DNA of 34,210 nucleotides from Christiangramia sp. GTDB taxonomy: Bacteria; Bacteroidota; Bacteroidia; Flavobacteriales; Flavobacteriaceae. Shown here piece after piece: positions 1 through 34,210 of this stretch. The notes under the pieces were generated by a model that saw only the letters and a list, made by a program, of their open reading frames with translations, was not told the origin of the DNA and made no database searches. The first letter of the stretch is position 1; each line of letters begins with the position of its first letter. Location of the stretch: assembly GCA_024635735.1 (NCBI GenBank), contig JAGXII010000193.1:1-34210 (forward strand). Reading direction: 5' to 3'. The translations under genes and the position numbers were made by a program.

Positions 1-944
1 ATATCGCCAATATCATAACGAATCATGGGATGTGCTTTATTGTAAAGCGAGGTAATCACCACACGACCTTCCTGTCCCGGAGGCAGAATTTTGTTATTTT
101 CATCCAGAATTTCGATATAAAGATCTTCCGAGTTTACAATCCAGTGATTCTCTTTATCCTCAAAAGCGATTAAACCTACTTCACTCGCGCCATATTCATT
201 GATAACGGGAACTCCGAGGGCATCTTCAATAAGATTTTTATCTTTTTCAAAGAGTCTTTCAGAAGTGACAATACATATTTTTAAGCTGGGACAAATATCT
301 TTTAAAACGAAACCTTTGTCTTTAATGAATCTGGCGAATAAAACTATGGCACTGGTATATCCGTTCAGGTAATCGAAGTCAGATTTTTTAAAGCGATCCA
401 GAAAAGCTTCCATTTTCTTCTCGCTAAGGTCAAAAATATTGAATCTGCGTCTAAGGCTAATCCTGTCTTTAAGGCGTTCCTGGATATTTCCGTAGAAATC
501 AAGAGGAATGCCATAGAATCTTGCCTGCAGGGACTTATTGAGGTCAATATTGTACCATTCATAGCGATTCTGGAATCCTGCCCAACTCAGCGCATGTGCA
601 AACTTGTCTTTAGCAAAAATAAAAGGATGGCCACTACTTCCCGAGGTTTTGCCGATATAGGCAGTTTTAGTGTTATAGGTAGAACTTAAACGCTCTTTAA
701 GTGGGTGCTGGAGATCAGATTTTTTCATGATTGGCACATTTTTCCAATCCACATAGCCATTCCAATCAAAAAACTCTCTGTAAAAACTATTATGCTGAAT
801 ATGGTAATCTATAATCGCATTTCTGCGTTTCCTTTGATATTGAGCATAATCTTCCTCTGGAATATTCTGAATTTTTTCCAGTACTTCCTGAGCACTTTTT
901 ATCGGGAATTTGTTAAGCTGCAATGAAAGTTTAAACCAATCCAA
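1..944 (-). CDS. Phenylacetate-CoA ligase family / CapK-like adenylate-forming protein (3' end runs off window)
   Basis: Not in the ORF track; both ends translated by hand. TTG at 944 gives MDWFKLSLQLNKFPIK..., with the ANL-family P-loop KTSGSSGHP, and the frame reads ...VITSLYNKAHPMIRYDIGD at the window edge (typical PaaK/CapK motif). Confidence 0.85.
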   Translation of the reverse strand, partial: MDWFKLSLQLNKFPIKSAQEVLEKIQNIPEEDYAQYQRKRRNAIIDYHIQHNSFYREFFDWNGYVDWKNVPIMKKSDLQHPLKERLSSTYNTKTAYIGKTSGSSGHPFIFAKDKFAHALSWAGFQNRYEWYNIDLNKSLQARFYGIPLDFYGNIQERLKDRISLRRRFNIFDLSEKKMEAFLDRFKKSDFDYLNGYTSAIVLFARFIKDKGFVLKDICPSLKICIVTSERLFEKDKNLIEDALGVPVINEYGASEVGLIAFEDKENHWIVNSEDLYIEILDENNKILPPGQEGRVVITSLYNKAHPMIRYDIGD

Positions 945-996
945 GGGCAGAAAAGCTTTTTTAACGAATTTATTGGTGCTTCAATTTACAAACAAT

Positions 997-1004
997 TATT
1001 TTTG
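997..1004 (+). promoter_or_regulatory. Bacteroidota sigmaA -7 element (TATTTTTG) for purD
   Basis: Matches TAnnTTTG, 26 nt upstream of the purD ATG. Confidence 0.6.
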
Positions 1005-1030
1005 AAGCAACATTTAAAAATCATATCCAG

Positions 1031-2302
1031 ATGAATATTCTTATTCTTGGCTCCGGAGGCCGCGAACATACTTTTGCTTACAAGATCGCCGAAAGTACAA
1101 AATGTGACAAATTGTATGTAGCTCCTGGTAATGCGGGAACCGCTGAAATTGCTATAAACCTGGATGTGAATCCTATAGATTTTGAGGCTGTGGCAAAAGC
1201 TGCTCTGGCTAAAGATATAAAAATGATTGTTGTGGGACCTGAAGATCCACTGGTAAAGGGAATTGTAGATTACTTTACCAAAGATGATCGTCTTAAAAAG
1301 ATCATGATTATTGGCCCTTCCGGGCGTGGAGCGCTTCTGGAAGGAAGCAAGGAACGTGCAAAGGAATTTATGGCTATGTATGATATTCCCACTGCAGCTT
1401 ATGAAAGTTTCAGCTTTGAAAGCCTAGAGGCGGGTAAAAATTTTCTTGAGAAGATGAAGCCTCCTTATGTACTTAAAGCTGACGGACTGGCTGCGGGAAA
1501 AGGAGTTCTAATTATCGATGATCTTGAAGAAGCTAAGAAAGAACTTGAGAATATGCTTTCCGGAAAGTTTGGTGCTGCCAGTGAAAAAGTGGTTATCGAA
1601 GAATTTCTGGACGGTATCGAATTAAGTGTTTTTGTGCTTACCGACGGGAAAAATTATAAAATCTTACCTACTGCTAAGGATTATAAGCGAATTGGAGAAG
1701 GAGATACCGGTTTGAATACCGGCGGAATGGGCGCCGTTTCTCCAGTTCCGTTTGTGGATAAGGATTTTATGCATATGATCGAGGAACGAATTGTGAAACC
1801 TACCGTGAACGGTTTGGGAGCTGAAGATATTGACTATAAAGGCTTTGTTTTTATTGGCCTGATAAAAGTTGATGGTAATCCATATGTAATTGAATACAAT
1901 GTTAGAATGGGAGATCCTGAAACGGAAGTGGTATTGCCGAGAATCAAAACAGATCTGGTTGAACTTTTAGAGAAGACCTGGGAATCCAGTCTTGACAAAA
2001 TTAATCTGGAAATCGATGAAAGAAGTGCTACCACGGTAATGACAGTATCTGGGGGATATCCTGGAAGCTATGAGAAGGGAAAAGAAATTTCAGGAATAAA
2101 AGAAATTAGTGATTCTATCGTTTTCCATGCAGGGACAAAGAATGAAGGAGATAAAATCCTAACTAATGGTGGTAGGGTAATTGCTTTGACTTCCTTTGGC
2201 AAGGATTACAAAGAGGCACTAAAAAAATCTTACCAAAGCGCAGATAAACTTCACTTTGATAAGATGTATTTTAGAAAGGATATAGGTTTTGACCTATCCT
2301 AA
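1031..2302 (+). CDS. purD: Phosphoribosylamine--glycine ligase (GAR synthetase)
   Basis: MNILILGSGGREH, KADGLAAGKGV, GLNTGGMGA, EYNVRMGDPE, TNGGRV motifs; 423 aa. Confidence 0.98.
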   Translation: MNILILGSGGREHTFAYKIAESTKCDKLYVAPGNAGTAEIAINLDVNPIDFEAVAKAALAKDIKMIVVGPEDPLVKGIVDYFTKDDRLKKIMIIGPSGRGALLEGSKERAKEFMAMYDIPTAAYESFSFESLEAGKNFLEKMKPPYVLKADGLAAGKGVLIIDDLEEAKKELENMLSGKFGAASEKVVIEEFLDGIELSVFVLTDGKNYKILPTAKDYKRIGEGDTGLNTGGMGAVSPVPFVDKDFMHMIEERIVKPTVNGLGAEDIDYKGFVFIGLIKVDGNPYVIEYNVRMGDPETEVVLPRIKTDLVELLEKTWESSLDKINLEIDERSATTVMTVSGGYPGSYEKGKEISGIKEISDSIVFHAGTKNEGDKILTNGGRVIALTSFGKDYKEALKKSYQSADKLHFDKMYFRKDIGFDLS

Positions 2303-2524
2303 AAATGGATCTGGTTTTGTTCTTTCGTTTTCTTTATCCTGGTCATGAAATATTTTAAGTTGTTTCATCCAGTAGACAAAGGCAACAACCCCAATAATGA
2401 GGAAAATCCAGTTAATAATATTGGCAAGAAACCATGAATCAAGTTGAAGTTCTCTTAATAGATCCAGTGGATAAAAAAGTATTTCTTCAAAAAGCCAGGC
2501 TATTCCCTCAAAAAGTTCTTTCAT
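2294..2524 (-). CDS. Small conserved membrane protein (DUF6341-like), 76 aa
   Basis: MKELFEGIAWLFEEILFYPLDLLRELQLDSWFLANIINWIFLIIGVVAFVYWMKQL; one TM helix. Start at 2524 is preferred to 2620 because it avoids overlap with the next gene and has a TAnnTTTG just upstream. Confidence 0.8.
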   Translation of the reverse strand: MKELFEGIAWLFEEILFYPLDLLRELQLDSWFLANIINWIFLIIGVVAFVYWMKQLKIFHDQDKENERTKPDPFLG

Positions 2525-2547
2525 TGTTTCAACTTTGTTTGTGATTA

Positions 2548-2555
2548 CAAAAATA
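2548..2555 (-). promoter_or_regulatory. sigmaA -7 element (TATTTTTG) for the 76-aa protein
   Basis: CAAAAATA on + strand, 23 nt upstream of the ATG at 2524. Confidence 0.55.
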
Positions 2556-2567
2556 TAAAAAACGTAG

Positions 2568-3491
2568 ATGCTAACAAGCTTTTTTAGCAAATCAAAACCA
2601 TTGAATCTCACAGTCATCATAGTTTTTATGTGTGGATTCTACCTTAGCGTTAACTTTTCTGAAATGTTTCAGGATTTTAATACAGGTTTATTTTTGCAGA
2701 AGATCGCAGTTTTGCTGGCGTTGATTTTTAGTCTTTTGGTACTTAATTTTATTGCAAAGAAAAATGAACTTACTAAGCGTAGCGCCTATAAGACCTTACT
2801 TTTTGCGATTTTTGCAGTATCATTTTTCAGTTTGCTAAAGAACGAATCGGTGATCATTTCCAATTTGTGTATCCTCTTTGCCTTAAGAAGAATTATTAGC
2901 CTTAAATCCTATAAATTCACTCAGAAGAAAATATTTGACGCTACTTTCTGGGTTAGTATTGCAACATTGTATCAATTCTGGGCGGGATTGTTTTTTATAA
3001 TTGTCTTTTTCGCCATCCTCAATTTTGCTTCAAGTTTTAAGAACTGGTTAATTCCTTTAGTGGCATTTACCGCGGTAGCATTACTTACCATAAGTTTTCA
3101 CCTGCTGGTATATGATCAATTCTATTCTTTTTCAGACTGGTTTCAGGAAAGCAATTATGACTTTTCGGCTTACGGAAATTTAAAATTACTTGTTCCTCTT
3201 AGTTTTATTCTCAGTTTGTTATTGTGGACCGTTTTCTATTATTTTTCTGAAATTCAAAAAGCCAGTATTACCCGAAGGCCTATTTTGAGTTTAATATTGC
3301 TAAGCCTGGTGGTTGCCGGAGGCGTGGCGGTATTTTCGCCTACCAAAAACGGAAGTGAGCTTATTTTCTTCTTTGTTCCTTTAAGTATTATCGCCTCCAA
3401 TTACTTTGACGGTAAAAAGGAAAAGATATTTAAGGATATTTTGCTCGCCGCCCTTATAATTATGCCTTTTATTGTATCATTTCTGGGATAA
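2568..3491 (+). CDS. Polytopic membrane protein (DUF6427-like)
   Basis: 307 aa with many hydrophobic segments; the MLTSFFSKSKP start is typical of this flavobacterial family next to purD. Confidence 0.75.
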   Translation: MLTSFFSKSKPLNLTVIIVFMCGFYLSVNFSEMFQDFNTGLFLQKIAVLLALIFSLLVLNFIAKKNELTKRSAYKTLLFAIFAVSFFSLLKNESVIISNLCILFALRRIISLKSYKFTQKKIFDATFWVSIATLYQFWAGLFFIIVFFAILNFASSFKNWLIPLVAFTAVALLTISFHLLVYDQFYSFSDWFQESNYDFSAYGNLKLLVPLSFILSLLLWTVFYYFSEIQKASITRRPILSLILLSLVVAGGVAVFSPTKNGSELIFFFVPLSIIASNYFDGKKEKIFKDILLAALIIMPFIVSFLG

Positions 3492-3529
3492 TTTCGGCTA
3501 ATTTCAAATTATACTCTCCCGAAAAATAA

Positions 3530-3537
3530 TATCTTTG
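3530..3537 (+). promoter_or_regulatory. sigmaA -7 element (TATCTTTG) for DUF4254-GT9
   Basis: Exact TAnnTTTG in the 110-bp intergenic region. Confidence 0.6.
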
Positions 3538-3601
3538 TAGCTCCTGCCGGAACTCTTTATTTCAGCAATAAACAAGTAAAAATTCAGAAGAAATAATCCA
3601 T

Positions 3602-4210
3602 ATGTTTTCAGATAAAGCCAATAAGATTTTTGAAGAAGTAATAGAGAAATATCACGAAATAGATAGTGTAGACCAGGAATTTGAAAATCCATATGATGCT
3701 GAAACCGATCTTCTGGAACATTTGCTTTACCGAAAGTGCTGGATAGATACTGTACAGTGGCATTACGAAGATATCATCCGTGACCAGAATATAGATCCCG
3801 AGGCGGCCTTAAAGCTAAAAAGACAGATTGATGCTTCTAACCAGGACCGTACCGATATGGTTGAATTCATAGATAGTTATTTTCTTGAAAAATATAAGGA
3901 GGTAGAACCTAAGAAGGAGGCGACCATCAATTCAGAAAGCCCGGCCTGGGCTATAGACAGGCTATCCATCCTCGCTCTAAAGATCTATCATATGAACGAA
4001 GAGGCGAATCGCGAGGACGCGTCTCAGGAACATCAGATGAAGTGTAAGACTAAACTGGAGGTCTTACTGGAGCAAAGAGTAGATCTTTCTACTGCGATCA
4101 ATCAGTTACTTGATGATATTTCAGAAGGGGAGAAGTACATGAAAGTGTACAAACAAATGAAGATGTATAATGATGAAGAACTCAATCCGGTTCTTCGTAA
4201 TAATAAATAA
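3602..4210 (+). CDS. DUF4254 domain protein
   Basis: KCWIDTVQWHYEDIIRD, IDASNQDRTD, NSESPAWAIDRLSILALKIYHM, YKQMKMYND motifs. Confidence 0.85.
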   Translation: MFSDKANKIFEEVIEKYHEIDSVDQEFENPYDAETDLLEHLLYRKCWIDTVQWHYEDIIRDQNIDPEAALKLKRQIDASNQDRTDMVEFIDSYFLEKYKEVEPKKEATINSESPAWAIDRLSILALKIYHMNEEANREDASQEHQMKCKTKLEVLLEQRVDLSTAINQLLDDISEGEKYMKVYKQMKMYNDEELNPVLRNNK

Positions 4211-4212
4211 TC

Positions 4213-5289
4213 ATGAGCGGGGCCAGCTCGGCAGAATATTCTGCCGGAAATATTGAAAATGGGCCACATATTCTGGTGATCCGTCTTTCGGCCATGGGCG
4301 ATGTGGCGATGATGGTTCCTGTGATTAGCGTTTTGACGCACACGTATCCGAACCTTATCATCACTGTTCTTACCAGATCATTTTTCAGTCCGTTATTTAG
4401 TCACTTACCAAACGTTCGTATTTATGAAGCCGATGTTAAAGGCGTGCATAGCGGAGTAATGGGTCTAGGAACACTTGCACGCGAACTGCGTGATGAGGAG
4501 ATAGACATGGTGGCAGACCTTCATGATGTATTGCGGAGCAATGTGTTGAAGTCGGTTTTTTATCTATATGGAATTCCCTGCAAGCAGATTGACAAAGGGC
4601 GAAATGAGAAAAAAGCTCTTACCAGGGATGATAATAAGGAATTCATACAACTTAAGTCAACGCATCAGCGTTACGCCGATGTTTTTGCCGAATTAGGTTA
4701 CCCAATTGATCTTTCCAACTATCAGACTCCGGAAAAAAGGAGTTTATTGCCCAGGGTTTATGAAGTTGTAGGGAAGGATTCCAGAAAATGGTTGGGAATA
4801 GCGCCTTTTGCTCAACATAAATCGAAGACCTATCCATTGGATTTTATGGAAGAAGTAATTGCCAATTTAGCAGCTTCAGGTAAGATAAAGATCATTTTAT
4901 TTGGAGGTGGGGATCAGGAAAAGGAGCCACTGGAAAAGTGGGAAGAGAAGTTTCCGAATGTTATAAGTGTGGTAGGAAAACTAAGCTTCGCAGAAGAATT
5001 AAGTCTTATTTCCAATCTTGATTGCATGCTTTCTATGGACAGCGGGAATGCACATCTTGCGGCTATTTACGGAGTGCCGGTTGTGAGCCTTTGGGGAGTT
5101 ACCCACCCATATACAGGGTTTAGAGCTTTTAGACAGCCAATGGTTAACTGCATACTTCCAGATCTTGATTTATATCCAAAAATACCAACTTCGGTTTATG
5201 GAAATAAAGTTCCGGAGGGCTACGGGGATGTTATGCGCAGCATACCTCCGGAAATGGTTGTTCAAAAAATAACGGAAATATTATTTTAA
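4213..5289 (+). CDS. Glycosyltransferase family 9 (heptosyltransferase-like, LPS core)
   Basis: ILVIRLSAMGDV, DLHDVLRS, DSGNAHLAA, SLWGVTHP motifs. Confidence 0.92.
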   Translation: MSGASSAEYSAGNIENGPHILVIRLSAMGDVAMMVPVISVLTHTYPNLIITVLTRSFFSPLFSHLPNVRIYEADVKGVHSGVMGLGTLARELRDEEIDMVADLHDVLRSNVLKSVFYLYGIPCKQIDKGRNEKKALTRDDNKEFIQLKSTHQRYADVFAELGYPIDLSNYQTPEKRSLLPRVYEVVGKDSRKWLGIAPFAQHKSKTYPLDFMEEVIANLAASGKIKIILFGGGDQEKEPLEKWEEKFPNVISVVGKLSFAEELSLISNLDCMLSMDSGNAHLAAIYGVPVVSLWGVTHPYTGFRAFRQPMVNCILPDLDLYPKIPTSVYGNKVPEGYGDVMRSIPPEMVVQKITEILF

Positions 5290-6335
5290 ACGTCGTCGTA
5301 ATCAACTTTAAGATTAGGCGTAGTTGGATGAGCCTGGCAGGTTAAAATAAAACCTTCTTCAATTTCCTCGTCTGTCAATATCTGGTTTTTGCTCATCTCT
5401 GCTTTACCTTCTTTTATTCTGGCCATGCAACTACTGCAAATTCCGCCCTGGCATGAATAAGGTACATCAATATCATTTTCGAGGGCAATATCCAGTACAA
5501 CAGCCTTACGGTCCATAGAGAAAGTATATTCCTCGTCATCCACTACAATAGTAACAGCGGTGAGACCCTCAGTATCTCCCTTAATTTCCTTTTCTTCATC
5601 GGTAGGTGTGAAAAGTTCAAAAAGAATCTGTTCATCTTTCACTCCGTTAGTTTTTAAAACTTCTGAAACATGATTGATCATTGGTTCAGGCCCGCAGAGA
5701 TAAAATTTATCGAATTCGTGATGCTTGAATTTATTTTTCACCACATAATTCACTGTGCTGGTTTCAATTCTACCAAAATGAGCATTCTCTTCACGCGTTC
5801 TGCTATAAACAAATTCAACAAAAAGCCGGTCCGGAAATTCAGTTTGTAACCTGAGTAATTCCTTGAAAAATATAGTATCATCAACAGATTTGTTTCCGTA
5901 AGTAAGTACAAACCGGCTATGAGCTTCATCGCGAAGCACAGTTTTAATGATAGATAGTACCGGAGTAATTCCGCTTCCTGCTACAAAGGCCGCGTAATTA
6001 TTAATTTCGTTACCAGGTTTAAAAATAAATTTTCCTTCCGGAGGATGAACTTCCAGCACATCACCGGCCACAAGTTTATTATTTGCGATTACCGAAAAGC
6101 GCCCGCCTTCTACTTCTTTTACCGTAACTTTGAATTCACCCGAGTTAGGTGCGGAACAAAGGGAATAGGCACGGCGTATTTCCTCTCCATTTAAATCGGT
6201 TTTTATAGTGATATATTGCCCCGCTGAATAACTGAATTCATCCTTCAGATTATCGGGAATTTCAAAAGATAAAGTAACCGCTTGTGAGGTTTCACGAATT
6301 ATTTCTTTTATTTTTAGCGGATAAAATTTGCTCAT
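5286..6335 (-). CDS. FAD/NAD(P)-binding ferredoxin reductase with C-terminal 2Fe-2S domain (PaaE-like)
   Basis: RAYSL (FAD), AGSGITP and LCGPEPM (NAD), CQGGICSSC...C (2Fe-2S). Confidence 0.92.
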   Translation of the reverse strand: MSKFYPLKIKEIIRETSQAVTLSFEIPDNLKDEFSYSAGQYITIKTDLNGEEIRRAYSLCSAPNSGEFKVTVKEVEGGRFSVIANNKLVAGDVLEVHPPEGKFIFKPGNEINNYAAFVAGSGITPVLSIIKTVLRDEAHSRFVLTYGNKSVDDTIFFKELLRLQTEFPDRLFVEFVYSRTREENAHFGRIETSTVNYVVKNKFKHHEFDKFYLCGPEPMINHVSEVLKTNGVKDEQILFELFTPTDEEKEIKGDTEGLTAVTIVVDDEEYTFSMDRKAVVLDIALENDIDVPYSCQGGICSSCMARIKEGKAEMSKNQILTDEEIEEGFILTCQAHPTTPNLKVDYDDV

Positions 6336-6352
6336 TACTTAGTATTTGTGGG

Positions 6353-6360
6353 CAAAAATA
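6353..6360 (-). promoter_or_regulatory. sigmaA -7 element (TATTTTTG) for the ferredoxin reductase
   Basis: CAAAAATA on +, 17 nt upstream of the ATG. Confidence 0.6.
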
Positions 6361-6432
6361 CAAAGTAAGCTTGTTTTAAGAATGTAACAAAACTTTAAAT
6401 TTCCATACAAATTAAAATAAACCTCCAAATTC

Positions 6433-7917
6433 ATGTTTAAGCATTTTCTCTGGCTAGAATGGAAATCCTTCTTTAGATCGGCAAGTTTTGGTAAAAGTCT
6501 GGGGTTGAAAATTCTTATGATTTTTCTGGCTTTGTACTTTTCCGGAATGTTTCTGCTCTTTGGAATTGCTTTGTTTCCCTTAATAAAAGAGCTTTCTCCG
6601 GAAGCCGATCCCATGCAGGTGGTGAATCGTTTCGCTCTTGTTTATTTTACCTTTGAGCTTATCTTCAGGTTTATGCTTCAAACCCTGCCGGTGATGGATA
6701 TCAAGCCTCTGATGCATTTACCAATTTCTAAGATTAAGGTGGTTAATTTTGTGCTTATAAAATCACTTTTTTCGTTTTATAACCTTTTACCCTTATTTCT
6801 TTTTATCCCCTTCGGAATACTTTGCATAATCCAGGGAGGTTATGGTACCTTGAATATTCTGGGATGGATAATTGGAATGTATGCCATTGCGTTATGCGTT
6901 AATTATTTCAACTTCATTATTAAAAAAAGGTTTACAGAAAACCTGAAAGCCCTGATCCCTATTGTTATTGTAGGCCTTACTTTCGCGCTGCTGGACTATA
7001 TGAAGATCTTCCAGATTAGCGTTTACTTCGGGAAAATTCTCAATATTTTGGTTGAGAGACCTTATTTAGCCCTGATTCCGATTGTTTTATTGGTCATTTT
7101 ATACAAATGGAATCAAAATAATCTTTACGGAAAATTTTACCTGGACGCGGGAATTAAAGGAAAAAGCAAAACTGCAAATACTAGAGACTTTGTATGGACG
7201 AAAAAGTTTGGAAGTATTGCTCCGTTTCTGCAGCAGGATCTCAAACTTATCTGGAGAAATAAAAGGCCAAAAACAACGATCTATCTTTCGGTTATTTTCC
7301 TCGCCTATGGCCTTATTTTTTATCCAAACGAGGCTTATCAGGGAATGCCGGCATTTTTTGTATTTGTCGGGATCTTTGTAACAGGGATTTTTATGATCAA
7401 TTTCGGCCAGTTTATTCCCTCCTGGGATGCCTCTTACTATCCCATGATTATGGCACAGAATATTCCCATGCGACAATACCTGGCTTCAAAAATGGGGCTT
7501 ATCACCTTTAGCGTAATAGTTCTGGCAGTTCTCTCTACTCCCTATGTTTATTTTGGATGGAATATTTTATTGTTGAATATTGCCTGTGCGCTTTATAATA
7601 TGGGGGTAAATATTCCTCTTTTGATGTATGCCGGATCATTTAATAAAAAAAGAATCGATTTGGATAAAAGTCCGTTTATGAATTACCAGGGTACTGGTGC
7701 TTCACAATGGCTTGTGGGACTTCCGCTAATGTTGATTCCCATCTTTTTCTTCTGGATCATCAATAAATTTATCAACTATGAAGTTGGTGTAGGCTTTCTG
7801 GCGGTATTGGGTATTATTGGCCTTATTCTCAGGCCTGCAATTCTGAATTTTCTGGTGATAAGGTATCGCAAGAGAAAGTATATAATGATAGAAGGATATA
7901 AACAAAAAGGAGACTAA
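6433..7917 (+). CDS. ABC transporter permease (DUF5687-like)
   Basis: 494 aa, two hydrophobic halves (LEWKSFFRS...; DLKLIWRNKR...), directly upstream of an ABC ATPase. Confidence 0.8.
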   Translation: MFKHFLWLEWKSFFRSASFGKSLGLKILMIFLALYFSGMFLLFGIALFPLIKELSPEADPMQVVNRFALVYFTFELIFRFMLQTLPVMDIKPLMHLPISKIKVVNFVLIKSLFSFYNLLPLFLFIPFGILCIIQGGYGTLNILGWIIGMYAIALCVNYFNFIIKKRFTENLKALIPIVIVGLTFALLDYMKIFQISVYFGKILNILVERPYLALIPIVLLVILYKWNQNNLYGKFYLDAGIKGKSKTANTRDFVWTKKFGSIAPFLQQDLKLIWRNKRPKTTIYLSVIFLAYGLIFYPNEAYQGMPAFFVFVGIFVTGIFMINFGQFIPSWDASYYPMIMAQNIPMRQYLASKMGLITFSVIVLAVLSTPYVYFGWNILLLNIACALYNMGVNIPLLMYAGSFNKKRIDLDKSPFMNYQGTGASQWLVGLPLMLIPIFFFWIINKFINYEVGVGFLAVLGIIGLILRPAILNFLVIRYRKRKYIMIEGYKQKGD

Positions 7918-7927
7918 AAATATTACG

Positions 7928-8638
7928 ATGATAACAGCAACAAATCTTTCAAAAGTCTATAATGGAACAAAAGTTCTCGAAATAGAACATCTGGATATTC
8001 CTTCAGGTCAGAATTTTGGACTGGTTGGAAATAATGGAGCAGGAAAAACCACATTTTTTAGTTTGATGCTGGATCTTATTCAGCCTACTACTGGTAACAT
8101 TTTCAACAAGGAAATTACCGTGAGTGAAAGTGAAGAATGGAAGCCTTTTACATCTTCATTTATAGACGAAAGTTTTCTTATTGGATATCTTACTCCTGAA
8201 GAATATTTCTATTTCATAGGAGAATTGAGGAGCAGGAATAAAGCCGATATTGACTCTTTTCTTACTCAATTTGAAGACTTTTTTAATGGTGAGATTATCG
8301 GAAGAAATAAATATCTGAGAGATCTTTCAAAAGGAAACCAGAAGAAAGCCGGGATCGTAGCTGCGCTTATAGGAGATCCGGAAGTGGTAATACTTGATGA
8401 GCCTTTTGCCAATCTGGACCCTACTACACAAATAAGATTAAAGAAAATTCTAAAGGAATTATCCCAGACAGCAGGGACTACAGTCCTTATTTCAAGCCAT
8501 GATCTAATACATGTTACCGAGGTTTGTGAACGTATTGTAGTACTCGATAAAGGCAAAATTGTGAAGGATATACAAACTTCAGAAGCTACCCTTCATGAAC
8601 TCGAAGCCTATTTTTCACGTGAAATAGCTGAAAGCTAG
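7928..8638 (+). CDS. ABC transporter ATP-binding protein
   Basis: Walker A GNNGAGKTT, signature LSKGN, Walker B VVILDEP, H-loop SSHD. Confidence 0.95.
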   Translation: MITATNLSKVYNGTKVLEIEHLDIPSGQNFGLVGNNGAGKTTFFSLMLDLIQPTTGNIFNKEITVSESEEWKPFTSSFIDESFLIGYLTPEEYFYFIGELRSRNKADIDSFLTQFEDFFNGEIIGRNKYLRDLSKGNQKKAGIVAALIGDPEVVILDEPFANLDPTTQIRLKKILKELSQTAGTTVLISSHDLIHVTEVCERIVVLDKGKIVKDIQTSEATLHELEAYFSREIAES

Positions 8639-8734
8639 GTTCAATCCTCTATTGGACTTTAGAAAAAGAAGTTTACTTTTACATACTAAATCATCCGTAT
8701 CACAGTTATTCATGATACCAGGAAAAGGTACGTT

Positions 8735-11299
8735 TTGAAAACAATTACTCGTTTTATTCTTTTTCTTTTTCTTTCGGCAGCTGTTCTTAGTTGTTCCCGA
8801 AAGAAGAATTCCTTTATTAACAGGAATTATCACGCGGTTACTGCAGAATACAATGCCCTTTACAATGGCCATCTTGCACTGCAACAGGGAAGAGAGGAGA
8901 TTAATCAGAATTATGCCGATAATTACTGGGATGTACTTCCGGTAGAAAGGCTGGATGTAGATGAAAAAATTCTTTTACCTGATAGCGTAAGAAATCAAAA
9001 TTTTGGACGGGCCGAAGAAAAAGCCGTTAAGGCGATTCAGAAGCATTCCATGCAAATAGGGGGGAAGGAACGAAATCCACAAATGGATGAAGCCTATCTT
9101 TTACTTGGGAAAGCCCGGTATTTCGATCAGCGTTTTGTGCCGGCACTGGACGCTTTCAACTATATTTTGTACAGATATCCTGCCAGTGATAATATTAATC
9201 ACGCGAGAATATGGCGTGAAAAGACTAACATCAGGCTGGGCAACGAAAAACTGGCGATCAAGAATTTGAAGAAAATACTGGATTCAGATCGATTGGACGA
9301 TCAGGATGTGGCAGATGCCAGTGCAAGTCTTTCGCAGGCATATATAAATTTGAATCAACTGGACAGCGCCGTTGTTCCCTTGTACAACGCCGCCGATTTT
9401 ACCCATATCGATGCTGAAAAAGGGCGATATCTTTTTATCGTTGGGCAGCTCCATGACAGGCTGGGAGAAACCTCTGATGCCAATGCTGCTTTTGATGAGG
9501 TGATCGCTTTAAACAGAAAATCACCAAGAATTTACATGGTAAATGCCTATGTGCAAAAGGCGAGAAATTTTGATTTTAATTCAGGGAATAATGCCTTTTT
9601 ACTCAATCTCCTTAAAGAACTTGAGGAAGACAGGGAAAACCGTCCCTATCTTGATAAGATCTATTTTCAGATAGGAGAATATTACAGCAGAATAGATTCC
9701 ACTGAAAAAGCAGTTGAATATTATAATAAATCATTGAGATCTCCTTCCAGTGATATTTTTCTGAAATCCATTAACTATGAGATCCTCGCCAATATAAATT
9801 TCGACAGAGCCAATTATCAAATGGCTGGAAAATATTTTGACAGTACGCTTACATATATGTCTCCGGAGTTACTGGAATTCAGAACTATCAAAAAGAAGAG
9901 GGAGAATCTTGAAGACGTGATACGTTATGAGCAGATCGCCGAACAAACAGATAGTATTTTAAAACTGGCTGCTATGTCTGGTGAGGAACAGCTGGCTTAT
10001 TTTACAGATTACACCACTAAGCTTAAAGAAAAGGCGATTGAAGACCTTGAGCAGGGAGAACTTCCGGTGTATACATCCAATATCGGGAAGGAAAATCCTT
10101 TTCCTTCTTCCAATGCCATATCACAGCCTCAGGCTGGAGGAAGTGGAGATAATACAAGTGCGAATGTATTTTATTTTTATAATCCCATACAGGTTTCCCG
10201 TGGTGCGCAGGAATTTCTAAGGGTATGGGGAACACGGGAATTAGCCGATAACTGGCGATGGGGGTCGAATGCCTTAAACCAAAGCTCAATCAATGCCCAG
10301 GAGACAATTGCTGAGGTAAACCTCGATAATAATCCGTTATACGATCCTCAAACTTATGTAAGTCAGATTCCTGGTAAGCAATCAATTCTTGATAGTCTTG
10401 CAACCCAGCGCAACCTTGCCAATTATCAGCTGGGAGTAATTTATAATGAGAATTATGGGGAGTATGCGCTGGCCGAAGAAAGATTTAATTTTCTGCTGAA
10501 TAATCAGCCGGAAGAACGGCTTATTTTGCCTGCTAAATACAATCTTTATAACATATATGGAGCTACTGGCCAACTGCAGAAGCAGGAAGCTATTAGAAAT
10601 GATATTATTCAGAATTATCCGGATTCACGTTATGCTTCCTTTATTTTAAATCCTGAAAGCATAAGGGACGATAAGAATAGTCCGGAAGCAATGTATGAAG
10701 AGCTTTTTAGCCAGTATGAAGAGGAGAAATATGAATATGTGATTGAAAAAGCTAATGAATATATTTCCCAGTTAACAGGAGATCCCATAATTCCGAAACT
10801 GGAGCTTTTAAAAGCCCAGGCAAATGCGAGGCTTTATGGATTAGATGCCTATAAACAGGCTTTAAATTATGTGGCAGTTACCTATCCACAAACGGAGGAG
10901 GGGCGCCGGGCCGGAGATATTATTAAAACATCGATTCCGGAATTGGAGAGACTCGAGTTTAATAATGATAGTTTACAAAAGAATTTCAAAATTATTTATC
11001 CTGTGGAGCTGACTGATGAGAACAAATCAGCCGCAACAGATCTACAAAAGAAGATAGATAAAGCTATTAAGGATCTGGAATACGATAATATGTCGGTATC
11101 TATAGATCTTTATAATCCTGAAGAATTTTTTGTTGTAATTCATGGTTTACAAAATAGATCCAAAGCCCTTGGCTTTATGGAGTTATTAAAGAATAATAAA
11201 AACTACAAAATAGAAAAAGAAGGTTTTCCTATGTCTGCAGAAAATTATAGAATTGTGCAGATTAAGAAAAATTTAAGAACTTACACTGCTTTTAAATAA
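8735..11299 (+). CDS. sprE: Type IX secretion / gliding motility TPR lipoprotein SprE (PorW)
   Basis: TTG start; lipobox VLSC followed by SRKKNSFINRNYHAVTAEYNALYNG; TPR-like helices; FYFYN...WGTRELADNWRW motif; position before bactofilin-atp is typical of sprE. Confidence 0.85.
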   Translation: MKTITRFILFLFLSAAVLSCSRKKNSFINRNYHAVTAEYNALYNGHLALQQGREEINQNYADNYWDVLPVERLDVDEKILLPDSVRNQNFGRAEEKAVKAIQKHSMQIGGKERNPQMDEAYLLLGKARYFDQRFVPALDAFNYILYRYPASDNINHARIWREKTNIRLGNEKLAIKNLKKILDSDRLDDQDVADASASLSQAYINLNQLDSAVVPLYNAADFTHIDAEKGRYLFIVGQLHDRLGETSDANAAFDEVIALNRKSPRIYMVNAYVQKARNFDFNSGNNAFLLNLLKELEEDRENRPYLDKIYFQIGEYYSRIDSTEKAVEYYNKSLRSPSSDIFLKSINYEILANINFDRANYQMAGKYFDSTLTYMSPELLEFRTIKKKRENLEDVIRYEQIAEQTDSILKLAAMSGEEQLAYFTDYTTKLKEKAIEDLEQGELPVYTSNIGKENPFPSSNAISQPQAGGSGDNTSANVFYFYNPIQVSRGAQEFLRVWGTRELADNWRWGSNALNQSSINAQETIAEVNLDNNPLYDPQTYVSQIPGKQSILDSLATQRNLANYQLGVIYNENYGEYALAEERFNFLLNNQPEERLILPAKYNLYNIYGATGQLQKQEAIRNDIIQNYPDSRYASFILNPESIRDDKNSPEAMYEELFSQYEEEKYEYVIEKANEYISQLTGDPIIPKLELLKAQANARLYGLDAYKQALNYVAVTYPQTEEGRRAGDIIKTSIPELERLEFNNDSLQKNFKIIYPVELTDENKSAATDLQKKIDKAIKDLEYDNMSVSIDLYNPEEFFVVIHGLQNRSKALGFMELLKNNKNYKIEKEGFPMSAENYRIVQIKKNLRTYTAFK

Positions 11300-11311
11300 A
11301 ACCTACTTATT

Positions 11312-11722
11312 ATGTTTTCAGACTCAAAAAAGACCGCCTCAGTCAACAATAACGAACAAAATCGAATTGCAGCCGGTACTTTAATTACCGGTGAAATCTC
11401 AGGAAAGGGATGCTTTAGAATAGAAGGCACTCTGGAAGGAAGTTTAAAAACACCAGGTAAAGTTGTGATTAGCGAAGGAGGTCTCATTAATGGAACTCTG
11501 GAATGCGAAAATGCCGATATTGAAGGCAAATTCACAGGCAAATTAATGGTTTCCGGTACGCTTACACTCAGAACTCCGGCTAATATTGAAGGAGAGGTTG
11601 TTGCAGGAAAATTAGCGGTGGAACCTGGTGCTGTATTCAATGCAACCTGCCAGATGACTGGTATGGTAAAGCCCTTAAATGATGAAAGAAGAGAAGGAAG
11701 AAGAAAAGAAAAGTTCGCTTAG
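11312..11722 (+). CDS. Bactofilin (polymer-forming cytoskeletal protein)
   Basis: Beta-helical repeats NRIAAGTLITGEI...RIEGTLEGSL...IEGEVVAGKLAVEPGAVFNATC. Confidence 0.92.
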   Translation: MFSDSKKTASVNNNEQNRIAAGTLITGEISGKGCFRIEGTLEGSLKTPGKVVISEGGLINGTLECENADIEGKFTGKLMVSGTLTLRTPANIEGEVVAGKLAVEPGAVFNATCQMTGMVKPLNDERREGRRKEKFA

Positions 11723-11915
11723 AAAATGGGCACAGCTTTCAGGAATTGCCATTCAAATGGGTGGGACAATTTTTGTTTGTGCCTGGATAGGAAAAAGTCT
11801 GGACGAAAAATACACCACGGGGGAAACCAACTGGTTTACACTGGGTTTTGTGTTATTTGGCTTACTGGCTTCTTTATACCTGGTTATTAAACAGCTAAAG
11901 GAGCTTAATAAATAA
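11679..11915 (+). CDS. AtpZ/AtpI family protein
   Basis: Two TM helices, LSGIAIQMGGTI...WIGKSLDEKY pattern; upstream of the atp operon; start may be 11682. Confidence 0.85.
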   Translation: MMKEEKEEEKKSSLRKWAQLSGIAIQMGGTIFVCAWIGKSLDEKYTTGETNWFTLGFVLFGLLASLYLVIKQLKELNK

Positions 11916-11925
11916 TCCCGAATCT

Positions 11926-12318
11926 ATGTTGACCAAAATAATCAGGCTCAGTTTGTTGCTGGTTACCTTATTAGTGATTGCTTATTTCATTCATTTAAAT
12001 TTCCTGTCTGAAGAGAATCTGAGGGCTAAAAAGGAGCTTTTAAAGCTTAGTTATCTTTATAATTTTGGATTTTCATCATTACTCCTTTTCAATTATATAG
12101 TTTTCCGTAAAAAACTTCTCCCCCTCATTGGATTTATTTTTTTGGCCGTTGGCGTGATTAAGATCGGATTGTTTTATTTTCTGGTAAAACAGTCAGAATT
12201 TGAAAAAAATAAATCGACGTTTCTGCTTTTTTTCGTGCCTTTCATCATTTGTTTAGGGATCGAAATATTTTATCTGGCGAAGGATTTAAATCAGGCTAAC
12301 TTCAATAATGACAATTAA
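11926..12318 (+). CDS. Four-TM membrane protein, AtpI-like (DUF6168-like)
   Basis: 130 aa, four hydrophobic segments, between atpZ and atpB. Confidence 0.7.
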   Translation: MLTKIIRLSLLLVTLLVIAYFIHLNFLSEENLRAKKELLKLSYLYNFGFSSLLLFNYIVFRKKLLPLIGFIFLAVGVIKIGLFYFLVKQSEFEKNKSTFLLFFVPFIICLGIEIFYLAKDLNQANFNNDN

Positions 12319-12384
12319 TTACAGCGATTTATAAAACTTTTGACTTGTTCGCAATTTTATGATTTCAGTTTTTATATAATTGTG

Positions 12385-12392
12385 TACATTTG
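12385..12392 (+). promoter_or_regulatory. sigmaA -7 element (TACATTTG), internal promoter for atpB
   Basis: Exact TAnnTTTG 34 nt upstream of the atpB ATG. Confidence 0.6.
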
Positions 12393-12426
12393 CACCCAAA
12401 TTTAAAGACCGAAACTATATCTTAAA

Positions 12427-13578
12427 ATGCGGAAGAAAAACATTTTTAATTTTTTTTTAGGCGGCCTTTTTATCCTGGTTTCAATGAATAATATGAATGG
12501 CCAGGAAAATGAGCATAACGATGAAGCAGAAGAGCATGGCCAAGAAGCACATGCAACAGCAGAAGAAGATGGAGCTGTAAATACAAAAGAAGGTATAAAG
12601 GAGTTTGTAGATCATCACCTTAAAGACTCTCATTATTTCAGCTTCTTCGCAGATGGAGAAGCTGGTGAGCATTTTGGTTTTCCACTTCCGGTAATTCTTT
12701 GGGATAACGGTCTAAAGGTGTTTTCGGCATCTGAATTCCACTATGGTGAAGAGTTGGCCGAGATAGATGGCACTCATTACAAACTATATCACACGAAAAT
12801 TTATAAGACAGACGCAGAGGGAACCATTACTTATGATGAGCGTGGGTTTCCTGCTAATGAAAAACCTCTGGACTTTTCAATAACAAAGAACGTTATTGCA
12901 ATGCTGACAGCGTCATTATTATTGTTCCTGTTTTTCTGGGGTCTCGCCAGGAATTATAAAAAATCAAAAATACCTACAGGTTTCGGTAGAATTTTAGAGC
13001 CTTTGGTGATTTATGTTCGTGACGATATCGCAAAACCAAATATTGGTCCTAAGTATAAAAAATACATGAGCCTTTTGCTTACCGTATTTTTCTTTATCCT
13101 GTTGTTGAATTTATTCGGTTTAACACCATTAGGAATAAATGTGACAGGAAACATTGCCGTCACATTCGGATTGGCACTGATAACCTTTTTGATCGTACAG
13201 TTTAGCGGTAATAAGCATTACTGGAAGCACATTTTCTGGATGCCGGGAGTTCCGGTTCCAATGAAGATTGTTTTAATGCCTATCGAGATCCTTGGAATGT
13301 TTACAAAACCATTCGCATTGATGATCCGGCTTTTTGCAAACATGACGGCGGGTCACGTAGTAGTAATGAGTTTGCTTGGTTTGATTTTTATTTTTCAAAA
13401 CTGGATCGCAGGTCCCACATTCTTTTTATTTACCATTTTCATTTCGGTAATCGAATTGTTAGTAGCATTTTTGCAGGCCTATATTTTTACACTGTTAAGT
13501 GCTTTATATATTGGAATGGCGGTTGAAGACCACGCGGATCATCCGGACGATCATAGTGATGATTTACCGGTAGTTTAA
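12427..13578 (+). CDS. atpB: F0F1 ATP synthase subunit a
   Basis: KPFALMIRLFANMTAGH, ELLVAFLQAYIFTLLSALYI; Bacteroidota-type N-terminal extension. Confidence 0.97.
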   Translation: MRKKNIFNFFLGGLFILVSMNNMNGQENEHNDEAEEHGQEAHATAEEDGAVNTKEGIKEFVDHHLKDSHYFSFFADGEAGEHFGFPLPVILWDNGLKVFSASEFHYGEELAEIDGTHYKLYHTKIYKTDAEGTITYDERGFPANEKPLDFSITKNVIAMLTASLLLFLFFWGLARNYKKSKIPTGFGRILEPLVIYVRDDIAKPNIGPKYKKYMSLLLTVFFFILLLNLFGLTPLGINVTGNIAVTFGLALITFLIVQFSGNKHYWKHIFWMPGVPVPMKIVLMPIEILGMFTKPFALMIRLFANMTAGHVVVMSLLGLIFIFQNWIAGPTFFLFTIFISVIELLVAFLQAYIFTLLSALYIGMAVEDHADHPDDHSDDLPVV

Positions 13579-13621
13579 TAAAGAATTAGTTAGAAGTAAG
13601 TTTAATTTTAAATAGATAGTT

Positions 13622-13813
13622 ATGGAGATCCCACAAATGGTTGGAGCAGGTTTAATTGTAATTGGTGCTGGTATCGGTCTTGGTATGATCGGTGGTCGTG
13701 CTATGGACGCTATTGCGCGTCAGCCTGAAGCAACTGGAAAAATCCAGACAGCGATGATTATTATCGCCGCTTTATTGGAAGGTATTGCCTTTGCTGCGTT
13801 ATTCGCATCATAG
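13622..13813 (+). CDS. atpE: F0F1 ATP synthase subunit c
   Basis: GAGIGLG, IARQPE loop, ALLEG carboxylate; 63 aa. Confidence 0.97.
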   Translation: MEIPQMVGAGLIVIGAGIGLGMIGGRAMDAIARQPEATGKIQTAMIIIAALLEGIAFAALFAS

Positions 13814-13823
13814 TCAAAAAAAC

Positions 13824-13860
13824 AAAAAGACCTTTTAACGGTTGGTTAGAAGGTCTTTTT
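13824..13860 (+). terminator. Intra-operon stem-loop between atpE and atpF (terminator-like / mRNA stabiliser)
   Basis: AAAAAGACCTTTTAAC-GGTTG-GTTAGAAGGTCTTTTT: 16-bp stem with one G-U pair, 5-nt loop, ends in a T run. Confidence 0.7.
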
Positions 13861-13909
13861 AAAATTTAAAATTGAGCTAAAAAGTATAACATAAGTACAA
13901 TATTATATT

Positions 13910-14410
13910 ATGTGGAAGTTAATTAATGATTTTTCTTTCGGATTATTTTTCTGGCAAATAGCGATCCTGATCGTCTTAATTCTTTTGTTAAAGAAATATG
14001 CCTGGGGACCAATTCTAAATTCTCTTAATAGTAGAGAAGAAGGAATTAAGGATGCATTGGAATCGGCTGAAAAAGCCCGTATAGAAATGCAGAATCTGAA
14101 AGCTGATAATGAAAAATTATTGCAGGATGCCCGTGCTGAAAGAGATGCGATTCTTAGAGAAGCCCGTGAGATGAAAGAAAAGGTGATCACAGATGCTTCA
14201 GAAGAAGCTCAGAAGAAAGCCGATAAAATCGTTGCTCAGGCAAAAGAGAGTATCAATCTTGAAAAGCAGGCTGCGATGACCGAATTGAAAAATCAGGTTG
14301 CAAATCTTTCTATTGAGATTGCCGAAAAGGTCATTCGTAAAGAATTATCTGATAAAAAAGAACAGCATGCCATGATCGAAAAGATGATTGGTAATGCAAA
14401 GCTAAACTAG
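13910..14410 (+). CDS. atpF: F0F1 ATP synthase subunit b
   Basis: FSFGLFFWQ...KKYAWGPILNSLNSREEGIKDAL, then coiled coil. Confidence 0.96.
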   Translation: MWKLINDFSFGLFFWQIAILIVLILLLKKYAWGPILNSLNSREEGIKDALESAEKARIEMQNLKADNEKLLQDARAERDAILREAREMKEKVITDASEEAQKKADKIVAQAKESINLEKQAAMTELKNQVANLSIEIAEKVIRKELSDKKEQHAMIEKMIGNAKLN

Positions 14411-14413
14411 ATT

Positions 14414-14968
14414 ATGAAAGGAGCCAGAGCTGCAAAACGTTACGCGAAAGCAATTCTTTCTCTTGCAAAGGATAAGAATGCTGCAGAAGCTGTAAATAAG
14501 GATATGCATGATATCCGGCAAACGGTATTGGGAAGTAAGGATCTTCAAAGTTTCCTGTCCAGCCCGATAATTAAAGACTCTCTTAAAAAAAATAGTCTCC
14601 TTGCAATTTTCAAGGATTTGGATAATGTAACTCTGGGAGCTCTTGATATTTTAATCGAAAACGGAAGGATCAATCTTTTAGGATCGATAGCAAGAGAATA
14701 TATTAATTTTTACAATCTGGATAATGAAATTCAGGATGCTGTGGTAACCACTGCGGTGCCTCTTGATAAGGATCTGGAAAAATTGATTATGTCTAAGGTT
14801 AAAGAACTTACCGGTTCTGAAGTTAGCCTTAAGCAATTAGTAGATAAGGATATTATTGGAGGTTTCATATTAAGAATTGGAGATTTGCAATATGATGCCA
14901 GCATTTCACGAAATCTGAATAATCTAAAACGAGAACTAAAAGACAATACATACGTTTCAAAATTTTAA
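14414..14968 (+). CDS. atpH: F1 ATP synthase subunit delta
   Basis: RAAKRYAKA, ENGR, IIGGFILRIGDLQYDASI. Confidence 0.96.
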   Translation: MKGARAAKRYAKAILSLAKDKNAAEAVNKDMHDIRQTVLGSKDLQSFLSSPIIKDSLKKNSLLAIFKDLDNVTLGALDILIENGRINLLGSIAREYINFYNLDNEIQDAVVTTAVPLDKDLEKLIMSKVKELTGSEVSLKQLVDKDIIGGFILRIGDLQYDASISRNLNNLKRELKDNTYVSKF

Positions 14969-15013
14969 TAAAAACCGGTACGCGATAGACGTATCATTTT
15001 ATCTTATATAATT

Positions 15014-16594
15014 ATGGCAGAAGTAAATCCTGCTGAAGTTTCAGCAATATTAAAACAACAATTATCAGGTTTTGAATCCAAGGCCTCTTTAGACGAAGTG
15101 GGTACCGTTCTAACCGTAGGTGACGGTATTGCAAATATCTATGGGCTGGCTAACGCTCAATATGGAGAGTTAGTTCAGTTTGAGAGTGGTCTTGAGGGTA
15201 TTGTTCTTAACCTTGAAGAGGATAATGTAGGGGTAGTACTTTTGGGTCCTACTAATGAAATTGGAGAAGGTTCTACAGTAAAAAGAACTCAGCGTATCGC
15301 TTCTATTAATGTTGGAGAAGGTATTGTGGGACGTGTTGTAGATACATTAGGAGCGCCAATAGATGGTAAAGGAGCTATTGATGGTGAAACTTTTGAAATG
15401 CCTCTGGAGCGTAAAGCACCAGGAGTAATTTATCGTCAGCCGGTTACTGAACCTCTACAAACAGGTATCAAGTCTATTGATGCGATGGTACCGGTTGGAA
15501 GAGGACAGCGTGAGTTGGTAATTGGTGACCGTCAAACAGGTAAGACTACCGTTTGTATTGATACCATTCTTAACCAGAAAGAATTTTACGATGCAGGGGA
15601 ACCTGTTTATTGTATATATGTTGCTATTGGGCAAAAAGCCTCAACAGTGGCAGGAATCGCTAAAGTACTTGAAGATAAAGGGGCAATGGCCTATACAACT
15701 ATTGTTGCGGCTAACGCTTCAGATCCTGCTCCAATGCAGGTTTATGCTCCTTTCGCTGGCGCAGCGATTGGTGAGTACTTTAGAGATACAGGTCGTCCGG
15801 CATTGATCGTTTATGATGATCTAAGTAAGCAGGCAGTAGCATACCGTGAGGTTTCCCTTTTACTTCGTCGTCCACCAGGGCGTGAAGCATATCCCGGGGA
15901 TGTTTTCTTCCTTCACTCAAGACTACTTGAGCGTTCTGCTAAAGTGATTGACGATGATGATATCGCAAGACAAATGAATGATCTTCCTGATGTTCTTAAA
16001 GACAAGGTAAAAGGAGGAGGATCTTTAACAGCTCTTCCAATTATTGAGACTCAGGCTGGTGACGTTTCCGCATATATTCCAACCAACGTAATTTCGATTA
16101 CAGACGGGCAGATATTCCTTACTTCAGATTTATTTAACTCTGGGGTTCGTCCTGCGATTAATGTGGGTATTTCGGTATCCCGTGTTGGTGGTAATGCTCA
16201 GATTAAATCGATGAAGAAGGTTGCCGGTACACTAAAATTAGATCAGGCACAATATCGTGAACTGGAAGCTTTCGCGAAATTCGGTTCAGATCTTGACGCC
16301 GCTACTATGAATGTGATTGAAAGAGGTAAGCGTAACGTGGAAATACTTAAGCAGGGACAAAATGATCCTTATCCGGTAGAAAACCAGATTGCAATTATTT
16401 ATGCAGGTTCTAAAAACCTTTTACGTGATGTTCCTGTAGAAAAAGTAAGAGAATTTGAAAGAGATTATCTTGAATACCTTAATGCGAAGCATAGAGATGT
16501 ACTTGATACTCTTAAGGCTGGAAAACTTACAGATGAAGTAATTGATACTTTAACATCAGTTGCGAAGGATCTTTCGGCTAAATACAAGAAATAG
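15014..16594 (+). CDS. atpA: F1 ATP synthase subunit alpha
   Basis: [36 protein letters not shown]. Confidence 0.99.
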
Positions 16595-16598
16595 TAAT

Positions 16599-16683
16599 AC
16601 CCCTCCCATCCTCCCCGAGGCGGAGGGGTTAGATTATAAAATTAAATACTAATTTCTCCCCTTAGGGGAGATCAAGAGGGGTT
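16599..16683. repeat. GC-rich paired imperfect inverted repeat (REP-like element) between atpA and atpG
   Basis: Left ACCCCTCCCATCCTCCCCGAGGCGGAGG and right TCTCCCCTTAGGGGAGATCAAGAGGGGT are approximate reverse complements around an AT-rich spacer; perfect hairpin TCTCCCC-TTA-GGGGAGA at 16655-16671. Confidence 0.7.
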
Positions 16684-16684
16684 T

Positions 16685-17545
16685 ATGGCAAACTTAAAAG
16701 AATTACGTAGCAGGATTACATCGGTATCTTCAACGATGCAGATTACCAGTGCCATGAAAATGGTATCGGCTTCAAAATTGAGTAAAGCCCAGGATGCTAT
16801 TACATCTATGAGGCCTTATGCTGAAAAGCTGACCCAATTGCTACAGGATTTAAGTGCGACTCTAGATGATGAATCCGGAAGTAAATTCGCTGAAGATCGC
16901 GAAGTGAAGAAGGTTCTTATTGTTGCTATTTCATCTAATAAAGGACTTGCCGGAGCTTTTAATACCAATATTATTAAGAAGGTAAAGCTTAGGATTCAGG
17001 AGGAATATCAAGGCAAAGACGTTGAGGTTCTAACACTGGGTAAAAAAGCGAATGACATTCCCAAAAAGACCTTTAAAGTCTATGGGAACAACAATGCCAT
17101 TTTCGATGATCTTAGTTTTGAAAATGTATCTGAAATCGCCGAAGAGCTTATGCAAACATTTTTAGATGGGAAATATGATAAAATAGAAATCATATATAAC
17201 CAGTTTAAAAATGCAGCTACTCAGTATGTGATGACGGAGCAATTCCTTCCTATTGAGCAGTTTGAGAGTGAAGAAAATAAGCAACTGGATTATATTTTTG
17301 AACCATCAAAACTGGAGATTGTAAAAGAATTAATTCCTAAATCTCTTAAAATGCAATTATTCAAGGCGCTTAGGGATTCATTTGCAGCGGAACACGGCGC
17401 TCGTATGACTGCCATGCACAAAGCAACAGATAATGCGAAAGAATTGATAGGCGATCTTAAACTTTCTTATAACAAAGCAAGACAGGCTTCTATTACCAAT
17501 GAGATCTTAGAGATCGTTGGAGGTGCGGAAGCCTTGAAAGGATAA
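16685..17545 (+). CDS. atpG: F1 ATP synthase subunit gamma
   Basis: QITSAMKMVS, SNKGLAGAFN, AEHGARMTAM, YNKARQASITNEILEIVGGAEAL. Confidence 0.98.
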   Translation: MANLKELRSRITSVSSTMQITSAMKMVSASKLSKAQDAITSMRPYAEKLTQLLQDLSATLDDESGSKFAEDREVKKVLIVAISSNKGLAGAFNTNIIKKVKLRIQEEYQGKDVEVLTLGKKANDIPKKTFKVYGNNNAIFDDLSFENVSEIAEELMQTFLDGKYDKIEIIYNQFKNAATQYVMTEQFLPIEQFESEENKQLDYIFEPSKLEIVKELIPKSLKMQLFKALRDSFAAEHGARMTAMHKATDNAKELIGDLKLSYNKARQASITNEILEIVGGAEALKG

Positions 17546-17591
17546 AAATGTCGATTCTGAACAATGTGAAGAATCATGTCTTAAAATAATT

Positions 17592-17622
17592 ATAAAAACC
17601 CGCAATTATCGCGGGTTTTTAT
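17592..17622 (+). terminator. Rho-independent terminator of the atp operon
   Basis: ATAAAAACCCGC-AATTATC-GCGGGTTTTTAT perfect inverted repeat with T tract. Confidence 0.88.
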
Positions 17623-17638
17623 TTGGTATGGGTTTTGT
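17623..17638 (+). promoter_or_regulatory. Possible sigma54 (-24/-12) promoter for the downstream lipoprotein
   Basis: TTGGTATGGGTTTTGT: GG-N10-GT, resembling TGGCAY-N5-TTGC; about 30 nt upstream of ATG 17669, just after the terminator. Confidence 0.4.
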
Positions 17639-17668
17639 TTTTATAACTTCAAACTAAAATCAGACATC

Positions 17669-18112
17669 ATGAAAAATGCAATACACTTTTTAGCAGGAAT
17701 TTTTGTTCTTGGCGTTTTTGCCTCCTGTGGCAGTAACAAGGACCTTCAGGAGCGGGCTCCTGCGCAGTTTAGTGAGGCCTATTATGTTTATACTTCAAAT
17801 GGGATTCAGTTAAATATTCCTGTAGTGGCTATTCAGGATGAAAGAATTTCACTGGACTCTGTCTATTTCCACGGAATGAAGTCTGCACTGGAGAAAAATG
17901 AAGAACAGCCCAATATATATGTGGCAAATTTCCGCATGGGAATGGGTGATAAGGTAATGCATAAAGATCCTAAGAAAGAATACGGAAATACTCCACCTCA
18001 AATGCCTGAGGAAAGCCCTTTCGAAATTAATAAGGATGAAGCGGTTCTGGTATTTACTCAAAACGGAAAGACAAAATTCTATAAACTAACAGGAATTGTG
18101 GAAAAGGAATAA
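17669..18112 (+). CDS. Hypothetical lipoprotein
   Basis: Signal peptide with lipobox VFASC; 147 aa. Confidence 0.8.
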   Translation: MKNAIHFLAGIFVLGVFASCGSNKDLQERAPAQFSEAYYVYTSNGIQLNIPVVAIQDERISLDSVYFHGMKSALEKNEEQPNIYVANFRMGMGDKVMHKDPKKEYGNTPPQMPEESPFEINKDEAVLVFTQNGKTKFYKLTGIVEKE

Positions 18113-18173
18113 ACCCCAAAGCTTTCATAATCCTGATTTATTCAGATATTTGTAATAAATCAACCAACTCCTG

Positions 18174-19616
18174 TTGAGTACTTTAAAAAGATTTTTTCAA
18201 GACACTCTTATTTACGGTTTTGCGACGGTATTTCCACGACTCATGAATTTCGTGCTCGTACCTCTGCATACCGAAATACTTCCAAGGGAAGAATATTCAG
18301 TGAACACAGTCTTCTATGTATGGGCTGCGTTTTTCAATGTTCTTCTTACCTATGGAATGGAAACCTCTTTTTTTAGATTTTTCAGTCAGTCTAAGCAAAA
18401 ATCAACGGTATTCTCCACTGCTTTCATTGCGTTAACCAGCAGTACAGTACTGTTTGCAATTGCGGTTTTTATATTCCAGGATACTTTTATAGGATTAATG
18501 GATCTAGATCCATTTTATTTTCAATTGTTATTTAGCGTACTGGTTCTTGATACCCTTGTGGTGGTACCTTTTGCCTATCTAAGGGCTACAGGAAGGCCTA
18601 TAAAATTCGCGGGGGTTAAGATCATTAACATTTTGATCTATGTTCTACTGAACTTTTATTTCCTTTGGTTCGTAAGGGATTATCCACAGTATGCCCCGCA
18701 GTTTGTCCTTGAGAATTATGATATTAAAGATATTGTAGGTTATATATTCATGGCAAATGTTGCAGCCAGCGGTGTTACTCTATTGATTCTGTTACCTTAT
18801 TTTTTTAGAACCAGGATCGATTTCAGTTTTGATATTTTTAAACAAATGTGGGCCTATGGCTGGCCTATTATGGTTGCCGGAATCGCCTTTGTGATTAACG
18901 AAAACCTGGATAAATTAATGATCAAGGATATGATCTCAGACGAGATTATGGGTGCATACTCCGGTTGCTATAAACTGGCAGTATTCATGACTATTTTCGT
19001 TCAGGCATTTAAAATGGGAGCAGAACCTTTTTTCTTTAATTATGCTCAAAAGGAAAATGCACGGGAAATTTATGCTGAAATCCTGAAGTATTTTGTGATT
19101 TCAGGAGCACTTATTTTCCTGGTTCTGGTGAGTTTTATAGATCTTTTTAAAGAGTTTGTGATAAGAGATCCTGAATACTGGATGGCCATCAGTATTGTCC
19201 CGATAATTTTACTGGCCAATTTGTTTCTGGGGATTTATCACAACCTCTCTGTATGGTATAAATTAACAGATAGAACGCGAACGGGTATGTACATTTCGGT
19301 TTTTGGGGCTTTGGTAACTATAGGGCTAAACCTTGCGCTGATACCGGTACTGGGATTTATTGCCGCCGCCTGGGCCACTTTAATAGCTTATGGCAGTATG
19401 ATGCTTATCTCTTATTTCCTCGGAAAAAGATATTATAAGGTACCCTATAACGTTAAAAAAATAAGTTTTTATTTGTTGCTGTCTATTGGACTTTCTATAC
19501 TTTCCTTCCTGTTTTTTAGGGAAAATTACTGGATGGCAACCGCAATAGTTGGAGCATTTGCTCTCACTGTTTTTTCAATGGAACGTAAACAATTACAAAA
19601 AATAATAAGTCAATGA
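18174..19616 (+). CDS. Oligosaccharide/polysaccharide flippase (Wzx-like, MOP superfamily)
   Basis: TTG start; many TM segments; [34 protein letters not shown] motifs. Confidence 0.88.
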
Positions 19617-20047
19617 TCGTTAAGGTTATAAACAAATCAAAACATGCGCTGCCTAATTATGAAACCGAAGCTTCCGCAGGGCTTGATATTCGGGCAAATA
19701 TTGATGACCCGGTAGTATTGAAACCTCTTGAAAGAGCTATCATTAAAACCGGACTATTTATAGAATTACCAGTAGGTTACGAAGCTCAGGTAAGGCCAAG
19801 AAGCGGGCTGGCTGCAAAAAAAGGAATTACCGTCTTGAATTCACCGGGAACTATTGATGCCGATTACCTGGGAGAAATTGGGGTAATTCTAGTAAATCTT
19901 TCTAATGATGAGTTTACCGTTCAGGATGGTGAAAGAGTGGCTCAGCTGGTCATTGCCAAACACGAACAGATAGAATGGGAAGAAACCGAAGTTCTTCAGG
20001 ATTCTCAAAGAGGAGCCGGAGGATTTGGAAGCACAGGAAGCAAATAA
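19613..20047 (+). CDS. dut: dUTP diphosphatase
   Basis: [39 protein letters not shown] motifs. Confidence 0.97.
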
Positions 20048-20106
20048 ATGATAAAACTTTGCCCTCATCTAAAATTTTTAATGAAGGCAGAAACAAAAAA
20101 ATTAAA

Positions 20107-21117
20107 ATGAAAATTATAGTACCAATGGCTGGTCGTGGTTCACGACTTCGCCCACATACTTTAACCGTTCCAAAACCGTTAATTCCTATAGCAGGCAAGC
20201 CTATTGTGCACCGTCTGGTAGAAGATATTGCGAAAGTTCTGGACGAAAAAATAGATGAGGTTGCCTTCATCATCGGAGAGGATTTTGGCGAACAGGTAGA
20301 AAAAGACCTGATGAAGATCGCCAATTCACTTGGAGCCAAGGGAACGATTTATTATCAGGATAAACCTCTGGGTACCGGTCACGCTATTATGTGCGCGAAA
20401 GAATCCTTAAGCGGTCCGGCGGTTATCGCTTACGCCGATACATTATTCAAAGCAGATTTTAACCTTGATAAATCGGCAGATGCTGTGATGTGGGTAAAAA
20501 AGGTAGAAAATCCTTCCGCATACGGAGTGGTAAAATTAAACCAGAATGATGAGATCGTTGGTCTGGTTGAGAAACCGGAGGAATTCGTTTCAGATCTGGC
20601 GGTAATTGGAATTTATTATTTTAAAAACATCGAAATTCTGAAAAATGAGCTTCAAAATGTACTGGATAATAAATTAACCCGGGGCGGAGAATATCAAATC
20701 AATGATGGTATCGAAGCGATGCGTAAGAATGGTTTGAGATTTGTACCGGGTAAGGTGGATGAATGGATGGACTGCGGGAACAAAAATGTTACCGTGGAAA
20801 CCAATGGCAGAATGCTTAAATTTCTTCATCAGGACGGGGAAAAACTTATCTCAGATTCAGTTAAGATTAAGGATTCAGAAATAACTGAACCTTGCTATAT
20901 TGGGGAGAATGTAGAATTGATCAACGCAAAGATAGGGCCTAATGTATCTGTTGGTGACGGTACAAGAATTGAAAATTCCACGATTAAGAACAGTCTTATT
21001 CAAACAAATTCTGAAATAAAAAATGCCAGTCTTGATAATGCGATGATCGGGAATCATGCTAAATTTGATGGCAACTTTACTCAAATTAGCATTGGAGACT
21101 ATTCAGTGCTGGAATAA
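20107..21117 (+). CDS. Sugar-phosphate nucleotidyltransferase with C-terminal left-handed beta-helix
   Basis: MKIIVPMAGRGSRLRPHTLTVPKPL; start corrected from 19975 to 20107; 336 aa. Confidence 0.92.
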   Translation: MKIIVPMAGRGSRLRPHTLTVPKPLIPIAGKPIVHRLVEDIAKVLDEKIDEVAFIIGEDFGEQVEKDLMKIANSLGAKGTIYYQDKPLGTGHAIMCAKESLSGPAVIAYADTLFKADFNLDKSADAVMWVKKVENPSAYGVVKLNQNDEIVGLVEKPEEFVSDLAVIGIYYFKNIEILKNELQNVLDNKLTRGGEYQINDGIEAMRKNGLRFVPGKVDEWMDCGNKNVTVETNGRMLKFLHQDGEKLISDSVKIKDSEITEPCYIGENVELINAKIGPNVSVGDGTRIENSTIKNSLIQTNSEIKNASLDNAMIGNHAKFDGNFTQISIGDYSVLE

Positions 21118-21126
21118 ATTAAGAAT

Positions 21127-22491
21127 ATGAAAAACCTGTTTATCATACTGGTAGTGGTTTTATCTGCAATTTCTGCAAATGCGCAGGAATTGCCTCAGCC
21201 GCTTAAGGATGTTAATCAGGATGATCTGGGTGTTGTAAGCGATAAGTTTCAGGAGTATTTCTTTGAGGCACTTAAGCAAAAAGGGATTGAAAATTATGAA
21301 AAGGCGATAACAGCCCTGGAAAAATGTCTAACTCTTCAGGACAATAAGGGCATTGTATATTTTGAATTAGGTAAAAACTATCGTGAACTTCAGCAATTTG
21401 ATAAATCTACTGAATACCTTCAGAAGGCTCATGAGGTGAGTCCCGATAAGGAATCTATTCTGGTTTATTTATTCCAGACCTATGGAATGATTGAAAATTA
21501 CGCGGGAGCCATTGCAACGATCAAAAAACTAATTCCATTTGATCAGTCTTACCGGGAAGATCTTGCAAATCTTTATTTGCTGAACGGGGATTATGATCTC
21601 GCCTTAAAATTGCTTGACGAACTTGATGAGCAGCTAGGGGCCAATAGTTATAGAAATTCCTTGCGAAGACAAATTTACGCGCGCACCAATAATACAGATG
21701 CGCAGATAAATAATTTGCAGGAAAGCATTTCCAATAATCCCGAAGAAGAGCAGAATTATTTGAACCTTATCTACATTTACAGTGAACAGGGAGATGATGA
21801 AGAAGCTTTCAGGGTTGCGAAGGAGCTTTTAGAGACCAATCCCGGTTCCTTTCTTGCACATCTGGCTCTCTATAAGTTTTACCTGGATAAAGGTGATCCC
21901 GGGGAAGCGATCGCTTCTATGAAGATTGTTTTTGAAAGTGAGGAGATCGATGCCGAATCAAAATTTAAGGTATTGAATGATTTTCTCAATTTTGTGCAGG
22001 AGAATCCTGAATATGAAGAGGAACTTATTGAGGTTGCCGGTAAACTTTCTGAATGGGAAAATGCGCCTGAATTATATGAGCAGCTCGGGCAGTATTATCT
22101 TAAAAAGGACAATAGAGAGGATGCTCTTACGTTTTTTGAACTGGGGCTTAAAGAAAATCCCGATAATTTTGAGCTGTTAAAGAATACGCTATTACTTCAA
22201 CTTGAGTATCGCAAGTTCGAAAGCGCTGTAGAATTGAGTAAGAATGCTCTTGAGATTTTCCCTTCTCAGCCTATGCTTTACTTATTTCAGGCAGTTGCAC
22301 TAAATCAGCTTTCAAGTTTTGAAGCTGCTGAAAAGAGCCTTAAAGAGGGACTTGATTATCTTATTGATGATACCCGGATGGAAATGGATTTTTATTCTCA
22401 GCTGGTGATTTGTTATAATGGAATGAATAATGCACTGAAGGCTGAAGAGTATCGGCAGAAAGCCGAAAATCTTAAAAAAGAAATTAATTAA
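21127..22491 (+). CDS. Exported tetratricopeptide repeat protein
   Basis: Signal peptide ending SANA-Q; repeated TPR-like helices. Confidence 0.85.
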   Translation: MKNLFIILVVVLSAISANAQELPQPLKDVNQDDLGVVSDKFQEYFFEALKQKGIENYEKAITALEKCLTLQDNKGIVYFELGKNYRELQQFDKSTEYLQKAHEVSPDKESILVYLFQTYGMIENYAGAIATIKKLIPFDQSYREDLANLYLLNGDYDLALKLLDELDEQLGANSYRNSLRRQIYARTNNTDAQINNLQESISNNPEEEQNYLNLIYIYSEQGDDEEAFRVAKELLETNPGSFLAHLALYKFYLDKGDPGEAIASMKIVFESEEIDAESKFKVLNDFLNFVQENPEYEEELIEVAGKLSEWENAPELYEQLGQYYLKKDNREDALTFFELGLKENPDNFELLKNTLLLQLEYRKFESAVELSKNALEIFPSQPMLYLFQAVALNQLSSFEAAEKSLKEGLDYLIDDTRMEMDFYSQLVICYNGMNNALKAEEYRQKAENLKKEIN

Positions 22492-23261
22492 TGTTAAAGA
22501 AAATTTTTGCCCTGATTCTATTATCCTTCTTTGTGGTTTCCTGCGGAAGCAGAAGATCAGCTTCAAAGATAGTTACTAAAGATGCGGAAGCGGTATCGGT
22601 GATCCAGAAGCATTATAAGAATGAACTGGACTTTAAAACCGTATCCGGTAGATTAAAGGCGGTATATCAGGATGAGGAGAGAACTCAATCGGTTAATTTG
22701 AGTTTTCGAATGGAGAAAGATAAAGCGATCTGGATGAGTGCCAGCGTTCTGGGGTTTCCTGTGGCTAAAGCCTATATTACCCCAACGAGTGTGAGTTATT
22801 ACGAAAAAGTTACTCAATCCTATTTTGACGGAGACTTCAGCCTGCTAAGTGATTTTTTGGGGACGCCACTGGACTTTCAGAAACTTCAGAATTTACTTAT
22901 AGGGCAGGCGATTTACGATTTACGATCTGAAAACTATAAATTCACTCAATCTCCAAAGGGTTTTCAATTTGTTTCAGATGAAGCAAATGTGATTAAGAAA
23001 ATGTTTTTGCTGGATCCCCTTAATTTTAAGGCGCAGGCACAACAACTGGCACAGGAGAATGAAAACCGGAGTCTAACGATTACATATTCAGATTATCAAA
23101 AGGTTGCAGGTTATATTTTCCCTGAAAACATAAGAATTATCGCAAATGAAGGTGGAACCGGGACAAATATAGATCTAACCTACAGGTCACTAAGTTTCAA
23201 TGAAGAACTCAGTTTCCCGTTCGAAATTCCTTCGGGATATGAAGAAATCAGTTTAAAATGA
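22491..23261 (+). CDS. DUF4292 domain lipoprotein
   Basis: Lipobox VVSC; RMEKDKAIWMS, LDFQKLQNLLIG, FPFEIPSGY motifs; TAATG overlap with the TPR gene. Confidence 0.82.
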   Translation: MLKKIFALILLSFFVVSCGSRRSASKIVTKDAEAVSVIQKHYKNELDFKTVSGRLKAVYQDEERTQSVNLSFRMEKDKAIWMSASVLGFPVAKAYITPTSVSYYEKVTQSYFDGDFSLLSDFLGTPLDFQKLQNLLIGQAIYDLRSENYKFTQSPKGFQFVSDEANVIKKMFLLDPLNFKAQAQQLAQENENRSLTITYSDYQKVAGYIFPENIRIIANEGGTGTNIDLTYRSLSFNEELSFPFEIPSGYEEISLK

Positions 23262-24481
23262 TTCGAATAAATTACCCAAAATCTCTGATTTGCTTAATGC
23301 TGCTCTTTTTTGCATTCAATTCTGCAAATGCTCAAAACGACAGGGAGGAGCTTGAAAAAAGAAGAATAGAACTTCGAAATGAGATTAAAAGGATTAATGA
23401 ACTTCGTATTTCAAACCAGAAGAAGCAACGATCGGTTTTGGGCCAGGTGGAAGATCTTAATCAACAGATCAAAAGCACTGAGAATCTTATAAAAGTCACT
23501 AATCAGCAGGCTAATTTACTTACGCGTGAGATTAATACAAATACCAATAAAATAGGACAGCTTCGAAAAGAGCTGGAGAAGTTAAAGGAGGATTATGCCA
23601 AGATGATCAGGAAATCCTATAAAAGTAAATCCCAGCAAAGCCGAATAATGTTCCTGCTGTCTTCCAAAAGCTTTTTGCAGGCGTATAAGAGGCTTCAGTA
23701 TATGAAGCAGTATGCGAACTATCGCCAACAGCAAGGAGAGGAAATAAAGGCTCATACAGTCGAATTACAGCAACTGAATTCTCAGTTGGTAAAGCAGAAG
23801 GAGCAAAAGGATAAATTAATAGCCGAAAACCGTAAGACCAGGGCTCAGCTCGAAGAGAATCGCAAGTCCCAACAATCCCTCATGGTTACCATCAAAAAGA
23901 GGGAAGGGGAGTTTGCCGCACAAATTAGAAATAAACAACAGGAAATTGATGAAATAGATCGTGCTATCGATAGGATGATCCGGGAGTCTATCGCTAAGGC
24001 GAATAAGGAAAGTGGATCTTCTTCCCGTGACACGTACGAGCTTACCCCCGCAGCCAGAGCACTCGCTGCCGACTTTGCCAATAATAAAGGAAAACTACCA
24101 TGGCCGGTTAGATCTGGAGTGGTTACCATGCGATTTGGAAAACAACCGCACCCTATAGTTAAATCGGCTATTATTAACAACAACGGGGTACGTATAGATA
24201 CCGATCAAGGAGGAAAAGCAAGAGCTGTTTTTAACGGAACCGTGAGTGAGGTTCAGGCGGTAAAGGGAGCTAATATGGCCGTGATGGTCAGGCATGGTGA
24301 TTATATTACTATTTACAATAACCTGGAAAAAGTTTTTGTGAAAAGAGGGGATAATGTTACTACCGAGGAGGAACTGGGAGAGATTGCCACGAGTAAAACA
24401 ACTGGCAAGACCACACTTCACTTTTTTATTTTCAAAAACACTCAGAAAATGGATCCTGCCGACTGGATTTACCAGATGTAG
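23258..24481 (+). CDS. envC: Murein hydrolase activator EnvC family (coiled coil + degenerate M23)
   Basis: Signal peptide, long coiled coil, NKGKLPWPV, M23 domain lacking the HxxxD zinc motif (NNGVRID). Confidence 0.85.
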   Translation: MIRINYPKSLICLMLLFFAFNSANAQNDREELEKRRIELRNEIKRINELRISNQKKQRSVLGQVEDLNQQIKSTENLIKVTNQQANLLTREINTNTNKIGQLRKELEKLKEDYAKMIRKSYKSKSQQSRIMFLLSSKSFLQAYKRLQYMKQYANYRQQQGEEIKAHTVELQQLNSQLVKQKEQKDKLIAENRKTRAQLEENRKSQQSLMVTIKKREGEFAAQIRNKQQEIDEIDRAIDRMIRESIAKANKESGSSSRDTYELTPAARALAADFANNKGKLPWPVRSGVVTMRFGKQPHPIVKSAIINNNGVRIDTDQGGKARAVFNGTVSEVQAVKGANMAVMVRHGDYITIYNNLEKVFVKRGDNVTTEEELGEIATSKTTGKTTLHFFIFKNTQKMDPADWIYQM

Positions 24482-24510
24482 CGCAACCTTTTGTGCTTTG
24501 CGGCATCTAC
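24482..24510 (+). promoter_or_regulatory. Candidate ECF-sigma promoter, copy 1
   Basis: CGCAACCTTT-N11-GCATCTAC, identical in both blocks and spacing to 32804-32832(-); 13 nt upstream of ATG 24524. Confidence 0.75.
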
Positions 24511-24523
24511 TTAAAAATAGCGT

Positions 24524-25207
24524 ATGAAAACAAAAGTTTTTTTATTACTTCTTCCATGCCTTTTATTTTCATGTAATGGTGATGTTCAGATTGAAGATAA
24601 CAGGCGTTTACTGGTTTCGGGAAGTATCACTGGGAACGCTCCAGATAATATTTCAGTGGTGACGATGGGTGCATATAATATGGAACCCGATGATAATCCT
24701 GATAAAATTCTGGGTTTTGGTAAGAGTAATCAAAATGGAAAGTTTTCATTTACATCGCTGGACACCTATTCTCATAATTTACTTATTTCAATAAACTCTA
24801 AGGTGCTAGATGATTACAAAGAGAACATGGGATCTTATTATTTTTATGATGATTCAGGAATACATCAGCTTTCTTATGATCTGGGAGAAATCAACCTCCC
24901 GCAAAAAGTTTCTTTTGATTTTAATATCGAAAATACTTCAGGCACCTCAGACACTCTTTATTACTCATTTAAATATGAAAATCCGGTAAAGTATTTTGTG
25001 AGGGCCACTAATGATTTTGAGGAGGTTGAGGATAATTCTTATGTGACAGTCTATGAAATTTTGCCACTTTCTGAGCCTCGGGTTCATCATATTGATGTGG
25101 CAGCCGGCAGCGATCTTAAATTTATATACAATTTTGGAGATCAGGCGGCACAGGAAATAACTGTGAGTGTAAATTCTGAAACGAACTCTTATGATTTTGA
25201 ATACTAG
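24524..25207 (+). CDS. Hypothetical lipoprotein
   Basis: Lipobox LLFSC; acidic, beta-rich 227 aa. Confidence 0.8.
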   Translation: MKTKVFLLLLPCLLFSCNGDVQIEDNRRLLVSGSITGNAPDNISVVTMGAYNMEPDDNPDKILGFGKSNQNGKFSFTSLDTYSHNLLISINSKVLDDYKENMGSYYFYDDSGIHQLSYDLGEINLPQKVSFDFNIENTSGTSDTLYYSFKYENPVKYFVRATNDFEEVEDNSYVTVYEILPLSEPRVHHIDVAAGSDLKFIYNFGDQAAQEITVSVNSETNSYDFEY

Positions 25208-25826
25208 AATTTTATTTGTCTTTCTTCTTTTTTCTGTTGTTGGATTTGCTCAGAAAAACGATTCAATTCCTGCTTACCAGTATTCTCCGAACGATCCTGA
25301 AACGGTTTTCTTCGACCTGGAAGCCTTTTATCCTATTGCTTTAGGGAATACTGTTTATAAAGATGCCTATAATTTTGATCCTGGATTTGCAATTAATTTT
25401 AACTGGTTCTTTAAGCCTAATTTTACGCTTGGGGCTCGGCTATCTCAGGTAACGGGACATGCTAAAGACAAGTCTTTAACTGGCAATATAAAATATACCA
25501 ATTTTCAGCTGCTTGGCCTTACAGTTGGCTATTTCCATCCCTTTAATCGTGAGTGGAGTTTACAATCTAAAGTAGGTATAGGAACAACCAATTATCGAAA
25601 CAGATCTCCGGAAGATAGGTTTGAAGATAAAGGAGGGCAGGTATGGTTTTCTGAAGAAGTGGCTTATAGGTTAGGGAAAAGCTTTGCTTTGTTTGCAACA
25701 ACTGGTTTAGAATATCACTTTAACCATATTGACATAGTGCAAGAGAAGGACGATTATTTTAATACTGCAATTTTCGCCAATCTGGGAATAGGTTTGAGGT
25801 GGCATTTACAAAATCCCGGAGGTTAA
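25191..25826 (+). CDS. Small outer-membrane beta-barrel protein
   Basis: Signal peptide (VGFA-Q), alternating aromatic/Gly strands, last strand ANLGIGLRWHL; 17-nt overlap with the upstream gene. Confidence 0.78.
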   Translation: MILNTRILFVFLLFSVVGFAQKNDSIPAYQYSPNDPETVFFDLEAFYPIALGNTVYKDAYNFDPGFAINFNWFFKPNFTLGARLSQVTGHAKDKSLTGNIKYTNFQLLGLTVGYFHPFNREWSLQSKVGIGTTNYRNRSPEDRFEDKGGQVWFSEEVAYRLGKSFALFATTGLEYHFNHIDIVQEKDDYFNTAIFANLGIGLRWHLQNPGG

Positions 25827-26339
25827 TTATTCTTCGAACAAGGCCTTAAGTTCTGTAGCCTCATTTGGTTTCATTTTTCCTGCAAGAACAAGGCTAAGTT
25901 GTTTTCTTCTCAAAGCGGCCTCAAAACGTTGTTTTTCGAGATCTGTTTCGGGCTTTAATGGAGGGATCTGAACCGGAGTTCCGGTTTCATCTACCGCAAC
26001 AAAGGTATATATCGCTTCATTGGCTTTACTTCTTTTACCGCTTTCACGGTCTTCAACCCAAACATCTATAAAGATCTCCATAGAAGATTTAAAAGCACGG
26101 GAAACAGCAGCTTCTACCGTTACAACACTACCTAATGGAATCGCTTTATTAAAAGCTACATGATTAACAGAAGCGGTAACCACAATCCTGCGACTATGTC
26201 TTCTTGCCGCAATACTAGCAGCGCGATCCATACGCGCCAGTAGCTCCCCTCCAAAAAGATTGTTTAAAGGGTTAGTTTCGCTTGGTAATACAAGATCGGT
26301 AAGTGTAGTTCGTGATTCTGCTGGTGTTTTAGCCTCCAT
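25827..26339 (-). CDS. Acyl-CoA thioesterase (hotdog fold, YciA-like)
   Basis: ETNPLNNLFGGELLARMD, VVTASV, YTFVAVD. Confidence 0.93.
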   Translation of the reverse strand: MEAKTPAESRTTLTDLVLPSETNPLNNLFGGELLARMDRAASIAARRHSRRIVVTASVNHVAFNKAIPLGSVVTVEAAVSRAFKSSMEIFIDVWVEDRESGKRSKANEAIYTFVAVDETGTPVQIPPLKPETDLEKQRFEAALRRKQLSLVLAGKMKPNEATELKALFEE

Positions 26340-26352
26340 GTAAAATTTTTTG

Positions 26353-26360
26353 CAAAAATA
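26353..26360 (-). promoter_or_regulatory. sigmaA -7 element (TATTTTTG) for the thioesterase
   Basis: CAAAAATA on +, 13 nt upstream of the ATG. Confidence 0.6.
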
Positions 26361-26395
26361 AGGAGGATTTAGGAGGTTTAGCCGTTAAAGAAGTA

Positions 26396-27325
26396 TTAAA
26401 GTTCCTGAACCAATAACCAGGCTCCTTCATTAGTTTTCTTGACCTCATAAAGTTTATTGATCGCCTCTCTTCGGGATTCATGGCTGGAATATACCACCTG
26501 ATGTAAACCATATTTATTGGCTCCAATCAATCTGGCTTTGTATCCCTCTGCTCGAAGTTCCTTCACTTTTTTATCGGCATTTTCTTCCACTCTAAAAGCT
26601 CCGGCAACTACATGGTAGTTTCCTGATTGTTTTTCAACTTCAAAGGTTACAGATGGCAGGGGATTATCGATTACGAAGGTAGCCTGCTGGATTTGCTCCT
26701 GCAGTTGACTTTCAGCTTCCTGCTGTTCAGCGATGTTGTGTTTGGACACCTGGCTGCTGTAAATATTTAATCCTGAGATGCCTGAAAGCCCAATGGCCAG
26801 AATTCCTATAGCTGCATATTTGAGAATAGAAGAACGCCTACTTTCCGGAGTGAAAAGGATAGGTGTTTTTTCTTCCAGTTTTTCGACCTGTTTCCTGTAA
26901 ACTTCTCTTTGAAGGGCCTGTGTTTCAAATGATGCAAGACCGAAAGAATCTGTAAGGAAGTTTATTTCGCTGGAAGGTTCAAATTGTAGCCTTTCTTCTT
27001 CATCAAGATAAAATTTACCAATATTGGCCAGTTCTGCTTTTGAATCTTTCTGAAGTGAATTTTCCAGGTCGTATACAAACTCCTGGATCATATTATTAGC
27101 AGTTACATACTTGACATTCTCTACTTCGGCAATATAATTTGCCAGCAAACCATCATTCTTAATAAGCTGACGGTTAAAAGAGATTTGTTTTTTTGGAGGA
27201 TGAAACTCTCCAGAAGACTGGCTTATATATGCTGATCGTTTCTGAGATAAGAATGCTCCGAAACCGGGTAAAACAACGCATTCATATCTATAAAGAAGGT
27301 CCTGGATGTAATTGGTAATATTCAT
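26396..27325 (-). CDS. HU/IHF-like (HU-CCDC81) domain - TM - SPOR domain protein
   Basis: N-term IQDLLYRYECVVLPGFGAF...NDGLLANYI; TM YAAIGILAIGLSGI; C-term YHVVAGAFRVEENA...AWLL. Start placed at 27325 (309 aa). Confidence 0.85.
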   Translation of the reverse strand: MNITNYIQDLLYRYECVVLPGFGAFLSQKRSAYISQSSGEFHPPKKQISFNRQLIKNDGLLANYIAEVENVKYVTANNMIQEFVYDLENSLQKDSKAELANIGKFYLDEEERLQFEPSSEINFLTDSFGLASFETQALQREVYRKQVEKLEEKTPILFTPESRRSSILKYAAIGILAIGLSGISGLNIYSSQVSKHNIAEQQEAESQLQEQIQQATFVIDNPLPSVTFEVEKQSGNYHVVAGAFRVEENADKKVKELRAEGYKARLIGANKYGLHQVVYSSHESRREAINKLYEVKKTNEGAWLLVQEL

Positions 27326-27330
27326 TAGAG

Positions 27331-27338
27331 CAAAAATA
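27331..27338 (-). promoter_or_regulatory. sigmaA -7 element (TATTTTTG) for the SPOR gene
   Basis: Minus strand reads TATTTTTG-CTCTA-ATG. Confidence 0.6.
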
Positions 27339-27400
27339 TGGCTTATTGGTAGTTGGTTAAAGTTACCCAAACAATTTTTATTAACAAATCTTTTTTTCTG

Positions 27401-27408
27401 TAATTTTG
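27401..27408 (+). promoter_or_regulatory. sigmaA -7 element (TAATTTTG) for dprA
   Basis: Exact TAnnTTTG 16 nt upstream of ATG 27425. Confidence 0.55.
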
Positions 27409-27424
27409 GTCAAATTATGGCTGG

Positions 27425-28525
27425 ATGAATTCTGAAGACTTATTATATGCCCTTGCGCTACAGCATATCCCTAATCTGGGGGATACTACGGCAAAAAAAC
27501 TTATCAGGCATTTTGGAAAAGCAGAGCAGGTCTTCAGGGAAAAGAAATCCAGTTTACTCAAGCTGGATGGGATAGGCCAGATTCGCATCCAGGAGATCCA
27601 TGATTCCAGCCATTTGAAAGCCGCGGAGGAAGAGATTAAATTCATGGAATCTCATCACATAAACCATTATTTTTTTCAGGAAAAGGAGTATCCCGAAAAA
27701 CTCAAACATTGCCTGGATGGGCCGGTGCTTTTATTTTCAAAAGGCAGGATCGATTTACATAAAAAGAAGATTATTAGCATTGTTGGAACCAGGCAGATTA
27801 GCGCTCATGGTATGTCCTTCTGTGAAAAACTACTCGAAGATCTGGCACCTCTGGATCCGGTAATAGTTTCCGGCTTTGCCTATGGCGTAGATATCACCGC
27901 TCAAAAAGCTGCAGTTAAAAATTCGTTACAAACAATAGGTTGTCTGGCACATGGTTTAAATCAAATATATCCAAAAGTTCATAAAAAGTATGTGAAGGAA
28001 ATTGAAGAAAATGGCGGTTTCTTTACCGATTTCTGGAGTACCGATAAATTTGACAGGAATAATTTTTTAAAACGTAACAGGATAATAGCGGGATTAAGCG
28101 AAGCGACCATTGTTATCGAAAGTGCCGAAAGAGGGGGCTCTCTTGTAACTGCCGATATTGCCGTTTCTTACGACAGAGAAGTTTTTGCAGTTCCCGGAAG
28201 ACCCGCAGATAAATTCAGTTCGGGTTGTAACAATCTAATAAAATCCCAACGGGCGCATGTGCTGACTTCAGCAGCCGACCTGGTTTATATTCTTAACTGT
28301 GAATTAGAGGAAAAGGAAAGGAGTGTACAGAAACAGTTATTTGTTCAACTGGATGGAGAGGAGCAAATACTATATGATTTTCTTAGCTCACGGGGAAAAA
28401 GCGAACTGGATATACTGGCACTAAATTGCCAGTTTCCTACCTTTAAAACAGCTTCTTTATTGTTAAATATGGAACTGAAAGGGGTAATAAGACCTCTTCC
28501 AGGAAAATTATTTGAAATAGTTTAG
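27425..28525 (+). CDS. dprA: DNA-processing protein DprA
   Basis: SIVGTR, IVSGFAYGVD, FLKRNRIIAGLS, GGSLVTA, REVFAVPG, C-terminal LLNMELKG. Confidence 0.96.
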   Translation: MNSEDLLYALALQHIPNLGDTTAKKLIRHFGKAEQVFREKKSSLLKLDGIGQIRIQEIHDSSHLKAAEEEIKFMESHHINHYFFQEKEYPEKLKHCLDGPVLLFSKGRIDLHKKKIISIVGTRQISAHGMSFCEKLLEDLAPLDPVIVSGFAYGVDITAQKAAVKNSLQTIGCLAHGLNQIYPKVHKKYVKEIEENGGFFTDFWSTDKFDRNNFLKRNRIIAGLSEATIVIESAERGGSLVTADIAVSYDREVFAVPGRPADKFSSGCNNLIKSQRAHVLTSAADLVYILNCELEEKERSVQKQLFVQLDGEEQILYDFLSSRGKSELDILALNCQFPTFKTASLLLNMELKGVIRPLPGKLFEIV

Positions 28526-29490
28526 TAGCCGGCCTTTTCTCTTACCTTCTTAAGAACTTTGTTAGCAACCACTTTAGCTTTTTCAGCACCAATTGAAAGG
28601 GCTTTGTCTATTTCTTTGTGATTATTAATGTAGTACTCATATTTTTCTCTTGGTTCCTGGAACTTTTCCTTTACAAGATCAAAAAGAGCCTGTTTTGCGT
28701 GGCCATATCCATAACCACCGGCTTCGTAATTTTTACGCATTTCAGCCGTTTGTTCTTCTGAAGCCATAAGCTTATATAGTCCAAAAACATTACAGGTATC
28801 AGGGTTTTTAGGCTCTTCAAGCGGGGTACTGTCGGTTTCTATACCCATGATCTGTTTTCTGAGTTTTTTATCAGTCTGAAAAATATTAATGGTATTTCCT
28901 TTAGACTTACTCATTTTTTCCCCGTCGGTTCCCGGAACATACATGGTGTCCTTCTGAACTTTAGCTTCAGGAATTACAAATACCTCACCCATTTTAGCAT
29001 GAAATCTGGTGGCCACATCTCGCGTCATTTCCAGGTGCTGTAACTGATCTTTCCCTACAGGTACTATTTCAGCATCATATAAAAGGATATCCGCTGCCAT
29101 TAACATGGGGTAAGAAAATAATCCTGCATTTACATCTTCCAGACGATCTGCTTTATCTTTAAACGAATGCGCCAGAGTTAGCCTCTGATAAGGAAAAAAG
29201 CAACTCAAATACCAGGTAAGCTCAGTTACCTGAGGAATATCACTCTGCCGGTAAAAAACACTTCTTTCAATGTCTAATCCACAGGCAAGCCAGGTAGCCG
29301 CTACCGAATAGGTGTTTTGCCTAAGCGTTTCTGCATCTTTTATTTGCGTAAGAGAATGAAGGTCTGCAATAAAAATAAAAGAATCATTTTCCGGCTGGTT
29401 GGCCATCTCTATTGCAGGCATTATCGCTCCTAAAAGATTCCCCAAGTGGGGAGTTCCTGTACTCTGTACTCCTGTAAGTATTCTGGACAT
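28522..29490 (-). CDS. trpS: Tryptophan--tRNA ligase
   Basis: TGVQSTGTPHLGN (HIGH), YPMLMAADIL, VPVGKDQLQH, KMSKS. Confidence 0.98.
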   Translation of the reverse strand: MSRILTGVQSTGTPHLGNLLGAIMPAIEMANQPENDSFIFIADLHSLTQIKDAETLRQNTYSVAATWLACGLDIERSVFYRQSDIPQVTELTWYLSCFFPYQRLTLAHSFKDKADRLEDVNAGLFSYPMLMAADILLYDAEIVPVGKDQLQHLEMTRDVATRFHAKMGEVFVIPEAKVQKDTMYVPGTDGEKMSKSKGNTINIFQTDKKLRKQIMGIETDSTPLEEPKNPDTCNVFGLYKLMASEEQTAEMRKNYEAGGYGYGHAKQALFDLVKEKFQEPREKYEYYINNHKEIDKALSIGAEKAKVVANKVLKKVREKAGY

Positions 29491-29509
29491 TTACTTCTCA
29501 ATTTTGATG

Positions 29510-29517
29510 CAAAGGTA
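29510..29517 (-). promoter_or_regulatory. sigmaA -7 element (TACCTTTG) for trpS
   Basis: CAAAGGTA on +, 19 nt upstream of the ATG. Confidence 0.62.
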
Positions 29518-29550
29518 AATTTTTTCTAGAATTGACTCGGTTCATTTTAC

Positions 29551-29558
29551 TACTTTTG
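29551..29558 (+). promoter_or_regulatory. sigmaA -7 element (TACTTTTG) for plsC
   Basis: TACTTTTG-ATTTT-ATG. Confidence 0.6.
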
Positions 29559-29563
29559 ATTTT

Positions 29564-30307
29564 ATGCGTTACTTCAAGTGGGCTGCAGTTCTATTGTGGC
29601 GAATCTGGTTTTATATTTTAATGATTGTTCTCATAATAATAATGTTACCGGTGCTTGTAGTTTTCACTTCTTCTGAAAAATTTTATCCGGAGTTTTTTAT
29701 TTGTGCGCGGATATGGGCTAAGATTATAATTTTTGGCATGGGTTTTAATATAAAAACCGTCGCCGAACAAATCCCCGAAAAGGACAGGAGTTATATGCTT
29801 GTGGCCAACCATACCTCTATGCTGGATATTATGCTCATGCTTGCAGTAATTAAGCAGCCTTTTGTGTTCCTGGGAAAAGAGGAACTTGTAAAAATTCCTG
29901 TTTTCGGATTCGTTTACCGTAGAACCTGCATACTTGTAGACCGTAATAATAACCGTAGCCGTCAGAAAGCTTTTAATGAAGCTCAACGAAGATTAAAACA
30001 GAAAAACAGTGTTTGTATATTTCCGGAGGGTGGTGTCCCGCAAGATCAGAATATTATTCTGGATCAATTCAAAGATGGCGCTTTCAGGTTGGCGATAGAA
30101 CATCAAATTCCTATAATTCCGCTAACTTTTCACGATAACAAAAAGCGTTTTTCTTATAATTTTTTTAGCGGAGGTCCCGGAAAATTAAGGGTGAAGATCC
30201 ATAATTTTATCTGTACCGAAAATTTGCAACCAAACGACCGCAGAATGCTCAAGGAAAAAGTTCATAAGATCATTCTGGATGAATTGCTAAATCCCGGGCT
30301 GCATTAA
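29564..30307 (+). CDS. plsC: 1-acyl-sn-glycerol-3-phosphate acyltransferase family
   Basis: NHTSMLD (HX4D), IFPEGG, FKDGAF motifs. Confidence 0.88.
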   Translation: MRYFKWAAVLLWRIWFYILMIVLIIIMLPVLVVFTSSEKFYPEFFICARIWAKIIIFGMGFNIKTVAEQIPEKDRSYMLVANHTSMLDIMLMLAVIKQPFVFLGKEELVKIPVFGFVYRRTCILVDRNNNRSRQKAFNEAQRRLKQKNSVCIFPEGGVPQDQNIILDQFKDGAFRLAIEHQIPIIPLTFHDNKKRFSYNFFSGGPGKLRVKIHNFICTENLQPNDRRMLKEKVHKIILDELLNPGLH

Positions 30308-31764
30308 AATTTAATGCTAATCCCGGAATATATACCAAAATTCACGGGCTGTACGTTCTGCACACTATTAAAGGTATTCAGCTGATATTTGAAAATAGGC
30401 TCCAGATTTAGGCTGAATTTGTCACTTAGTTCATAATCCAGTCCCACCCCGATATTAGTACTAAAGCTTGTACTGTTTATGTTGCTCGCTTCACCTAGAA
30501 CGGTAGTGGTATTGCCCGAATTTAAATCCACCCGGTTCTTATCAAGAAATAAACCGCTGGCACCACCAATTAAATTGAGTCCAAGCTTTTTGTCTACTAA
30601 AGCGTATTCTATTTCCAGCGGCACTTCTATAAATCCAAATTGCTGGTTGATCTCACCGGGCGTGAAAATAGCCGAGGTTAGAGAATTGGCTACAGAGGTA
30701 TTTTCAGCAAATCCGTTATTCATATTGCGATCACTTCTAACATTTATATTTTCAGATGACGGCCGTATGTTTTCGAAACTATTGGACATTGCCATAGGCG
30801 AATATGAGATATCCTGGATGTTGTAGCTCATATTAATCTTGCTGATTCCCGTTCTTATCTTAACCTTTTTAGAAACTTCATACGCAACTTTCACTCCGTA
30901 GGAAACAGTAACATCTGAGGAAGCTGAATTATTTGAGAACTGTGAAGACAGCTCATTCCCGCTTCCCATATTTTTATAAAAAACGGGTGCGGCGAAGGTT
31001 GATAATTCTAATTTTCGTGAATTAGATTCCGAAGTTTCTTCTTCCTCATCGTCTTTATCCTGAAGCTTCTCTTTTTCTATTTGCGAGAGCGCATTTTCTT
31101 CTTCGAGAGTTTTTTCAGGTTCTGTAATAATATTTTTTAAGGTATCAGCCTCATTTCCGGCAATTATACCGGAAGGATCTTTAGAGATCACCTCCGGTTT
31201 TTTTGCCAATTCCTCTTTTTCATATTCGGAATTATCTTGAGTAATATTTTCTTCTAAAGAAGTTATCCCTGTATCCTTTGAAGGAACTGCACTCTTCTTG
31301 TCAAGGGTATAATTTTCGCTAATTTTACTGGATTCCGGCACCTGACTGGCAACTGAATTGTTTGAAGATGAACTATTATCAGAACCGGTTAATGATGAGT
31401 TTTTATTTTCAGAAGAGGGATTTTCTTCCACTGTCAGGGTGTCTTCTTCCCGGGTGTTCGTATTTGATTGAGATGGATTTGAATCAGGATCTTTTTTCTG
31501 GATATCTTCAGTTTTATCAAAAACAATATTGGGGTCTGAAGGACCTTGCTGTTGATTATCTGTAAAGAGCAGCCCCGCGATTATTACAGTAATAACCGCT
31601 GCGATACTGCCTATTTTAAACCATAATGGAATAATAAGGGCTCTTTTTTTCTTCTTTTTATCAAGTTTCCTGGAGATATTTTCCCAGACTTTATCATCGG
31701 GATTTACTTCAAAATCCTTGAATTTTTCCTGAAATATCCGGTCTATGTTCTTCTTTTCTTTCAT
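30304..31764 (-). CDS. Putative dual-membrane-spanning anti-sigma factor (N-term anti-sigma domain, TM, disordered linker, C-term OM beta-barrel)
   Basis: MKEKKNIDRIFQEKFKDFEVNPDDKVWENI, KKKKKR then a hydrophobic helix, about 180 aa S/N/E/K-rich linker, amphipathic strands ending GIYSGISIKF; ATGA overlap with the ECF sigma. Confidence 0.75.
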   Translation of the reverse strand: MKEKKNIDRIFQEKFKDFEVNPDDKVWENISRKLDKKKKKRALIIPLWFKIGSIAAVITVIIAGLLFTDNQQQGPSDPNIVFDKTEDIQKKDPDSNPSQSNTNTREEDTLTVEENPSSENKNSSLTGSDNSSSSNNSVASQVPESSKISENYTLDKKSAVPSKDTGITSLEENITQDNSEYEKEELAKKPEVISKDPSGIIAGNEADTLKNIITEPEKTLEEENALSQIEKEKLQDKDDEEEETSESNSRKLELSTFAAPVFYKNMGSGNELSSQFSNNSASSDVTVSYGVKVAYEVSKKVKIRTGISKINMSYNIQDISYSPMAMSNSFENIRPSSENINVRSDRNMNNGFAENTSVANSLTSAIFTPGEINQQFGFIEVPLEIEYALVDKKLGLNLIGGASGLFLDKNRVDLNSGNTTTVLGEASNINSTSFSTNIGVGLDYELSDKFSLNLEPIFKYQLNTFNSVQNVQPVNFGIYSGISIKF

Positions 31765-32306
31765 AATGATTGAGCCGAATTATTTGTATTCTGGGATTCT
31801 TCAATTTTTTCTTTAAGACTTAACCTTGCTCTGGAAAGATTCGATTTCGAAGTCCCTTCAGAGATATTTAGCATTTTTGCTATCTCCTTATGAGAAAAAC
31901 CTTCCATAACATACAGGTTAAATACTTGGCGGTAGCGATCTGGCAGGGATTGAATAAGATTCAGTAAATAATCAAGGGAAACACTTTCGTCATCGATCTC
32001 TACCTCTTCCTCTGCAAGATTTTCTTCATTAGTAATCTCATAGAGTTTTTGGCTGCGGTGTTTTTGAAGGCAGGTATTAATTACGATCCGCTTCATCCAT
32101 CCTTCAAAAGATCCCTGATTACTATACTGGGATATTTTCGCGAAAATTGTCAAAAACCCATCCTGCAGACTATCTTCTGCCTGTGCCTGGTTATCAGAAT
32201 ATTTCAAACAAAGCCCGAACAGCTTGCCCGCATATAAGCGGTAAAGCTGTTCCTGTGCTTCTCTGTCCTGATTTTTACAATGACGAATGAGTTTCTCTAA
32301 ACTCAC
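31761..32306 (-). CDS. ECF-type RNA polymerase sigma factor
   Basis: GTG start; AEDSLQDGF, GSFEGWMKRI (region 2), LPDRYRQVFNL...FSHKEIAKMLNISEGTSKSNLSRAR (region 4); 181 aa. Confidence 0.95.
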   Translation of the reverse strand: MSLEKLIRHCKNQDREAQEQLYRLYAGKLFGLCLKYSDNQAQAEDSLQDGFLTIFAKISQYSNQGSFEGWMKRIVINTCLQKHRSQKLYEITNEENLAEEEVEIDDESVSLDYLLNLIQSLPDRYRQVFNLYVMEGFSHKEIAKMLNISEGTSKSNLSRARLSLKEKIEESQNTNNSAQSL

Positions 32307-32331
32307 AAATTTTAGATGTTTTTTGAGATTA

Positions 32332-32778
32332 TTATTCTGTCGTTGACGCTTCGGTTACAGGAACGCTTACATCATAATAAACAGCATTCCCAACTGAGTC
32401 CTGCCCCGTCCAGAAATGGAAATTATAATTATCCATTTCATCAATTAATATAGAAAATTTACTGGTTCCGGTACTACCTTCTGCATTTGGATCGCAAAGG
32501 GTACTGCTTTTTATGGCGCTAATTGCCGAAACGTAACTTTCCCTTCTGTTTTCAGATGAATTACCTGCGCGTCTTGCGTCCAGTCCGGTAAAAGTAAAAC
32601 AATCTGAGGCTAATTGGTAAGTAACGGTTACATCATAGGTTTCCCCATAGACAAACTCTTCGGGTAAATCGCTGTTTGTAATTTCGGCAAGTTCATACTG
32701 AATGCTCTCGTATCCGCTATCTACAGAACAACCCGTCATTGCAATGACTGCCATCAGGACAAAAACTAACTTCTTCAT
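32332..32778 (-). CDS. Hypothetical lipoprotein heading the ECF operon
   Basis: Lipobox AMTGC; acidic, beta-rich, two further Cys; 25 nt upstream of the ECF sigma. Confidence 0.82.
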   Translation of the reverse strand: MKKLVFVLMAVIAMTGCSVDSGYESIQYELAEITNSDLPEEFVYGETYDVTVTYQLASDCFTFTGLDARRAGNSSENRRESYVSAISAIKSSTLCDPNAEGSTGTSKFSILIDEMDNYNFHFWTGQDSVGNAVYYDVSVPVTEASTTE

Positions 32779-32803
32779 AAGTATATTTAATTTGCTTTAT
32801 ACT

Positions 32804-32832
32804 GTAGATGCAAATTTTGAAGAAAGGTTGCG
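32804..32832 (-). promoter_or_regulatory. Candidate ECF-sigma (autoregulatory) promoter, copy 2
   Basis: Minus strand CGCAACCTTT-CTTCAAAATTT-GCATCTAC, 25 nt upstream of ATG 32778, immediately downstream of the recA terminator. Confidence 0.78.
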
Positions 32833-32840
32833 TAGGGATC

Positions 32841-32864
32841 AAAAAAAATCCCCGAAAGGGGATT
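32841..32864 (-). terminator. Rho-independent terminator of recA
   Basis: Minus strand AATCCCC-TTTC-GGGGATT followed by a T run, directly after the recA stop. Confidence 0.88.
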
Positions 32865-32868
32865 CTTA

Positions 32869-33882
32869 TTATTCTTTAGCGACCTTGATCGCTTCTTTTA
32901 TTTTCTCTTCGAGCTCATCCATGAGGTCGGGATTATCCTTGAGAAGGGTTTTTACAGCATCCCTTCCCTGGCCTAATTTAGTGTCTTCATAACTAAACCA
33001 GGAACCACTCTTTTTAATAATCTCATAATCCACTCCAATATCGATGATCTCTCCAATCTTGGAAATTCCCTCACCGTACATGATATCGAATTCGGCAGTT
33101 TTAAAAGGAGGCGCTACTTTGTTTTTTACGACTTTCACACGGGTTTTGTTCCCCATTACATTGTTGGCACTATCCTTTATTTGTGTAGACCTTCTAATAT
33201 CCAGCCTTACGGAAGCATAGAATTTAAGAGCGTTACCACCGGTAGTTGTTTCGGGGTTCCCAAACATAACTCCAATTTTTTCCCTTAACTGGTTGATAAA
33301 AATAACCGTGCAGTTGGTTTTACTTATAGAAGAAGTAAGTTTTCTAAGGGCCTGAGACATAAGTCTTGCATGAAGTCCCATTTTAGAATCTCCCATCTCT
33401 CCTTCGATCTCACTTTTTGGTGTAAGAGCGGCAACGGAGTCAATTACTATAATATCAATAGCACCAGACCGGATAAGATTATCGGTAATTTCAAGAGCCT
33501 GTTCACCATTATCAGGTTGTGAAATAATCAGGTTGTCGATATCCACATCCAGTTTTTCTGCATAAAACCGGTCAAAAGCGTGTTCCGCATCAATAAAAGC
33601 GGCGATCCCGCCTTTTTTCTGAGCTTCCGCGATAGCATGAAGCGTAAGAGTTGTTTTACCTGAAGATTCCGGACCATATATTTCAATCACCCTTCCTCTT
33701 GGATAACCGCCTACTCCCAATGCCAGGTCAAGACCCAGCGATCTGGTTGAAATGGCGTCTACATCAACTACTACCTGGTCGCTCATTTTCATGACCGTTC
33801 CTTTTCCGTAGGTCTTATCCATTTTATCAAGGGTAAGCTTTAACGCCTTTAACTTTGCTTCTTTTTCTTTATCGTTGCTCAT
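32869..33882 (-). CDS. recA: Recombinase A
   Basis: [60 protein letters not shown]; start placed at MSNDKEK (33882), 337 aa. Confidence 0.99.
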
Positions 33883-34036
33883 ATTGAATATTAAATTGAA
33901 AGTAAAATAAGGTCTGCTAAAATAAGATAAGTTTTGCTGCAATACAATAAAACTTATCGACGATTCATGGAATATTTCCAAAAATTTGGACAAACATTAA
34001 TTTCGGCCCCATATATGGCCTGTAAATTGAAAAATG

Positions 34037-34044
34037 TATCTTTG
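34037..34044 (+). promoter_or_regulatory. sigmaA -7 element (TATCTTTG) for trhO
   Basis: Exact TAnnTTTG 37 nt upstream of ATG 34082. Confidence 0.6.
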
Positions 34045-34081
34045 CAAAAATTTTCTTTAACACTTAAAATATTAGTATAGC

Positions 34082-34210
34082 ATGCAACTGTACAATAAAT
34101 TGAGCGCTAAAGAAAGAGAAGCTCTTTTAGAAGAAGCCGGCGAAGACAGGCTTACGCTCTCTTTCTATGCTTACGCTAAGATCGGAAACCCCGAATTATT
34201 CAGGAATCAT
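34082..34210 (+). CDS. trhO: Rhodanese-related tRNA uridine(34) hydroxylase TrhO/YceA (5' fragment)
   Basis: Hand translation MQLYNKLSAKEREALLEEAGEDRLTLSFYAYAKIGNPELFRNH, matching the YceA-type N-terminus; open to the window end. Confidence 0.75.
   Translation, partial: MQLYNKLSAKEREALLEEAGEDRLTLSFYAYAKIGNPELFRNH

What the first reader, a model, noticed from the sequence alone, without database searches (positions are those of the whole stretch)
24482..32832. Identical bipartite ECF-type promoter upstream of the ECF operon and of a distant lipoprotein/OM-barrel pair: a candidate regulon
Seen: CGCAACCTTT-N11-GCATCTAC occurs at 24482-24510 (+) and 32804-32832 (-). All 18 block positions and the spacer length are identical, while the spacer sequences differ. 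Both copies are intergenic, correctly oriented, and 13 and 25 nt before a lipoprotein ATG; I see no TAnnTTTG in front of either gene. Known: ECF sigmas usually autoregulate and recognise -35 AAC / -10 CGT-like elements; here AAC and CATCT are 16 nt apart. Inference: this is the promoter of the ECF at 31761-32306, and 24524-25826 is a second member of its envelope regulon.
Basis: partly seen in the sequence, partly recalled or inferred. Interest (0 to 1): 0.85.

Follow-up and report, generated by a model that had tools for sequence, protein, structure and literature searches.

The report
Flavobacterial envelope-stress sigma promoter
A two-part DNA signal sits in front of an alternative sigma factor's own operon and of several lipoprotein genes, recurs in about a hundred genera of this bacterial family, and is likely the promoter of an envelope-stress switch of a known kind (ECF21/Dma), whose predicted targets in relatives include two unannotated tiny proteins.

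Summary
Both copies are at the stated places. An 18-base bipartite pair alone is not rare (53 of 100 shuffles); position and conservation carry the case. The core GCAACC-N15-(C/T)ATCT precedes the orthologous ECF operon in 27 of 29 other genera. It occurs in 99 of 100 family genomes with the ortholog and 2 of 20 without. This genome has four sites, all before lipoproteins. The sigma/anti-sigma pair has ECF21/Dma (EcfO-Reo, Das1-Dma1) anatomy. The published ECF21 prediction is GCAACC/CGTCT, so this is a -10 variant of a known predicted promoter. A paralog here carries the CGTCT form, and the -10 base tracks the RpoE-Lys56-equivalent residue. In relatives the motif also precedes two unannotated 28-45-residue peptide families, not found in this genome. 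No start site, binding or expression was shown. The scan noted other Dma-like systems before, not this motif.

The parts
24482..24510 (+). Promoter-like site 1: -35-like GCAACC 24483-24488, 15-nt spacer, -10-like CATCT 24504-24508; starts right after the envC stop codon
   Evidence: score 31.3 on a matrix built only from other genera; conserved after envC in congeners
24524..25207 (+). 227-aa predicted lipoprotein (Cys17), two tandem beta-sandwich domains, no Pfam or NCBIfam family
   Evidence: model pLDDT 78.5; only generic pilin/Ig-like fold matches, best Z 8.1, rmsd 5.6, 171 aligned
25191..25826 (+). 211-aa predicted small outer-membrane beta-barrel, overlapping the lipoprotein gene; the two genes stay together in relatives
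   Evidence: Pfam OMP_b-brl E 1.6e-5, below the curated cut-off; a similar second ORF follows the lipoprotein in 30 of 31 homologous loci, the other not read because of an offset error
32804..32832 (-). Promoter-like site 2, the likely autoregulatory one: GCAACC 32831-32826, CATCT 32810-32806
   Evidence: score 33.5; same place in 27 of 29 other genera
32841..32864 (-). Intrinsic-terminator-like hairpin plus T run after recA, likely insulating the ECF operon from recA read-through
   Evidence: sequence; fold -13.1 kcal/mol
32332..32778 (-). 148-aa predicted lipoprotein, first gene of the ECF operon; a single beta-sandwich that weakly resembles the C-terminal part of Bacteroidales NigD-like lipoproteins
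   Evidence: model pLDDT 85.4; top VIA rows are Parabacteroides/Bacteroides proteins 5bmt Z 6.3 and 3k0y Z 5.9, with the NigD-titled 3qwn Z 5.2 and 4pqx Z 4.7, tied with unrelated Ig folds
31761..32306 (-). 181-aa ECF sigma factor (sigma2 + sigma4), ECF21-like; Thr53 lies at the RpoE Lys56 position
   Evidence: offset from the anchors Gln51 and Trp73 named in PMC7776599
30304..31764 (-). 486-aa predicted Dma/Reo-type anti-sigma factor: N-terminal ~40-aa domain, one hydrophobic helix, polar linker, C-terminal barrel ending in Phe
   Evidence: helix in 30 of 30 loci; terminal Phe in 11 of 11 complete ones; barrel hit E 1e-4, below cut-off
23258..24481 (+). envC-like M23 peptidase gene upstream of site 1 (context; no terminator-like T run between it and site 1)
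32869..33882 (-). recA upstream of site 2 (context typical of subgroups ECF21s3/s6)
   Evidence: PMC7826278 supplement part 9

Best explanation
The two copies are likely -35/-10 promoters (GCAACC-N15-CATCT) read by the ECF21-like sigma factor at 31761-32306, which is predicted to be held inactive by the neighbouring membrane-spanning anti-sigma factor until outer-membrane stress would release it. Shown here: the motif, its fixed spacing, its position 12-40 nt before start codons, its conservation, its co-occurrence with this sigma factor, the anti-sigma anatomy, and lipoprotein-rich downstream genes. Inferred: released sigma directs RNA polymerase to site 2 (positive feedback on lipoprotein-sigma-anti-sigma, insulated from recA by a terminator), to site 1 (an internal inducible start for the lipoprotein/barrel pair behind envC), and to two more sites in this genome (a 410-aa LVIVD-repeat lipoprotein on contig C113; two lipoproteins followed by a signal peptidase II gene on C25). 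Release by cleavage of the anti-sigma is taken from the model proposed for Bacteroides Dma1. A paralogous ECF on C33 keeps the same -35 but has -10 CGTCT and a 16-nt spacer; Thr versus Lys at the RpoE-56 position likely helps keep the two regulons apart.
For: Footprint: 27 of 29 ortholog loci from other genera have GCAACC-N15-(C/T)ATCT ahead of the operon (22 CATCT, 5 TATCT); one has a 14-nt spacer, one is cut by a contig end. In 3 loci without the lipoprotein gene the site is directly before the sigma gene. Profile: 466 matches against 26 for the reversed pattern in 121 genomes; motif in 99 of 100 genomes with the ortholog (E<=1e-50) and 2 of 20 without (tallied by hand). 24 of 24 congeners have GCAACC-N14-GCATCT, with 0 reversed controls. 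A matrix from other genera ranks the four G000 sites on top (34.4-24.2) with 0 controls above 22. Targets: 34 of 58 intergenic sites with a downstream ORF precede a lipoprotein by my heuristic, against 208 of 1972 ORFs genome-wide. In a GTDB-wide exact scan 2 of 80 listed sites lie inside ORFs. Found by protein homology alone, 15 of 17 new small-ORF loci have the strict motif and the other 2 a one-step variant. The lipoprotein/barrel pair keeps the motif in other gene contexts in three genera. The published ECF21 -35 is GCAACC, with recA at -1 in ECF21s3/s6. In Bacteroidales the homologous system is autoregulated, induces lipoproteins and responds to envelope stress. N16-CGTCT (50 vs 28 control) sits before the paralog, while N15-CGTCT is not enriched (18 vs 28) in 30 genomes.
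Against: No start site, binding or expression data. The published -10 is CGTCT, not CATCT. 5 of 22 congeneric and 4 of 9 family homologs of the 24524 lipoprotein lack the strict motif (one of the 4 has a one-mismatch site), so site 1 is not obligatory. 15 of the 20 genomes lacking the ortholog are 2.2 Mb or smaller, and kin are not independent. A sister clade of ECFs has the same motif before its own operons (L162, L163, L177), and G000 is only 73.5% complete, so an unassembled paralog could share the sites. One Lys-bearing ECF (L156) has a candidate CATCT site, and the Asn84-equivalent residue also differs between the clades. Some matches are not promoters: three lie at the same place just before an rmlD-like ORF (recalled label), probably within the upstream coding sequence, and 11 identical ones in G045 are a repeat. 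The anti-sigma barrel scores below Pfam's cut-off.
Confidence: 0.85

Rival explanations
1. The sites are ECF promoters, but are read mainly or equally by another ECF: the C33 paralog with the same -35, or a sister-clade paralog missing from this incomplete assembly.
For: The C33 ECF (36% identical) has GCAACC before its own gene. Sister-clade ECFs carry the same CATCT motif. Many family genomes hold a second hit at E 1e-46 to 1e-53. G000 is 73.5% complete. Overlapping ECF regulons were suggested for F. psychrophilum (PMC9723704 passages).
Against: The paralog's own site is N16-CGTCT. 6 of 7 genomes that keep only weaker paralogs have no CGCAACC-N15-YATCT match. No sister-clade gene is in the G000 assembly.
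Confidence: 0.1
2. The element is not a promoter but an operator for a DNA-binding regulator, or an RNA hairpin at gene ends (site 1 can fold and follows a stop codon; site 2 follows recA, so an SOS link is conceivable).
For: The site-1 region folds at -12.5 kcal/mol. Both copies lie just after a stop codon. In many relatives a second copy lies upstream of recA, pointing away from it.
Against: The motif is asymmetric, strand-specific and fixed in spacing, with freely varying spacers in orthologs. It keeps a 12-40 nt distance to starts, not to stops. It co-occurs with the sigma factor. recA has its own terminator, and a separate GGA-N5-TCC box of the published Flavobacteriaceae SOS type lies upstream of recA.
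Confidence: 0.04
3. The two copies are a chance resemblance.
For: 53 of 100 shuffles of the window contain some 10+8 bipartite repeat.
Against: Conservation at orthologous positions, 466 versus 26 control matches, and co-occurrence with the sigma factor.
Confidence: 0.01

Closest known systems
ECF21 group and its predicted promoter GCAACC(-35)/CGTCT(-10) (PMC7826278 supplement parts 8-9, citing Rhodius 2013, which I did not see)
   Same: Bacteroidota ECF with a +1 single-helix anti-sigma carrying a barrel; recA, acyltransferase and thioesterase nearby as listed for ECF21s3; identical -35.
   Different: -10 is (C/T)ATCT with a 15-nt spacer. The CGTCT form with a 16-nt spacer belongs here to a paralog with a shorter anti-sigma and no obvious barrel (C33; L164 and L179, which follow a gene I recognise from recall as a polyprenyl synthetase, the context listed for ECF21s1). 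Subgroup logos were not visible to me and may already show the variant.
Das1-Dma1 (B. thetaiotaomicron) / EcfO-Reo (B. fragilis, P. vulgatus) (PMC10927553, PMC13088901, PMC13114119, PMC9308784; passages)
   Same: Gene order lipoprotein-sigma-anti-sigma; four-part anti-sigma architecture; a small regulon dominated by uncharacterised lipoproteins; self-induction.
   Different: Direct orthology was not tested. The first gene has a single domain with only weak NigD-like fold similarity. Targets here are other lipoprotein families, small barrels and, in relatives, tiny peptides. No promoter is given in the passages read, and the EcfO paper that defines one was not held.
SM6 ECF-type motif of Flavobacterium psychrophilum (PMC9723704, section 15 part 1 and supplement searches)
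   Same: Same family; AAC-type -35 at mapped start sites; median 5' UTR 24 nt, comparable to the distances seen here.
   Different: SM6 has a CGT -10 and type IX secretion targets. Neither of the 2 rows containing CGCAACC in its 1884-row 5'-end table has this motif.

Membership tests
ECF21 sigma group | ECF sigma with sigma2 and sigma4 only | tested here: met
   Pfam Sigma70_r2, r4_2 and ECF; 181 aa
ECF21 sigma group | Bacteroidetes host | tested here: met
   Indirect: 70 of 80 listed GTDB loci with the exact motif carry Flavobacteriales-type titles (hand count); the window's own record is unnamed
ECF21 sigma group | +1 anti-sigma with one inner-membrane helix | tested here: met
   Single hydrophobic peak starting at residues 41-53 in 30 of 30 loci
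ECF21 sigma group | Outer-membrane beta-barrel in the anti-sigma | tested here: inconclusive
   OMP_b-brl E 9.9e-5 and OMP_b-brl_2 E 8.9e-4, below cut-offs; terminal Phe in 11 of 11 complete; not modelled
ECF21 sigma group | Subgroup context (recA at -1; acyltransferase, thioesterase) | tested here: met
   recA upstream with one lipoprotein gene between; acyltransferase at 29564 and thioesterase at 25827
ECF21 sigma group | Assignment by the group's own HMM or tree with named members | not testable with these tools
   No ECF-group HMMs or named Das1/EcfO sequences were obtained; my tree holds unnamed loci only
Published ECF21 consensus promoter | -35 GCAACC | tested here: met
   Invariant in 27 of 27 aligned sites
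Published ECF21 consensus promoter | -10 CGTCT (given as the 'most common' prediction) | tested here: not met
   22 CATCT, 5 TATCT, 0 CGTCT of 27; filed as a variant, not as an instance of that consensus
Dma/Reo dual-membrane anti-sigma factors | Long disordered tether between helix and barrel | tested here: met
   By composition only: residues 81-220 are 66-84% polar or charged in 30 loci
Dma/Reo dual-membrane anti-sigma factors | N-terminal ~40 aa binds the cognate sigma | not testable with these tools
Dma/Reo dual-membrane anti-sigma factors | Spans both membranes; loss derepresses the regulon | not testable with these tools
   Needs fractionation and mutants
NigD-like lipoproteins (for 32332-32778) | NigD sequence or fold | tested here: inconclusive
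   No NigD Pfam hit; no PDB sequence hit at E<=0.1; VIA Z 4.7-5.2 to the two NigD-titled chains and up to 6.3 to other Bacteroidales proteins, tied with other Ig folds

The most novel reading that the evidence does not exclude
Flavobacteriaceae run two ECF21-like systems on one -35 element and keep them apart by the -10 base and the spacer, set largely by one residue (Thr/Ile versus Lys at RpoE position 56). The barrel-coupled system's commonest non-lipoprotein targets are two undescribed families of 28-45-residue peptides: a hydrophobic one with FS[VC]N, partly a micro-lipoprotein, and one ending in DGG, encoded divergently from recA. These would form a small-protein feedback arm of the Bacteroidota envelope-stress response.
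Probability: 0.3. Interest if true: 0.65.

Novelty: new variant of a known kind. Interest (0 to 1): 0.42.

Why it matters
Dma/Reo systems control vesicle production and toxin resistance in gut Bacteroidales, but their direct targets and the role of the induced lipoproteins are open questions, and my eight paper searches found no study of the system in Flavobacteriaceae. A sharp promoter matrix gives a direct-target list for about a hundred genera. It offers a candidate inducible promoter for flavobacterial genetics, exposes two unannotated peptide families, and suggests a one-residue test of how paralogous sigma factors avoid cross-talk. The system and the -35 prediction themselves are known, which limits the surprise.

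Tried and rejected
Expression: no RNA holder listed, so no reads were laid. The ESM Atlas gave no answer for either lipoprotein. The EcfO paper was not held. F. psychrophilum 5'-end table: 7 of 28 GCAACC rows and 2 of 2 CGCAACC rows read, none with the motif; whether that species has the ortholog was not checked, so this counts neither way. Todor 2020 supplements: no occurrence of four genus names in the 8 readable files; datasets S1 and S2 were too large to read and may hold this motif. A small-RNA reading of the recA-divergent transcript in relatives was set aside: 12 of 23 such loci hold an intact DGG ORF, differences fall mostly on third codon positions (697 of 1019 in the last six codons), and Rfam gave no match in 10 loci; the ORF-less ones may be decayed copies. 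The same codon test on the FS[VC]N family returned no rows (pattern error) and was not repeated. The first shuffle test was spoiled by local palindromes and was redone. A fifth G000 site (C102, score 21.1) is within control range (2 controls above 19) and was not accepted. The homolog search for the 24524 lipoprotein returned only 5 close proteins, one of them the query. Fold searches gave no specific family for either lipoprotein.
Full report
Observation. Both copies are present as described. Copy 1 begins on the base after the stop codon of an M23 peptidase (envC-like) gene and ends 13 nt before a 227-aa lipoprotein gene, which overlaps a 211-aa barrel-like gene. Copy 2 lies behind the recA terminator hairpin and 25 nt before a 148-aa lipoprotein gene, followed by the ECF sigma and a 486-aa gene. 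Neither has TAnnTTTG within 150 nt. The fixed pattern is rare by chance (0.02 expected). Allowing for after-the-fact choice, some 10+8 bipartite repeat occurs in 53 of 100 shuffles. The identity alone therefore proves little.

Own genome. The window is contig C69 of a 2.57-Mb, 73.5%-complete assembly. Scans found two more intergenic sites: C113:6394 before a 410-aa lipoprotein (a congeneric homolog has LVIVD repeats), and C25:961 before two lipoproteins followed by a signal peptidase II gene. A matrix built from 27 sites of other genomes ranks these four on top (34.4, 33.5, 31.3, 24.2), with no reversed-genome control above 22.

Conservation. 24 of 24 congeners have GCAACC-N14-GCATCT, with no reversed-pattern control; 2 of 16 genomes of other families do. 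I examined the 29 best ortholog loci of 107 matching family genomes. In 27 the site GCAACC-N15-(C/T)ATCT lies between recA and the first gene of the operon; one has a 14-nt spacer and one is cut off. Three loci lack the lipoprotein gene, and there the site stands directly before the sigma gene. Over 121 genomes the pattern gives 466 matches against 26 controls. By hand tally it is in 99 of 100 genomes whose best ECF hit has E<=1e-50 and in 2 of 20 others. Caveats: 15 of those 20 are small genomes, kin are not independent, and one genome's count is inflated by an 11-copy repeat. An exact scan of GTDB stopped at 139 stretches and listed 80. Of these, 70 carry Flavobacteriales-type titles, and the 2 sites inside ORFs are both in Acidobacteriaceae.

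Second regulon member. Homologs of the 24524 lipoprotein were found by profile in 22 of 37 congeners and 9 of 120 family genomes. In the genus 14 of 22 have the strict motif, 3 have it with a spacer one base off, and 5 lack it. In the family 5 of 9 have it, three of which I had found through the motif; one more has a one-mismatch site. The barrel-like gene follows in 30 of 31 loci; the remaining locus was not read because of an offset error. The pair keeps the motif in different neighbourhoods in three genera. It is thus a frequent but not obligatory member. The lipoprotein models as two beta-sandwich domains with no specific family.

What the system is. The 486-aa protein has a conserved N-terminal segment, one hydrophobic helix (30 of 30 loci), a polar linker, and a C-terminal region with weak barrel hits and a terminal Phe (11 of 11 complete). 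This is the architecture described for Dma1/Reo (PMC10927553 passages and section 11; PMC13088901 passages). The ECF reclassification supplement (PMC7826278 parts 8-9) describes ECF21 with such an anti-sigma, recA at -1 in subgroups s3/s6, and a most common predicted promoter GCAACC/CGTCT. In Bacteroidales the pair is self-induced, turns on a few lipoproteins (NigD-like), and responds to envelope-damaging toxins or drives vesiculation (passages of PMC9308784, PMC13114119, PMC10927553). The first gene here folds as one beta-sandwich whose top structural matches are Bacteroidales proteins, two of them titled NigD-like, at Z 4.7-6.3. That is within the range of a common fold. PMC7366714 (passages) says an EcfO motif was published; that paper was not held.

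The -10 variant and paralogs. G000 has a second ECF (C33, 36% identical) with GCAACC-N16-CGTCT before it and a 257-aa anti-sigma with no obvious barrel region; its relatives L164 and L179 have the same site. In 30 chosen genomes N16-CGTCT gave 50 matches against 28 controls, and N15-CGTCT 18 against 28. Of the 150 listed CATCT matches (199 in all), 101 had 15 nt and 49 had 16 nt, against 52 controls for both spacings (hand counts). The window sigma has Thr53 at the RpoE Lys56 position (offset from Gln51 and Trp73), a residue that earlier work tied to the -12 base (PMC7776599 passages; sections 5-6). 28 of 30 orthologs have Thr. A sister clade with Ile, and C132 with Ser, have (C/T)ATCT sites. 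Lys-bearing C33, L164, L179, L161, C80 and C152 have CGTC. L175, a Lys-bearing gene nested inside the Thr clade, has GTC with a shorter spacer. L156 (Lys, candidate CATCT) is an exception; L167 and L176 gave no clear site; and the Asn84-equivalent residue differs too. This is a correlation over about three contrasts, not a demonstration.

Wider regulon. I examined 94 sites in 90 loci (30 given; 60 that I picked from its 150 listed of 466 matches, avoiding ECF-adjacent ones). 11 lay inside ORFs. Of 58 intergenic sites with an ORF of 55 aa or more, 34 were lipoproteins by a heuristic that misses some, against 208 of 1972 genome-wide. Of 37 downstream proteins scanned, 22 had no Pfam hit; the rest include lipocalin-like, LVIVD, DUF3575, SusD-like, serpin and VWA proteins. 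Sites without a long ORF exposed two peptide families. (a) A 28-45-aa hydrophobic peptide with invariant Asn, Leu-Leu and FS[VC]N. The profile matches 73 of 120 family genomes at E<=0.001 (the weaker hits not inspected); among the 30 best loci the 17 new ones have the strict motif in 15 and a variant in 2. No Pfam or NCBIfam hit better than E 0.008. (b) A 28-31-aa peptide ending in DGG, encoded divergently from recA: 12 of 23 such loci and 19 of 80 GTDB loci, with third-position-biased changes and no family hit better than E 0.02 in 10 tested. Neither was found in G000. Family (a) gave only weak, unconvincing hits in 6 of 38 genomes of the genus. Their function is unknown; a feedback or membrane-modulating role is my inference.

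Mechanism and verdict. Most likely the anti-sigma holds the sigma at the inner membrane and senses the outer membrane with its barrel; stress would release the sigma, which would transcribe its own operon and a handful of lipoprotein and barrel genes from GCAACC-N15-(C/T)ATCT. The sequence features and correlations are shown; release, stimulus and transcription are inferred. The system and the -35 are known. The -10/spacer variant, the Flavobacteriaceae target list and the two peptide families did not turn up in eight paper searches, but subgroup logos, Todor datasets S1/S2, the EcfO paper and most subscription journals were out of reach. Rated a new variant of a known kind, interest 0.42.

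Noticed in passing
window 33969-33979: GGAATATTTCC upstream of recA fits the GGA-N5-TCC SOS box published for Flavobacteriaceae (PMC8565304 passages); a GGA-N5-TCC palindrome is also in all 3 congeneric stretches fetched at the matching place.
   Followed up: partly
window 33926-33958: Inverted repeat (GATAAGTTTT ... AAAACTTATC) between recA and the divergent gene, just beside the SOS-like box.
   Followed up: no
L186-L215 (e.g. L199, L200, L189): Unannotated 28-45-aa hydrophobic peptide family with FS[VC]N behind the motif. The Cys form has an acidic tail and looks like a micro-lipoprotein; some loci hold a tandem second copy. A weaker-scoring set in ~60-aa frames was not inspected.
   Followed up: partly
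L216-L232, L271, L278 and others: Unannotated 28-31-aa peptide ending in DGG, transcribed away from recA from a second copy of the motif and ahead of a gene whose start matches yceA; decayed to its start context in some genera; not found in this genome.
   Followed up: partly
G000 C33:5945, C80:1813, C132:7321, C152:3468: Four other ECF genes each have their own AAC-type site (GCAACC-N16-CGTCT, GCAACG-N15-CGTCT, GTAACA-N15-CATCT, GTAACA-N15-CGTCG); further intergenic (G/T)AAC-N16-CGTC sites on C59, C87, C149, C186 and C230 suggest their regulons.
   Followed up: partly
L175 (G248:C1): A duplicated lipoprotein-sigma-anti-sigma operon away from recA has Lys at the RpoE-56 position and a GTC-type -10 with a shorter spacer: a natural specificity switch.
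   Followed up: partly
G000 C25:1028-2625: The motif heads two lipoprotein genes followed by a signal peptidase II gene (Pfam A8); a shared transcript would couple lipoprotein output to its processing.
   Followed up: partly
G045 C1 (several places): An identical 26-nt match occurs 11 times, pointing to a repeated or mobile element that carries the motif.
   Followed up: no
G000 C113:4860-6303: A miaB-like gene (recalled label) divergent from the third site is split into two overlapping ORFs, a frameshift or an assembly error.
   Followed up: no
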